Source: an uncultured Acidobacteriota bacterium
Lineage (GTDB): Bacteria > Acidobacteriota > Thermoanaerobaculia > Gp7-AA8
Assembly: GCA_963822445.1 (NCBI GenBank)
Contig: CAWGHO010000003.1
Span: forward strand, 128,001-192,000
Direction: 5' to 3'
DNA length: 64,000 nucleotides
The notes under the pieces were generated by a model that was not told where the DNA came from, did no database searches, and saw only the letters and a list, made by a program, of their open reading frames with translations. Shown here one piece after another: positions 1 to 64,000 of this stretch (position 1 is its first letter; every line of letters starts with the position of its first letter). A program made the translations under genes and the position numbers.

Positions 1-411
1 GTGATTCCGATGGAAGCGGTCGTCGAGGCCTTGCGCTTCACGGCGCGCGGCGACGCCACGGGAGTGTTTCAGCATCGCGGCGAAATGATCCCGTTCGTTC
101 GGCTGCGCCAGCGGCTCTTCCTCACCGGCGCCGGCTCCGCGCGCGAAAACGTCGTCATCGTCCGTTCCACGCGCGGTCTGGCCGGCCTCGTCGTCGACGA
201 GCTCCTCGGCGAATGCCACACCGTCGTCAAGCCGCTGCCGAAGTCTCTGCGCGGCATCCCCGGTCTCTCCGGCTCCGCGATTCTGCCGAACGGCCGGATC
301 GCTTTCATCGTCGATGTTCCCGGGCTGTTGCAGGTCGAGATCGACCTTCGCCGCTCTGCTTCCCGTCCGCAATCTCGCAGCACACAGGAGTGGTCATGTT
401 CCGCAAATTGA
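1..411 (+). CDS. cheA: Chemotaxis kinase CheA, C-terminal CheW-like (P5) domain; 5' truncated by window
   Basis: [10 protein letters not shown]...VVKPL...[19 protein letters not shown] is typical of the CheA P5 domain; lies directly upstream of MCP-cheW-cheR-cheB. Confidence 0.85.
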
Positions 412-2231
412 AGTTCGTTCACCGGGTTCTGATGATGCCGGCCATCGCCGCGCTGGCCCTCGTGCTGATCCTCGGCACAACCGTGTTTGCCGTCTCGCGC
501 ACCGAGTCGTTCAGCACGATGATCGAGGTCGGCTACTTTCCCGCGACGGAGATGCATCACGATCTCCACGAGATCCTCACCTCGATCCAGCGCACGCTGC
601 AGGACGCCGCAGCTGCGCACGACGCCACCGCCATCCAGGAAGCGGACGCGCTCAAGGTGCAGTTCCTCGAGCGTCTGCAGAAGGAGAGCGGCAATCCCGC
701 CGTCGATGCCGTGGAGCTCGATCGCCTCCGCGGACTCCTCAACGACTACTACAGTCTCGGCCGCGGCATGACCCAGCGCCTGATCACCGGCGAGACCGGC
801 GTCAGCTTCGCCGAATCGCTCGAGGAGATGCGCCGCCGCCACAACGACCTCGCCACCGCGCTCGACGCCAGCCGCACGAAAGGCAAGAGCAACATCCAGA
901 AAGCGTTCAGCGAAGTCCGCGATCTCCATCGCGCCACGCAATGGCTCGTGGTGGTGATCAGCGTGACCTGTCTGCTGCTGCTCGCATTCGTCTCGGTGTT
1001 GCTGATCCGCAGCCTGACCCGCCCGCTGCATCGGGCCGTCGAAGTCGCAAATCAACTCGCCGCGGGCAATCTCGCGGCGGACATCGACGGCGCGAGCGAC
1101 GACGAGATCGGCAGGCTCCTGCAGTCGATGAAGCGCATGGTCGGCTACTTCCAGGAAATGGCCGGCGCCGCGGAACGCATCTCGCGCGGCGACATCAGCG
1201 CGACAGTCGCGCCGCGCTCGGAGAACGACACGCTCGGCCGCTCGTTCCGGGACATGGTCGTTTATCTCCAGGAGATGACCGGCATCGCCGATTCCATCGC
1301 CGCGGGTGATCTGACGTCCTCCATCAAGCCGAAGTCGAACGACGACACGCTCGCGCTCGCGCTGCGGAAGATGACCCGCAATCTCGCGCAGATGATCGGC
1401 GACATCCGCGCCGGCGTGGCCACGCTTTCCACGGCCTCGACGCAGGTCTCATCCACCGCTCAGAGTCTTTCCCGCGGCACGAGCAGCCAGAGCGCCTCGG
1501 TCGAGCAGGCCACGGCCAGCCTCGAGCAGATGACCGCATCGATCACCCAGAACGCTGCCAACAGCCAGGAGATGCGCGACATGGCCATCCAGGGCGCGCG
1601 CGACGCGGAGCTCAGCGGCCGCGCGGTCGGTGAAACGAAAGAAGCGATGGAAGCCATCGCTGAGAAGATCACCATCGTCGAAGACATCGCCTACCAGACC
1701 AACCTCCTCGCGCTGAACGCCGCCATCGAAGCAGCACGGGCCGGCGAACATGGCCGCGGCTTCGCCGTCGTCGCCAGCGAAGTGCGCAAGCTTGCCGAGC
1801 GCAGTCAGAGCGCGGCCAAGGAAATCGGCGGCCTGGCCGGATCGAGCGTACGCATTGCCGAGCGCTCCTCGACCTCGCTCAATCAGCTCGTTCCCTCGAT
1901 TCACAAGACCGCGGAGCTCGTGCAGGAAGTGTCCGCCGCGTCGAACGAGCAGTCGACCGGCGTCGCGCAGATCAACCAGGCCATGAGCCTGCTCGACCAG
2001 ATCACCCAGCAGAACGCGTCGGCCGCCGAAGAATTGTCCGCGACGGCCGAGGAGCTGGCCGGACAGGCTAAGACCCTCCGCCAGCGCATGGAGATCTTCA
2101 CCCTCGGCGCAAAACGCACCGCACCTGCTGAAGAGCCGGAAGCGCTCACCGACGAAGTGGACATTCCGACGTTCGGCGGCTATCGCCCCAACGCCGCGGA
2201 GCTCGCGCAGTTCGATTACGAGAGGTTCTGA
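396..2231 (+). CDS. Methyl-accepting chemotaxis protein (2 TM, periplasmic helical sensor, HAMP x2, signalling domain)
   Basis: [40 protein letters not shown] hairpin-tip motif; C-terminal CheR/CheB-tether-type pentapeptide DYERF; GGAG upstream of ATG 396. Confidence 0.95.
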
Positions 2232-2734
2232 TGCCTGTCGAGCAATTGCTGACATTCCTCATCGGCGAGGACGAGTACGGGATCTCCATTCTCCGCGTTC
2301 GCGAGATCGCGGAGTACCGGTCGCTGACGCCCGTGCCGATGACGCAGACCTGGATGCGCGGGGTGATGAACCTGCGCGGCACAGTCGTCCCGGTGGTCGA
2401 CCTCGCCGCGCGCCTCGGCCTCGAGCCGACGCACATCTCCCGCCGCACGTGCCTCGTCATCGTCGAAATGAACATCGAAGGCGAAGAGGTGGTGATCGCG
2501 GTGATGGTCGACGGCGTCAGTCGTGTCGTCGATGTTCCGAGCGAGGACATTCAGGAACCGCCGCCGTTCGGTTTGAACGTCGACTTCGTTCCCGGCCTGG
2601 TGCGAGCGGACGACGCGATGATCATCCTCCTCGATCTCAAGGCCATCCTCGGAACCAGCGAGCTGCTAAACGCGGCCGAGCTTCTGCCCGCTCTTCGCGA
2701 ACATGTCGAGGAGAGTGGTGATGCACGTCAGTGA
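2231..2734 (+). CDS. cheW: Chemotaxis coupling protein CheW
   Basis: LTFLIGEDEYGI...VREI...GVMNLRGTVVPVVDL; TGATG coupling to the MCP. Confidence 0.95.
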   Translation: MPVEQLLTFLIGEDEYGISILRVREIAEYRSLTPVPMTQTWMRGVMNLRGTVVPVVDLAARLGLEPTHISRRTCLVIVEMNIEGEEVVIAVMVDGVSRVVDVPSEDIQEPPPFGLNVDFVPGLVRADDAMIILLDLKAILGTSELLNAAELLPALREHVEESGDARQ

Positions 2735-3553
2735 GCTCGTGCCGATGTCCGATCGCGAGTTTCGCGGATTCCGCGAGCTCGTCTATCGCGAGTCGGGCAT
2801 TCACATCTCCGAGCACAAGCGCGAGCTGCTGACCGCGCGTCTCTCGCGCCGCATCCGCACGCTGGGCATGCTGCGCTTCGGCGAGTACCTGAACGTGGTC
2901 GAGCGCGAGCCGCAGGAGCGCGTGGAGATGCTCGATCGCATCGTCACGAACGAGACGAAGTTCTTCCGCGAGCCGAAGCAGTTCGAGTTTCTCGAGAGCG
3001 AAGTGCTTCCGCGCTGGCTCGCTGAAGCGGAGGCGCGCTCGCGGGCGCGGCGGGTGAGGGTGTGGAGCGCGGGCTGTTCGACGGGGCAGGAGCCGTACTC
3101 GATTGCCATGACCCTCCTCGCGCAACTCGAAGGCTGGGACATCGAAGTTCTGGCCACCGACATCTCCGGCCGCGCGTTGCGACAGGCCATGGCCGGCGTC
3201 TGGCCGATGGACAAAGCGAGCGAGATTCCGGAGAAGTACCTGAAGAACTACATGCTTCGCGGCGTGCGCTCGCAGGACGGACGGATGTCGGCGAGCGCGC
3301 AAACGCGCGCGGTGATCCGCTTCCAGCGTCTCAATCTCCACGATGAACTGCCGGAGCTGGGGGCGTTCGATCTGATTTTCTGCAGGAACGTGCTGATCTA
3401 CTTCGATCTGGCCTCGCGTACGCAAGCGGTCACGCGCATCCTTACGCGACTCGCGCCGGCCGGCTTTCTCTTCCTCGGCCATTCCGAGAGTCTGCTCAGC
3501 TCCGGCCTGCGTCTGCGGCCCGTCGCTCCGTCGGTCTACACGCGGATGGCGCG

Positions 3554-3557
<4 letters not shown>
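2721..3557 (+). CDS. cheR: Protein-glutamate O-methyltransferase CheR
   Basis: TNETKFFREP, VWSAGCSTGQEPYSIA, DLIFCRNVLIYF and LGHSES motifs. Confidence 0.95.
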
Positions 3558-7143
<3,586 letters not shown>

Positions 7144-7144
<1 letters not shown>

Positions 7145-8526
7145 TGGCGACCATCCTGATCGTCGATGACGAGGAAGTCGTTCTCAACGGCGTGCGCCGC
7201 ACCTTGCGCGCGAACGGGTTCGACGAAGTGCTGATGTGCGCCGACGCGCGTGACGTCGAATCGCTGCTCGACGCCGAGCCGATCGCGCTGGTGCTGCTCG
7301 ACCTGATGATGCCGCACATCGGCGGACGCGAGTTGCTGGAGCGCATCGCCGCTGCGCATCCCGAGGTGCCGGTGGTCGTGGTTACCGCGGAGCAGGACGT
7401 GCGCATCGCCGTCGACTGCATGAAAGTCGGCGCGTACGACTATCTCCTCAAGCCGGTCGGCGCGGACGAGTTGATGGCGACCGTACGCCGCGCGCTCGAG
7501 CATCGCGAGTTGAGGGATGAGAATGCGCGGCTCCGTTCCAAGCTTCTCGAACAGGAGCTCGAGCATCCCGATGTCTTCTCCGGGCTGATCACCATCGATC
7601 CTTCGATGCTTCGCCTCTTCGCGTATCTCGAGGTCATCGCCCGCGGCTCGCATCCGGCGCTGATCACCGGAGAGACCGGAACGGGCAAGGAGATGATCGC
7701 CCGCGCGTTGCACGATCTCAGCGGACGTCGCGGACCGTTCGTCGCTGTGAATGTGGCTGGACTCGACGACACGATGTTCTCCGACACGCTGTTCGGGCAC
7801 CGGCCCGGGGCATTCACGGGTGCGACCGGTACGCGCCGCGGCATGATCGAGAATGCCGGACGTGGGACGCTGTTCCTCGACGAGATCGGCGATCTCGCGG
7901 AAGCATCGCAGGTCAAGCTCCTGCGCGTTCTGCAGGAGCGCGAGTACTACACGCTCGGCGACGACGTGCCGAAGCGGCTCGAAGCGCGCGTGGTTGCGGC
8001 GACGCATCAGGATCCGTCGAAGCTGCGGCGCGATCTCTACTTCCGTCTGAAGTCGTACCACGTGCGCATCCCGCCGCTGCGCGACCGCCTCGGCGATCTG
8101 CCGCTGCTGATCAATCACGTCGCTCGCGAAGCCGCGCAGGACCTTGGTAAACAACCGCCGGTCGTGCCGGAGCGCGTCTACCGCGTGCTCGCGCATTACG
8201 ACTTCCCCGGAAACATCCGCGAGCTGCGGGCGATGGTGTTCGACGCGGTAGCGCGTCACACCAGCGGGACGTTGCCTGTCGATCCGTTCATCGAGGCGAT
8301 GGGCTCTCACGACGTGCAGGAAGACGACGTCGTGCGCGCCGACGTCACGCGCGGCGACATCATCGCCGAGCCGCAATGGCGGGAGATGGAGCGCACCAAT
8401 CTGCTCAACGCCCTGCGCCGCGCCAACTGGAAGATCTCCGGCCGCGGCGGCGCCGCCGAGCTCCTGAGCGTCAAACCCTCGACGCTCGAGTCGCGGATGA
8501 AAGCCTTCGCCATCGAAAAGCCGTAG
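7144..8526 (+). CDS. Sigma54-dependent response regulator (REC-AAA+-HTH, NtrC family)
   Basis: REC DD/D motifs, Walker A GETGTGKE, GAFTGA loop, Walker B LFLDEIG, FPGNIREL, Fis-type HTH tail. Confidence 0.95.
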
Positions 8527-8615
8527 TGGAGTGCGGTGGCTCTGCCACCGCTTTCCCACGCGCCGGAGGCGCGCTCCGCGCGCGATGAAAGCGGCGGCAG
8601 AGCCGCCGCACTCCA
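8527..8615. repeat. REP-like palindromic element (TGGAGTGCGG...CCGCACTCCA), intergenic copy
   Basis: Perfect 10-bp terminal inverted repeats with nested hairpins; second copy at 24494-24583. Confidence 0.85.
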
Positions 8616-8709
8616 AATCTCGCGAAAACCCCCGAAAAGTCGTGAGCGCGTCTCGACGTCAGATTTACCTAAGACTCTGTAAACGCAAGACTTGCAGCCC
8701 GTTCACGCA

Positions 8710-8724
8710 TGGCTCCCCGGTTGC
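8710..8724 (+). promoter_or_regulatory. Sigma54 (-24/-12) promoter
   Basis: TGGCTCC-CCGG-TTGC with exact GG-N10-GC spacing, 26 nt before the porin ATG and just downstream of a sigma54 activator gene. Confidence 0.7.
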
Positions 8725-8750
8725 CCTAGTGGTCCCCCGGAGGAAATTGC

Positions 8751-9902
8751 ATGAATCACTTGAATCGGGTCCTGTGCTGTTTCGCGCTCGCCGCTCTCGC
8801 CGCATCACCAGCGTTTGCCCAGAGCTCGACCGGCACCCTCATCGACATCCATGGTTTCGGAGGCTGGGCCTACGGGAAGACCGATGGCCACAAGTACTCA
8901 CTGGGAACGGAGAGCGGCGAATACGACAACGCCGAGTTCGCGCTCAACGTCTCGTCCAAGCCCTTCGAGCAGCTCTCCGTCGTCGCGCAGATGCGCCTCG
9001 AGTCCGGCGCCGATGAAAAGGCGGCGGAGCTCGACTACGCGTTCGCCGAGTGGACGTTCAACGACGCCGCGCGCGTCCGCGTCGGTCGCGTCAAGCATCC
9101 GTTCGGCATCTACGGCGAGATCTTCGACGTCGGCACCGTCCGCCCGTTCTACAACCTGCCGCAGAGCATCTACGGCGCGAACGGCTTCACGGCGCGCGCA
9201 TACAACGGCGCGGGAATCACCGGCAACGTATCCGCCGGCCAGTGGGGCCTGCAGTACGACGTCTACGGCGGTCAGATCGAAGGCGACTTCGAAACGCCGG
9301 GCCTTCTGTCGACGTCATCGAAGTATTTCGCGGAGCCGTCCATCACCTTCGGCTATCGCGTCGAGAACGCATATGGCGGCCGCCTGAACATCACCACGCC
9401 GGTCGATGGACTGACCGTCGGCTCCTCGGCATACAGCGGCAAGGCATACACGGATCTGTCCGAGGTCGATGCTGCGCAGCGTGATGTGTACGCGGTGCAT
9501 GCCGAATACGCGCTGGAGCGCTTCGCCATCCGTAGCGAGTGGGGCCATCTCAAGAACGGCGACGACTTCAACGTCGACTCCGGATACATCGAGACCTCGT
9601 ATCGCCTCACCCAGCACTGGCAGATCGCCGCGCGCTGGGACCAGCTCGACGTCAGCCTGCCCGGCACGAACCTGTCGCGCCTCCCGAAGATCTTTCCGCA
9701 GCTCCTCGACCATCGCGAGACGGCCCTCGGCGTCAGCTATTGGTTCAGCCCGAACTTCGTCGTGCGCGGCAGCTATCAGCGCACCGACGGCAACCGCTTC
9801 GCCTTCCCGGAGACCAGCGACGAAGTGAAAGCGGCACTGGCGAGCGGCGTTCTCGATCGCGAGACGAACATGCTTCTGTTCGGCGCGCAGTTCAGCTTCT
9901 GA
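8751..9902 (+). CDS. Outer-membrane beta-barrel (porin-like) protein
   Basis: Signal peptide (AFA-Q), amphipathic strands, ELDYAFAEW / RVGR motif, terminal aromatic residues QFSF; GGAGG RBS. Confidence 0.8.
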   Translation: MNHLNRVLCCFALAALAASPAFAQSSTGTLIDIHGFGGWAYGKTDGHKYSLGTESGEYDNAEFALNVSSKPFEQLSVVAQMRLESGADEKAAELDYAFAEWTFNDAARVRVGRVKHPFGIYGEIFDVGTVRPFYNLPQSIYGANGFTARAYNGAGITGNVSAGQWGLQYDVYGGQIEGDFETPGLLSTSSKYFAEPSITFGYRVENAYGGRLNITTPVDGLTVGSSAYSGKAYTDLSEVDAAQRDVYAVHAEYALERFAIRSEWGHLKNGDDFNVDSGYIETSYRLTQHWQIAARWDQLDVSLPGTNLSRLPKIFPQLLDHRETALGVSYWFSPNFVVRGSYQRTDGNRFAFPETSDEVKAALASGVLDRETNMLLFGAQFSF

Positions 9903-9906
9903 GGAG

Positions 9907-10347
9907 ATGACGATGAAGAGACGAATATTTGTCGCCGCCCTCGGACTGTTTCTGCTGTTCGCCGTCCATCGCGCCCACGCCGCCGGCGTGAAGGTCGTGG
10001 TCCATGCATCGAATCCCGTCGACTCGATCTCGAAGTCGAAGGTCGCCGATCTGTTCCTGAAGCGGGTCACGCGCTGGGACAACGGCCGCGCCGTGACTCC
10101 GGTCGATCAGTCGGAGAAAAGCACCGCCCGCACCGACTTCACGAAAGACCTGCTCGACAAGGAAGTGGTCTGGGTGAAGAGCTACTGGCAGAAGATGATC
10201 TTCTCCGGCCGCGGCACGCCGCCCGCCGAGCTGTCGTCCGACAAGGACGTGCTCGATCTCATCCGCACCAATGCTGACGCCATCGGCTACGTCGCTGAAT
10301 CCGCGACGATTCCAGCCGGCGTGAAAGTGCTCACGGTAGGCAAGTGA
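9907..10347 (+). CDS. Small exported PBP-type (PstS-like single lobe) ligand-binding protein
   Basis: Signal peptide; VVVHASNPVDSISKSKVADLFL...YWQKMIFSGRGTPP...DAIGYV, a family usually labelled phosphate ABC substrate-binding-like. Confidence 0.75.
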   Translation: MTMKRRIFVAALGLFLLFAVHRAHAAGVKVVVHASNPVDSISKSKVADLFLKRVTRWDNGRAVTPVDQSEKSTARTDFTKDLLDKEVVWVKSYWQKMIFSGRGTPPAELSSDKDVLDLIRTNADAIGYVAESATIPAGVKVLTVGK

Positions 10348-11957
10348 TGCCGGGTCTCGACGCGCAACTCGTAGCCGCGCTGCTCGACCGGACCGATTCG
10401 CTGGTCTGGTCGACGGACGCGGAGCTGAAGGTTCTGGCGATCCGCGGCGCCGCGCTGCGCACGTCGGGAATCGACGTCGGGCAACTGGTCGAGCGCACGG
10501 CGGCGGCACATCATGGCGCGCTCCGCGGTCAGACGGTCGATCTCGACTGCGAGATCGCGGACCGCGTCCATGAGGTGACCATCGCTCCGCTCCGCGATGA
10601 CGAAGGAACGATCACCGGCTGCATCGGCATCGCCCAGGACGCAACTTCGCGCCGCCGGGCGGAGCGGACGCTGGCCTGGCAGTCCTCGCACGATGCGTTG
10701 ACGCGGCTACCGAACCGCAACCTGCTGCGGGAAACGCTCGCGCAGGCGATCCGCGACGCGCGGCGCGGCGAACATGATCTGGCGCTGCTCGTCGTCGACA
10801 TCGACGGCATGCATTGCATCAACGACGCGGCGGGGCAGGAGGCCGGCGATGCCGTGCTCGCCGCCGCCGCGGCCCGGCTCGTGTCCGCCGCCGGCGTGGG
10901 CAGTTTCGTCGCCCGCCTCGGCGGCGACTCGTTCGCGGTGGTGAGCAAAGGCTGGCCGGTGCGCACCGCCGCTCTCATCGGCGACGCGATGGCCGTGCCG
11001 TTTCCCGTCGGCGCGGCGGAGGCCCTGGTCACGACGAGCATCGGCATCGCCAGATTTCCCGATCATGGCCAGTCGGCCGATCACCTGATGCGCGCGGCGG
11101 AAGTGGCATTGCGGCGTGCCGTCGAGCTGGGCGGCAACAGCCATCAACTTTCTTCGGCCGATCTCACCGTGGCCGCGGCGGAAAGGCTAGGAACGGAAAC
11201 GCACCTCCGCCGCGCGATGGAAAGAGGGGAGCTGTGCCTCGCGTATCAACCCCAGGTCAGCCTGCCCGATAAACGTCTGCTCGGTGTCGAGGCGCTGTTG
11301 CGCTGGAACCGCGACGGAGAACTGCTATCCGCCGCGTCGTTCATTCGCGCCGTGGAGGAGAGCCCGATCATCGTCGACCTCGGCGAATGGGTGATCAACG
11401 AAGCGTGCCGCCAGTTCCGCGCATGGCGCGACGCCGGCATCGCCCCGCCGCGCCTGGCCCTGAACATCGGCGCGCGCCATTTTCAACACCGCGGCTTTCT
11501 CGGCACGGTGCGCCGCGCGATCGAGCGCCACGGCATCGAACGGGACACGCTGGAGATCGAGATCACGGAGACCACGGCCATGCACCACGCCGAGGCCACG
11601 GCCACGCTGATCGACGAGCTGCGCGACCTCGGCGTGGAGATCACCATCGACGACTTCGGCACCGGCTACTCGTCGCTCGCGTATCTGAAGCGCTTCGCCA
11701 TCACCGGCGTGAAAATCGACCGCTCGTTCGTGCACGACCTGCCGTCGTCGCGCTCCGCCAGCGCGATCGTGAACGCCATCCTCGCCACCGCCCACGCCCT
11801 CGGCCTCCGCGTCGTCGCGGAAGGTGTCGAGGAGCTCGAGCAGGAGACCTTCCTCGTCGACGCGGGTTGTGATGAAGCGCAGGGGTATTGGTTCGGAAGG
11901 CCGATGAGCGCGGAGGCGATGGGGGAGGAGTTGCGGGGGATGAGGGTAGGAGCGTGA
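10344..11957 (+). CDS. PAS-GGDEF(degenerate GGDSF)-EAL protein, probable c-di-GMP phosphodiesterase
   Basis: HDALTRLPNR, RLGGDSF, YQPQ, GVEALLRW, EITE, DDFGTGYSSL, KIDRSFV, AEGVE, QGYWF. Confidence 0.9.
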   Translation: MMPGLDAQLVAALLDRTDSLVWSTDAELKVLAIRGAALRTSGIDVGQLVERTAAAHHGALRGQTVDLDCEIADRVHEVTIAPLRDDEGTITGCIGIAQDATSRRRAERTLAWQSSHDALTRLPNRNLLRETLAQAIRDARRGEHDLALLVVDIDGMHCINDAAGQEAGDAVLAAAAARLVSAAGVGSFVARLGGDSFAVVSKGWPVRTAALIGDAMAVPFPVGAAEALVTTSIGIARFPDHGQSADHLMRAAEVALRRAVELGGNSHQLSSADLTVAAAERLGTETHLRRAMERGELCLAYQPQVSLPDKRLLGVEALLRWNRDGELLSAASFIRAVEESPIIVDLGEWVINEACRQFRAWRDAGIAPPRLALNIGARHFQHRGFLGTVRRAIERHGIERDTLEIEITETTAMHHAEATATLIDELRDLGVEITIDDFGTGYSSLAYLKRFAITGVKIDRSFVHDLPSSRSASAIVNAILATAHALGLRVVAEGVEELEQETFLVDAGCDEAQGYWFGRPMSAEAMGEELRGMRVGA

Positions 11958-12032
11958 CGTGGGACGGCCACCACTTCTACATTGTGGTGGACCGGTTTGC
12001 GCGAACTAGCTGTGCGGCTGGCGTAGAAGACG

Positions 12033-12413
12033 TTACCCGTCGATCGACCTGAAGAACGAAATCCCTGAGAGCCATTCGGCCGAGACCTTCGTCCCGTCAC
12101 TGAACTGAAACCGCTCGACGTTTCCTAGGTCGTTCGAGGTGACGGCGATCAGCTGAACGTTGCGAAGTCTGAAGCTGGCATAGGTGTAGGTCTTGCCGAG
12201 GCCGGAGCCCTCGGATTGACGTTGCGTTAGTACGGTGCGCGGCGGAGCGATGATCTCTCCCGACTTCAGCTTCACGCGATAGTGATCAGCTGAGTCGACG
12301 AGTTCGCCGCGGAACTGTAGCTCGACATCATAGGAACTGTTCAATGGCGGCAGTTGCGACTCCGCGAACGGCGCACGTAGGATTGAAATCGGCTCGAACT
12401 GTTCATCGCTCAT
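12033..12413 (-). CDS. Hypothetical protein (islet)
   Basis: 126-aa ORF with codon usage more AT-rich than flanking genes; overlaps the stop of the BRCT gene. Confidence 0.55.
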   Translation of the reverse strand: MSDEQFEPISILRAPFAESQLPPLNSSYDVELQFRGELVDSADHYRVKLKSGEIIAPPRTVLTQRQSEGSGLGKTYTYASFRLRNVQLIAVTSNDLGNVERFQFSDGTKVSAEWLSGISFFRSIDG

Positions 12414-13092
12414 TTGACGGTCCTCTTGCGCTGCTCCCTGCGTTCAAGACAAGCAGTAGCGGATCGTTGCTGTTCAACTGGTCCACCCAATGTTCCTCTT
12501 CGACAACCGCGATCGGGAGGCCCCGCCGCTTCCACCGGACGATACTCTCGATCTTTCGTCCGAACGATGTGTGCGCCCAGTCGCGACTTCCTATTTGTCC
12601 GATAACAAGCACGTTAGTCTTCTGCGTCGCGCGCGGCAGGCATCGACCGCCAAGCCTACACACGGCGGCTTCGCAGTCCTTGCGAGTGCCGTACACAAAC
12701 TCGCCAGTAAATACGTACGTTTGGTCCTGAAAGATCAGCGGTTGCGGCGGTCGGTCGATCGGAAGTTCCGTCGTTGGATTCGTCTCAGGTCGTACTTGCT
12801 CACCGACGGTCGACGCCAGCAGGGCGCGGAGCTGCTGGCGCTCTTCGTCATCGACTTTGCCGTCGTCGAGGATCTTCTTCAACCGACGCGAAAGAACGTA
12901 GCCAGGCCACACTTTTAGGGCGTCAGGATTCGCGGCGAACCAGTCGGTCAGCGCCATCGCTTCGCGCTCCGATACCTCGCCATCGATCAAGACCCCCTTC
13001 ACAAGGCCAAGCATCTCGTTGATCGCGCGGTCTGTGCGAAGCCGTTCCTGAACTCGCGGGTCGAGCGGTTGAGCGTGATCATTGAGAATCAT
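12403..13092 (-). CDS. BRCT-domain protein (NAD-dependent ligase BRCT-like, phage/islet type)
   Basis: YVFTGEFVYGTRKDCEAAVCRLGG...TNVLVIG...WAHTSFGRKIE...VVEEEHW BRCT signature; N-terminal LGLVKGVLIDGEV helical domain; GGAG RBS. Confidence 0.8.
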   Translation of the reverse strand: MILNDHAQPLDPRVQERLRTDRAINEMLGLVKGVLIDGEVSEREAMALTDWFAANPDALKVWPGYVLSRRLKKILDDGKVDDEERQQLRALLASTVGEQVRPETNPTTELPIDRPPQPLIFQDQTYVFTGEFVYGTRKDCEAAVCRLGGRCLPRATQKTNVLVIGQIGSRDWAHTSFGRKIESIVRWKRRGLPIAVVEEEHWVDQLNSNDPLLLVLNAGSSARGPSNER

Positions 13093-13177
13093 CGAGGTCT
13101 CCCGATTACCTACGGCTCCCTCAGCACCTCAAGAATGCGAGGTTGATCGACACCGATTGGCTGTCAGAGTTGCTGTC

Positions 13178-13209
13178 AAAACAGAACGGCGCGGACGATG
13201 CCGCGCCGT
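13178..13209 (-). terminator. Intrinsic terminator downstream of tRNA-Ala
   Basis: 9-bp perfect stem acggcgcgg/ccgcgccgt followed on the minus strand by TCTGTTTT. Confidence 0.6.
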
Positions 13210-13225
13210 AAGTGATTGATCTAAT

Positions 13226-13302
13226 TGGTGGAGCCGATGAGGATCGAACTCACGACCTCCTGAATGCCATTCAGGCGCTCTCCCAAACTGAGCTACGGCC
13301 CC
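13226..13302 (-). tRNA. tRNA-Ala (GGC)
   Basis: GGGGCCGTAGCTCAGTTTGGGAGAGCGCCTGAATGGCATTCAGGAGGTCGTGAGTTCGATCCTCATCGGCTCCACCA folds as a full cloverleaf with G3:U70, anticodon GGC and encoded CCA. Confidence 0.97.
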
Positions 13303-13385
13303 ACGGAGTTCCCGGTCACTAACGCTCCGAAGTCACCAAAATTCCAGCCCCGGAGCGGCGCGCATTCTACGCTACGATGAGCGCC

Positions 13386-13559
13386 ATGGAGAAGCCGAAG
13401 TACGGGAAGCAGCGGTCGGCCAGCGGGGCGTTCTCCGTCGCCAGGCACCTCACCAAACCCGAGGTCCCGAAATCGGCCGTGCCCACCCCCACCCGGCCCA
13501 AGCCCCAGGTCGGGAAGCCCAATCCGGGTGGCCGCGTTAAGACCGGCCGCAATGAATGA
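13386..13559 (+). CDS. Small basic Pro/Lys-rich protein
   Basis: ATG 7 nt after a TACGAT -10-like hexamer; stop overlaps the start of the ferredoxin gene. Confidence 0.45.
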   Translation: MEKPKYGKQRSASGAFSVARHLTKPEVPKSAVPTPTRPKPQVGKPNPGGRVKTGRNE

Positions 13560-13833
13560 GCAGGACCCCCAGCACCCGGCCATTCGCGGTCTCAAGACCG
13601 TCTGCCGGTGCAACAACATCAAATACAGGACCATCGAGCGCGCCATCCGCGAGGGGGCTCACACCCTCACGCAGGTCGCCAACCGCACCACCGCCACCCT
13701 GGGCGAATGCGGCGGAACCTGCACGCCCGACGTTCAGGCCATGCTCGACGAGCTCGCACCGAAATACGCAACCGCGGCCACCGCGACCAAGCCGGCCGCA
13801 CAACCCGATGCCTGGTGGGTGAGGAAGAAATGA
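13552..13833 (+). CDS. BFD-like (2Fe-2S)-binding protein
   Basis: VCRCNNI...IERAIREGAHTL...TTATLGECGGTCTP cysteine pattern of BFD-like ferredoxins. Confidence 0.85.
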   Translation: MNEQDPQHPAIRGLKTVCRCNNIKYRTIERAIREGAHTLTQVANRTTATLGECGGTCTPDVQAMLDELAPKYATAATATKPAAQPDAWWVRKK

Positions 13834-14165
13834 CGAAGAAGCTGGACATCTACCTCAAACCGTCCTGAACGTCCTGCCGCAAAGCGGTGGCCGACCTGGA
13901 AGGTCGGGGATTCGAACTGACGCGACACGATCTGGCGAAGGAAAAGCCCACCCGCGAGCTCCTCGGACGCCTCATCGACGAACATGGACTCGACAAGGTC
14001 CTCAACACCCGCAGCCCGGCCTTCAAGGCCCTCGAAGGGCGGAAGCTGTCCAAATCCGAGGCCCTCGATCTGATGATGAAAGACGCGAACCTGATCAAGC
14101 GCCCGCTCGTTCTCGGCAAGAAGACAGTCTTCGGCTACAAACCGGAGGAGTACGACAAGCTGTGA
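13830..14165 (+). CDS. ArsC/Spx-family protein, probable selenoprotein (U13-T-S-C16; in-frame TGA 13866-13868)
   Basis: Reading through TGA gives MTKKLDIYLKPS-U-TSCRKAVADLE...DANLIKRPLV...GY, a complete ArsC/Spx fold; ATGA overlap with the upstream gene; hairpin CCGACCT-GGA-AGGTCGG at 13891-13907. Confidence 0.85.
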
Positions 14166-14431
14166 TGATGACCCCGTCGGCGATGGCCATCGCCTGCATC
14201 ACGGTGATGCTCTGGCTGATCTGGAGCGACTCCACCCGCGCGCATCGTCCGGCGCCGATCCTCTACGCCATCCGCGTCGCTCTCTTCGTCATCGTCAGCG
14301 GAGTAATGGTCGTGAACATGGTCCGTTACCCCCAGCACTTTGCCTACGGCGCGCGGCCGCTGGCCGTCGCGGTGGTGGCCGTGGGAGTTTTCGGCGCGTA
14401 CTACTTCGCACGCAAACTGGCGCGCAGGTAG
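14165..14431 (+). CDS. Small 3-TM membrane protein
   Basis: Three hydrophobic segments; TGATG coupling to the ArsC-like gene. Confidence 0.7.
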   Translation: MMTPSAMAIACITVMLWLIWSDSTRAHRPAPILYAIRVALFVIVSGVMVVNMVRYPQHFAYGARPLAVAVVAVGVFGAYYFARKLARR

Positions 14432-14437
14432 AAGTAA

Positions 14438-14648
14438 GGGGACCTATCGGAGTCATGAACTCCGGAAATGTAGACATTCCACCCAAAAGGCATTATGATG
14501 CTCCACGGGTTCGGTGAGGGTTGGCAGCTCTCCGAAGCGGATCTGACGAAGTCGCGGGGCCTGCGAATCTCTCTCTCTCGATTTAACCCACGGCTGACCA
14601 CACACGGCCTCCCACTTGGCCGTTAGCGTCGACTCTGGCCGGACCCAG
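14438..14648 (+). ncRNA. ssrS: Probable 6S RNA (long irregular hairpin with central bubble)
   Basis: 5' GGGACCTATCGGAGTCATGAAC pairs with 3' GTTAGCGTCGACTCTGGCCGGACCC; inner arm CCACGGGTTCGGTGAGGG pairs with CTCTCTCGATTTAACCCACGG; GCTCCACGGGTTCGGTGAG resembles E. coli 6S; followed by a T-run. Not confirmed with a covariance model. Confidence 0.5.
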
Positions 14649-14657
14649 TTTTTGCTT

Positions 14658-14694
14658 AGACTCGAGCCGCCGACCTTGGCGGCTCGCAGTCTTT
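14658..14694 (+). terminator. Strong hairpin (terminator or processing stem) abutting the next start codon
   Basis: agact-cgagccgcc / ggcggctcg-c-agtct, about 14 bp with one bulge, then TT. Confidence 0.5.
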
Positions 14695-14695
14695 G

Positions 14696-15373
14696 ATGGC
14701 CACTATTTCTCTCATCATCCCCGCGCTCGACGAGGAACACGCCATCGGCGCGCTCCTGGGCGCCGTCGACCGCACGCTCATCCGCGACGTCATCGTCGGG
14801 GACAACGGCAGCCGCGATGCGACGGCCGAGGTGGCGCGGGCGGGCGGGGCGGAGGTGGTCGGCGTCGCCGAACGCGGTTACGGCGCGGCCTGCGCCGGTG
14901 CACTTTCCCGCCTCCGCGATGACATCGACGTCGTCGTTTTCATGGACGCCGACGGTTCCGACGATCCGGCGGAAATCCCATTGCTCCTCGCGCCGATTCT
15001 GGAAAATCGCGCCGATCTGGTGATCGGCTCCCGCGCCCTGGGCACCGTCGAGCCGGGAGCGCTCACGCCGCAGCAGCGCTTCGGAAACTGGCTGGCCACG
15101 CGCCTCATCGAGTCGATCTACGGCCATCGCTACACCGACCTCGGACCGTTCCGCGCCATCCGCCGCGAGCTCCTCGATCGCATCGACATGCAGGACCGCC
15201 GCTACGGATGGACGGTGGAGATGCAGGTTCGCGCGCTGCAACTCGGCGCGCGGGTGGCCGAGGTTCCGGTTCGGTATCGGAAGCGGGTCGGACGGTCGAA
15301 GATCAGTGGAACGGTGAGCGGCGTGATGAAGGCCGGCTGGTGGATTCTCTATACGATCTTCAAGTACCGCTGA
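14696..15373 (+). CDS. Glycosyltransferase family 2 (DPM1-like)
   Basis: IIPALDEE, DNGSRD, FMDADGSDDP, YTDLGPFRAI, YGWTVEMQ. Confidence 0.9.
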   Translation: MATISLIIPALDEEHAIGALLGAVDRTLIRDVIVGDNGSRDATAEVARAGGAEVVGVAERGYGAACAGALSRLRDDIDVVVFMDADGSDDPAEIPLLLAPILENRADLVIGSRALGTVEPGALTPQQRFGNWLATRLIESIYGHRYTDLGPFRAIRRELLDRIDMQDRRYGWTVEMQVRALQLGARVAEVPVRYRKRVGRSKISGTVSGVMKAGWWILYTIFKYR

Positions 15374-17637
15374 TGCCCTTCCTCCTCTACACGATCTCCG
15401 CCGCCGCGCTGCTCTGGCTCGCGCACCGTTTCGTCCGGCCGCTCTCGCGATGGGCGGCGCTGGTGCTTTTTCTTCTGCCGATGGTCTTCGCCGGATACGC
15501 GCTGATGACCTCGCGGGTCATGGCACCAGTCGATCTCGCCTATCAAACCGTTCCGCTGAGCTGGATGAAGCCCGACCTCGGCATCGAGGAAATCAGCCCC
15601 GGCTTCCACAGCGACGTCTACACGGAGTTCGTTCCCTGGCGCGAAGCGGTGCGCTGGTCGCTGGCGCGCGGCGAATGGGGACTGCGCGATCCGTTCGCGC
15701 TCTCCGGCGACATCCTCCTGGCCGCGCAGCAGACCGCGATTTACTGGCCGCTGACGCTCGTCGCGCTGCTGCTGCCAGCGGCGGTCAGTTTCACCTACAC
15801 CGCGGCGATGACTTTGTTCATCGCGGGACTGTGCGCGTTCCTGCTCGCGCGCGAGCTCGATTGCGGTGAAGCGGCGTCGTTGATCGCTGGCGCGGGATGG
15901 GCGTTTGCCACAGCCATGCTTTCCTTCGCGCTGGTGACGATGTCGGCGACGTGGGCGTGGTGTCCGTTGTTGTTGGTTGCCGTCCGACACGTCGTTCGTG
16001 ATCGCAACATCGTTCTTCTCACCTTCTCCTTCACCGCCCTCCTGTACTCCGGTCACCCCGAGTCCGCCGTTCTGGCGATTCTCCTCGGACTGCTTTACGC
16101 GGCATTCGAGCTCGCGCGCAACCGCGCGAAGGCACCACGCGCCATCGCCGCGGCGCTGGCGGCGGCGGTGATCGCGCTGCTGCTCTCCGCGATTCACCTC
16201 CTGCCGTTTCTCGAGGCCTTGCCGCAGTCGACGGAACACGTCGCGCGGAACGCCATCGCCGCGCCACAGCCCGCACAATCGAACGAAGTCCTCGCGCGAG
16301 TGTCCACGTCCTTCGTTCCCTATCTTCATGGACGGAAGTGGCAGGCAGATTTCGAATGGTTCGACACGGGAGCCGCCGGCAGCATCATCCTCGCGCTGGC
16401 GATCTACGCGGTGATCCGCGTTCGATCCGCGACGACCTGGTTCTTCGCCGCGCTCGCGCTTTTCTCCCTTCTCCTTCACGCGAGATGGCCGCTGCTCGTG
16501 GCGGTGATGCAGAAGACGCCGGTCCTGAGCATCGCCCTGACCGACCGGCTCTCGTTCGGCTTCGCGCTCTGCCTTTGCGTGCTCGCGGCGATCGGCGCGG
16601 AGCGCATCAGCCGTTCAGCCGCGCTGGTGATGTTCGGAACATTGATCGTGCTGTCGGCGATGAGCTGGTGGGCGCTGCACAGGGCCGCGGTCATTCACAG
16701 CCCGCAGCGATTCGGCCATTACGCGACCGCGGCGGAATTGATCGGGCTGACGCTGGCCATGATCGCCGTGGCCTGGAACAAACGCTGGACGCCGGCGCTG
16801 CTGCTCGGCCTGGTCATCGCTCAACGCGCCGTCGCCGAGCACGGGATCTACAAGACGTTCGACACGCGGCAGGCCTATCCGCCGATTCCGATCCTCGAGC
16901 CGCTGAAGAATGCGCCGAAACCGTTTCGCATCACCGGCCATGGCAACGCGTTGATTCCGCAGACGGCATCGATGTACGCGCTCGAAGACGTCCGCGGATT
17001 TCCGGCGCTCACCTTTCAGCGTTACGCGGAAACGTTTCCGCTGTGGTGCACGCCGCAGCCCGTTTTCTACAACCGCGTCGACGATCTGACCCGCCCGTTC
17101 CTCTCCTTTCTGAACGTGCGGTACGCGATCACCTGGGACCGCGATCCGCCGCCGCCCGGCTGGCGCGAGGTCGCGCGACAGAAGGGCTCGATGCTGATCG
17201 AGAACACCCGCGCGCTCGATCGCGCGTTCATTCCGCCGCTCGTGCGATTCGGACCGCTGACGGAAATGCTGCAGGAGACCGACTTCGCGCAGCGCGCCTG
17301 GATCGAAGCCGATCTGCCACGCGGCGAGCGCACGAATGGCCCCGGACGCGTAACCGTCCGCGACGCTCGTCTCGGCTACGTCATCGACGCGGAGATGGAA
17401 GGCGACGGCTGGATCGTCACGTCGATCGCGGCCTGGAAAGGCTGGCGTGCGTACATCGACGGCCGCCGCGTGCAGACCCAATTCGCGAATCACGCGTTTC
17501 TCGGCGTGCACGTGCCGCGAGGCAAGCATCGCGTGGAGCTTCGTTACTGGCCGGAGAGCTTCGTGTGGGGAAGGGCGATCACGGCGGCGACACTCCTCGC
17601 CGCCGCGATCGCGCTGGTTCTACTTCATCGACGCTAG
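15373..17637 (+). CDS. YfhO-family (GT-C) integral membrane protein
   Basis: Many TM helices; SGHPE; C-terminal WKGWRAYIDGR...NHAFLGVHVPRGKHRVELRYWP typical of YfhO. Confidence 0.85.
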   Translation: MPFLLYTISAAALLWLAHRFVRPLSRWAALVLFLLPMVFAGYALMTSRVMAPVDLAYQTVPLSWMKPDLGIEEISPGFHSDVYTEFVPWREAVRWSLARGEWGLRDPFALSGDILLAAQQTAIYWPLTLVALLLPAAVSFTYTAAMTLFIAGLCAFLLARELDCGEAASLIAGAGWAFATAMLSFALVTMSATWAWCPLLLVAVRHVVRDRNIVLLTFSFTALLYSGHPESAVLAILLGLLYAAFELARNRAKAPRAIAAALAAAVIALLLSAIHLLPFLEALPQSTEHVARNAIAAPQPAQSNEVLARVSTSFVPYLHGRKWQADFEWFDTGAAGSIILALAIYAVIRVRSATTWFFAALALFSLLLHARWPLLVAVMQKTPVLSIALTDRLSFGFALCLCVLAAIGAERISRSAALVMFGTLIVLSAMSWWALHRAAVIHSPQRFGHYATAAELIGLTLAMIAVAWNKRWTPALLLGLVIAQRAVAEHGIYKTFDTRQAYPPIPILEPLKNAPKPFRITGHGNALIPQTASMYALEDVRGFPALTFQRYAETFPLWCTPQPVFYNRVDDLTRPFLSFLNVRYAITWDRDPPPPGWREVARQKGSMLIENTRALDRAFIPPLVRFGPLTEMLQETDFAQRAWIEADLPRGERTNGPGRVTVRDARLGYVIDAEMEGDGWIVTSIAAWKGWRAYIDGRRVQTQFANHAFLGVHVPRGKHRVELRYWPESFVWGRAITAATLLAAAIALVLLHRR

Positions 17638-18900
17638 CCGCTTTTCCAGCGCCGCGATGCGGCCGGCGCTGCGCTGCCCTTCCGGAAGCGCCTTCGCGTA
17701 CTCGACGGCCTGAGCGATCGTCTCGCGGGCCGCTTTCGTATCGCCCTTCGCGAGGTAGATGTCCGCGCGCACGGTGAGCACGGACAATCGCCGCGGTCCT
17801 TCGACGAGCATCAGAGCGCGATCGGACTCGGCGAGCGCCTTGTCGTACTCCTTCAAAGCCTTGTACGCGAGCGCGAGACGCGCCGGCGGGTTGTAGTCAT
17901 CCGGGAAATCGCGCTGCGATTGCTCGAGCATCGGAATCGCCTTTTCGGGTGTGCCGAGGTCGAGGTAGGCGGAGACGCGGTGGGAGTCGTAGACCGTGCG
18001 CTGCTCGGGCGTCTTCGCGCGCGCTGCCGCTCCTTCGAGAAACGCCGCCCATTCCTCCCGCAGTTTCCGGCCCGCCGTCTCATCGTCGGCACCGATCAGA
18101 GAGATGTAGAGGCCGGAGCGATCGTCGTCGGAAAGCACGATCTTCGGATCGTCGAAGACCTCGCGGGTCGCCTTCTTCAGCGTCGCGACGGCGTCGGGAA
18201 GTTTCGCCGATTGGGCGCAGGACAGGCCGACCGCGGCCACGTTCGCGGCGGAGACCGTCCCCTTCACCTTTGGATAGAGCCTCAGCGCTTCCTCCGCGCA
18301 GGCAACGTCGGCGTTATTCATCGACAGCGAGAAGATCAGCGACTCGGCCGCCCGGCCGAACTTCGGCCAGTTCTTCGGCGCCGCCGCCATCGCCTCGTGA
18401 ATGCTCTTTGCGGCCGCGCTGTGCCGTCCCTGCGATGAGGAGTCGTCAGCGCGTGCGAGAAAGCGATCCGCGGCCGACAGCGCGCGATTGCGATACGTCT
18501 TCTCCGCGTCGTCGAGCATCGAGCGGACCTGGGAGATGTTCGCGCCGCCGACGTAGCGCAGCGCGACGGTGTCGCGTTTCGCGTCGACGACGATCAGCGT
18601 CGGCAGCGCCGGAATCGGATACTTCTCGAGAAACGCGGCGTTGGCCTTGTTCTCGGTGTTGATGCTGAGCCAGACGAACCGTCCGGCGTACCGCTCGAGG
18701 GATTTGTCCGTGTAGACATAAGCCCTCATCGAGCGGCAGGTGTGTCACCACGGCGCCCACGCCTCGACGAAGATCGGAACGTTCTTCGCCTTCGCGCGGG
18801 CCACCGCTTTCGCGTAATCGTCTTCGATGAAGGGGAGGGTGTCGGCGGCAAACGCGGCGCTGCTGACGAGCAGCGCTGCGATCAACACGAGCTTTTTCAT
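17620..18900 (-). CDS. Exported thioredoxin-like + TPR protein, probable selenoprotein (W51-U52-H-T-C55; in-frame TGA at 18747-18745)
   Basis: Signal peptide MKKLVLIAALLVSSAAFA; ...VPIFVEAWAPW-TGA-HTCRSM continues in frame into the 369-aa ORF (cis-Pro-like LPT motif, TPR helices); long hairpin at 18691-18736 just 3' of the UGA. Confidence 0.85.
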
Positions 18901-21003
18901 TGCGGCCCCGGGGTCACCCAACGCTTCAACCACTCATCGACCTCGCGATAAAACACCCGTGAGTTCTCAGCGTTGAGAATCCAGTGGTTCTCGTCCGGCC
19001 ATACCAGCAGACGGCTCGGCACGCGCAGCCGCTGCAGGACGGACCACATCTCCAGCGTGTTGTTGAGCGGAACGCGGTAGTCCTTCTCGCCGACCGACAG
19101 AAGCATCGGCGTCTTGAACTGCGCCGCGTAGCGAATCGGGTTCTGCGTGCGCCAGACCTCGTTCTGTTCCCAGACCGGGCCGCCCGCGCCGAGCTCGCGG
19201 TGATAGATGACGTCCGAGGTTGCCCCATTGGGATTCGAGGTTCACGAGGCCCGCGTGGCTGATGAGAGCCTTGAAGCGCGTGCCCGACCAGGCCTCGAGG
19301 GCGTTCGCCAGATGCCCGCCGTAGCTCGCGCCGCCCGCGACCTGCCTCGACGCGTCGATGAACGGATACTTTTTGATCGCCTCGTCCGCCGCCTCCATCA
19401 GCTCGTCGGCGGGTCCGCGCAACGGATCGCCCATGATCGCGTTCGCGAAGTCATCGCCGAAACCGGTCGAGCCGGTGTAGTTCGTCAGCAGCATCACGTA
19501 ACCCGGTTTCGCCAGCAGGTGGTAGTTCCAGCGACGCGTGATCTGGTCGCTCCACATGTTGTGCGCGCCGCCGTGGATCAGCACGAACAGCGGGTATTTC
19601 TTCGAGGGATCGAAGTTCGCCGGCGTGATGAGTAGGTTGTGAATCTTCCGGCCGCGCTTCGACGTGAACCAGAAGTGCTGGGGCGGCGACCAGTCGATCG
19701 ACCGCGCCACCTCGACCGTGAATTCGGTGAGGTTGCGATGCTTCCGCGTCGCTGGATCGATGCGAACCACTTCCGGGAAGTCGACGGACGAGCCCCACTG
19801 TCCCACGAACACCGGCGCGTTCGCGGCGAAGTCGAGACCGGAGTACGACGCCGCGCTCCTGATCGATGGCCACCGCCGCCGCGCCGCCCTTCGACGGCAC
19901 GCTGTACAGCTTCACCAGCCCCGAATCTTCGGCGGTGAAGTAGATGGTCTTGCCATCGTTCGAGACGGCAAAGTCCCCAACCGAGCGATCGGTGTTCGCA
20001 ACGGTCCGTTCGTTCTTCATCGACGGCCATTCGAACGCCACCAGGCGCTCGGAGTTGTAGGTCTTGCCGTTGTTCGGACTGAACGTCGCGTAAAGAGTCT
20101 TGCCGTCGGGACTGAAGGTCGGGCTGCTGTAACTCCCGTTTGCAGCGGTGATTTTCTCCGGCTCGCTGCCAGTCGCGCTGACGCGATAAAGGTCGTACGC
20201 GACCTCGGAGTACGCGGACGTATGCCGTCCCGTGGTGGCGGCAAAGACCAGCCACTGACCGTCCGGCGTCCATTCGCCGCGAATCGTTTCGCCGCCCTCG
20301 CCGCCGCCGCCCGTTCCCGCGAATCCCGCCGCGGCCACGAGTTGCGTTCCGGCCAGCACGTCCTTCGGCTTCGAGACGGCATCGAGCGACTGCACGATGA
20401 TGTGCGGCTGCTTCGGCTCCATCCAGCGATCCCAGGCCCGGATCGGGAAGGCCTCGTACACGCGAACTTTGAACTTGCGGTCCTTTTCTTCCTTCGCCAG
20501 CTTTCTTGTTCGCCTCGTCGTCCGCGGCGCCGGGAAACACGACGCTGGTGAAGGCGATGGCGTTGCCGTCGGGCCTGAACTTCGGCGCGCGAGCGCCGGT
20601 GGAGAGGTTCGTGACGCGCTGGGCTTCGCCGCCGGTCAGATCGAGAACGTAGATCTGATTCTGTTCGTCGCCGTCGCGCTTCGCGGAGAAGGCGATGCGG
20701 CGGCTGTCGGGCGGACCAGGTCGCGTCACTCTCGCCGGCTTTCGTCGCGGTGAGCTTGCGCGGCTTCGCGCTGCCATCGGAGGGAGCGATCCAGAGGTCG
20801 GTCGTCTGTTCCTTCTCGTCGTAACTGGGATCGGTGACCGAAAAAACGACCCATTTGCCATCGGGACTGATCGACGGCGCGCTGACGCGCCTGGTCATCC
20901 AGAGCGTCTCGTGGGTGATGGGCTGCTTGTCCGCGGCGACCGCGCCGATCGCGATGAAAGCGACGAGCGCGAGGACGGCGGGTCGGAGGAGGGTCTTGGG
21001 CAT
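18897..21003 (-). pseudogene. S9 family peptidase (beta-propeller + alpha/beta hydrolase) interrupted by four +1 frameshifts, probably sequencing errors
   Basis: Signal peptide, SPDG propeller repeats, IHGG, GGASYGG nucleophile, DYRV and ENHW spread over successive frames; single extra bases near 20714, 20502, 19847 and 19220. Confidence 0.85.
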
Positions 21004-21020
21004 TTACGTCTCCTTTGTTG

Positions 21021-21113
21021 AAGTCTCAAAGTCGCAAAGTCGCAGAGTCTCAGAGATGCGGGCCGCGGACGCGACCTCTTTGAGACTCTGCGACTCTGAG
21101 ACTCTGAGACTTT
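21021..21113. repeat. Inverted octamer-repeat hairpin (AGTCKCAR x4 / YTGMGACT x4)
   Basis: agtctcaa agtcgcaa agtcgcag agtctcag ... ttgagact ctgcgact ctgagact ctgagact. Confidence 0.8.
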
Positions 21114-21466
21114 ATCGCGGCCAGGGCGAGGAACGCCCCGAACAAATCGATCACGACATCAACCGCCGACCCGGTTCTCCGAAGAGATTGACTCTGCATC
21201 GACTCATCCACCGCCGCCACTCCCAGCACGATCGCGAGGATCACCAACCACCGCCGGTCCGCGCGCCAGGCGAGGCCGGCGAGGATTCCGTACGCCACCA
21301 CGTGCGCGAGTTTGCGTAGCGCGACGTGCAGCCAGCGGGGGACTTCGACGCCGAAGATCGTCTGCAGCAGGCTGCCGCTCGACTCGGCAGAGAAGAGGTC
21401 GGTCGCTGCAAAAAGGATGAGGGCGGCCCAGACGACGACGGGACCCCACAGTTTCAGAATGTGCAC
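21050..21466 (-). CDS. VanZ-family membrane protein
   Basis: RKLAHVVAYGIL and DESMQS...RTGSAVDVVID motifs; C-terminus runs into the octamer repeat. Confidence 0.8.
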   Translation of the reverse strand: MHILKLWGPVVVWAALILFAATDLFSAESSGSLLQTIFGVEVPRWLHVALRKLAHVVAYGILAGLAWRADRRWLVILAIVLGVAAVDESMQSQSLRRTGSAVDVVIDLFGAFLALAAIKSQSLRVAESQRGRVRGPHL

Positions 21467-21494
21467 TCGCCGCGTACAATAACTGCTTCGCAAA

Positions 21495-23114
21495 ATGGAA
21501 ACACGCCCGATCCGCCTCACGGTTCATCAGCCGAACCTCTCTCCGATCAAGCTCAACGCTGAAGGTCCGACCATCACCCTCGGCCGCGCGACGGACTGCA
21601 CGGTTCCCATCAAGGACCGTTACCTCTCCCGCAAACACGCCGAGATCATCTACGCCTCGGGTCAGTGGGCGGTGCGCGACTGCGGCAGCGTCAACGGCAC
21701 GCTGCTCAACGGCACCAGGCTGACAATGGTCACCCCGCTCCGTCCGGGCGACCGCATCGTCCTCGGCGACAGCGAAGTCATTTTCGAGCCCGAAGCGGAC
21801 ACCTCCCAGTCCCAGCTCATCGCTCTCGACAGCAACTCCCACGCGAAGAACCTGGCCATCCCCATCCGCGATGCGGTGGCCGACAACAACGCGCGCACGA
21901 ACGTGATGGCCTCGCTGGCCCTCGAGTTCATCGAAGACCGGCCGATGCACGAGCTGTTCGACTTCATCCTCGACCGCGTCGTCGATCTCTTGCATCCCTC
22001 GCGGACCGCGCTGGCACTGCTCGGCAGCGACAGCAAGACCTTCAGCACCGTTCACCTGCGCCGCAGCGACGCCTCCGACTCGCTCGACCTCTTCATCTCC
22101 CGCACGCTCCTCGGCGAAGTCATCGAAGAGCGCAACGTCGTGTCGTTCGTCGACACCTCGCAGGATGAGAAGCTCGCCCGCGCCGAATCGATCGTCGCGC
22201 AGAACATCCGCTCGGCCGTCTGCGCGCCGCTGCTCGTCGGCGATCAGGTTCTCGGCGTTCTGTATCTCGACTTCCTCGCCAACCGCGGCGCTGTCACGCA
22301 CGAGGACGTCCGGCTCGTCGCGCAGATCGCGCGGTTCGCCGCGGTCAAGCTGGAGACGACGCGGCTGCGGGAAGAATCGATTGCCAAGGCCAAGCTCGAT
22401 GAAGAGCTGCGCACGGCGTACGTGATTCAGAGCAAGCTCCTGCCGGCGCAACTGCCGGAGATTCCCGGCTACTCATTCGCCGGCACGAACAAGCCCTGCC
22501 GCACGGTCAGCGGCGATTACTACGACGTGGTGCTCAGGCCTGACGGGCGGCTGTACTTCATCATCGCCGACGTCAGCGGCAAGGGCATCACCGCCGCGCT
22601 GGTGATGGCCAGCGTGGCCACGGCCTTCAACATCTTCACGCGCACCGATCCCACGCCCGCGGATCTCGTCCGGGAGATGAACGTCACCCTCGCGCCGAAA
22701 ACCGCGCCGACGAAGTTCGTGACGCTCGTCGCGGGTGTGCTCGATCCGAAGACCGGCCACATCGAATACGCGAACGCCGGTCACGTGCCGCCGCTGCTGA
22801 TCTCGAACTGCGGCGTGACGCAGATGAACATGACCGACATGGTCGTCGGCCTGTTCGCCAATGCGAAATACCGCAACCAGACGATGCAGCTGGGGCAGGG
22901 CGATTCGCTGGTGCTCTTTACTGACGGGGTGACCGAGGCGGAGAACGAGAGCGAAGATCAGCTCGGGCTGGCGCCGGTCGCGGCGATGGTGGAGAAGCTC
23001 CACGGAAACTGCGCCGCGGAGATCCTCACCGCCATCGACGCGCACGTGCAGACGTTCTGCGGCAACGCGCCGAGTACGGATGACGTGACGATGATGGCGT
23101 TGACGCGGTTGTAG
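21495..23114 (+). CDS. FHA-GAF-PP2C (SpoIIE/RsbU-type) phosphatase
   Basis: FHA GR...SRKHA...SVNGT; GAF; VSGDYYD, ADVSGKG, NAGH, FTDGVTE, DDVT. Confidence 0.93.
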   Translation: METRPIRLTVHQPNLSPIKLNAEGPTITLGRATDCTVPIKDRYLSRKHAEIIYASGQWAVRDCGSVNGTLLNGTRLTMVTPLRPGDRIVLGDSEVIFEPEADTSQSQLIALDSNSHAKNLAIPIRDAVADNNARTNVMASLALEFIEDRPMHELFDFILDRVVDLLHPSRTALALLGSDSKTFSTVHLRRSDASDSLDLFISRTLLGEVIEERNVVSFVDTSQDEKLARAESIVAQNIRSAVCAPLLVGDQVLGVLYLDFLANRGAVTHEDVRLVAQIARFAAVKLETTRLREESIAKAKLDEELRTAYVIQSKLLPAQLPEIPGYSFAGTNKPCRTVSGDYYDVVLRPDGRLYFIIADVSGKGITAALVMASVATAFNIFTRTDPTPADLVREMNVTLAPKTAPTKFVTLVAGVLDPKTGHIEYANAGHVPPLLISNCGVTQMNMTDMVVGLFANAKYRNQTMQLGQGDSLVLFTDGVTEAENESEDQLGLAPVAAMVEKLHGNCAAEILTAIDAHVQTFCGNAPSTDDVTMMALTRL

Positions 23115-23125
23115 GGGCGCCCCTC

Positions 23126-23226
23126 GTACGGCGAGCGTCCCGCTCGCTTTGCGCCGGGCGCCGCGCCCGGCGCTCGACCGCCGGGCAGGATGCCCGTCAG
23201 GATGCGGGCGGGCCGCCCGCCGTACG
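23126..23226. repeat. GC-rich palindromic intergenic element between convergent genes
   Basis: cgtacggcg...cgccgtacg terminal inverted repeat with nested hairpins. Confidence 0.55.
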
Positions 23227-23229
23227 TGT

Positions 23230-25224
23230 TTACCGCGGAAACGCTTCCTTCACGCCCCCATCCACCGGCAGCATCGTCCCCGTCGTCTTCGCCGACCGCG
23301 GTCCCGCCAGAAACAGCGCCGCCTCGGCCACGTCGTCCGCGGTCACCTCGATTTTGAGCAGCGTGCGATTGCGATAGAAATCCGGCAGCTTGTCCGTCTC
23401 GACGCCGTACGCCTGCGCGCGCATCGAGCGCATCTCCTCGCTCCAGAACCGCGAGCCGCCGAAGATGGCGTCGGGGTTGAGCATGTTGGCGCGAATCCCA
23501 TGCTCGCCTCCCTCCAGCGCCACGATCCGGCACAGCTGCGCCTCGGCGGCCTTGCTCACGCTGTACGCGCCGAACTCCTTGCCCGGCGCCGTCACGTTTT
23601 TCGAGGCGTTGAAGACGATGCTTCCGCCGGTACCCTGCGCTTTCATGATGCGGATCGCCGCGCGCGCGACGAGGAAATGGCCGCGGGCATTGACGGCGAA
23701 GGCGCGATCCCAGTCGGCCGTGGCTAATGTGTCCAGCTTGCCGAACGACGAGATGCCGGCGTTGCTGACCACGACGTCCACGCCGCCGTACTCGCGAATG
23801 GTCTCTTCGAACGCGCGCTCGACGTTTTCTTCGCTCGCCACATCGAGCGACAGCGCGACCGCGCGGCGAAGGCCATGTTTCCTCACGATCGAGCTGGCGA
23901 CCTCCTGAGCGAGCGTCAGGTCGATGTCCGTCACCACGACATGCGCGCCCTCTTCGGCGAATCGTTCCGCGCAGGCGCGGCCGATGCCGCTCGCGGCGCC
24001 GGTGATGATCGCCACTTTGCTGGCCAGCTCCTTCTCTTTCGGCAGCAGCGTCAGTTTGTAGAGCTCGAGCGGCCAGTACTCGGCGTGAAACGCGTCGGGA
24101 TCGTTCAGCGACTCGTATCCGCCGACTGCTTCGGCCGCGGCGAGGATGCGCATGGTGTGGCGATAGATGTCGCGAACGATCCGCGCCGCACGCGCGTCCT
24201 TGCCCGCCGTCCACATCCCGACGCCAGGCATGAGCACGATGCGCGGATTCGGATCGAGCATCGCGAACTCGCTCGGATGCGCGCGGTAGTGGCTCTCGTA
24301 GCGTTCGACATACGCGCGCGTCGCCGCGGCGATGTCCTCGCCTTGATTGACGAAGAGCGGGAAACGCTTGGTGTAGAGCAAATGATCGGGCGTGGCCGCG
24401 CCGATCTGGGTGATGCGCGCCGCGTCCTCGCGCGCGAGGAAGTCGAGCGTTTCGGGGGAGTCGTCGAATTCGAGGATCCGCCCGGCTCTGATCTGGAGTG
24501 CGGCGGCTCTGCCGCCGCTTTCACTGAGCGCGGAGCGCGGCTCCGCCGCGTGGGAAAGCGGCAGCAGAGCCTGCCGCACTCCAAATTCTTCAGCCTTGCT
24601 CACCAACTCCACATGCTTCTCATACGCCTCTTTCGCCGTCTCCCCCCACGTGATCAACCCATGGTTCATCAGGATCAGCCCCTCGGCATCGGGCTGCCTG
24701 TCGAATGCATCCGCAACGTCGCGGCTCAGCCGGAATCCCGGCCGACGATACGGAACGGTGATCACCGAGTCGCCGAAACACTTCCGCACGGTCTCTTCCC
24801 GCCCGCGCGTATTCGTGAGCGCGAGGATCGCGTCGGCGTGCGTGTGCAGGACGGCTTTCGCCGGCAGGAACGCGTGCAACAGCGTCTCGATCGATGGTCG
24901 CGCGCTGGCGGGATCGATCAGGCATTTGGCCAGGTAATCGACCATCTCCTGATCGGTCATGTCCTCGTCGCGTTGCCGCAGCGGCGCGATGTAATCGAGG
25001 CGAACCGCGGGAAACTGCTTCGGCACGATCGACTTCATGTCGCTGCCGCTGCTCTTGATGTACATGACCTCGACCGGACGGCCGAGGAGGTCGGTGGCGG
25101 AGGACTTCACGCTGTTGTTGCCGCCGCCCCAGAGGACGAGGTCTTCCTCCATCCCCACGAGTCGCGACTGGTAAACGAGCTGGTCGATTTCGTTATCGGG
25201 CGTCTCCGCCCAGCGGGTCTGCAT
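23230..25224 (-). CDS. rhaD: Bifunctional rhamnulose-1-phosphate aldolase / short-chain dehydrogenase (RhaD/YuxG type)
   Basis: GGGNNSVK, PSIETLLH, HTHAD, NHG, TPDH, EYWPLE; SDR TGAASGIG, NAG, YSVSK. Confidence 0.88.
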   Translation of the reverse strand: MQTRWAETPDNEIDQLVYQSRLVGMEEDLVLWGGGNNSVKSSATDLLGRPVEVMYIKSSGSDMKSIVPKQFPAVRLDYIAPLRQRDEDMTDQEMVDYLAKCLIDPASARPSIETLLHAFLPAKAVLHTHADAILALTNTRGREETVRKCFGDSVITVPYRRPGFRLSRDVADAFDRQPDAEGLILMNHGLITWGETAKEAYEKHVELVSKAEEFGVRQALLPLSHAAEPRSALSESGGRAAALQIRAGRILEFDDSPETLDFLAREDAARITQIGAATPDHLLYTKRFPLFVNQGEDIAAATRAYVERYESHYRAHPSEFAMLDPNPRIVLMPGVGMWTAGKDARAARIVRDIYRHTMRILAAAEAVGGYESLNDPDAFHAEYWPLELYKLTLLPKEKELASKVAIITGAASGIGRACAERFAEEGAHVVVTDIDLTLAQEVASSIVRKHGLRRAVALSLDVASEENVERAFEETIREYGGVDVVVSNAGISSFGKLDTLATADWDRAFAVNARGHFLVARAAIRIMKAQGTGGSIVFNASKNVTAPGKEFGAYSVSKAAEAQLCRIVALEGGEHGIRANMLNPDAIFGGSRFWSEEMRSMRAQAYGVETDKLPDFYRNRTLLKIEVTADDVAEAALFLAGPRSAKTTGTMLPVDGGVKEAFPR
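24494..24583. repeat. REP-like palindromic element, 90-bp copy lying in frame inside rhaD
   Basis: Same TGGAGTGCGG...CCGCACTCCA ends and internal GCTCTGCC/GCTTTC/GAAAGCGGC motifs as 8527-8615. Confidence 0.85.
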
Positions 25225-25279
25225 GGCGGCGGATTATACGGAGCCGTTTGCGCTAGACTCGCGCCCGAGAGGTAGCACA

Positions 25280-26014
25280 ATGGTTTCGCATCGTTCCTTC
25301 GCGGGTGCTGTGCTTCTGTTCAGCGCGTCCTTCGTCGCGGCGGATGACACGCCTCCTGTCGTCACCGCCAACATCGCCGGCACCTCCGGCGACAACGGCT
25401 GGTACACGTCCGATGTGGGCATTTCCTGGACGACCGTCGACGAGGAATCGACAGTCTTCACGACGACCGGATGCGAAGCCGACGTGCTGACGCAGGACGA
25501 CACTGCCCGCACCTACACCTGTTCCGCAACCTCGGATGGCGGGACGACCGTCGTCTCTCAGACCATCTCCCGTGACACCGTCGGACCGGTCATCGATTAC
25601 AGCGGCGATCAGAGCACGTACGCGGTCAGCGATGAGATTCAGATCTTCTGCAATACCTTCGACGCAACCGCCGGTGTCGCGTCGTCGACCTGTACGGACA
25701 TCGCCGGGAGCGCATTGAGCTTCGACGTGGGCACCCACGCGTTCACATCGACAGCAACCGACAACGCCGGCAACGTCACCACCGCCACCGTTTCATTCAA
25801 CGTGGTCGTCACTCACGCCGGCCTCGCTGTACTCGTCAACCAATACGTCACGAAGGCCAGCGTTGCACGAAGTCTGACGCGCAAGCTCGACGCGGCTGCC
25901 GCCGGAAATGTCCGAGCGATCGACTCCTTCATCAGGACGGTGACGCGCGAGACCGGCCAGAGCATCAGCGCCGCGGACGCCGCGACACTGCTCCGGCTGG
26001 TCGCTTTGCTCTGA
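25280..26014 (+). CDS. Exported Thr-rich Ig-like domain protein
   Basis: Signal peptide; DDTPPVV...GDNGWYTSDV; ATDNAGN repeat motif; helical C-terminal tail. Confidence 0.7.
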   Translation: MVSHRSFAGAVLLFSASFVAADDTPPVVTANIAGTSGDNGWYTSDVGISWTTVDEESTVFTTTGCEADVLTQDDTARTYTCSATSDGGTTVVSQTISRDTVGPVIDYSGDQSTYAVSDEIQIFCNTFDATAGVASSTCTDIAGSALSFDVGTHAFTSTATDNAGNVTTATVSFNVVVTHAGLAVLVNQYVTKASVARSLTRKLDAAAAGNVRAIDSFIRTVTRETGQSISAADAATLLRLVALL

Positions 26015-26032
26015 CGCGATATCCTTCCGTCG

Positions 26033-27154
26033 ATGTCCCTAACCGCCCGCGAACGCGGTCGACTGGTCGACAACCTCGTCGATGAGCTGAACGGCGCCGC
26101 GCTGTACGACGCGCTGGCCGTGGCCGAGAAGGACGAGCGGCTCGCCGAGGTTTATCGCCGGCTCGCGGTCGTCGAGCGCCGTCACGCCGATCGCTGGCGG
26201 AAGAAACTCGAGGACGCCGGCGAGAAGCTTCCCGACTTCAAGCCCTCATGGCGAACGCGCACCCTGGCCTTCCTTGCCGGCCGTTTTGGCGCGCGGATCG
26301 TCCTGCCCTCGGTGCAATCGCTCGAGCGCGCCGGAACCAACAAGTACGCGACGCAGGTCGATGCGCAGGATTTCCACGGCGACGAGCGTTCGCACATGCG
26401 GGTCATCAAGCTGATGTCGTCGACCGGCGGCGGCTTTGCCGGAAACGACGTCGCGCGCATCGAAGGCCGTCATCGCGCCACCGGAGGCAATGCCCTCCGC
26501 GCGGCGGTCCTCGGCGCAAACGACGGCCTCGTGTCGAACCTCAGTCTGGTGATGGGCGTGGCCGGCGCGGCGTTCAGCGAGCGGACGATTCTCATCACCG
26601 GTCTCGCGGGTCTCCTCGCTGGCGCGTCGTCCATGGCTCTCGGGGAGTGGCTTTCCGTGCAGAGCTCGCGCGAGTTCTATCGCCATCAGATTGCGACCGA
26701 GGAAGAAGAGCTGCGCACGATGCCGGAGGAAGAGGAAGAGGAGCTCGCGCTGATTTATCAGGCCCGCGGACTCGGCGAGGAGCAGGCTCGCGCGTTCGCC
26801 CGGAAGATGATGAGCAACGAGGCCACCGCGCTGTCGACGCTCGCGCGTGAAGAGCTGGGGATCAATCCCGAGGAGCTGGGTGGCTCGGCGTGGGAAGCGG
26901 CCATCGTCTCCTTCGTCCTTTTTTCTCTTGGCGCGATCGTGCCGGTCATCCCGTTTCTCTTCGCGAACGGCAGCAATGCCATTCTGTTGAGCATCCTCTT
27001 CAGCATCGTCGCGCTGTTCATCGTCGGCGGCGGCATTACTCTGTACACCGGCCGATCGGTTTTCTTTTCAGGAACGCGACAGGTCGTCTTCGGGATGGCC
27101 GCGGCCGCGCTGACCTTCGGGATCGGCCGTCTGGTCGGCATTTCCATGGCGTGA
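26033..27154 (+). CDS. Rubrerythrin-like + VIT1/CCC1 iron/manganese transporter
   Basis: N-terminal ExxH di-iron motifs; LRAAVLGANDGLVSN and AGASSMALGEWLSV VIT1 motifs. Confidence 0.9.
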   Translation: MSLTARERGRLVDNLVDELNGAALYDALAVAEKDERLAEVYRRLAVVERRHADRWRKKLEDAGEKLPDFKPSWRTRTLAFLAGRFGARIVLPSVQSLERAGTNKYATQVDAQDFHGDERSHMRVIKLMSSTGGGFAGNDVARIEGRHRATGGNALRAAVLGANDGLVSNLSLVMGVAGAAFSERTILITGLAGLLAGASSMALGEWLSVQSSREFYRHQIATEEEELRTMPEEEEEELALIYQARGLGEEQARAFARKMMSNEATALSTLAREELGINPEELGGSAWEAAIVSFVLFSLGAIVPVIPFLFANGSNAILLSILFSIVALFIVGGGITLYTGRSVFFSGTRQVVFGMAAAALTFGIGRLVGISMA

Positions 27155-27177
27155 TTGCGAGGTGACGAATGAGATCG

Positions 27178-27612
27178 ATGTTCAATGACGAAGACCGTTC
27201 CTCGATGGTTGCGCGCATCGACCGCGTAGCCAGCGGCGCGAAAGCGCGCTGGGGAAAGATGAACGCCGAGCAGATGCTCGCGCACCTCGTCGAGTCGATG
27301 CGCATGGCCGTTGGCGAGATCACGCCGCGGTCTAAAAAACTGCCCTTGCGTTACTTTCCGCTCAAGCAGCTCGTCATCTATTGGCTGCCGTTTCCGAAAG
27401 GCTCGCCGACCGCGCCGGAGCTGCTGCCGAAAGAGAGCGGCACGATCGATCGCGGCAAGAGCGAGCTTGTGCGGCTGATGCGCCTCTTCGTCGAGCGCGC
27501 CAATGAGCCGCAGTGGCCGGAGCATCCCGCGTTCGGCAAGCTCACGAAGCAGGGCTGGGGCGTGCTCACATACCGCCACTTCGATCATCACCTCAGACAA
27601 TTCGGCGTGTAG
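27178..27612 (+). CDS. DUF1569 / DinB-superfamily protein
   Basis: WGKMNAEQMLAH...HPAFGKLT...WG...HFDHHLRQFGV. Confidence 0.85.
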   Translation: MFNDEDRSSMVARIDRVASGAKARWGKMNAEQMLAHLVESMRMAVGEITPRSKKLPLRYFPLKQLVIYWLPFPKGSPTAPELLPKESGTIDRGKSELVRLMRLFVERANEPQWPEHPAFGKLTKQGWGVLTYRHFDHHLRQFGV

Positions 27613-27644
27613 GAACTTTCTTTAGGCATGGCCGTCGTAGACGC

Positions 27645-27974
27645 ATGCGAATCAAGAACACTTCACTCCGCACAATCGCCCTCGCCCTCATCACCGTATC
27701 GCTGATCGCCACCGCCACAATTGCCGAGGACCGTCCGCTCGCTCGCGAGCCGCGGGTCATCGTGCAATTCAATTCGAAACCCGACTACGCCGAGCTGTAC
27801 GTCGACGGCCAGTTCGTGGCAAGCACGGACGTAGCGTTGCGCCTCACACCAGGGAAACACGTCATCGAGATGCGCCGCGACGGCTTCGAGACCTGGTGCC
27901 GCGAGCTCAACGTGACGCTCGACAATCCGACGCGGGTGGTGGGGTTGCTGAAGCAGACGCGCGGGAACGATTAG
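27645..27974 (+). CDS. Exported PEGA-domain protein
   Basis: Signal peptide; SKPDYAELYVDG...LTPGKHVIEMRRDGFETW. Confidence 0.75.
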   Translation: MRIKNTSLRTIALALITVSLIATATIAEDRPLAREPRVIVQFNSKPDYAELYVDGQFVASTDVALRLTPGKHVIEMRRDGFETWCRELNVTLDNPTRVVGLLKQTRGND

Positions 27975-29515
27975 CGCCGCACGCGCTTCGCAATCTCCTC
28001 GCGCATCGTCTTGGTGTTCTTCAACAGCTCCGCGTCGGTCATCTCCGGAATGACACGATCGAGCACGGCCAGCGCTTCGGCGTACTTGCCTTTGTTGGCG
28101 AGGTCGATCGCTTCATTGATCTGGCGAACCTGCTCGCGCTCCTGTAATCGCTCGAGCAGGTTCCGAACATCGGCGTCGGCGGGCCAGAGCGATTGTGCTT
28201 TCAGGATCGCGTCGATTCCGGGACGGACGTCGCCGGTGCCCGCAAGATAGGTGATGGCGATGCCCATCCACGCACGCGCCGATTCGGGATCGAGCTCCGT
28301 CGCTCTTGTGAACAACGACCGCGCGCGCAGCAGCTGATCGGCGGACGAACGACCGGACTCTTCGAGCTGCTGCATGATGCTGCGGCCGAGGAGGATGTAG
28401 ACCATCGGGTCGTCGCTCCCCAGTTCCGCCGCCCGGGCAAAAGCCCCCTCAGCCGCCTTGTCATCGCCGGTGAGATCGTGCAGCCGGCCCAGATCCGCAA
28501 ATGCGCCGGCATGGCGGGGATTGATCGCCAGTGTCGCGTCGAGAAACTTTCGCGCGGTCGGCAGGAGCTGGCGGTCGACGTATCCGAGGAGGTGGCCGAG
28601 CTCGTACAGCAGCGCGTCCCGCTTCATCGGTTCCGGCTTCGGCGGCTCCTTGATCTTCAGCTCGTCCAGCGAGTACTTCGTGTACTTCATCCCGAATCTG
28701 CGAACGTAGACCCGCAGCTCCTCCTCGAGCTGTTTGTAGGTGATGCCGAACGCCTGCTGGAACGACTCGTCGACCGTTTTCCCCTGGCTGTTGAGAAGCA
28801 GGAACTTCGACAACTGCGCGCGGCGCTCCTCGTTCCCGATCATCAGGTAGTGCAGCAGCGCCCATGACTGCGCGTAGAACACGCCGGCGCGCGTTCCCTC
28901 GTTGTAGTCGGGCGAGTGGCGATCCATCGAGAAGAGATCGCGCAGGGGGATGAGCTGCTCGCGGCGCAGCCAGTTGACGTGTTCGGGCACCGGGCGGCCG
29001 ATGTGAATCTCCTCGCCGGACGAGCGGAAGGTCGAGTAGTACTCCGCGATTCCTTCGCCGAGCCAGAGCGGGACGTTTCCGACGGTGTTGTTGACGAAGT
29101 AGTGGGTGAGCTCGTGATAGACGAGGCGATCGATTCCGCCCGGCGAGTCAGCACGGAGAAGGATGAAGTTCGCGTCTTCGCTGCCGAGGAAAACGCCGCT
29201 GATGTTCTGCGGGGCTCGTTGAAACATCGCGTCGCGATACGGGCCGAAGGTCCTCTCGTTCGCGAACAGGAACACTTTCGTCGGGATTGGCGAGCGCACT
29301 TTCAGGCGGCTGACCTTGCCGACTGCTTCGCGCATCCGTAGGAGGTCGCGGGCGACGTCGAGTGCCAGCGATGGGGAGGCGTTGCTGAAGATCTCGATGT
29401 CGTCGGCGCGGACGGCGATCCACTTCTCGTTCTCGCGGGGCAGCTCCGGAGGGCCCGCGGCGGCGGTGGCGAACGCGAGCACGAGGGTGAGGATCGCGAC
29501 GAGGAACCGGAGCAT
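27971..29515 (-). CDS. Exported HExxH gluzincin-like (DUF1570-like) metallopeptidase with TPR repeats
   Basis: HELTH...WLGEGIAEY, FYAQSW, C-terminal TPRs; signal peptide. Confidence 0.8.
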   Translation of the reverse strand: MLRFLVAILTLVLAFATAAAGPPELPRENEKWIAVRADDIEIFSNASPSLALDVARDLLRMREAVGKVSRLKVRSPIPTKVFLFANERTFGPYRDAMFQRAPQNISGVFLGSEDANFILLRADSPGGIDRLVYHELTHYFVNNTVGNVPLWLGEGIAEYYSTFRSSGEEIHIGRPVPEHVNWLRREQLIPLRDLFSMDRHSPDYNEGTRAGVFYAQSWALLHYLMIGNEERRAQLSKFLLLNSQGKTVDESFQQAFGITYKQLEEELRVYVRRFGMKYTKYSLDELKIKEPPKPEPMKRDALLYELGHLLGYVDRQLLPTARKFLDATLAINPRHAGAFADLGRLHDLTGDDKAAEGAFARAAELGSDDPMVYILLGRSIMQQLEESGRSSADQLLRARSLFTRATELDPESARAWMGIAITYLAGTGDVRPGIDAILKAQSLWPADADVRNLLERLQEREQVRQINEAIDLANKGKYAEALAVLDRVIPEMTDAELLKNTKTMREEIAKRVRR

Positions 29516-29579
29516 GCGAACTAGTATGAAGGCTCGCGCGTCTCACGCTGAAACGCGACCCACGTTGCCCGGAGGATCC

Positions 29580-30314
29580 ATGCGTCGATTGGTATTTCTG
29601 CTGCTTGCTGCCGTTCCGCTTCATGCCGACGTACTGACCGACGTGCGCACCGCGCTGGGACGGCTCACCGCCACCACCCCGATCCGGGCCACCTTCGAGC
29701 TGCAGCGGAACGACACCGAGGAGGGCAAGTTCTCGAACGTCAAGTACGGTGGCAAGGCGGCGGTCGAGCTCGAGGCGGAAGGGGAGACGTTCAAGGTGGT
29801 GATCCCGCGGGCGATGCTCGAGCAGGTGGCGAAGGAGCTCGACGCCCGGGCCAAGAATCCCGATCTGCCGACGCCGACCGAGCGGGCGCTCAACGACATC
29901 AGCACCGTCGTCGCGTCGGAGTCAGTGGACGGCGCACCTTCACTACTGCGGATGATCGATGACGCGAAAGTGCTGTCCGACGCCGCCGGTACCTGGGCGG
30001 GCAAGCCGGCACGAGTGGTCGTTCTGCGTCTCGCCGACAGGATGATGAAAGGGCCGGGCAAGGTCACCATCCTGGAAAACAAACTGACCCTCTGGCTGGG
30101 TGCCGATCACGTTCCCCTGGCCGCGGAGCACATCCGCAACCTGAAGTTCTCCTTCCTCGTGTTCAAGACCGAACAGAAGTCGAAGCGGAGCTGGCATTAC
30201 GGGCGGTCGGGCGACCGGCTCCTCCGCGATCGCTACGAATCGAACGAGACCACCTCGGGAATGGGACAGAAGGGGAACGACGTGGTGGTGTCGACGCTGA
30301 GAGTGTCTTCTTAA
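29580..30314 (+). CDS. Exported hypothetical protein
   Basis: GGAGG RBS, signal peptide MRRLVFLLLAAVPLHA, host-like codon usage. Confidence 0.7.
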   Translation: MRRLVFLLLAAVPLHADVLTDVRTALGRLTATTPIRATFELQRNDTEEGKFSNVKYGGKAAVELEAEGETFKVVIPRAMLEQVAKELDARAKNPDLPTPTERALNDISTVVASESVDGAPSLLRMIDDAKVLSDAAGTWAGKPARVVVLRLADRMMKGPGKVTILENKLTLWLGADHVPLAAEHIRNLKFSFLVFKTEQKSKRSWHYGRSGDRLLRDRYESNETTSGMGQKGNDVVVSTLRVSS

Positions 30315-30344
30315 ATCCGGCGCGGGCGACTATGAGGTGCGGCA

Positions 30345-30995
30345 ATGCGACAATATTCGCTATTCACACACGGAACGGCGCTTGCGATAGAGAATCACGA
30401 GAACCTTGCTCATTCTGTGAAGCTGGGTTGGGGTACGCAAATCGTCTTCAGAGAGCCCGTTGGTAAGCCCCTGTTCCCACATTTCTTTCCACCTACGCCC
30501 AAAGAAATGGCGTGGCCCGACTTTGGGCCTGGCAGCTGGTTTCATCTCCCACTGTCCAACGTGATCGACACGTTTGGCAGCAGCACTCCGCAACTGGTCA
30601 GCGTGACGATCCTGTTTGCCACGAGCCATTGCCGCATAAAAGACCTTCACGTATGGGACGGAGCGACGATCGTAGAGGTGCTCGAGCTCGGAAAGTTCGG
30701 ACTCCACGGTGAGTTTATGGAGTCGCGCGACAGCAAAGACCTCAACCCTGACACTCCGTTTGGCAGTCCGAAAACCTTCGCTAATACAATTGCCCTTCGG
30801 AAGCCACACCGCGTCTTTTCGGCGATTGGATTGTCTTTCTTTGCCTGCGCTTTTTATGACGATTTCAAAGATGCGCTCGGCGATTCCAATCCGCCGCGCT
30901 TTGAGCCGTCGATATTGACTGTAGGCGCGGGCGGTGGTCAGTTTGTCGTCGACGATCGGTCATTAGTCACCTTGAGCTTGCGCGTGGGGCCGTGA
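30345..30995 (+). CDS. Hypothetical protein (possibly DUF6623-like), atypical composition
   Basis: 216-aa ORF, more AT-rich than its neighbours; HGT...GWG...WFHLPL...HVWDG pattern. Confidence 0.55.
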   Translation: MRQYSLFTHGTALAIENHENLAHSVKLGWGTQIVFREPVGKPLFPHFFPPTPKEMAWPDFGPGSWFHLPLSNVIDTFGSSTPQLVSVTILFATSHCRIKDLHVWDGATIVEVLELGKFGLHGEFMESRDSKDLNPDTPFGSPKTFANTIALRKPHRVFSAIGLSFFACAFYDDFKDALGDSNPPRFEPSILTVGAGGGQFVVDDRSLVTLSLRVGP

Positions 30996-31341
30996 GATCT
31001 CGCTCGTAGAAGAGTCTGTCAAAGGTCGTCCCGCCGAACGTGAAGTCGACGCTCGTGACGCCGAGGCCGAACGTGGTTTGATCGAGAGTGATCTCCCGGG
31101 CCGTTCGTCCCTCGATCCTCCGGCGGTTGATGAAGATTCCTTCCAGCGGTTCCGTCGTGCCATCGGCGAACCGGCTCGGCGCGAGCTCGCTCTGCACGTT
31201 GAGATAGCGCTCGATCACCACGCCGTGACGGTGCTTCGACTTCTGCTTTACCTTGTTGAGCCGCGCCAGCATTTCGTCGACGGTGAGCGCGTACGAGGAG
31301 ACCGCCGTCAGGAGAGAAAGGGCGAGCAGGATTTTTCGCAT
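30967..31341 (-). CDS. Small exported hypothetical protein
   Basis: Signal peptide MRKILLALSLLTAVSSYA. Confidence 0.55.
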   Translation of the reverse strand: MRKILLALSLLTAVSSYALTVDEMLARLNKVKQKSKHRHGVVIERYLNVQSELAPSRFADGTTEPLEGIFINRRRIEGRTAREITLDQTTFGLGVTSVDFTFGGTTFDRLFYERDLTAPRASSR

Positions 31342-31452
31342 GGTTGGTTGGACGAAGGAGACGTGCGGGGGTTAGTTGGCTACGACGAACCACCTCGTCC
31401 CTGTGCCGCCGGCCAATCAAGACATCACGAGGCGCTTCAGCGCCGGGCGCGG

Positions 31453-31489
31453 CGAACGGCCCGCCGACAGCTCCTGGCAGTAGTTGGAC
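31453..31489 (-). repeat. attC-like half site directly after the hicB stop
   Basis: Minus strand GTCCAAC (RYYYAAC) TACTGCCAGGAGCTGTCGGCGGGCCGTTCG, close match to 32280-32316. Confidence 0.5.
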
Positions 31490-31497
31490 GGCGAGAT

Positions 31498-31713
31498 CTA
31501 AGCGTACAGTAGACGACCGCGCGGCTCAGGAACCGGCCTTCCGAGCTGTTGTGCCGTTTCGATCCACTCGTCGATTACGAGGCGCACTTCAGCCAACGCC
31601 GCTTCGTAGGTAGGCCCATCGGCCGCACACCCAGGAAGTTCGGGAACTTCGGCAATAAAAGCGTCGTCTTCGACACTCCAATAGATGATCACTTCGTAAC
31701 GCGGTTCAGACAT
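31498..31713 (-). CDS. hicB: HicB-family antitoxin
   Basis: YEVIIYWSVEDDAFIAEVPELPGCAADGPTYEAAL...WIETA...GRPVPEP. Confidence 0.9.
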   Translation of the reverse strand: MSEPRYEVIIYWSVEDDAFIAEVPELPGCAADGPTYEAALAEVRLVIDEWIETAQQLGRPVPEPRGRLLYA

Positions 31714-31969
31714 CCTCATCCCCTGCTAGACGATAACGTGTAAGCACGTGCCTGACCTGCTTCACTTGGTAAGGCTTAGCTGTACCGTCACGCCTTGGTT
31801 GTAGATTCAAGATCTCCGCCACGCCTTCGCGCCAGAAAATACGGTGGCTGCCTGCTGTGCGAATCTGGAAATGCAAGTGTCCCAGCAGCGCCACGAGCTC
31901 ATCGAACAGAATGTTTTGATCGGCGCGGCCGCTAAGAATCTTTGCGAGCAACTTCGCTCGGGACGTCAC
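31706..31969 (-). CDS. hicA: HicA-family toxin
   Basis: GSHRIF...EILNLQP...AKPYQVKQVR; overlaps the hicB start. Confidence 0.88.
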   Translation of the reverse strand: MTSRAKLLAKILSGRADQNILFDELVALLGHLHFQIRTAGSHRIFWREGVAEILNLQPRRDGTAKPYQVKQVRHVLTRYRLAGDEDV

Positions 31970-32190
31970 ACCGAGAACGATAGCACGAACAACGCTGACG
32001 ACACTCGATCCGAACGAGATCTCCCCTGCTCGTACGCCGGCAGGCGCCGAACGGCACATGCGCAATACGAGGGGTCGCACCTCGATCGGTTTTTTATCGA
32101 TGAGGGCTTCCCGGATTTACGTCCACCCAACGTCTATCGCCTCAGCGGCGGCGAGGCCTCCGATGCCAGGAGGACGCGGCGCACCGCTTG

Positions 32191-32316
32191 CCGCAACTAA
32201 CGAGTTGTCGGCGGGCGCGCTCTGCAAGCGGCGTGACGCCGCGCATCTTGGAGCGGTATAGGCGACTCGGCCGCGCCAACGAACGGCCCGCCGTCCGCTG
32301 CTGGCAGTAGTTGGGC
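32191..32316 (-). repeat. attC-like imperfect palindrome (126 bp)
   Basis: Minus strand GCCCAACTA...CGGCGGGC [spacer] GCCCGCCG...TAGTTGC, located between the cyclase gene and hicA. Confidence 0.5.
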
Positions 32317-32419
32317 CGCTACCGGCACGGACCGGTATACATGCCACCTCTACCTGCTTGAGCCTTGTAGCGAGCTCGCTTCACGTTGCAACGCCACTCT
32401 ACAGCGGAGGACCTGCATC

Positions 32420-33205
32420 CTAGGGCGCAATGAACAGCTTCATGTCGTCCGCGTCGAGACTCCCAAACTCTGACTTTGACAGATAAACCAACTGATGACC
32501 TACGCCGCGCACTAGAACCTTTTTCAAAATCAAGCTCTTTTTAGAGGCCTCGCTTGCGTACTTCTCCGCGTTGAAGCCGAGTCGAGTAAAGCAGATAGTC
32601 GTGCCGCGTGCGATCTTTTGTAGCCTGGCGGCTATATTAATACATGGGCCTACGAAGTCCGACCCATCACCGATCGAGAACACACGCCCTCTTGCAAGGC
32701 CAACTCGTAGAATGTCGGGCGGATCCGTGACATCTTTGCGGACCCTCGGGACGAATTCGTTGCGATAGGCGGTGCAAATATTCCAACATGTGATTGCAAT
32801 GTTGAATGCAGCCGTTTCCTCGATACCACGCGTGTCCCAGAGGAATAGAACCCCGTCGCCCATGAACTTCGCGTAAAAAGGAAGTCGCGTGTAGAGAATC
32901 ACACCGTCAGGAGTGGTTGTGAGTAGCGACTGGCTACGAAGTGTCCCGAATAGCCATGTCAGAAATGACGACATGAACTCCGGAATGGCCAGATGCGGCT
33001 CTACCTGTCCCGCGAATGTGGTGAAGCCGCCGAGATCGAACACCGCACAGATAGCATCGGTCGCCGAAGACGGCTTTCCGACATCGCCTAATCCCAGAAT
33101 GCTTGGGTCGAATCGCTCAAACGCGTCGGCACGCAAGAAGGGACCTTCGAGGTCTCCAATTTTTGTCTCAACGTAGTCGCTCCGACGTGTACGAAACCGT
33201 CCCAT
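32420..33205 (-). CDS. Stand-alone class III nucleotidyl (adenylate-type) cyclase domain protein
   Basis: FDLGGFT, KFMGDG, RVGLARG, DFVGPCINIAARLQ; AT-richer codon usage. Confidence 0.8.
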   Translation of the reverse strand: MGRFRTRRSDYVETKIGDLEGPFLRADAFERFDPSILGLGDVGKPSSATDAICAVFDLGGFTTFAGQVEPHLAIPEFMSSFLTWLFGTLRSQSLLTTTPDGVILYTRLPFYAKFMGDGVLFLWDTRGIEETAAFNIAITCWNICTAYRNEFVPRVRKDVTDPPDILRVGLARGRVFSIGDGSDFVGPCINIAARLQKIARGTTICFTRLGFNAEKYASEASKKSLILKKVLVRGVGHQLVYLSKSEFGSLDADDMKLFIAP

Positions 33206-33520
33206 CCACGCATCATCTCACAGTGTTGGAATGGCACAGCTGCTTACCACAGCGCAGTCGTTGTGTTGCACGACGAACGCAAGCCGGATCCCTTCGGGTC
33301 GGCCTAACTCCTATTTATCAGGCAGCCGACCCCGTCGACGTCTTCAAGCGTCCGTAAGCTGCCTCGAGCCCGCTCGGTTCGCTGATGACGGCCAAAATCC
33401 CTAATGAGGATTTCCTCTTTGACTCATAACCAACGCTGCGCCGGAGGCAGCGGCGGACACAGGAACCTGATCCCGGTTGCGTCAACCCTCAATCGACACA
33501 ACCGGCGGAAACGCGCAGCG

Positions 33521-34006
33521 TCAGGATTTCTCGTTCTTCCGTTCCTGCTCCCGTTTCGCGGCTCCCTCGGCCATCTCTTCGGGGCTTACGTCGCGAACGT
33601 GGCTGGAGATGTACCAGGAGTGGCCGAATGGATCTTCAATAGCGCCGCCGCGGTCGCCGTAGAACTGATCCTCGAGCGGCCGCGTCACTTTTGCGCCGGC
33701 TTTGACGGCGCGGTCGAACCAGGCATCGCTGTCGTCGACATACAGATGCAGCATCACTGGCGAACCGTTGAGCGTCGTCGGGCTGAAGAACTTCAGGTCG
33801 GGGAACTCATCCGCGAGCATCAACCGCGAGCTGCCGATCTGCAGCTCGGCATGACCGATTCCCTTGCCGTCCGGCCCGGGCATGCGGAAGAGCTCCATCG
33901 CGCCGAACGCGTTCTTGTAGAAGTCGATTGCCGCCTCGCCGCCTTTCACGCTGATGTACGGCGTGATCGTGTGATAGCCCTCGGGGACCGGATTCACTGT
34001 TGCCAT
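33521..34006 (-). CDS. VOC / PhnB-like glyoxalase protein
   Basis: PEGYHTITPY, AIDFYKNAFGA, HAEL, DQFYGDR, DPFGHSW. Confidence 0.92.
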   Translation of the reverse strand: MATVNPVPEGYHTITPYISVKGGEAAIDFYKNAFGAMELFRMPGPDGKGIGHAELQIGSSRLMLADEFPDLKFFSPTTLNGSPVMLHLYVDDSDAWFDRAVKAGAKVTRPLEDQFYGDRGGAIEDPFGHSWYISSHVRDVSPEEMAEGAAKREQERKNEKS

Positions 34007-34018
34007 GACGTCCACTCC

Positions 34019-36727
34019 TTATTTTCCTGCGCCACCGTCGACCGGAATCCGCCAGACGCCGCGACCATGCGTCGCCGCGATCAGATATCCGGTATTGCGG
34101 TTGTAATCGATGTCGAGGATTCCCACGATCGGCATGTTGCGCCGCTCCGACGTCCAGGTCGCGCCGCGATCGCGCGTCGAGTAAACCGCCGTGTCCTGCG
34201 CGATCCAGAAACGGTTCACGTCGATCGGATCGAGAGCGATCGCCGATGCGGGAACGTCCGGCAGATTCGATGAGATGTTTTTCCACGTCGCGCCTGCGTT
34301 AGCGCTCATGAAGATCTTGCCGGGTGTGGCGGGCGTGTTCGCGTCGTATCCGCTGAACACCGCGTAAACAGTGTTCGCGCTGTCGACGCCGGCCATCACC
34401 TGCGTGGCGAAACGCGCCGGCAGACCGGTGCTGACGTTTGTCATCGTCCACGCGGTGCCGTTCAGGTCGAACCGGTAGACTTTGCCCGTCGTCGTGCTCA
34501 CCCAGAAGCGGTTGTGGTTCACGGGGGACGCGGAAATCGACGTAGGGATGCCGTCCATCGTTTCCGTCGTGGTGATGCGCGTGAATTTCTCGCCGTAATT
34601 GTCCGAGCGATAGATCGCCTTGTCGCTCGCTCCGTAAAGGGTCGAGGGCTCGACCGGGTCGAGCGCGAAGACGGGAACGAACGTCGTTGATTCGCCGGCG
34701 AGGACCTTCGACGGATCGAAGAGATTGAACTTCCAGCCGTCGGCGAAACTCTTCGCACCGTTCATCGTGTGGCGGTGCACGGCGAACTGCGTGCCCATGT
34801 AGATGACGTTGGGCTGCTGGGGATCGAATTCCGCGATCGTGCCGTCGCCGCCGCCCCATCCCTCCCACACCTCGCCGTTCCAGTAGCCGGAGGAGTTGTC
34901 CTGCATGCCGCCGAGGAGGATGTTCGGGTCAGTGGGATGGGAGGCGATGCGGTAGAACTGAAGCGTGGCCAGACCATTGTTCAACGTCTGCCAGCGATAT
35001 TCGATGTCCGCGCCCGGTACGAATTTTCCCGCCGCGCGGCGACGCGCTTTCGGAGTCGCGGCAGCCGGCGCAGGCAACGTCGTCTTGTACAGCCCTCCAT
35101 CATTCGCGACATAGATCGTGCGCTCCTTGCCGAATGCAATCGCATGAATGTCCGGATGCATCACCTTCGTCGAATCTTCCTCGGTGCACGAGTACCAGGA
35201 AAACGCACCGGGGAAGCCGGGGCTGGTCACGGCGACATTCGCACAATGCGGCGTAGTGTCGACCCAGGTCCGGCCGCCGTCGAGCGAGCGATACACCATG
35301 CCCCGCCACGGCATGTTCGTCAGCTTCCTCGGATTGTTCAGCGGCTCGGGATCGAACTGGTTGTAGTTGGCCATCCCGCCGATGAGGATGTCGTTCTCAT
35401 TCTCGGGATTGACGGTGATGACGTTGTCGTACTGGCATTGCCGCGCGCAGTAATCGGGCACGCCGTCGAACACCGTTCCCAGCCAGCGCCAGGTGTCGCC
35501 GCCGTCTTCCGATTTGAAGAGCAGCGCCATCCCTGTGGCGCGGTCCGACGCAGGCTCGTACACACCGTTGTTGTTGTAGTCGAGGCGATTCGAGGACTCA
35601 TAACCGGCGAACAGTACTTGCGGATTGGAAGGGGCCATGCCGATCTCGACGCGGCGGAAGTCGGCGGTCGTCGTCGGATTATCGAACCGCTTCAACCGCA
35701 GATACTGCCGCGTGCGGGTGTCGTAATAGGCGAGCTCGTTGATCGGAGTGGGAAACGTGCCGAAGCCGTTCGCGCGCTGCGGCGTGATGTACTGAAAATT
35801 CGCGCCGCCGTCGCGCGAGCGGAGCAGACCGCCGTGATACTCGCTGACGTAGAAGAGATCGGGCGCGGCCGCGCCGCCGTATTCGAGATCGAGAAACCCG
35901 ACGCTGCCCGACGGGCCGGGATGCTTGATTGCCGCGCGCAGCAGACGCCAGCTCATGCCGCCGTCGGTCGACTTGAAGAGTCCCGTCTGCGCGAGATTCG
36001 GCGGCGTGCGAAACACACTCGCCGTAACGGTCGCTGTCGCGACATAGAGCGTGTTCGCGTCACGCGCGTCGAAGTGGAGACCGGTGATGGCCGTGTACTC
36101 GAAGTTCCAGCCGTTGCCGCTCATCGGGAGCTGGTGCCAGGTCTCGCCGCCGTCGGTCGAACGAAGCAGTCCGTTGCCGTACATGCTCACGCTGCCGTGC
36201 GGCTCACCTGTGCCGGCGAAGAGCACGTTCGGATTGTCGGGGCTGTATTTCAGAACGCCGATGGCGAGCGTGGGCAGGCTCTGTTCGGGTCCGGTCGAGT
36301 AAAAGGTCTGGCCGCCGTCGACGGACTTCCAGATGCCGCCCATGGCCGTGCCGAGAAGCAGCGTCTGCGGATCGTTCGGATGGAGGGCGATGGCCAGCGT
36401 GCGGCCGCTCGCGTCATGCGCGCTGGTGTCGCCGAGCGGAACTCCACGAAGTGGTGCCGGTCCGAGGTTCGTCCAGCCGGTTTCACCTTCGGCGAGCGCG
36501 CGCGTCTGATTCAGCTCGCTGCGAACCGCGGCCTGATGCGCGGCCACGGGAATCGTGCCGGTCGGATACGTGCGCTGATTCCAGTACCAGTTGCGGCGCG
36601 CTTCGGGATCGTCGGCCGAGCCGGCGGAGTAGGGGAGCCGCTCACTACGAGGTGTAGACGTGCAGCCGGTGAACACCAGGATTGCGAGGGGAACGGCAGC
36701 GAGGGCGAGGGGAAATCGCTTGGCCAT
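34019..36727 (-). CDS. Lipoprotein with BNR/Asp-box repeats (VPS10/sialidase-like beta-propellers)
   Basis: Lipobox FTGC; many SxDGGxTW repeats; GGMQDN, GGGDG, ATHGRGVW. Confidence 0.85.
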   Translation of the reverse strand: MAKRFPLALAAVPLAILVFTGCTSTPRSERLPYSAGSADDPEARRNWYWNQRTYPTGTIPVAAHQAAVRSELNQTRALAEGETGWTNLGPAPLRGVPLGDTSAHDASGRTLAIALHPNDPQTLLLGTAMGGIWKSVDGGQTFYSTGPEQSLPTLAIGVLKYSPDNPNVLFAGTGEPHGSVSMYGNGLLRSTDGGETWHQLPMSGNGWNFEYTAITGLHFDARDANTLYVATATVTASVFRTPPNLAQTGLFKSTDGGMSWRLLRAAIKHPGPSGSVGFLDLEYGGAAAPDLFYVSEYHGGLLRSRDGGANFQYITPQRANGFGTFPTPINELAYYDTRTRQYLRLKRFDNPTTTADFRRVEIGMAPSNPQVLFAGYESSNRLDYNNNGVYEPASDRATGMALLFKSEDGGDTWRWLGTVFDGVPDYCARQCQYDNVITVNPENENDILIGGMANYNQFDPEPLNNPRKLTNMPWRGMVYRSLDGGRTWVDTTPHCANVAVTSPGFPGAFSWYSCTEEDSTKVMHPDIHAIAFGKERTIYVANDGGLYKTTLPAPAAATPKARRRAAGKFVPGADIEYRWQTLNNGLATLQFYRIASHPTDPNILLGGMQDNSSGYWNGEVWEGWGGGDGTIAEFDPQQPNVIYMGTQFAVHRHTMNGAKSFADGWKFNLFDPSKVLAGESTTFVPVFALDPVEPSTLYGASDKAIYRSDNYGEKFTRITTTETMDGIPTSISASPVNHNRFWVSTTTGKVYRFDLNGTAWTMTNVSTGLPARFATQVMAGVDSANTVYAVFSGYDANTPATPGKIFMSANAGATWKNISSNLPDVPASAIALDPIDVNRFWIAQDTAVYSTRDRGATWTSERRNMPIVGILDIDYNRNTGYLIAATHGRGVWRIPVDGGAGK

Positions 36728-36764
36728 GGCGGTAACAGTAGAGTATGCGGCGGGAGGAACATGA

Positions 36765-37253
36765 ATGCGAAACTATGAATTCTTCGCCACCTGCCTCGAA
36801 AAAGAGACCCCTGTTTTCGTCCGTGTTTTTCGTGCGATTCCAGCCGACAAGCTCGACTACAGGCCGCACGAGAAAAACACGGCGGCCGGCGATCTGATCT
36901 TCCAGATGGAACAGGAGATGACCTCCCTCGTCGACATCTTTCAAACCGGAGAAGTGAGCATGGGACCGCGGAAGCGCCCCGACTCGCTCGACGAGATGAT
37001 CACGAACTTCGAGACCTCCGCGAAGAAAGTGGCAGAAGCCGCGCGGGCAACCAGCGACGAGCGTTGGAAAGGTCCTGCGAAGTTTCTCTGGGACGGCAAC
37101 GTGGCCTGGGAGACGGTCGTTGCGGACATGGCCTGGGGTTTCCTCTTCGATCTCATCCACCACCGCGGCCAGTTGAGCGTCTACATCCGGCCGATGGGCG
37201 GGAAGGTCCCGTCGATCTACGGCCCGTCGGGTGATGACGCCGGCGGCGCGTAG
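36765..37253 (+). CDS. DinB-family protein
   Basis: DYRPHEK and IHHRGQLSVYIRPMGGKVPSIYGPS. Confidence 0.9.
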   Translation: MRNYEFFATCLEKETPVFVRVFRAIPADKLDYRPHEKNTAAGDLIFQMEQEMTSLVDIFQTGEVSMGPRKRPDSLDEMITNFETSAKKVAEAARATSDERWKGPAKFLWDGNVAWETVVADMAWGFLFDLIHHRGQLSVYIRPMGGKVPSIYGPSGDDAGGA

Positions 37254-37259
37254 CTGTCG

Positions 37260-38510
37260 ATGAACACCGCGTCCTCGAAAATTCAGAAGATCTACCTGCT
37301 GCTGGAGTTGCTGCACACGCTGGCGGCCTCGCTGATCTGGGGGATCAACACGCTGTTCCTGCTCGACGCGGGACTCAGTAACGCGCAAGCCTTCGCCGCC
37401 AACGCGTTCTTCACGGCCGGGCTGGTGCTCTTCGAGATTCCGACCGGCGTTCTCGCCGACGCGCGCGGCCGCCGCACCTCGTACCTCCTCGGCACGCTCA
37501 CCCTGATCGTCTCCACACTCATCTATCTATTGATGTGGCGCATCCATGCGCCGTTCTGGGGCTGGGCGCTCACCTCCGCGTTTCTCGGACTCGGATTCAC
37601 CTTCTTCTCCGGCGCGGTGGAAGCGTGGCTGGTCGATGCGCTGAAGGCCAGCGGCTTCGACGGGAAGCTCGAATCGGTGTTCGCGAAAGGGAAGATCGCC
37701 GAGGGTGTCGCGATGCTCGGCGGGTCCGTCGCCGGAGGATTCATCGCCCAATCGACGAACCTCGGCGTCCCGTACATCATTCGTGCGATCGTCCTCGGCA
37801 TCACCTTCGTGGCCGCGTTTCTGTTGATGCGCGACGTCGGCTTCGAGCCGAATCGAAGCAAGCGGCCCATCGAAGAAACGAAACGGATTCTGCGCGACTC
37901 ACTGAAGCATGGTCTCGGCAATCCGCCTGTGCGTTGGGTGATGCTCGCGTCGCCGTTCACCGACGGCGTGAGCATTTACGCGTTCTATGCGATGCAGCCG
38001 TATCTGCTCGAGCTGTACGGAAACAAGGAAGCCTACGGAATCGCCGGTCTGGCCGCGGCGATCGTCGCCGGAGCGCAGATCGCCGGCGGGCTGCTCGTGC
38101 CGTTCATCAGCCGCGTCTTCCAGCGGCGGACCACGGTGCTGCTCGCGGCGACGACCATCAGCGTCGTCATCCTCGCGCTCATCGGCACGATCCGGAGTTT
38201 CTGGATCGCCATCGCCTCGCTGGTCGTCTGGGGCCTGATGTTCGCTGCTGTCTCGCCGGTCCGGCAGGCTTATCTCAATGGTCTGATCGCCTCGGAGCGG
38301 CGCGCGACAATCCTTTCCTTCGATTCGCTTCTCGGATCGGCCGGTGGCGTTGTCGCCCAGCCGCTGCTGGGCCGCGCGGCGGATGTCTGGAGTTATCCGG
38401 CGTCGTATGCCGTCAGCGCCGCGGTTCAGGCCCTGGCCCTTCCGTTTCTATGGCTCGCGCGGCGGGAGCGGGCTCCGTCAGACAACGCCTCGTCCGGCAC
38501 CGCACAGTAA
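37260..38510 (+). CDS. MFS transporter
   Basis: About 12 TM helices; FEIPTGVLADARGRR motif A. Confidence 0.92.
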   Translation: MNTASSKIQKIYLLLELLHTLAASLIWGINTLFLLDAGLSNAQAFAANAFFTAGLVLFEIPTGVLADARGRRTSYLLGTLTLIVSTLIYLLMWRIHAPFWGWALTSAFLGLGFTFFSGAVEAWLVDALKASGFDGKLESVFAKGKIAEGVAMLGGSVAGGFIAQSTNLGVPYIIRAIVLGITFVAAFLLMRDVGFEPNRSKRPIEETKRILRDSLKHGLGNPPVRWVMLASPFTDGVSIYAFYAMQPYLLELYGNKEAYGIAGLAAAIVAGAQIAGGLLVPFISRVFQRRTTVLLAATTISVVILALIGTIRSFWIAIASLVVWGLMFAAVSPVRQAYLNGLIASERRATILSFDSLLGSAGGVVAQPLLGRAADVWSYPASYAVSAAVQALALPFLWLARRERAPSDNASSGTAQ

Positions 38511-38532
38511 GGGTATCCTTCGCCCCACTCCC

Positions 38533-41154
38533 TTGTTTTCTCCCGGTACGCGGTTCGGTCCATACGAAATCATTGAGCGCCTCGCCGAGGGCGGCATGGG
38601 TGAGGTGTACAAGGCGCGGGATACGCGGCTCGAGCGCACGGTCGCGCTGAAAGTCCTTCCCGAGCACGTGTCCGCCGATCCCGAGATCCGCCGCCGCTTC
38701 GAGCGCGAGGCGCGCGCGATCTCCGCGCTGTCGCATCCCAACATCTGCACGCTCTTCGACGTCGGCAACAACAACGGCCAGGAGTACCTGGTCATGGAAT
38801 ATCTCGACGGCGAGACCATGGCCGAGCGTCTGAGTCATGGCCCGATGACCATCGAAGAGCTCATGGCTTACGGGATGGACGTGGCCGATGCGCTGGAGAA
38901 GGCGCACAAGCACGGGGTCATTCATCGCGATCTCAAACCGGGCAACATCGTTCTGACGAAGTCCGGAGCGAAGCTGCTCGACTTCGGGCTGGCCAAGTAC
39001 ATGCCCGCCGGCCCGAACTCGATCCTCGGCCGCGCCGACGACATCACCGCGCCGCTCACCTCGCAGGGGACGCTGCTCGGCACCATTCCCTACATGGCGC
39101 CGGAGCAGCTCGAGGGGAAGGACGTCGACGCGCGGACGGACATCTTCGCGTTCGGCGCGATCCTCTACGAGATGGCCACCGGTGTGCGCGCGTTCAATGC
39201 CGCGTCGAACGCGAGTCTCATCGCCGCGATCATGCGCGAGGAGCCGGTGCCGGTTTCGCGGCTGCGGCGACTCACGCCGCGCACGCTCGACACGATCATC
39301 CGCACCTGCCTCTCGAAGAATCCCGACGACCGCTTTCAGTCCGCGCACGACGTGAAGCTCGCGCTGCAGATGCTGCACACGACCGCCGACGTGGAAGAGA
39401 TCGACGGGGTGAAGCCGCGGACGTGGCTTCTGCCGGCGATCGTGTCCGCCGTCGCGGTTGCGGCGATGCTCGTCGCCGGCGCGTTCATTTTCGGCCGTCC
39501 GAAAGAACCGCCGCGCATCTTTCGCTTCGCCGTCAGTCCGCCTTCCGGATCGACTTTTCCGTCGCTCGGCGAAGGCGGCGGTCTTGCGCTCTCGCCGAAT
39601 GGCCGGCAGCTGGTCTTCGAAGCGACCACACCCGATGGCCGGACGTATCTCTGGCTGCGCGAGCTCGATGCCGAGGCGCCGGAGCTGCTGGAAGGGACCG
39701 ATGGCGGGGAGTATCCGTTCTGGTCCGGCGACGGCCGCTCGATCGCCTGGTTCGCCGACGGCAAGTTGATGAAGAAGACGTTGCCGGATGGTCCCGCGCA
39801 GACCGTGTGCGCCGCTCCGACCGCGCGCGGCGGTGCGTGGAACAAGAGCGGCGTGATCGTTTTCGCGCCGTCGAGCAACGGCCCGCTCCATCGCGTCGCC
39901 GCATCCGGCGGTGTGCCCGAGGCGGTGACCATCACCACTCCGGAGACTTACTCGCACCGCTGGCCGGTGTTCATCGATGACGACCAGTTCCTCTTCGTCG
40001 CGCAGAGCCAGCGGCCGTCCGATCGCGGCGTGTTTGCAGGTTCGCTGAAGTCGAAAGAGATCACCCGGATTCTTCCCGGGGCGACGAGCGTCGCGTTCGC
40101 TCCGCCGCATCATCTCTTTCACGTTCGCGATCGCGTGCTGGTGCGGCAGCGGCTGGATCCGGACGACCTGACGCTCGACGTGGAGTCGACCACGATCGCC
40201 GATGAGATCGTTTACTACGTCGACCGTGCGTACGTTCCGGTGACCGCGGCGATGGGCAACGTGATCGCGTTTCGGCGCAACGGCGCGGCGCGGATGCGCA
40301 TCACCTGGCACGCTCGCGACGGCCGCCGCCTCGGCGCGCTGGGGGACCTCGGCGAATACGAGGGCGTCGCGCTGTCGCCCGACGGCGCGCGCGTGGCGTT
40401 CGGATATTTCGATGTGAGCGAGTCGCTGAATCACGTCGCCATTGCCCCGGCCAAAGGCGGCGTGGCGCGGCGCTTCACGTTTGCGCGCGGCAATCAGTAC
40501 TCGCCGGTCTGGTCGCCGGATGGGTCGCAGATCTCGTTCAGCGACGATCAGGCGGGCGTCGACACGGTGACCGCGAAGCCGCTGACCGGCACCGGGAACG
40601 AGCGCGCGCTGATTCCGACGCCGACCGGTTCGACGTATGCGCAGAGCTGGTGCGCCGACAACGACCACATTCTTTATCGCGCGCAGGACGACAAGACCGG
40701 CTACGACATCTGGGTGGTGTCGCTCAGCCAGCGCAAGAGCATGCCGTACGTGCACGGCCCCAGCGATCAGTCGCAGGGGACCTTCTCGCCGGACGGGCGG
40801 TGGGTGGCGTACACGTCGACGGAGTCGGGACGTCCCGAGGTTTATGTGCAGCCGTTTCCGGCGACGGGGGCGAAGTGGCAGGTCTCCGTGAGTGGCGGCG
40901 AGCAGCCGCGGTGGCGGCGCGATGGGAAGGAGCTGTTCTACATCTCGCCCGATCGCATGCTGATGGCGGTGGACATCCGCGTGCCCGGCGCGTTCGATGA
41001 GAACCCGCCGCGGCCGCTGTTCCAGACGAACATCCCCTTCGGCGACATCAATGTGTCGCACGCGTATGACGTCACGCCGGACGGGGAGCGGTTCGTGATC
41101 GCGGCGCCGGATCCGCTGTCGCCGCAGGCGCCGATTACGGTGGTCGCGCAGTAG
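38533..41154 (+). CDS. Hanks-type Ser/Thr kinase - TM - TolB/PD40 beta-propeller
   Basis: GGMGEVY, VALK, HRDLKPGN, DFG, YMAPE; TM helix; SPDG repeats; TTG start inferred. Confidence 0.93.
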   Translation: MFSPGTRFGPYEIIERLAEGGMGEVYKARDTRLERTVALKVLPEHVSADPEIRRRFEREARAISALSHPNICTLFDVGNNNGQEYLVMEYLDGETMAERLSHGPMTIEELMAYGMDVADALEKAHKHGVIHRDLKPGNIVLTKSGAKLLDFGLAKYMPAGPNSILGRADDITAPLTSQGTLLGTIPYMAPEQLEGKDVDARTDIFAFGAILYEMATGVRAFNAASNASLIAAIMREEPVPVSRLRRLTPRTLDTIIRTCLSKNPDDRFQSAHDVKLALQMLHTTADVEEIDGVKPRTWLLPAIVSAVAVAAMLVAGAFIFGRPKEPPRIFRFAVSPPSGSTFPSLGEGGGLALSPNGRQLVFEATTPDGRTYLWLRELDAEAPELLEGTDGGEYPFWSGDGRSIAWFADGKLMKKTLPDGPAQTVCAAPTARGGAWNKSGVIVFAPSSNGPLHRVAASGGVPEAVTITTPETYSHRWPVFIDDDQFLFVAQSQRPSDRGVFAGSLKSKEITRILPGATSVAFAPPHHLFHVRDRVLVRQRLDPDDLTLDVESTTIADEIVYYVDRAYVPVTAAMGNVIAFRRNGAARMRITWHARDGRRLGALGDLGEYEGVALSPDGARVAFGYFDVSESLNHVAIAPAKGGVARRFTFARGNQYSPVWSPDGSQISFSDDQAGVDTVTAKPLTGTGNERALIPTPTGSTYAQSWCADNDHILYRAQDDKTGYDIWVVSLSQRKSMPYVHGPSDQSQGTFSPDGRWVAYTSTESGRPEVYVQPFPATGAKWQVSVSGGEQPRWRRDGKELFYISPDRMLMAVDIRVPGAFDENPPRPLFQTNIPFGDINVSHAYDVTPDGERFVIAAPDPLSPQAPITVVAQ

Positions 41155-41155
41155 A

Positions 41156-41211
41156 GCCGGCGAGACGCCGGCGGACCAGCCGCCGAGCCGGCGGCGCTCC
41201 GGAGCGCCGGC
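41156..41211. repeat. REP-like element, second family (GCCGGCGRGACGCCGGC...GCGCTCC)
   Basis: 41156-41201 matches the reverse complement of 47467-47512 with one mismatch. Confidence 0.8.
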
Positions 41212-41389
41212 AAAGTTGACCCTCTGCATGGGTCAACCCACGTCCCCCGGCCCAGAAGTTAACCCTCCATCCTTCCGTCAGAAATCCGTCAACTCCCTGC
41301 GAACGCACCCACTTGAACCGGTTTCATTTTCTGGAACGTGCCGTGGACTAGGACCAGGTCGCGTGAGAACAACACGCAAGGAGGAATTG

Positions 41390-41989
41390 ATGAAGAAACG
41401 GCTCTCTCTCGTCCTCATCGGTTTGTCTCTGCTCGCACTGGCGGCGCCGCTCACGGCCTCGCAGTGGGTGCAGCTTTCGTTCGATCAGGTGGCTCGCGAG
41501 TCGACTTACGTCGTCCGCGGCACCGTCGAACAGACCTGGAGCAAGTGGGATGACCAGCAGGAGGTCATCTTCACGTATGCCACCATCCGCGTGCATCGCT
41601 ACTTCGGCGAGACCACCGGTCCGGACCGGATCGTCGTGCGCGAAGCCGGCGGCACGGTCGACGGCTACACCCAGGAAGCGATCGGCTTCCCGGAAGTTCG
41701 CAACGGCGAAGACGTGGTGATGTTCCTCTCGCAGTCCGATGACCCCTCCGCCTTCCGCATCCACGCGTACAACCAGGGCAAGTATCTCGTCCGCAATCGC
41801 GGCGGCGTCGAAGTGCTGACCGAGGATCCGATGAAGCAGGGTGACGGACGTATGGCGCGGCAGGGCCGCGACGTGAAAGCCAACGCCGCCGACGATCTCG
41901 ACGGAGCCCTCACCATCGAAGAGTTCGCGGGCATGGTCGAGTCGGCTCGCGCCGGCAACCCAGTCGAAGTGCTCGTGGGACGCGAATAA
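41390..41989 (+). CDS. Exported protein resembling the N-terminal (pro-like) domain of acidobacterial matrixin proteins
   Basis: GGAGG RBS, signal peptide; VVRGTV...IFTYATIRV...VREAGGTVDG...GFPEV...QGKY. Confidence 0.65.
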   Translation: MKKRLSLVLIGLSLLALAAPLTASQWVQLSFDQVARESTYVVRGTVEQTWSKWDDQQEVIFTYATIRVHRYFGETTGPDRIVVREAGGTVDGYTQEAIGFPEVRNGEDVVMFLSQSDDPSAFRIHAYNQGKYLVRNRGGVEVLTEDPMKQGDGRMARQGRDVKANAADDLDGALTIEEFAGMVESARAGNPVEVLVGRE

Positions 41990-42001
41990 GGAGATCGAGC
42001 C

Positions 42002-42598
42002 ATGAGAAAACAGACGATCCTCTCCGCTCTCATCACCCTCATCGTCCTCGGCGCGATCGCCGAGCCGGCCTTCGGCTACGTGCTGCTCTCGCCGCGCCGC
42101 CGCTGGGCTTCTACGCCCGTCAGCGTTCGGACTTACTACATCGGCAACAACACCATCGCTGACTCCGACAAAGGCGTGACGGCAGTCGTCGGCGCGATCC
42201 GGGCCTGGGGCATCATCAGCTCCAGCTCCACCACCTCCGCGGCCGTGCGCGGCTCCGCCCCGGCGACGATCATGTTGAACTCGAACGGCGGCCTTTGTTC
42301 CGGCAACTGCCTCGCCGCGACGCTGACCGGCTACTACGTTTCGCAGACCGGCGATGACCGGATCTACGACGCCGACGTCTACACCAACACGGCCATCCAG
42401 TTCTATTCGTCGCGCGAGGCGAGCTGCAGCGCCGAGTACGACATCGACGGCGTCATGGTTCACGAGGTCGGTCACGTGATCGGCATCGGCCACTCCACCG
42501 TCTCCGGCGCGACGATGTATCCCTCGGTCAGCGCGTGCAATTACGGCCCCCGCTCACTGGCCACCGACGACGTCAACGCGAAGAACGACCTGTACTAG
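42002..42598 (+). CDS. Matrixin (M10) zinc metalloprotease, minimal catalytic domain
   Basis: HEVGHVIGIGHS zinc motif and ATMYP Met-turn; signal peptide; AAGGAG RBS. Confidence 0.9.
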   Translation: MRKQTILSALITLIVLGAIAEPAFGYVLLSPRRRWASTPVSVRTYYIGNNTIADSDKGVTAVVGAIRAWGIISSSSTTSAAVRGSAPATIMLNSNGGLCSGNCLAATLTGYYVSQTGDDRIYDADVYTNTAIQFYSSREASCSAEYDIDGVMVHEVGHVIGIGHSTVSGATMYPSVSACNYGPRSLATDDVNAKNDLY

Positions 42599-42607
42599 AT
42601 CGGAACG

Positions 42608-43165
42608 ATGACCGGTCCGATCCTCATTACCGCAACGATTTCGACCGGGCCCGACGGCGTTTTCGCCGTCGGGCTCGACTCCGCGGGGGCTGCGTTGCCC
42701 GAGGAGGAGACGTTTCGTTTCGCGCTGCACTATTACGGGCGCGTGTTGTACGAGATGGCTCACACCCAGCGGTCTGTTCGGCGACTGCCTGAATGGACCG
42801 CGCGCATCGCGTCGACGGCTGTCGATCGGGAGACCGATTTCTTCGCCGTGGCCGGCGTGCAGGGAGCGATCGTCACGTCCCTGGCGCGGCCGCTCGCTAC
42901 CGTTCGCGTTGCATTGTGTACCGCCGGTTTGCGCGGGCGCGAAGTGACCGGCGATCTCTCGCCGCTGCGCGGCTCGACTCTCGCGCGCTCGGTCCTCGCC
43001 GTGTTTCAGGCCGTCATCCCCCAGCTATCGGACGACGTCTGTGCGTCGATTCCGTCGGCGCTGGCGAACATGAACGTGTCCTACGAGCTCACCCATCACT
43101 ACGCCGATCCGGAGAGCCATCGCGAGGTGCCGTCGACGGCCTACCTTGCCGCATCCTTCGTCTGA
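42608..43165 (+). CDS. Hypothetical protein
   Basis: 185-aa ORF starting 9 nt after the matrixin stop; no recognised motif. Confidence 0.55.
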   Translation: MTGPILITATISTGPDGVFAVGLDSAGAALPEEETFRFALHYYGRVLYEMAHTQRSVRRLPEWTARIASTAVDRETDFFAVAGVQGAIVTSLARPLATVRVALCTAGLRGREVTGDLSPLRGSTLARSVLAVFQAVIPQLSDDVCASIPSALANMNVSYELTHHYADPESHREVPSTAYLAASFV

Positions 43166-44135
43166 CGAACACGCCCACGACCAAGAGCGGCGCGATCAGC
43201 ACGTCGATCGGGACGTGGGTCGTGTCGTAGTTCGTGATCTCGTACGGCGGCGGGACGACGGGTCGCTGATCGGGATCCGTGATGAAGAAAAGATCGTCGG
43301 TCCCGGGACGCACGGACGACGTGTCTTCGAATGCCGTGAGCCGCTTTCCTTCGTGCTCCTCACTCCAGTACATCTGCCCCGGCCAGGAAGCGTCGGTGCC
43401 GAGAACGCCGCGGACGCGATCGGGACCGAGAAACCAGACGCGCAACGTCCGCGAGCCCATGGACAGCTCGCCTTGCGATGCGGGCTCGCGGTAGGGGAAG
43501 AACGGCCGGTCGGTGGTGAAAGACATCTTCACCGCGGATGTCTGCGCGGGCGCATCCTGGGTCTTGTCGATCTTGAAAGCGGTGAGGATCCAGCGCTGGG
43601 CGACGTACGCATCCAGCCATTCAGTGAGATCGGGCGTGGTCGCGTACCCGTTGGTGGCCAGCCAGTTCGTGAGGGCGCCGGCGTCGGTCGCGTCGAGAAC
43701 CGCCGCTTCGTAACCGGCCACTTTCTGGATGGAGAGCACCTCCACCGGCGGCGCGGCGGTCACTGCGGCGGTCTCGCCTTTGTGCCTTCCGCGCATCGTC
43801 AGGAGGAGGAGCGGCGTGAAATCCGTTTTCTTCACAGTGACGTTCACCGTCTGCCGCGTGGTTCTTCGCTTCATCTGATCGAAGATGCCGTCATCGACAG
43901 ACGCCAGCGTCGGTGCCGTCGGCGTGGGAACGAGAAATCCGAAGTCGCTGGCCTGGCCCTGGAAGGTCGCCCGGCGGATGAAGTGCTGCGTTTTCGTCGA
44001 CGGCTCCCAGATGATCACCGCCGATTCCTCGACCACGGCGATGCGCTCGCCGGGATGCGGCGCCGGCGCGCATGCGAGCGCCTCACGCGAGCACAGCAGG
44101 GCCGCGAGCACGAACCACGCGCTTGTTTTCCGCAT
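43089..44135 (-). CDS. DUF2330-family exported protein with C-terminal TM + Arg anchor
   Basis: ALACAPA...IIWE...QHFIR...FGFLVPTPTAP, WLATNGY, F.TDRPFFPYREP. Confidence 0.8.
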   Translation of the reverse strand: MRKTSAWFVLAALLCSREALACAPAPHPGERIAVVEESAVIIWEPSTKTQHFIRRATFQGQASDFGFLVPTPTAPTLASVDDGIFDQMKRRTTRQTVNVTVKKTDFTPLLLLTMRGRHKGETAAVTAAPPVEVLSIQKVAGYEAAVLDATDAGALTNWLATNGYATTPDLTEWLDAYVAQRWILTAFKIDKTQDAPAQTSAVKMSFTTDRPFFPYREPASQGELSMGSRTLRVWFLGPDRVRGVLGTDASWPGQMYWSEEHEGKRLTAFEDTSSVRPGTDDLFFITDPDQRPVVPPPYEITNYDTTHVPIDVLIAPLLVVGVFVRRRMRQGRPSTAPRDGSPDRRSDG

Positions 44136-44757
44136 GCGCCGATTCTAAAACGACCATCTCCTCGCAGATCGCGTTCGCTTCCTCGCGCTGATGGGTGACA
44201 TAGACCATCGGAATCGGGAACTCGTCGCGAACGCGCACCAGGTACGCGAGCACGCGCGTGCGCAATTCGACGTCCACTCCCGCGAGCGGCTCGTCGAGCA
44301 ACAGCACCTGCGGTTGGCTGAGCAGCGCCCGCGCGAGCGCGACCCGTTTGCGCTCGCCGCCGGACAGGCGCGTCACACCGCGATCGAGAATCGCCGCGAT
44401 CTCCAGCACCTCGATGACATGCGACGCATCAGTCCCCTTGTCTGCTCCATGGAACGCGCCGTAAAACATGTTCCTGCGCACGGACAGATGAGGAAACAGC
44501 GCATCGTCCTGCGGCACATATCCGACCCGCCGTTCGCGCGGCGGAACGGACACGCGGCCGGCATCGAACACGGACCGTCCCATCAGCTCGATCGTTCCCG
44601 CGGAGGGAGTCCGCAATCCGGCGATCGCTTCGAGCAGCGAGGTCTTTCCCGCGCCCGACGGTCCGTACAGCGCTGTCGTGCGCGCGCGCATCTCCACGGA
44701 AACCTCGAGCTGGTGATGAGCGAGCGGCAGGACGAGATCGCGGATGACGATGCTCAA
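44083..44757 (-). CDS. modC: Molybdate ABC transporter ATPase (short, no TOBE domain)
   Basis: GPSGAGKT, LFPHLSV, LSGGE, LLDEP, VTH; TTG start overlaps the modB stop. Confidence 0.88.
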   Translation of the reverse strand: MSIVIRDLVLPLAHHQLEVSVEMRARTTALYGPSGAGKTSLLEAIAGLRTPSAGTIELMGRSVFDAGRVSVPPRERRVGYVPQDDALFPHLSVRRNMFYGAFHGADKGTDASHVIEVLEIAAILDRGVTRLSGGERKRVALARALLSQPQVLLLDEPLAGVDVELRTRVLAYLVRVRDEFPIPMVYVTHQREEANAICEEMVVLESAHAENKRVVRARGPAVLA

Positions 44758-45428
44758 ACCCGCGCCCCTTTCCGCCGAAGAAACGCCTCGGCGATCCAAA
44801 CCGCGGCGAACGCGATGACCACGGAGATGGCGAGGAGGCGATACGCATCGGCGTCGCGGCCGAGCTGCACGAAGTTGTAGATCGCCAGCGAGAGCGTGGT
44901 GGTGCGGCCGGGGATGTTGCCGGCGACGAGGATCGTCGCGCCGAACTCGCCGATCGCCCGCGCGAACGCGAGCAGCATTCCGCTGACGATGCCGCGCGCG
45001 GCCAGCGGCACGGTGATGGTGACGAAAACGCGCGCGTCGCGCGCACCGAGCGTTCGCGCGATCTGCTCGAGCCGCGGATCGACTTCCTCGAACGCGACCC
45101 GCGCCGCACGCACGAGCAGCGGGAACGACATGACCATCATCGCCACCACCACTGCGCGCCAGGTGAAGACGATGTCGAGAGCGAACGTGCGGTGCAGCCA
45201 GCCGCCGAGGGGACCGCGGCGGCCGAGAAGCTCGAGCAGGATCAGGCCGCTCGCAACCGGCGGCATGACCAGCGGCAACGCCACGAAGGTCTCGACCAGC
45301 GATTTGCCGGGCCACGATTTGCGCGCGAGCAGCCAGGCCACGGCCAGCCCCGGCGACACGATGAGCAGCGTTGCCAGCGCGGCCGTGCGCAGGGTCAGTC
45401 CGAGGATCTGCCACTCGCTCGCGGTCAC
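44754..45428 (-). CDS. modB: Molybdate ABC transporter permease
   Basis: LPLVMPPV, EQIARTLG, FARAIGEFGATI, AGNIPGRT. Confidence 0.93.
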   Translation of the reverse strand: MTASEWQILGLTLRTAALATLLIVSPGLAVAWLLARKSWPGKSLVETFVALPLVMPPVASGLILLELLGRRGPLGGWLHRTFALDIVFTWRAVVVAMMVMSFPLLVRAARVAFEEVDPRLEQIARTLGARDARVFVTITVPLAARGIVSGMLLAFARAIGEFGATILVAGNIPGRTTTLSLAIYNFVQLGRDADAYRLLAISVVIAFAAVWIAEAFLRRKGARV

Positions 45429-46108
45429 CGGATCAGGAACCCATGTTTCGCGAAGATGGACAGCGCCTCTTTCGATCGGAGATGCGCGAGAAACCGCCGC
45501 GCGCCGGCCGGATTTTCGGCATCACGCAGCACGGCGAACGGATAAGAGATCGCGGGCCCATCGCCGCGCGGCACTTCGAACGCGAACGCGCCTTTCGCGT
45601 CGGTCTTGTAGACGATCGCCGCTTCGACATTGCCCGACTGCACCGCCGCCAGCGCGGCCCGGACGTTTTCCGTGGGAATGACCCTCGGCGCGATCGCCTC
45701 CCACAGCCCGATCTTCGTCAGGTACTGCTTCGCGTAAATGCCCGCGGGCACGCTCGAGGGCTCGGCGAGTGCGACCTTCTTTCCGACGAGATCGCGCGGC
45801 GACCGGACGTTGGCTCCGACGATCACCAACGTATTCGAAAGGACGCTCACGCGCTCGGTCACTACGACCAGGTCCATCTTCGCTTCATCCGCAGAAAGGA
45901 AAAGATCCGCGGGCGCGCCGCGCTCGATCTGCCGCGCCAGCGTGCTCGATGCGCCGAAGTTGAACACGACTCGTTCGCCGGTCCGCCGTTCGTACGCCGC
46001 ACCGATCTCGGTCAGCGCATCAGTGAGGCTCGCCGCGGCAAGGACCCGCACCTCGGAACCCCGCACGCACGAGGTGAGGAGCAAGAGAGTGAGAAGGTCG
46101 CGCAGCAT
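45425..46108 (-). CDS. modA: Molybdate-binding lipoprotein
   Basis: AAASL, FGASSTLARQIERGAPADLFLSA, VPAGIYA, NVRAAL, VYKTDA. Confidence 0.93.
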   Translation of the reverse strand: MLRDLLTLLLLTSCVRGSEVRVLAAASLTDALTEIGAAYERRTGERVVFNFGASSTLARQIERGAPADLFLSADEAKMDLVVVTERVSVLSNTLVIVGANVRSPRDLVGKKVALAEPSSVPAGIYAKQYLTKIGLWEAIAPRVIPTENVRAALAAVQSGNVEAAIVYKTDAKGAFAFEVPRGDGPAISYPFAVLRDAENPAGARRFLAHLRSKEALSIFAKHGFLIR

Positions 46109-46109
46109 G

Positions 46110-46135
46110 CCGATATCTTCGGCGGAGTATATCGG
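46110..46135. promoter_or_regulatory. ModE-box-like palindrome immediately upstream of modA
   Basis: CCGATAT-CTTCGGCGGAGT-ATATCGG; CG-to-CG span of 24 bp as in the E. coli modA ModE site; overlaps a TATACT -10-like hexamer. Confidence 0.65.
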
Positions 46136-46136
46136 A

Positions 46137-46628
46137 TCAGTTGCAACCCGGCCCCTCGGTCACCGATTCGAAGGCGAAGGCAACGCCTGTCGCGGAACGC
46201 GGTACCGCGACCACATGAACGGGACGCGCCACCACCGCGGGACAACTGCAGCTCGGCGGTGATCGCGTCTCTTTCACATCAACCAGCAGCTCGCCGGAAC
46301 CGCGGCGCCGTACATCGTCGACCCGCACGCTTTTGCACGCATCGGGCGTGTCGCCGAGGGCGACGAAGATCAGGATGTTGCGATCGAAGTCGACGGCGGG
46401 GATGGGCGGCTTCGGAGAACGGTTGGAGACGATCTCCGCCCACATCTGCTCCCAGAGGTCCTGGCGTGAGATCAGCTGGGCGCGCCGTTCCCGGACGCCG
46501 GTGATCTGCTCGCGATGCACGGTCACGAACGGGACGATGGTGTCCGGACCGGTGGGGGAGGAATCGGAGCCGCTGTTACAGGATGCGAGGAGGAGAAGCG
46601 CGGTGGCGATCAGGGTTCCGGTGCGCAT
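46137..46628 (-). CDS. Lipoprotein, PrcB C-terminal-like domain
   Basis: Lipobox LASC; PAVDFDRNILIFVALG...CSCPAVVARPVHVVAVPR. Confidence 0.7.
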   Translation of the reverse strand: MRTGTLIATALLLLASCNSGSDSSPTGPDTIVPFVTVHREQITGVRERRAQLISRQDLWEQMWAEIVSNRSPKPPIPAVDFDRNILIFVALGDTPDACKSVRVDDVRRRGSGELLVDVKETRSPPSCSCPAVVARPVHVVAVPRSATGVAFAFESVTEGPGCN

Positions 46629-46637
46629 GAATGGATG

Positions 46638-46985
46638 TTACGGCAGCTCGTTCTGCATCTGCTCCCACTCGCGCGTGATCGCGCGGTCGGCTTTCCTCTC
46701 CATCCTCCGGTAGAGCTCGAGCACCTTGCGACCGTGTGCTGTGAGGTGCGCGCCGCCTTGCGCCGATCCGCCGCGTTCCTTCTCCACGAGCGGCGAGCGG
46801 AAGGCCGCGTTCATGGTGCGGATCAGCGTCCACGCGCGCATGTACGACATGCCCAATTCTTCGGCGGCGGCGCGAATGGAGCCGCTGCGCGCCACCGCGT
46901 CGAGAAGGTCGGCCTTCCCCGGGCCCATCACGATCGTGCCTTCGGCATCGACGATCCGGATGCGCGGTTTGATCGAGTGCGGCAC
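46638..46985 (-). CDS. modE: ModE-type winged-helix regulator (N-terminal domain only)
   Basis: MGPGKADLLDAV...GSIRAAAEELGMSYMRAW...RGG...GGAHLT. Confidence 0.88.
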   Translation of the reverse strand: MPHSIKPRIRIVDAEGTIVMGPGKADLLDAVARSGSIRAAAEELGMSYMRAWTLIRTMNAAFRSPLVEKERGGSAQGGAHLTAHGRKVLELYRRMERKADRAITREWEQMQNELP

Positions 46986-47011
46986 GGCGACCGATGATAG
47001 AAGATGTACCG

Positions 47012-47407
47012 ATGCGCCGGGCTTCGATCGTCCTCGCCCTTCTCCTTTCCGCATGCGCGACGGTTCAGCCGTACGTCTCCGTGCCCGTCCTCGCCGACCG
47101 GCTGTTTTGCGGCCTGTCGATTCCGGGCGGCGGCGAGGTGACGGAAGCGGAATGGCGCGCGTTCGTGGCCGAGGAAGTGACGCCGCGATTTCCGGACGGT
47201 CTCAGCATCTGGCGCGCGGAAGGGCAGTGGCGCGGCGCGGACGGCGTGATCGTGCGCGAGCCCACTCTGATCATCGAGATCTTTCACGACCATGACGTAC
47301 GCATCGATCGCAAGATCGTGGAGATCGCCGAAGCGTACAAAACACGTTTCCGGCAGGAGTCGGTGCTGCGTGTGACCATGCCCGCGCGGATGGAATTCAT
47401 CGATTAG
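47012..47407 (+). CDS. DUF3574-family lipoprotein
   Basis: Lipobox LSAC; EVTPRFPDGL...GQWRG...YKTRFRQESVLR. Confidence 0.85.
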   Translation: MRRASIVLALLLSACATVQPYVSVPVLADRLFCGLSIPGGGEVTEAEWRAFVAEEVTPRFPDGLSIWRAEGQWRGADGVIVREPTLIIEIFHDHDVRIDRKIVEIAEAYKTRFRQESVLRVTMPARMEFID

Positions 47408-47413
47408 AAGCTG

Positions 47414-47513
47414 GCCGGCGGGACGCCGGCGCACCAGCCGGCGAGGACGCCAGCGCTCCAACGAATCGGAGCGCCGCCGGCTCGGCGGCTGGTCCGCCGG
47501 CGTCCCGCCGGCC
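47414..47513. repeat. Paired inverted REP-like elements (second family)
   Basis: gccggcgggacgccggc...gcgctcc / ggagcgc...gccggcgtcccgccggc. Confidence 0.8.
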
Positions 47514-47540
47514 CACGCACACGCTATCCTGTCCACTCCC

Positions 47541-50099
47541 TTGCGATTAGGCATCAATGATCGAGTCGGGCCGTACGTGGTCCTCGGTCCGCTCGGATCG
47601 GGCGGGATGGGCGAGGTCTATCGCGCGCGAGATGCCCGCCTCGGCCGCGACATCGCCCTGAAGATCCTGCCGACCGACCTCGCCAGCAACCCCGAGGCTT
47701 TGCGGCGGTTCGAGATCGAGGCGCGGGCGGCCTCGGCGCTCAACCATCCCAACATCGTCACCATCTACGAGATCGAGCGCGAAGACTCGATGGCCTGGAT
47801 CGCCATGGAGCTCATCGAAGGCGACGATCTCGCCTCGGTCCTGGACCGCGATCCGATGTCGATCAAGAACGCGCTGCGCATCGCGCTGAAGATCGCCGAC
47901 GGCCTCGCGTCGGCGCACGAGCGTGGAATCGTCCATCGCGATCTGAAGCCCGACAACATCATGATCACGCGCGACGGCTTCGTGAAGATCCTCGACTTCG
48001 GCCTGGCCAAGCAGATCCGCATGCTGTCGTCGAACGACACCACCGTCCCGCACACGTCGCCGGGCGCGGTGTTCGGGACTGTCGGCTACATGGCGCCGGA
48101 GATGGCGGCGGGACGCGAGACCGACTATCGCTCCGACCAGTTCGCGTTCGGCGTGATCCTTTACGAGCTGCTCACGCGGCGGCGCCCGTTCGATCGCGAG
48201 ACCAAGCCGGAGACGATGACCGCGATCATCCGCGAGGATCCGCCGCCGCCTTCCTCGAGCCATCACGAGATCCCCGACGAGCTCGATCGCCTGGTGATGC
48301 GCTGCCTGCAGAAAGAGCCGCGCGCGCGATACGCATCGACGCGCGACCTCGCCCACGATCTTCGCGAGATCCGCGACCGCTTCACCCACGGCTGGACGAC
48401 CGCTCGCAGCGCGAAAGCGTCGACGATGAAGAGACCGCGATCGGGGACGATGGTCGCCGCGGCCCTCATCGCCATCGCCGTGCTGGGCAGCGCGTTCGCG
48501 CTCTGGTACCGGCATCGCGTCCAGACGCGGCAGAGCGTTCAGTCGCTGGCGGTGATGCCGTTCCGCGATCTCTCGGCGAGCGCGGAAGGTCGCATGCTCG
48601 CGGATGGAATTTCTGAGATGGTCGCCGCGCGTCTGGCGGAAGTGCGCGACATCCGCGTGTCGCCGCCATTCGAAGGTGCTCCCGTCGAAGGCGATGACGT
48701 GCCGGCGGTCGCGCGGCGCAAAGGTGTTTCCGCGGTCGTGCGCGGCAGCGTGCAGCGCAGCGGGAATGACGTGCGCGTCACGTACTCGCTAGTCGACGCG
48801 GAAGGCGGGATTCTCGCCAGCGGCAGCGCCACGCGCGCGGCCACGGATCTGTTCGCACTCGAAGATGCGGTGGCTGACGACCTCCTCGGAAAACTCGGAC
48901 GTCAGGCTCCCGCGCGCCGCCAGACCGCGTCGGCGACACTCGGCCCGCAGGATCAGCAGCGCTTCGTCGAAGCGGTCGGGTTGATGCGGCGCATGCAGGA
49001 CGAACAGAGTATCGACCGCGCCATCACGACGCTCGAGAGTGTGCTGCGCAACACACGCGACTCCGCCGCGGTGAATGCCCTGCTCGCGCGAGCGTTGCTC
49101 TACAAGGCTTCGCTGGCGCGGCGGCCGGCGCTGATCGAACAGGCCATGGTGTACGCGACGCGCGGCGCGGCGTTGGAACCGAATGACCCCGAGAGTCACG
49201 TGACCCTCGGCAAGCTTCACAACGCATCGGGCCGCAGCACAGACGCCGTGCGCTCGTTCGAGCGCGCGCTGACCCTCCATCCGGACCGGCCGGAAGCCAT
49301 GGTCGGCCTCGCCGAGGCTTACGAGGCGATGGGGCGGGTCAGCGATGCCGAGGCGATGTATCGGAAGACGATTGCGCTGCGGCCGGATGACGTGGGTGCG
49401 CTGATGTCGTTCGGCGGCTTCTGTTACGCACAGGGACGTCATGAAGAAGCGGCGACACAATTTCGCCGCGCCACCGATCTCCTGCCGAATTTCTCGCAGG
49501 CTTGGGCGAACCTCAGCGGGACGCTGCACGCGCTCGGTCGGTACGACGAGGCACTGGCCGCTTCGAAGAAATCGATCGACATCAAACCGACCGCCGTCGG
49601 ATGGTCGAATCTGGGAACGCTCCAATTCACGCTCGGGCGGTACGACGACGCGCGGCGGTCGTATGAGAAGGCGACACAGCTGGCGTCGTCCGATCCCGTC
49701 TTCTGGATGAATCTTGGCGACGCGCGGCGCGCCTCGAAATCGCCTGATGCGAACGATGCGTATGCGCGCGCGATCGCGGCCTCGCGCGACGCGCTCACGC
49801 TGAATCCGAAAGACGCGCGAACGCGAGCGCGCATCGCCTTGTGTCTTGCCAAGAGCGATCAGGCGGCCGAGGCGCAGGAGGAGATCCGGCGCGCGCTGGA
49901 GATCGATCCGACCAATCCGCAGGTGCTCTACAACGCCGCCATCGTGAGCGCGTTGCGCGGCAACAGCGACGGAGCGATCTCCTGGCTCGAGCGCGCGATC
50001 GCGAATGGATATCCGGCGGTCGAGGCTTCGCGCGATCCGGACCTGACGTCACTGCGGAATCTGCCCTCATTCATAAGTGCCGTAAAATCCGGCTCGTAG
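47541..50099 (+). CDS. Hanks-type Ser/Thr kinase - TM - TolB_N-like - TPR
   Basis: GSGGMGEVY, HRDLKPDN, DFG, YMAPE; TM helix; SLAVMPF; TPR repeats. Confidence 0.93.
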   Translation: MRLGINDRVGPYVVLGPLGSGGMGEVYRARDARLGRDIALKILPTDLASNPEALRRFEIEARAASALNHPNIVTIYEIEREDSMAWIAMELIEGDDLASVLDRDPMSIKNALRIALKIADGLASAHERGIVHRDLKPDNIMITRDGFVKILDFGLAKQIRMLSSNDTTVPHTSPGAVFGTVGYMAPEMAAGRETDYRSDQFAFGVILYELLTRRRPFDRETKPETMTAIIREDPPPPSSSHHEIPDELDRLVMRCLQKEPRARYASTRDLAHDLREIRDRFTHGWTTARSAKASTMKRPRSGTMVAAALIAIAVLGSAFALWYRHRVQTRQSVQSLAVMPFRDLSASAEGRMLADGISEMVAARLAEVRDIRVSPPFEGAPVEGDDVPAVARRKGVSAVVRGSVQRSGNDVRVTYSLVDAEGGILASGSATRAATDLFALEDAVADDLLGKLGRQAPARRQTASATLGPQDQQRFVEAVGLMRRMQDEQSIDRAITTLESVLRNTRDSAAVNALLARALLYKASLARRPALIEQAMVYATRGAALEPNDPESHVTLGKLHNASGRSTDAVRSFERALTLHPDRPEAMVGLAEAYEAMGRVSDAEAMYRKTIALRPDDVGALMSFGGFCYAQGRHEEAATQFRRATDLLPNFSQAWANLSGTLHALGRYDEALAASKKSIDIKPTAVGWSNLGTLQFTLGRYDDARRSYEKATQLASSDPVFWMNLGDARRASKSPDANDAYARAIAASRDALTLNPKDARTRARIALCLAKSDQAAEAQEEIRRALEIDPTNPQVLYNAAIVSALRGNSDGAISWLERAIANGYPAVEASRDPDLTSLRNLPSFISAVKSGS

Positions 50100-50116
50100 C
50101 TCACAGAGGAGGGTTC

Positions 50117-50590
50117 ATGACCAGGTTGCGCATGCTTCTCGTCATCCTCGCGTCCGCAGGCTTGATCTCCACCTGCGCATCCCCGTCCGGCACGCGCCCG
50201 GCGCCTCATCCCCTCGGGCCATGCGGCGTCGCGGTCGCGCATCCCGATCGGCCCATCATCTGCGTCGATGATTCGTCCGAAGTGCTGCGGGTGAGACCCG
50301 ATCCGGTTCTCTTTCACGACGTCGTTTCCGACAGCAAAGGGATGTCGCCGGGCATCCTCTGGTTCACGCGATCCGGCAGAGGCGATCTCGAGATCCGCTT
50401 CCGCGATCAGGGCTGCGTGCGCGACATCAGGTGCAACGGCAGCAAATGCTTCGGCGCCGCCGCGCGCCTGGACAGCGTGCAGGATCGAAAGGTCTGCAAG
50501 TACGACGTCCTGCTGAGCGGCCATCCAACACTCGATCCGGAGACGGTCATCGTCCGTTGTTGCACGCTGGAGGGGACTGGCGGCGACTAG
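50117..50590 (+). CDS. Small Cys-rich exported protein or lipoprotein
   Basis: GGAGG RBS; hydrophobic signal ending ISTC; 9 Cys; C-terminal KYDV...LDPE. Confidence 0.7.
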   Translation: MTRLRMLLVILASAGLISTCASPSGTRPAPHPLGPCGVAVAHPDRPIICVDDSSEVLRVRPDPVLFHDVVSDSKGMSPGILWFTRSGRGDLEIRFRDQGCVRDIRCNGSKCFGAAARLDSVQDRKVCKYDVLLSGHPTLDPETVIVRCCTLEGTGGD

Positions 50591-51725
50591 GCCGCGGCAT
50601 CCGCACTTTGCTCGCCCCGCACAATCCTGCGTGACGTTCGAGGGCGTCGCTGATGTCGATCGCGGCGCCCTCTTCTTCCATCCAGATCTTCGACACCAGC
50701 ATCGTTTCCTTCTCGACGCGCGCTTCAATGCGTCCGATGAGGCGATCGCGATGGAGCAGTGGACAGACGTACCAGCCCCAGCGCCGTTGCTTCGCCGGTT
50801 TGTAGACCTCCCAGACGTATTCGAAGTCGAAGATGAATCGCACCAGCTCGCGGTCCCAGATCAGGGGATCGAGCGGACCGAGAATGCGCACGCGGTCGTC
50901 GTAGGTGACGCGTCGTTTGTCGAAGAACGAGGGGATGGCGAGATAGCGGCGCGGCGAGTCTTCGATCGCGACTTCGATCAATTCGCCGGCTTCGATCAAC
51001 TCCGGGATCAACGGCGACGTGCGCACGGTGCTGAGCATCGACCACATCGCGCCGCCGGCGCGGGTGAGCAGGCCCGCCGCCTTCGCGCGTTCGAGCACGG
51101 CCCAACGGGAAAAGTCGCCATCGGCTTCTTCGAGTGTGCCGAGAGCGCGTTCGGGAATGTCATAGAGCTTCGCGCCTGATTCGGTGCGTCCGGCGACAAC
51201 GACGTCGCAGAGCGTCCAGAGAATGTCCAGGGCCATCGTCGTTGCCTTGGCGGTGCTCTTCCAGCCGCTCCAGTTCATCGGCTCGACCGTGCCGTGATCG
51301 GTGAGCTGCGCGGCGGTGATGGGTCCCTTCTCGCGAATCTCGTCGAATACAGCGCGCAACACTTTCGGCGGGATGCGCTCCTCGCGCTCGCCGTGACGCC
51401 ACCACGGCGTCTGCGCGAGGTGGCCCTGTTTGCGATAGCGCGGAAATGAGCTCGCGGGAAGGATGCAACGCTCTTTCGCGAAATGCTCGAAGGCGTGGCG
51501 GGGGAAGAGATGCCGCCACACGTCGCCGCGGCAGACGCCGTCGACGCGGGCCATGACCACGAGGTCGGCGTTGGTACCGATGACGTCGAGCGGATCGAGC
51601 TGAATGCAGCGAAGGCGTTCGAGCACCGCGCGCGTGCCACGCGCTCCGCGGCCGGCGACGCGGTTGAGCCCGAGATGGGAGATCAGCAGGCGGCGCGCTT
51701 CGGCGCGGGAGATCGTGACGGGCAC
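50547..51725 (-). CDS. YcaQ/AlkZ-family (HTH_42) crosslink-repair DNA glycosylase
   Basis: IQLDP (QxD), LGPLDPLIWDR, FEYVWEVYKP..QRRWGWY. Confidence 0.88.
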   Translation of the reverse strand: MPVTISRAEARRLLISHLGLNRVAGRGARGTRAVLERLRCIQLDPLDVIGTNADLVVMARVDGVCRGDVWRHLFPRHAFEHFAKERCILPASSFPRYRKQGHLAQTPWWRHGEREERIPPKVLRAVFDEIREKGPITAAQLTDHGTVEPMNWSGWKSTAKATTMALDILWTLCDVVVAGRTESGAKLYDIPERALGTLEEADGDFSRWAVLERAKAAGLLTRAGGAMWSMLSTVRTSPLIPELIEAGELIEVAIEDSPRRYLAIPSFFDKRRVTYDDRVRILGPLDPLIWDRELVRFIFDFEYVWEVYKPAKQRRWGWYVCPLLHRDRLIGRIEARVEKETMLVSKIWMEEEGAAIDISDALERHAGLCGASKVRMPRPSRRQSPPACNNGR

Positions 51726-51748
51726 GGCCGCAGAGTATGGCGAAAAAC

Positions 51749-51764
51749 AGGCCCGTCGGTTGCA
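51749..51764 (+). promoter_or_regulatory. Possible sigma54 promoter
   Basis: AGGCCCG-TCGG-TTGCA with GG-N10-GC spacing, about 30 nt before ATG 51794. Confidence 0.5.
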
Positions 51765-51793
51765 CTAAATGACTGCGCTGAAAGGAGATCAAC

Positions 51794-51970
51794 ATGCCTG
51801 GTAAACGAGAGCTGATCGAGCCGACCAAGGGTGACAAACGCTACGTTCGTCGCGACTCCGAGGGCCGCTTCAGCGAGGTTGAAGACGTCGGGCGCTCCAG
51901 CGCGCAGGACCAGAAACGGTCCGCGAAAACCAAGTCGAAATCCGGCCACGGCGATCGCGGCGACAGGTAG
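51794..51970 (+). CDS. 58-aa hydrophilic small protein (absent from the ORF track)
   Basis: AAGGAG RBS; MPGKRELIEPTKGDKRYVRRDSEGRFSEVEDVGRSSAQDQKRSAKTKSKSGHGDRGDR. Confidence 0.8.
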   Translation: MPGKRELIEPTKGDKRYVRRDSEGRFSEVEDVGRSSAQDQKRSAKTKSKSGHGDRGDR

Positions 51971-52015
51971 GGGAAATCGGCTACCTGTGCTCTCCTTTAG
52001 CGGAGGAGGGCAACC

Positions 52016-53152
52016 GTGACCGAACTTCCACTCAGCAGCGAACAGGGCGAATCGCGCCTCGAAGACGAGCTGGCCATCTGCCTCTCCGGCGGTGGCTACC
52101 GCGCCATGGTGTTTCACCTCGGCGTGCTCTGGTATCTGAACGACGCCGGATATCTGCCGAAGCTCGACCGCGTTTCCAGCGTTTCCGGCGGATCGATCAC
52201 CGCGGGCGTGCTGGCGACCCGTTGGAACCAACTAGCCTTCGACGCGCAGGGCCGCTCCTCCCAGTTCGCGAATCTCGTCGTCACTCCCGTCCGGAAGATG
52301 GCCAGCACCACCATCGACGCCGGCTCGGTCATCGTCGGCAGTCTCCTTCCCGGAACGAGTGTCAGCGATCGCATCATCAAGGCCTATCGCTCGACTCTCT
52401 TCGGCAACGCGACCCTGCAGGACATTCCGGACCGCCCGAAGTTCATCATCGGCGCGACGAACGTGCAGACGGGATCGCTCTTCCGCTTCTCGAAGGCCTA
52501 CCTGTCCGATTGGCGGATCGGCCGCGTGTTGTCACCGAAGACGGGAGTAGCCGAAGCGGTTGCGGCTTCCTCGGCGTTCCCTCCGGTTCTGTCGCCGGCG
52601 CGTCTCGACCTCAAACATTCGGACTGGACCGAGCTTCAGGGCGACGTTTGCGGCAAGCCGCCGTTCACGACGAAGCTCGTGCTCACCGACGCCGGCGTCT
52701 ACGACAACCTCGGCATCGAGCCGGTGTGGAAACGCTGCAAGCGGGTCCTCGTCAGCGACGCCGGCGGGCGCTATCAGCCCGAAGCCGATCCACACTCCGA
52801 TCCCCTGCGGCATGCGCTGCGCGTGCAGGCCACGATCGACAACCAGGTGCGCTCGCTGCGCAAACGCCAGGTCGTCGGGTCGTTCGTCGACAACAGCGAC
52901 GCGCACACCGGCACCTACTTCGGCATGTGGGTCAAGCCGGACGACTATCCCGTTCACGCGCCGAAGCTGCCGATCGACGCCAGGCGCGCCGACGAGCTCG
53001 CGCGCACGCCCACGCGGCTCGCCAAGATGTCGAATGAACTGCAGAATCGCCTGATCAACTTCGGATACGGAATGACCGAGCGCGCGATCCGCAGCTACTT
53101 CGACAAGACCGCCTTCGAGCCGACGGCGTTCCCGTGCCCGGGAGGCGTTTAG
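52016..53152 (+). CDS. Patatin-like phospholipase
   Basis: LSGGGYRA oxyanion motif, SSVSGGS nucleophile, ASSAFP, DAGVYDN; GGAGG RBS; no signal peptide. Confidence 0.9.
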   Translation: MTELPLSSEQGESRLEDELAICLSGGGYRAMVFHLGVLWYLNDAGYLPKLDRVSSVSGGSITAGVLATRWNQLAFDAQGRSSQFANLVVTPVRKMASTTIDAGSVIVGSLLPGTSVSDRIIKAYRSTLFGNATLQDIPDRPKFIIGATNVQTGSLFRFSKAYLSDWRIGRVLSPKTGVAEAVAASSAFPPVLSPARLDLKHSDWTELQGDVCGKPPFTTKLVLTDAGVYDNLGIEPVWKRCKRVLVSDAGGRYQPEADPHSDPLRHALRVQATIDNQVRSLRKRQVVGSFVDNSDAHTGTYFGMWVKPDDYPVHAPKLPIDARRADELARTPTRLAKMSNELQNRLINFGYGMTERAIRSYFDKTAFEPTAFPCPGGV

Positions 53153-53155
53153 ACG

Positions 53156-55102
53156 ATGGCCGATCCGATCTATCTCGAGCGCTGGCTGGTCGAGCAACTG
53201 CTGTTCGGCAGCGGCCATGTGCGGCGGTTCACGCAGGACTCACCGGTTCTGCCCGACGTCTGGATCGAGTACGCGACCGATCCCGCGAAGAAACAGGAGC
53301 AGGTCACGCGGCGCTACGCGAACGGCGCGCTCGATCTCCTGCTCTCGCCGTTCCGTGAAGCGAGGACGGGCGAGATCCGCGACGAATTGCGACAGCGCGT
53401 TCCGGCGGGCCGCATCGTCTACAACCAATCGACAGTGCTCGCGCGACTGACCTTCGAGGATCTCGTCCGCGGCGTGATTCCGATGACCGACTGGTGGGCG
53501 CGACTCACCAGCAAGTTCGACATCGCCGCGCTGCAGTCGGAAGCGGTGAAGAAGCATCTGTCCGAGAACGTGAAGGATCCCGAGCATCCCGCGCCGTTCG
53601 TCAACAAGGACCGGACGGTGGTCCTGCCACCGGACGTGCTCTGGATGATCCGCATCGTCGGCGCGATCAAGCTCGCTCACGAAGGAACGCTGCTCGATCC
53701 CGTCTTTCTCGATCCGAAGGCCGGACCGGGCAAAGCGACGGCGGAGCAATGGCGGCCGCTCGTCGATGCCGTCGCGCGTCTCCTGGAAGGTGTCACCGGA
53801 AGTCACGAGGCGAAGGTCCATACGATTTCCCTGAATCGCATCGCCCGCTCGACTATCTCCGGATCCGTGTTGGCGGTGAAAGCCGATGCGGCCCGGCAGC
53901 TCTTCACCGTGTCCTGCAAAGACATCCGCTGGGCCATTCTCGACAGCGGGATCGACGCGACGCATTCCGCGTTTCGCAAGCAGCGCAGGAAACGGAAAGG
54001 GGAGAGCGCGGCGCCGGAGGTGAAAGTCGAAGGCGGCACGCCCTTCGACGAATACGACAGCCGCATCCGCGAGACCTACGACTTCTCCAGCATTCACGAT
54101 CTGCTCGACGCGGACTCGATCCAGCTGCCGCCGCATCTCGTGCGCACAGCGGCCGGCGACGCCGCGAAGGAAAAGGAATTCACCGACGCGATCCACAAGG
54201 CGAACGAGTCGATGGAGGGCGGCCGGGCCATCGACTGGGGCGTGTTCGCGCCGCTGCTGCGAATCGCCCACGACGAGAATTACGAGACCCACAAGCACAT
54301 CCCCGCGGACTCCCTCGATCACGGCACGCACGTCGCCGGCATCCTCGGCGGCGACTGGAAGAAATCGCCGAAGAATGGGCTCGAGGAGGATCTCGTCGGC
54401 GTCTGTCCCGACATCGAGATGTACGACATCCGCATCCTCGACGATCAGGGCAACGGCGACGAGTTCACGGTCATGGCCGCGCTGCAGTTCGTGCGCTGGC
54501 TGAACGCCCGGCACGACTACATGGCCGTGCACGGCGTGAACATGAGTCTGTCCATTCCCCACGACGTCGCGAACTACGCCTGCGGCCGCACGCCGGTGTG
54601 CGATGAAGCGGAGCGCACGGTCTCGTCGGGAATCGTGGTCGTGGTCGCGGCGGGAAATCAGGGCTATCGGACATACACCACCGCCGACGGGATCTCCGCG
54701 AGTGCGTACAACACCATCAGCATCACCGATCCCGGCAACGCCGATCTGGTGATCACAGTCGGCGCGACGCATCGCGCGAGGCCACACACGTACGGCGTGA
54801 GCTACTTCTCCAGCCGCGGGCCGACCGGCGATGGCCGCCTGAAGCCGGACCTCGTCGCGCCCGGCGAGAAAATCACCGCGCCGTTGCCGAAAGGGATGTC
54901 CGGTCTGAAAGACGGAACGAGCATGGCCGCACCGCACGTGAGCGGCGCCGCGGCGATGCTGATGGCGCGGCACAATGAGCTGGTCGGCCGTCCGATGCGC
55001 ATCAAGGAGATCCTCTGCCAGACCGCAACAGACCTCGGACGCGAGCGCTACTTCCAGGGCGCGGGGATGCTCGACATCCTTCGCGCCATGCAGTCGGTGT
55101 GA
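53156..55102 (+). CDS. Cytoplasmic S8 (subtilisin-like) peptidase with long N-terminal domain
   Basis: Catalytic triad ILDSGID / HGTHVAG / GTSMAAPHVSG, oxyanion AAGN; no signal peptide. Confidence 0.92.
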   Translation: MADPIYLERWLVEQLLFGSGHVRRFTQDSPVLPDVWIEYATDPAKKQEQVTRRYANGALDLLLSPFREARTGEIRDELRQRVPAGRIVYNQSTVLARLTFEDLVRGVIPMTDWWARLTSKFDIAALQSEAVKKHLSENVKDPEHPAPFVNKDRTVVLPPDVLWMIRIVGAIKLAHEGTLLDPVFLDPKAGPGKATAEQWRPLVDAVARLLEGVTGSHEAKVHTISLNRIARSTISGSVLAVKADAARQLFTVSCKDIRWAILDSGIDATHSAFRKQRRKRKGESAAPEVKVEGGTPFDEYDSRIRETYDFSSIHDLLDADSIQLPPHLVRTAAGDAAKEKEFTDAIHKANESMEGGRAIDWGVFAPLLRIAHDENYETHKHIPADSLDHGTHVAGILGGDWKKSPKNGLEEDLVGVCPDIEMYDIRILDDQGNGDEFTVMAALQFVRWLNARHDYMAVHGVNMSLSIPHDVANYACGRTPVCDEAERTVSSGIVVVVAAGNQGYRTYTTADGISASAYNTISITDPGNADLVITVGATHRARPHTYGVSYFSSRGPTGDGRLKPDLVAPGEKITAPLPKGMSGLKDGTSMAAPHVSGAAAMLMARHNELVGRPMRIKEILCQTATDLGRERYFQGAGMLDILRAMQSV

Positions 55103-55113
55103 AAGGAAACTCA

Positions 55114-56262
55114 ATGTTCGTACTCGAAGCACTCCGCGCGAAACATGGCGACGCACTCCTGCTGCATTACGGAACGGAAGACAAACCGCGGCTGGCGGTG
55201 ATCGACGGCGGTCCCGGCGGCGTGTACGCCGACGCGGTCAAACCGCGATTGATGGAGATCCGCGAAGAGCGCGGACTCGAAGACGAGGACCCGCTGGAGA
55301 TCGAGCTGATGATGGTCAGCCATCTCGACGCGGATCACATCACCGGAATCCTCGAGCTCATGCGCGGCCTGCGCGATCTGACGGACAAGAAGAAGCCGCT
55401 GCCCTGGAAGATCGCGCGCTTCTGGCACAACGCCTTCGAAGACCTCACCGCCAGCGACGACACGACCGTCGCCTCGGTCGATTCAGGCTTGTCGCCGGCG
55501 TCCGTCGGCGGCCTTCTGGGGTTTGAAGGATCGAGCCTGCTGGCGAGCGTCGGCCAGGGCCGCGAGCTTCGTGACCTCGTGAAGCGCTTCGGCCTCGACG
55601 GCAACAAGCCCTTCAAATCGATCGTGAAATATCCGCACGCGAAGAATCCCGTCTCGTTGCCCGGGCTCGAGCTGACGGTCATCGGTCCCGACGAGCAGAA
55701 CCTCCAGAAGCTGCAGGAGGACTGGGACAAGAAGGTCAAGGCGCTGCTGGAGAAGAAGGACAAGGCCGCGAAAGCGGAGCTCGCGGCGTACGTCGACAGG
55801 TCGGTCTACAACCTCTCCAGCATCGTCGTGCTCGCGGAGGCCGACGGGAAGACGATGCTGCTCACCGGCGACGCGCGTGGCGATTACACCCTCACCGCAT
55901 TACGCGGCGCGGGGTTGCTGAAGGATGGGACGCCGCTCGAAGTCGACCTGCTGAAGCTTCCGCATCACGGCAGCGATCGCAACGTCGATCAGGATTACTT
56001 CGACAACCTTCGCGCGAGCCACTACGTGATCTCAGCGGACGGCAAGTACACCAACCCCGACGTAGCGACACTGGAGATGATCGCGAATTCGCGCACCGAC
56101 GACGACTTCACCATCTGGCTCGCCAATGCCCCGGAGGATTTCGCCGATGCCGCGGTGGGTGGGGAAGTCGCGAAGTTCTTCATGGATCAGAAGAAGGCCG
56201 GACGGAAGTTCAAGTTGATTTCGCGGGAGAAGGACGCGCTCGGCGTCACGATTGCGCTGTGA
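55114..56262 (+). CDS. Metallo-beta-lactamase-fold hydrolase (ComEC/Rec2-like motifs)
   Basis: HGDA, IDGG, SHLDADHITG, NLSS, LTGD, KLPHHGS; AAGGA RBS; no signal peptide. Confidence 0.88.
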   Translation: MFVLEALRAKHGDALLLHYGTEDKPRLAVIDGGPGGVYADAVKPRLMEIREERGLEDEDPLEIELMMVSHLDADHITGILELMRGLRDLTDKKKPLPWKIARFWHNAFEDLTASDDTTVASVDSGLSPASVGGLLGFEGSSLLASVGQGRELRDLVKRFGLDGNKPFKSIVKYPHAKNPVSLPGLELTVIGPDEQNLQKLQEDWDKKVKALLEKKDKAAKAELAAYVDRSVYNLSSIVVLAEADGKTMLLTGDARGDYTLTALRGAGLLKDGTPLEVDLLKLPHHGSDRNVDQDYFDNLRASHYVISADGKYTNPDVATLEMIANSRTDDDFTIWLANAPEDFADAAVGGEVAKFFMDQKKAGRKFKLISREKDALGVTIAL

Positions 56263-57877
56263 CGTCCTTGCGCATCTGCCACAAGAGATGCGACAGGTAC
56301 GCGCGACGGGCCTCGCCTGTCGTCACGATCAACAGCTTCGTGATCTTGAGCTCCAGCGGATCGGTGTAGAGCAGGATCAGCATCTCCCGGATGAAAGTCG
56401 TGCCGAGAGTGATGTCGTTGTCGGTGCCCACGCCGAGGCGAAGGCCTTTCTTTTCCCACCACGAAAACGGGTGATCGGCGTAATCGGTCAGCGCGCCGGT
56501 GAGCTTCTTGTTCGACGACGGCAGCGAGATCAGCGTCAGGCGCTTGTCGATCATCCGATTGAGGACGTCGTGCTGATACGTCTCGACTTCGCGCGCGTGA
56601 TGGAACTTCGTTTTCGTCGCCAGCGTCGCCTCGGCTTCGGTCAGCGGAACGCCTTGCAGAAGCTTCTCGCGGATCTCTTCGCGGCCGCTCGTGTCCATGT
56701 CCATCAGCTCCGCGTACTCGCGTGAGCTCGGGCGCATCGCTTCACCGCGGCGATTACCGCGGAGGATGCGCTGGAGCATGGAGTGGAAGTAGAAGTTCGG
56801 GTTGATGCCGAGGGAGAGGCCGTGCTCGATGGCGTCGACGTGCCAGATGTTCATGGCGTTGTCGACCGCCTGCACGCCGTGGCGCAGTGTGTTCCAGGTC
56901 TCGCCGTGATGGCTGCGCGTGCGGAAACCGTACGCCTGGAGCTTGCGCATGCCCACGCGCATTTCCTTGAAGTGGGCCTTCCGGTAGAAGCCGCGTTCGT
57001 TGCCGACCGTGTCGACTTCTGTGACCACATCCCGTAATTCGGGATGCTTCTTGAGCAGTTCCACGATCTGCTTCACCTGATCGTCGAAGCTGGCCCGCTT
57101 CGATGGATAGCGCGTGGCGTCGTAGAACCCCGGCTCCTTGCGGAAGCTCGGCGAGAGCACGAACTGGAATGACGGCACTTCGCTCTGAAACGCGCGGAAG
57201 CCTTCGTAGAGGCCGAGGAGCACATCTTCGGGAGTGAGTCCGGAGAGGCCGGGGATCTGTTCGGATGGATCGGTGGTCTCGCGGAAGAGCGTGAACTTGA
57301 GTCGCAGCGAGCCGACATTCGACGTGCGATGGAGGCGGCTGGCCATGTGATACGCCGCGTCGCGATGGGCGTCGCGCGTGGTGAGGATCAGTTTCGGTAG
57401 GTAGAGGATTTTCAGGTACTGGTCGAAGCGGTCTTCGTCGCGGAGGCGGACCAGGCGCTCAACGTCGGCGACGCTCTTGATGGGCAGGGCCTCCGCTCCA
57501 TACACCTCGCGGATCTTCTGTTCGTAAATGTGGCGTTGCGGGCCTTCGAGCAAGGCCTGCAGCCGCGGGTAGACAAAGTCCGCGGCCAGCGAGCCGGTGA
57601 GATGGATGTGCTCATCGCGGAAGGGGATCGGAAACCCGCGAAAGAATGCCTCCAGCGCGTGGGAAACGGGGTGGGCGAGCAGTACTTCGAGGGGGACGGT
57701 GTGCAGTCGAAAGCGACCGAGGAGCGCGCGAAACTCGCGCACGTGGGCGCCGAGCTCCGGATCGGCATCAGCCTGCGGTGATTGTTCCGCCAGCGCCAGC
57801 GTGTCGTCGATCGACAGCCCGCTGGTTTCGCTGATGAGATGCGTCAGAAAGCGGGTGATGCGGGGAACGGACTGCAT
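56246..57877 (-). CDS. Adenosine/AMP deaminase-like amidohydrolase
   Basis: HIHLTGS, HHGE, IEHG and GTDND metal-binding motifs. Confidence 0.8.
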   Translation of the reverse strand: MQSVPRITRFLTHLISETSGLSIDDTLALAEQSPQADADPELGAHVREFRALLGRFRLHTVPLEVLLAHPVSHALEAFFRGFPIPFRDEHIHLTGSLAADFVYPRLQALLEGPQRHIYEQKIREVYGAEALPIKSVADVERLVRLRDEDRFDQYLKILYLPKLILTTRDAHRDAAYHMASRLHRTSNVGSLRLKFTLFRETTDPSEQIPGLSGLTPEDVLLGLYEGFRAFQSEVPSFQFVLSPSFRKEPGFYDATRYPSKRASFDDQVKQIVELLKKHPELRDVVTEVDTVGNERGFYRKAHFKEMRVGMRKLQAYGFRTRSHHGETWNTLRHGVQAVDNAMNIWHVDAIEHGLSLGINPNFYFHSMLQRILRGNRRGEAMRPSSREYAELMDMDTSGREEIREKLLQGVPLTEAEATLATKTKFHHAREVETYQHDVLNRMIDKRLTLISLPSSNKKLTGALTDYADHPFSWWEKKGLRLGVGTDNDITLGTTFIREMLILLYTDPLELKITKLLIVTTGEARRAYLSHLLWQMRKDVTAQS

Positions 57878-57896
57878 CCGCGCATGCTAACGCGCG

Positions 57897-57946
57897 CTGG
57901 ACCGCCGGCGTCCGCGCCGGCTGTTGCGCCGGCGTCTCGCCGGCCA
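57897..57946. repeat. REP-like element (second family, degenerate)
   Basis: ggaccgccggcgtccgcgccggc...gccggcgtctcgccggc. Confidence 0.6.
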
Positions 57947-57970
57947 GGCAGGGGCGGTAGAATTCTGCTG

Positions 57971-58228
57971 TTGCCGGAGATCAGCCGCTTTCTCGGGATC
58001 GTCATCTTGATCAATTACAACGAACACGATCCGCCTCACTTTCATGCGCGTTACGGACGCGAGAAGATCTCCGTTCGCATCGCCGATGGCGTCGTGATTG
58101 GGACGTTTCCTCCTCGCGCGCTCAGTCATGTTCTCGAGTGGTGGAGCCTGCATCGCGCTGAGTTGGCCGAGAATTGGCAGCTCGCTCGCCAACGGATGCC
58201 GCTCAGGCGGATCGCGCCTCTGGAGTAG
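57971..58228 (+). CDS. DUF4160-family protein (putative TA component)
   Basis: PEISRFLGIVI...EHDPPHFHARYG...ELAENW...IAPLE. Confidence 0.85.
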   Translation: MPEISRFLGIVILINYNEHDPPHFHARYGREKISVRIADGVVIGTFPPRALSHVLEWWSLHRAELAENWQLARQRMPLRRIAPLE

Positions 58229-58231
58229 CTG

Positions 58232-58477
58232 ATGCTGATCGACGTCATCGAAGTCAGACACCTCCGCGATTTCACTCTCTGGGTGAAATTCGAGGATGGT
58301 AGTCAAGGCGAGATCGACCTGTCAGGAGAGCTCTACGGCCCTGTTTTCGAGCCCCTCCGGGACGTCGACTACTTCCGGCAGGTACGCGTCGATCCGGAAC
58401 TAGGCACGATCGTCTGGCCGAATGGTGCCGACCTCGCGCCTGAGTTTCTGTACGAGAAGGTGCACGTTCACGCCTGA
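58232..58477 (+). CDS. DUF2442-family protein (putative TA partner)
   Basis: LWVKFEDG...GPVFEPLRD...GTIVWPNGADLAPEFLY. Confidence 0.88.
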   Translation: MLIDVIEVRHLRDFTLWVKFEDGSQGEIDLSGELYGPVFEPLRDVDYFRQVRVDPELGTIVWPNGADLAPEFLYEKVHVHA

Positions 58478-58740
58478 CGCGCGCGCGCCCATTGCGCGAT
58501 CTCGTCCGCGCACGATCCGCACACCCGCCCCTTGATCGTGCTCGCCGCGGGCTCCTCGCGGATCTCGAAACCGCACCCAACGCAGTAGGAGTTCGGTACG
58601 GGCTCGATCTTCTCCTCATTCAGCTTCGCGACCATCGTGGCGATGCAGCGGTCGCAGACATACGCGGCGTGGCCCATGAATAGCTTCGCGACCTGCGAGC
58701 GATCGCGAAAGCAGAACGAGCAGCGGGCGCCTTGTTTCAT
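58468..58740 (-). CDS. ClpX-type C4 zinc-finger small protein with a second CxxC pair
   Basis: CSFC...VAKLFMG..AYVCDRC, then CVGC...CGSC. Confidence 0.75.
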   Translation of the reverse strand: MKQGARCSFCFRDRSQVAKLFMGHAAYVCDRCIATMVAKLNEEKIEPVPNSYCVGCGFEIREEPAASTIKGRVCGSCADEIAQWARARQA

Positions 58741-58850
58741 GAGTGTCACGTGGTACGGCCTGAAACCGCGCTTGTTGCGCGGCCGTATCCGGTAGACTGC
58801 GGGCCCGCAATTCGCACCCGCGACGCATCACCACTCATGAAAGGTTGCTA

Positions 58851-61097
58851 ATGAACCGATACTTCACCCGCGCTGGTGCGCTGGCTCTACTCCTGCTCGC
58901 CATCGCCGGCTGTGCAACGACAAACGACGTGACTACAGATACGACGACACAGACTGCCGCCATCCCCACTCCTGCCGCCGAACCGGCGCCTCCTGCGCCG
59001 GAGCCGACTCCAACGCCCACGTCAGCAACATCCGACAACGCACTGCTCGCGCGCTGGACCGGCCCGTACGGCGGCGTTCCTCCGTTCGACAAGGTTCGCG
59101 TCGCCGACTTCAAGCCCGCGCTCGAAGCGGCCATGGCCGACAACCTGGCCGAGGTCGATCGGATCGCGAAAGATCCCGCTGCGCCGACGTTCGAGAACAC
59201 CATCGTGGCCCTGGAGCGCGCCGGCCGCACGCTCGATCGCGTCGCCACGAGCTACGGCATCTGGAGCTCGAACATGTCCAACGACGAGTTCCAGGCCGTC
59301 GAGACGGAGATGGCGCCGAAGCTCGCCGCGTTCTCGGATCAGATCACGCAGAACGAAGCGCTGTTCCGCCGCATCGAGGCCATCTACAACTCGCCGCAGA
59401 AATCGAGCTGGACGCCCGAGCAGCAGCGCCTGGCCTGGATCTACTACACGAACTTCGTCCGCGCCGGCGCGAAGCTCGACGCGACCGCCAAAGCGAAGCT
59501 CTCCGAGATCAACCAGCAGCTCGCGGGTCTCTACACGAAGTTCGCGCAGAACGTGCTCGCCGACGAGAACGACCAGTTCCTCGTTCTCGAAAGCCAGGCC
59601 GACCTCGCCGGCCTGCCCGAATCGGTCCGCGCCGGTGCGGCCCGGGCGGCGGCGTCCAAGCAGCACGAGGGCAAGTGGGTCATCACCAACACCCGCTCCT
59701 CGATCGAGCCGTTCCTGACCTACTCCACGCGCCGCGATCTGCGCGAAAAGGCGTTCAAGATGTTCGTCAACCGCGGCGACAACGGCGGTGAGCGCGACAA
59801 CAACGCCATCATCACGGACATCCTCCAGCTCCGAGCCCAGCGGGCGAAGCTCCTCGGCTACAAGACCCACGCGCACTGGCGTCTCGAGAACACCATGGCC
59901 AAGACCCCCGAGCGCGCGCTCGAGCTCATGGAGCAGGTCTGGACGCCGGCCGCGGGACGCGTGAAGGAAGAAGTCGCGGACATGCAGCGCGTCGCGAATC
60001 GCGAAGGCGCGAAGATCACCATCGAGCCGTGGGACTACCGCTTCTACGCGGAGAAAGTCCGCAAAGAGAAATACGACCTCGACGAGAACGAAGTGAAGGA
60101 GTACCTGCAGCTCGACAAGCTCCGCGAGGGCATGTTCTGGGTCGCCGGCCAGCTCTTCAACTTCAACTTCACGCCGGTCGACAACGTACCGGTCTATCAC
60201 CCCGACGTGATGGTCTGGGAAGTCAAGGACAAGACCACCGGGCAGCACATCGGCCTCTGGTACTTCGATCCGTATGCACGCGAGGGCAAACAGTCCGGCG
60301 CGTGGATGAACGCGTATCGCAATCAGCATCGCGTCGACGACGCCGGTGCGGTCACGACGATCGTTTCCAACAACTCCAATTTCGTGAAGGGCGAGGCCGG
60401 CCAGCCGGTGCTCATCTCCTGGACGGATGCGGAGACGCTCTTCCACGAGTTCGGCCACGCGTTGCACGGGCTCTCCTCGAACGTCACCTATCCGTCGCTG
60501 TCCGGCACGAGCGTCGTGCGCGATTACGTCGAGTTCCCGTCGCAGCTGCTCGAGCACTGGGTGTCGACGCCGGAAGTGCTGAACAAGTTCGCGGTGCACC
60601 ACAAGACCGGCAAGCCGATTCCGGCGGAGCTGGTGGAGAAGATCGAGAACGCCTCGACCTTCAACGAGGGCTTCAAGACCGTCGAGTACCTCTCCAGCGC
60701 GATCGTCGACATGCGCCTGCATCTCGCCGGCGAGCAGCGCATCGATCCGGACAAGTTCGAGCGGGAGACACTCGAGCAACTGGGCATGCCGCGCGAGATC
60801 GTCATGCGCCACCGCACGCCGCAGTTCCTGCACGTGTTCGCCGGCGACGGGTATTCGGCCGGTTACTACAGCTATCTCTGGTCGGACGTCATCACCGCGG
60901 ATGCGGCCGAGGCGTTCACCGAGGGTGGTGGTTTGTACGATCCGGCGGTTGCGGCGCGGCTGCGGCAGCACATCTTCTCGGTAGGCAACACCATCGATCC
61001 AGCGGAAGGCTATCGCGCGTTCCGCGGACGCGACCCGCAGACCGGCGCGCTGATGCGCAAGCGCGGATTCGCGCGCGAGCGGCGCACGAAGAACTAA
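58851..61097 (+). CDS. dcp: M3A metallopeptidase (peptidyl-dipeptidase Dcp-like) lipoprotein
   Basis: Lipobox IAGC; PTFENT, GAWM, HEFGHALH, DYVEFPSQ, GYSAGYYSYLW, FRGRDP. Confidence 0.92.
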   Translation: MNRYFTRAGALALLLLAIAGCATTNDVTTDTTTQTAAIPTPAAEPAPPAPEPTPTPTSATSDNALLARWTGPYGGVPPFDKVRVADFKPALEAAMADNLAEVDRIAKDPAAPTFENTIVALERAGRTLDRVATSYGIWSSNMSNDEFQAVETEMAPKLAAFSDQITQNEALFRRIEAIYNSPQKSSWTPEQQRLAWIYYTNFVRAGAKLDATAKAKLSEINQQLAGLYTKFAQNVLADENDQFLVLESQADLAGLPESVRAGAARAAASKQHEGKWVITNTRSSIEPFLTYSTRRDLREKAFKMFVNRGDNGGERDNNAIITDILQLRAQRAKLLGYKTHAHWRLENTMAKTPERALELMEQVWTPAAGRVKEEVADMQRVANREGAKITIEPWDYRFYAEKVRKEKYDLDENEVKEYLQLDKLREGMFWVAGQLFNFNFTPVDNVPVYHPDVMVWEVKDKTTGQHIGLWYFDPYAREGKQSGAWMNAYRNQHRVDDAGAVTTIVSNNSNFVKGEAGQPVLISWTDAETLFHEFGHALHGLSSNVTYPSLSGTSVVRDYVEFPSQLLEHWVSTPEVLNKFAVHHKTGKPIPAELVEKIENASTFNEGFKTVEYLSSAIVDMRLHLAGEQRIDPDKFERETLEQLGMPREIVMRHRTPQFLHVFAGDGYSAGYYSYLWSDVITADAAEAFTEGGGLYDPAVAARLRQHIFSVGNTIDPAEGYRAFRGRDPQTGALMRKRGFARERRTKN

Positions 61098-61154
61098 GAG
61101 ACGTGAATCCCGGGTCGGGCCGTCATGGTTCGATCCGGGATACGCTCGCCGCGT

Positions 61155-64000: not shown

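Follow-up and report, generated by a model that had tools for sequence, protein, structure and literature searches.

A candidate exported thioredoxin–TPR selenoprotein from soil Acidobacteriota with a putative bipartite recoding element

Does a TGA that falls on the catalytic position of a thioredoxin motif end a gene, or does it encode selenocysteine (Sec), and which RNA structure would direct its recoding? The question arises at a locus in a 64,000-nucleotide stretch of DNA from an uncultured Acidobacteriota bacterium (the window), where open reading frames (ORFs) of 62 and 369 amino acids had been noticed to share a frame and to be separated only by TGA. Stop-to-stop ORFs bear this out: on the minus strand, the 62-amino-acid frame (18745..18933) is contiguous and in one frame with a 374-amino-acid frame (17620..18744), and the 369-amino-acid ORF corresponds to this longer frame from its first ATG (18729) onward. 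The minus-strand codons at the junction read TGG TGA CAC ACC TGC (TGA at 18747-18745) and place the in-frame TGA, as proposed, at the first cysteine position of a W-C-x-x-C thioredoxin motif. With TGA read as U and translation started at the ATG at 18900, the product has 426 residues and contains EAWAPW-U-HTC. The gene (17620..18900, minus strand) thus spans 426 codons from ATG 18900-18898 to a TAG stop at 17622-17620, and full-length orthologues exist. Its UGA is codon 52 (18745..18747, minus strand), the first position of a U-H-T-C redox motif (18736-18747), and the orthologue column holds TGA or else TGC. On sequence comparison, UGA-52 is almost certainly a selenocysteine codon at the active site of a predicted secreted redox protein. 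The original prediction of a 426-amino-acid exported thioredoxin–TPR selenoprotein is upheld by relatives with TGA or Cys, by the Sec machinery and by a conserved hairpin, and the best overall explanation of the locus is likely to be such a protein with a bipartite recoding element.

A predicted exported thioredoxin–TPR protein

The N terminus carries a predicted Sec-type signal peptide (residues 1-19; 18844..18900, minus strand), called from its sequence of MKK, a hydrophobic core and A-F-A; pLDDT is below 50 for these residues, and a crude pattern finds a signal-peptide-like N terminus in 53/56 orthologue loci. Residues 26-129 (18514..18825, minus strand) form a thioredoxin-fold domain, recognized by Pfam, by PDB sequence matches and by the beta-alpha-beta elements of a structure model. 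Thioredoxin_7 (PF13899) scores 40.3 bits against a cut-off of 27 over residues 26-107, Thioredoxin (PF00085) scores 32.3 bits against 23.5, and PF13098 also exceeds its cut-off. The redox motif occupies residues 52-55, the model places a helix at 53-62, and P100 is invariant. The remainder, residues ~143-424 (17629..18474, minus strand), is an all-helical TPR-like superhelix with 16 model helices, a Pfam TPR match at 308-403 and Foldseek matches to TPR superhelices; Cys201 and Cys228 within it are near-invariant. Overall, the model reaches pLDDT 93.1 and pTM 0.88. Judged from its domains only, the protein has an even chance of acting as a periplasmic or extracytoplasmic thiol-disulfide reductase or isomerase, in which the TPR domain would hold client proteins.

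Selenocysteine and cysteine forms among relatives

A search for relatives with TGA or Cys at residue 52 found both. In whole-genome searches the aligned codon is TGA in 53/56 loci and TGC in 3/56, and among the best 80 of 595 matching stretches in genome contigs it is TGA in 75/80 and TGC in 5/80. These two sets overlap, and merging them gives 136 loci with 115 distinct 100-nt segments, comprising 109 distinct Sec (TGA) forms and 6 distinct Cys (TGC) forms at codon 52. Coding is conserved on both sides of UGA-52, and Cys is the sole alternative seen. Identity to the query protein falls to 30% with the flank VWAPW-U-(H/Y)(T/S)C still kept, and W48, A49, W51, U52, C55 and P100 are invariant in 32 sequences. 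A search of 185,579 species-representative genomes found at least 595 stretches that encode a relative; the family occurs widely among soil Acidobacteriota (class Thermoanaerobaculia), and named records place it in other phyla too. At least seven metagenome contigs of relatives (runs X1, X2 and X20) span the TGA, with no difference at 18745-18747 among the matches listed, and lend the Sec codon weak support. The share of sampled words did not exceed 0.15 in any sequencing run, and none of the matching runs listed was an RNA run. Two runs bear an RNA-Seq label that is a guess, and they may be DNA.

The genome itself encodes selA, selB, selD and tRNA-Sec, the four genes proposed as a check on the original prediction. 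The tRNA-Sec scores 71.1 bits and is called SeC by ARAGORN with anticodon tca, and selB (368.6 bits), selA (488.6 bits) and selD (371 bits) all exceed their family cut-offs. The selD and fdhA genes of this genome contain one TGA each, followed by stems that start 11 nt after the UGA and carry loops GGA (selD) and GGUCU (fdhA). We rejected the idea that Cys forms reflect loss of the Sec trait: selA and tRNA-Sec are kept in 3/3 Cys-form genomes checked (G017, G046 and G432).

Two adjacent hairpins follow the UGA

The recoding signal very likely lies within the 79 nt that begin at the UGA. Folding of 108 nt of the gene's own sequence yields two adjacent hairpins (MFE -39.9, z -3.5; 1/200 shuffles as stable). 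Hairpin 1 (18689..18738, minus strand; alignment columns 10-59) is a long interrupted stem-loop with an MFE of -24.8 kcal/mol that holds the hairpin originally predicted: CCGCUC, 8 nt after the UGA, pairs with GAGCGG, the inner stems pair too, and the apical loop begins 31 nt after the UGA. A 71-nt fold has an MFE of -29.1 kcal/mol (z -3.5), equalled by 2/200 dinucleotide shuffles. The hairpin is conserved with some covariation. Across 52 Sec sequences its outer helix is 90% paired and its inner helix 76%, and two-sided changes occur at pairs 27-46 (CG 18, UA 14) and 30-43 (CG 15, UA 10). The MFE of the region is -27.5 (sd 3.3) in Sec forms versus -18.3 (sd 4.6) in Cys forms. The apical loop is variable, with 15 different hexamers in 52 Sec forms (TACACG, TTCACC and others), and has no conserved G; the remark that the usual G is missing proved correct, as no G occupies the first two loop positions.

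Hairpin 2 (18669..18687, minus strand; columns 61-79) spans 19 nt, lies one nucleotide after hairpin 1 and begins 57 nt after the UGA. Its stem of 7-8 bp closes a GGUUC loop with an MFE of -11.8 kcal/mol, its helix cells are 98.8% paired, and it is a candidate SelB-binding minihelix. The motif stands at column 61 in 108/109 distinct Sec forms with every synonymous site fixed; in L066, the one exception, a codon is deleted and the motif stands at column 58. Codon entropy is zero or close to it at codons +20 to +25 (GCC 51/51, CGG 45/45, GTC 51/51) and other Ala and Arg codons vary, while loop positions G69, U70 and U71 are invariant in 52/52. By contrast, only 1/6 Cys forms has the motif and 5/6 have lost it, and Cys forms L126 and L172 keep the peptide AGRFVW with other codons. 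Both hairpins are weaker or lost in 5/6 Cys forms, and Cys form L045/L174 keeps both. Because its pairs are almost invariant (5/8 never vary), support for hairpin 2 comes from conservation and from the contrast between Sec forms and only 6 distinct Cys forms, not from covariation. When the same genome was searched for the hairpin 2 pattern, allowing 2 mismatches at most, only the selenoprotein gene matched exactly; the other nine places differ in sequence, a single repeated palindrome accounts for four of them, and there was no sign of a second gene with the element.

For the two hairpins together, 86.7-87.6% of cells are paired in 52 Sec sequences versus 29-45% with the partners slid. Against synonymous-codon shuffles, z is negative in all 53 Sec forms (mean -2.16) and at most 5/200 shuffles are as stable in 25/53; the window's own sequence is marginal (8/200, z -1.88). 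RNAalifold kept the outer stem in a close set but paired its inside differently from the proposed structure, and gave no consensus structure in a diverse set of 26, and we therefore tested the named structures by pair counting. On the diverse set, keeping the structure to fixed columns leaves only 70.7% of cells paired, since hairpin 1 changes register from lineage to lineage. The proposed covariation check came out divided. Cell counts and the covariation score are in excess, and relatedness can inflate both, whereas the two conservative measures, which count pairs changed on both sides, are not in excess (2 observed, reached by 465/500 shuffles; in a second test on the 52 Sec sequences, 6 observed, reached by 54/500).

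Proposed assignment of the SelB site

The consensus bacterial SECIS, as outlined in Fig. 2 of PMC13188914, follows four rules: a loop of 3-9 nt on an upper stem of 4-16 bp, a G at the first or second loop position (rule ii), 16-37 nt from UGA to apical loop, and an MFE of at most -7.5 kcal/mol. Both hairpins fall within the loop-size, stem and MFE limits (-24.8 kcal/mol for hairpin 1; -11.8 kcal/mol with 7-8 bp for hairpin 2). The G is absent from hairpin 1 and present in the GGUUC loop of hairpin 2, and the spacing of hairpin 1 (31 nt) is inside the range and that of hairpin 2 (loop at 64 nt) outside it, such that neither hairpin alone satisfies all four rules.

We propose a bipartite RNA element. 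Hairpin 2 (18687-18669) would bind SelB as a signal of the same type as the selD and fdhA SECIS elements, and hairpin 1 (18738-18689, 50 nt) would fold on itself to bridge the UGA and hairpin 2. SelB is assigned to hairpin 2 because it resembles those two elements of the same genome, although it begins 57 nt from the UGA versus their 11. With hairpin 1 folded, only 7-11 unpaired nt would remain between the UGA and hairpin 2, which would restore the usual proximity to the ribosome. By analogy with selD and fdhA, it is reasonably probable that hairpin 2 is the SelB site with hairpin 1 as a bridge. We give a slightly better than even chance to the further claim that this is a natural bipartite SECIS, in which a canonical minihelix at 57 nt works only because a 50-nt hairpin folds away the distance.

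The alternative that survives best has SelB bind hairpin 1 (18738-18689) alone, as a non-canonical SECIS, with the stretch after it conserved for some other reason. The loop of hairpin 1, 31 nt after the UGA, lies inside the 16-37 nt range, the hairpin is stable with an MFE of -24.8 kcal/mol, it contains the only clear two-sided changes (pairs 27-46 and 30-43), and it is weaker in Cys forms. Yet its variable apical loop fails rule (ii), and the proposal leaves unexplained both why the next 19 nt are fixed in 108/109 Sec forms and free in Cys forms and why they resemble the fdhA and selD minihelices. We regard it as unlikely. The structure originally put forward as a non-canonical SECIS is conserved, but the SelB-bound part is probably not hairpin 1, whose loop has no conserved G, and is probably hairpin 2 instead.

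If the bipartite element operates as proposed, the 16-37 nt rule would be a property of unfolded distance and not of sequence distance, and SECIS-based searches would systematically miss a class of selenoprotein genes. The design of engineered selenoproteins could also take it as a natural template for moving a SECIS farther from the Sec codon.

Alternatives to selenocysteine

UGA-52 might instead be read through without Sec, by a near-cognate Cys or Trp tRNA or under stimulation by the hairpins, and so specify an ordinary residue. Stable downstream structures can stimulate read-through generally. Nevertheless, the site is the catalytic Cys of a thioredoxin motif with Cys as the sole alternative, a classical Sec/Cys pattern; the genome has every Sec gene and also the textbook selenoprotein genes selD and fdhA with one TGA each; and TGA is in use as an ordinary stop next door, at 18899-18897, adjoining the selenoprotein gene. 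Non-Sec read-through is consequently very improbable, and we retain selenocysteine as the reading of UGA-52.

That neighbouring stop belongs to an upstream S9 (prolyl-oligopeptidase family) peptidase gene with PD40 repeats (18897..21003, minus strand), whose TGA overlaps the selenoprotein ATG as ATGA (18900-18897). The gene is frame-broken here: its domains are spread over at least four different frames in the assembly, Peptidase_S9 profile positions 4-105 and 110-210 fall in two different frames, and a G-run near 19226 has an extra G compared with three orthologues. Of the translational coupling to an exported S9 peptidase that had been suggested, the overlap is present, but the peptidase frame is broken and adjacency is not conserved; across 56 loci it occurs in the same genus and at two other family loci (L052 and L054) and nowhere beyond. 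Clustering of the flanking ORFs in these 56 loci found no neighbour common beyond the genus and the two further family loci. We therefore propose no operon partner, and the link between selenoprotein and S9 peptidase is weak.

The at least four frame changes in the peptidase indicate that the assembly or the locus is not flawless, and might suggest that the TGA too arose from a nonsense mutation, as a lesion in a pseudogene or through an assembly error. Comparative data already refute this reading, which we consider to have a negligible chance of being correct: 109 distinct sequences, drawn from independent assemblies that span several families and other phyla, have TGA at this column, the reading frame is open with the protein conserved on both flanks of the codon, metagenome contigs of relatives span the site without a difference among the matches listed, and an in-frame TGA is not produced by indel errors. 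Just as remote is the division into two genes implied by public gene calls, a 62-amino-acid leader peptide and a 369-amino-acid TPR protein: public 'tetratricopeptide repeat protein' entries of 367-391 amino acids do cover 76-87% of the query, but the split would break the thioredoxin fold halfway through its active-site motif, relatives of the Cys form are single proteins of 432-466 amino acids with Thioredoxin and TPR Pfam domains, and the model folds as a single protein (pLDDT 93).

Comparison with known systems

The suggestion that the family is an uncatalogued selenoprotein family holds against the NCBIfam cut-offs and a 119-family selenoprotein inventory (PMC13188914, 2026). No NCBIfam model matches the family above cut-off, and no row of the inventory matches it, although survey supplements may list it under another name; the inventory text contains neither PF13899 nor any TPR term. 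Literature searches found no paper that mentions both Thermoanaerobaculia and selenocysteine, and for bacterial selenoproteins combining thioredoxin with tetratricopeptide they gave only papers on unrelated subjects. Among the best 120 database clusters, public Sec-form records end at the Sec codon and are mostly named 'tetratricopeptide repeat protein'. This truncation leaves the protein records without the active site, and the use of selenium by these abundant soil bacteria is undercounted as a result.

The UxxC families of the inventory, namely Thioredoxin (PF00085), thiol:disulfide interchange (PF13098) and thiol-disulfide isomerase-like (cd02966), share with the present protein a thioredoxin fold with Sec at the attacking position and the existence of Cys homologues, and both PF00085 and PF13098 match its domain. 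However, they are single-domain families with one domain model each, whereas the present protein adds a signal peptide and a TPR superhelix of ~280 residues, has Thioredoxin_7 (PF13899) as its best domain model and differs in SECIS layout. NF041199 (trx7_PDZ_seleno) likewise fuses a Thioredoxin_7-type domain to a protein-binding domain and has Sec in the redox motif, but its Sec is in the CxxU position according to the inventory (PMC13188914) and its partner is PDZ, not TPR; a score of 17.1 bits against a cut-off of 300 excludes membership. Among the other NCBIfam thioredoxin-like selenoprotein models, NF045694 (TsoB) scores 31.9 against 805, and NF047660 (HUIPC) and NF040730 (SaoT) give no match at E <= 0.01.

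The closest solved thioredoxin sequences are 2kuc, a putative disulphide isomerase from Bacteroides (E 2.5e-9), and the DsbD gamma domain (E ~5e-6). Both are extracytoplasmic reductase-type thioredoxin folds with W-C-x-x-C, but have Cys in place of Sec and no TPR domain, and the present protein reaches only 36.9 bits with the NCBIfam DsbD model, whose cut-off is 330. E. coli YbbN (3qou) ranks first among the Foldseek matches in the PDB (E 2.9e-5) and is the nearest solved counterpart in architecture, with an N-terminal thioredoxin-fold domain that is likewise followed by TPR. YbbN, the chaperedoxin CnoX, is not known to have a full CxxC. The TM-scores are low (0.22/0.32) and identity is 13%; YbbN is cytoplasmic with 282 residues, whereas the present protein has a predicted signal peptide, a longer TPR region and U-H-T-C, and no Pfam or NCBIfam family model links the two. 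By analogy, we infer that the protein may be a secreted, selenium-dependent counterpart of the YbbN thioredoxin–TPR architecture.

A 2005 study by Su et al., cited in PMC10945757, reportedly concerned a 3'-UTR SECIS in E. coli. Compared with the canonical bacterial SECIS as outlined in PMC13188914, which the selD and fdhA elements of this genome fit, hairpin 2 is alike in its stem of 7-8 bp, its 3-5 nt loop starting G-G-U and its MFE of -11.8 kcal/mol, but its loop lies at 64 nt, against an allowed 16-37 nt, with a 50-nt hairpin intercalated. The portions of PMC13188914 considered here place some bacterial SECIS elements outside the model and do not describe a two-hairpin layout. The family adds a predicted exported thioredoxin–TPR architecture to the selenoprotein catalogue, and its candidate SelB site, far beyond the accepted distance window and behind a conserved hairpin, provides a testable case of how strict the bacterial proximity rule is.

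An in-frame UGA at a thioredoxin active site

The minus strand of the window reads TGG TGA CAC ACC TGC at the active site of a thioredoxin domain, and the TGA (18747-18745) lies within one continuous frame, as the original prediction had stated: from stop to stop, a 62-codon frame (18745..18933) adjoins a 374-codon frame (17620..18744), which is the previously described 369-aa open reading frame (ORF) when counted from its first internal ATG. Reading from the ATG at 18900, with TGA as selenocysteine (Sec, U), gives the proposed 426-residue protein with the active site EAWAPW-U-HTC. Pfam Thioredoxin_7 matches residues 26-107 (40.3 bits; cut-off 27), and several Pfam TPR families match residues 308-403. 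An AlphaFold model built from an alignment of 32 orthologs (mean pLDDT 93.1, pTM 0.88) contains a thioredoxin fold, with strands at residues 43-48, 76-81, 101-106 and 111-117 and a helix beginning at residue 53, followed by 16 helices; W48, A49, W51, U52, C55 and P100 are invariant in the same alignment. Residues 1-19 are disordered in the model, and the N terminus resembles a Sec-type signal peptide: crude pattern searches of 56 orthologs were positive for such a peptide in 53 and found lipobox-like motifs in 2. The closest solved chains by sequence are a Bacteroides putative disulphide isomerase (2kuc, E 2.5e-9), thioredoxins and the DsbD gamma domain, and the top PDB match by fold is the E. 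coli thioredoxin-TPR protein YbbN (3qou, E 2.9e-5, TM 0.22/0.32), followed by TPR superhelices. Taking its domains as the sole basis, we infer that the predicted selenoprotein is an extracytoplasmic thiol-disulfide reductase or isomerase whose TPR domain would hold clients.

Two further cysteines in the TPR-like domain, Cys201 (18297-18299, minus strand) and Cys228 (18216-18218, minus strand), are near-invariant, being present in at least 90% of the 32 orthologs; in the predicted exported protein they could form a disulfide with a structural role or serve as a further redox pair. Elsewhere in the same genome, two adjacent, weakly similar thioredoxin-domain paralogs (C1:1339543-1342051 (-), contig 1; E 4.6e-9 and 3.8e-6) contain no internal stops; tandem pairs of this kind occur in most relatives and carry an in-frame TGA in some other genomes.

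Selenocysteine and cysteine codons among orthologs

A six-frame search of 60 relatives recovered full-length orthologs from 30 of 34 further genomes within the genus, and also from several other families of the class. Across the phylum, orthologs were present in 25 of 401 sampled genomes (E <= 1e-40), so that the gene is frequent in close relatives and patchy over the phylum. The original prediction had named homologs with TGA or a cysteine codon at residue 52 as a check, and this is the pattern found, with TGA at 53 of 56 loci and TGC at 3. Omitting three TGA loci (L026, L034 and L044) from genomes flagged as unpublished (G025, G002 and G042) leaves TGA in 50 of 53 and the outcome unchanged. 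Scanning a single genome for each species gave at least 595 stretches that encode a relative, and the best 80 of these have TGA in 75 and TGC in 5 at the same codon. The two sets overlap; merged, they amount to 136 loci, whose 100-nt segments fall into 115 distinct sequences, 109 of the Sec form and 6 of the Cys form. Record titles assign the relatives to Thermoanaerobaculia and other Acidobacteriota, with a few from Candidatus Eisenbacteria, Krumholzibacteriia, a Deltaproteobacteria MAG and Candidatus Udaeobacter. As read from sequence, the distribution of TGA and TGC at codon 52 is the standard Sec/Cys signature, and it rules out that the TGA arose as a nonsense mutation private to this genome or through faulty assembly. 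In soil and sediment runs, metagenome contigs of relatives span the TGA, and the matches listed show no difference there; the comparison with sequencing runs yielded no support at the RNA level.

The genome carrying the window (6.0 Mb, three contigs) has the decoding machinery that the original prediction called for, namely tRNA-Sec, selA (488.6 bits), selB (368.6 bits) and selD (371 bits). The tRNA-Sec (L001, C3:112948-113041 (+); 71.1 bits; SeC(tca) by ARAGORN) lies 15 kb before window position 1, near the selenoprotein gene and on the same contig. One in-frame TGA is found both in selD itself (L012, C2:1710833-1711771) and in the formate dehydrogenase alpha gene fdhA (L078, C3:471697-474603). 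All three Cys-form genomes checked retain selA and tRNA-Sec, and replacement by cysteine is therefore gene-specific. In one genome with cysteine in the thioredoxin-TPR gene (G017), selD is likewise of the Cys form (L080), although selA and tRNA-Sec are retained.

Two hairpins downstream of the UGA

The hairpin originally described 3′ of the UGA is present (71 nt, minimum free energy (MFE) -29.1 kcal/mol, z -3.5, 2 of 200 dinucleotide shuffles as stable) and extends to a structure, hairpin 1, at 18738-18689 (columns 10-59 of an alignment beginning at the UGA). Among 35 close Sec sequences, 89.6% of its cells are paired, versus 23-44% with slid partners, and among 52 Sec sequences its outer helix is 90% and its inner helix 76% paired. 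When synonymous codons are shuffled with the protein kept, each of the 53 Sec forms is more stable than its average shuffle (mean z -2.16), with at most 5 of 200 shuffles as stable in 25 of the 53; the window's own sequence gives z -1.88 (8 of 200 as stable), and three Cys forms a mean z of -0.62. The hairpin is also weaker in Cys forms than in Sec forms (MFE -18.3 versus -27.5 kcal/mol). Covariation analysis, a check named in the original prediction, showed some covariation. Among the 52 Sec sequences, pair 27-46, which joins the synonymous position of an Ala codon to the first position of a Ser/Gly codon, alternates between C-G (18) and U-A (14), and pair 30-43 between C-G (15) and U-A (10; 24 unpaired). 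Against hairpin 1 in its proposed form, pairs that change on both sides are no more numerous than in shuffles. RNAalifold also paired the inside of hairpin 1 differently from the proposal in the close set and returned no consensus structure for 26 diverse sequences, in which the fixed structure has only 70.7% of its cells paired; distant lineages have hairpin 1 in shifted registers.

A second structure, hairpin 2, follows at 18687-18669 (-) (columns 61-79), a 19-nt element with a 7-8 bp stem, a GGUUC loop and a stability of -11.8 kcal/mol. In the 52 Sec sequences this element coincides with a fall in codon entropy, over codons +20 to +25, to nil or almost nil: Ala GCC (51/51), Arg CGG (45/45) and Val GTC (51/51) are fixed there, and elsewhere in the gene Ala and Arg codons vary freely. 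The cells of hairpin 2 are 98.8% paired and five of eight pairs show no variation, while pair 66-74 occurs as A-U (38), G-U (13) and G-C (1) and pair 68-72 as G-C (45) and A-U (2; 5 unpaired). Of the 109 distinct Sec forms, 108 have the motif at column 61, and the exception (locus L066), which has a one-codon deletion, has it at column 58; it is present in only one of six distinct Cys forms, which ties the nucleotide conservation to the UGA. This contrast rules out protein constraint or codon bias, since two Cys forms (loci L126 and L172) keep the peptide AGRFVW with other codons. Matches to the hairpin 2 pattern with two mismatches also brought up a GC-rich palindrome of 19 nt that occurs in four identical copies in the same genome (C2:221127, 1598454, 1610816 and 1832012; loci L073, L076 and L077) and may represent either a dispersed repeat or an element resembling a terminator.

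Hairpin 2 as the candidate SelB site

The consensus bacterial SECIS model, as set out in PMC13188914 (Fig. 2 legend), has a loop of 3-9 nt on a stem of 4-16 bp, a G within the first two loop positions, a UGA-to-loop distance of 16-37 nt and an MFE of at most -7.5 kcal/mol. Hairpin 2 departs from these rules in distance alone (64 nt). Pairs 10-59 (52 of 52) and 11-58 (51 of 52) close hairpin 1, so that one nucleotide is left between the hairpins; with six unpaired nucleotides ahead of hairpin 1, its folding would leave 7 unpaired nucleotides between the UGA and hairpin 2, or 11 if two weak bottom pairs open. The larger figure equals the spacing in the same genome's selD and fdhA, canonical minihelices whose stems start 11 nt after the UGA, with loops GGA and GGUCU, and the fdhA stem of 7 bp with a 5-nt loop resembles hairpin 2. 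For the minimal SECIS of E. coli, 11 nt has been reported to be the best spacing. We consider it probable that SelB binds hairpin 2, with hairpin 1 serving as a bridge: hairpin 1 would fold on itself and take up the additional distance, bringing hairpin 2 near the UGA. The main alternative, that hairpin 1 is itself a non-canonical SECIS, draws on its agreement with every rule of the PMC13188914 model except the loop G, but that missing G, together with loop hexamers occurring in 15 variants, makes it unlikely.

An upstream S9 peptidase gene, frame-broken in the assembly

The upstream gene encodes an S9 peptidase with PD40 repeats (18897-21003 (-)) whose parts fall into four or more reading frames in the assembly: Peptidase_S9 profile positions 4-105 and 110-210 match in different frames, and at one of the breaks, near 19226, a G-run is longer by one G than in three orthologs. 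Genes on either side are intact, and the broken gene is either a recent pseudogene or the product of local indel errors in the assembly. The ATGA overlap once proposed to couple the two genes is present here; most members of the genus have the peptidase next to the selenoprotein gene, as do two further loci (L052 and L054) of the family. Conserved coupling did not hold up, because adjacency is absent in all more distant loci compared and the genes lie about 250 nt apart, without overlap, in several orthologs. Beyond the peptidase, a 539-aa ORF (21495-23114 (+)), divergent from a small ORF (21050-21520 (-)), resembles by eye a putative FHA-GAF-PP2C/SpoIIE phosphatase-type regulator.

Annotation and relation to known selenoproteins

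The best 120 protein-database clusters are mostly 367-391-aa fragments that begin after the TGA and, where named, are called 'tetratricopeptide repeat protein'; a minority are 432-466-aa forms named 'thioredoxin family protein'. On sequence evidence, the thioredoxin-TPR gene is a real selenoprotein gene, widespread and consistently mis-annotated. No NCBIfam model matches at its cut-off, the nearest selenoprotein models being TsoB (31.9 versus 805) and Trx7/PDZ (17.1 versus 300), and a literature search found no paper joining Thermoanaerobaculia with selenocysteine. A 2026 inventory lists 119 prokaryotic selenoprotein families (PMC13188914, Table 1), and no row of that table matches the family; its main text contains none of the terms TPR, tetratricopeptide, PF13899, Acidobacteri- or Thermoanaerobaculia, and supplements of earlier surveys may list the family as a generic thioredoxin. 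The predicted protein is of a known kind, a thioredoxin-fold UxxC selenoprotein; its predicted architecture is new, and its putative two-hairpin recoding element is atypical.
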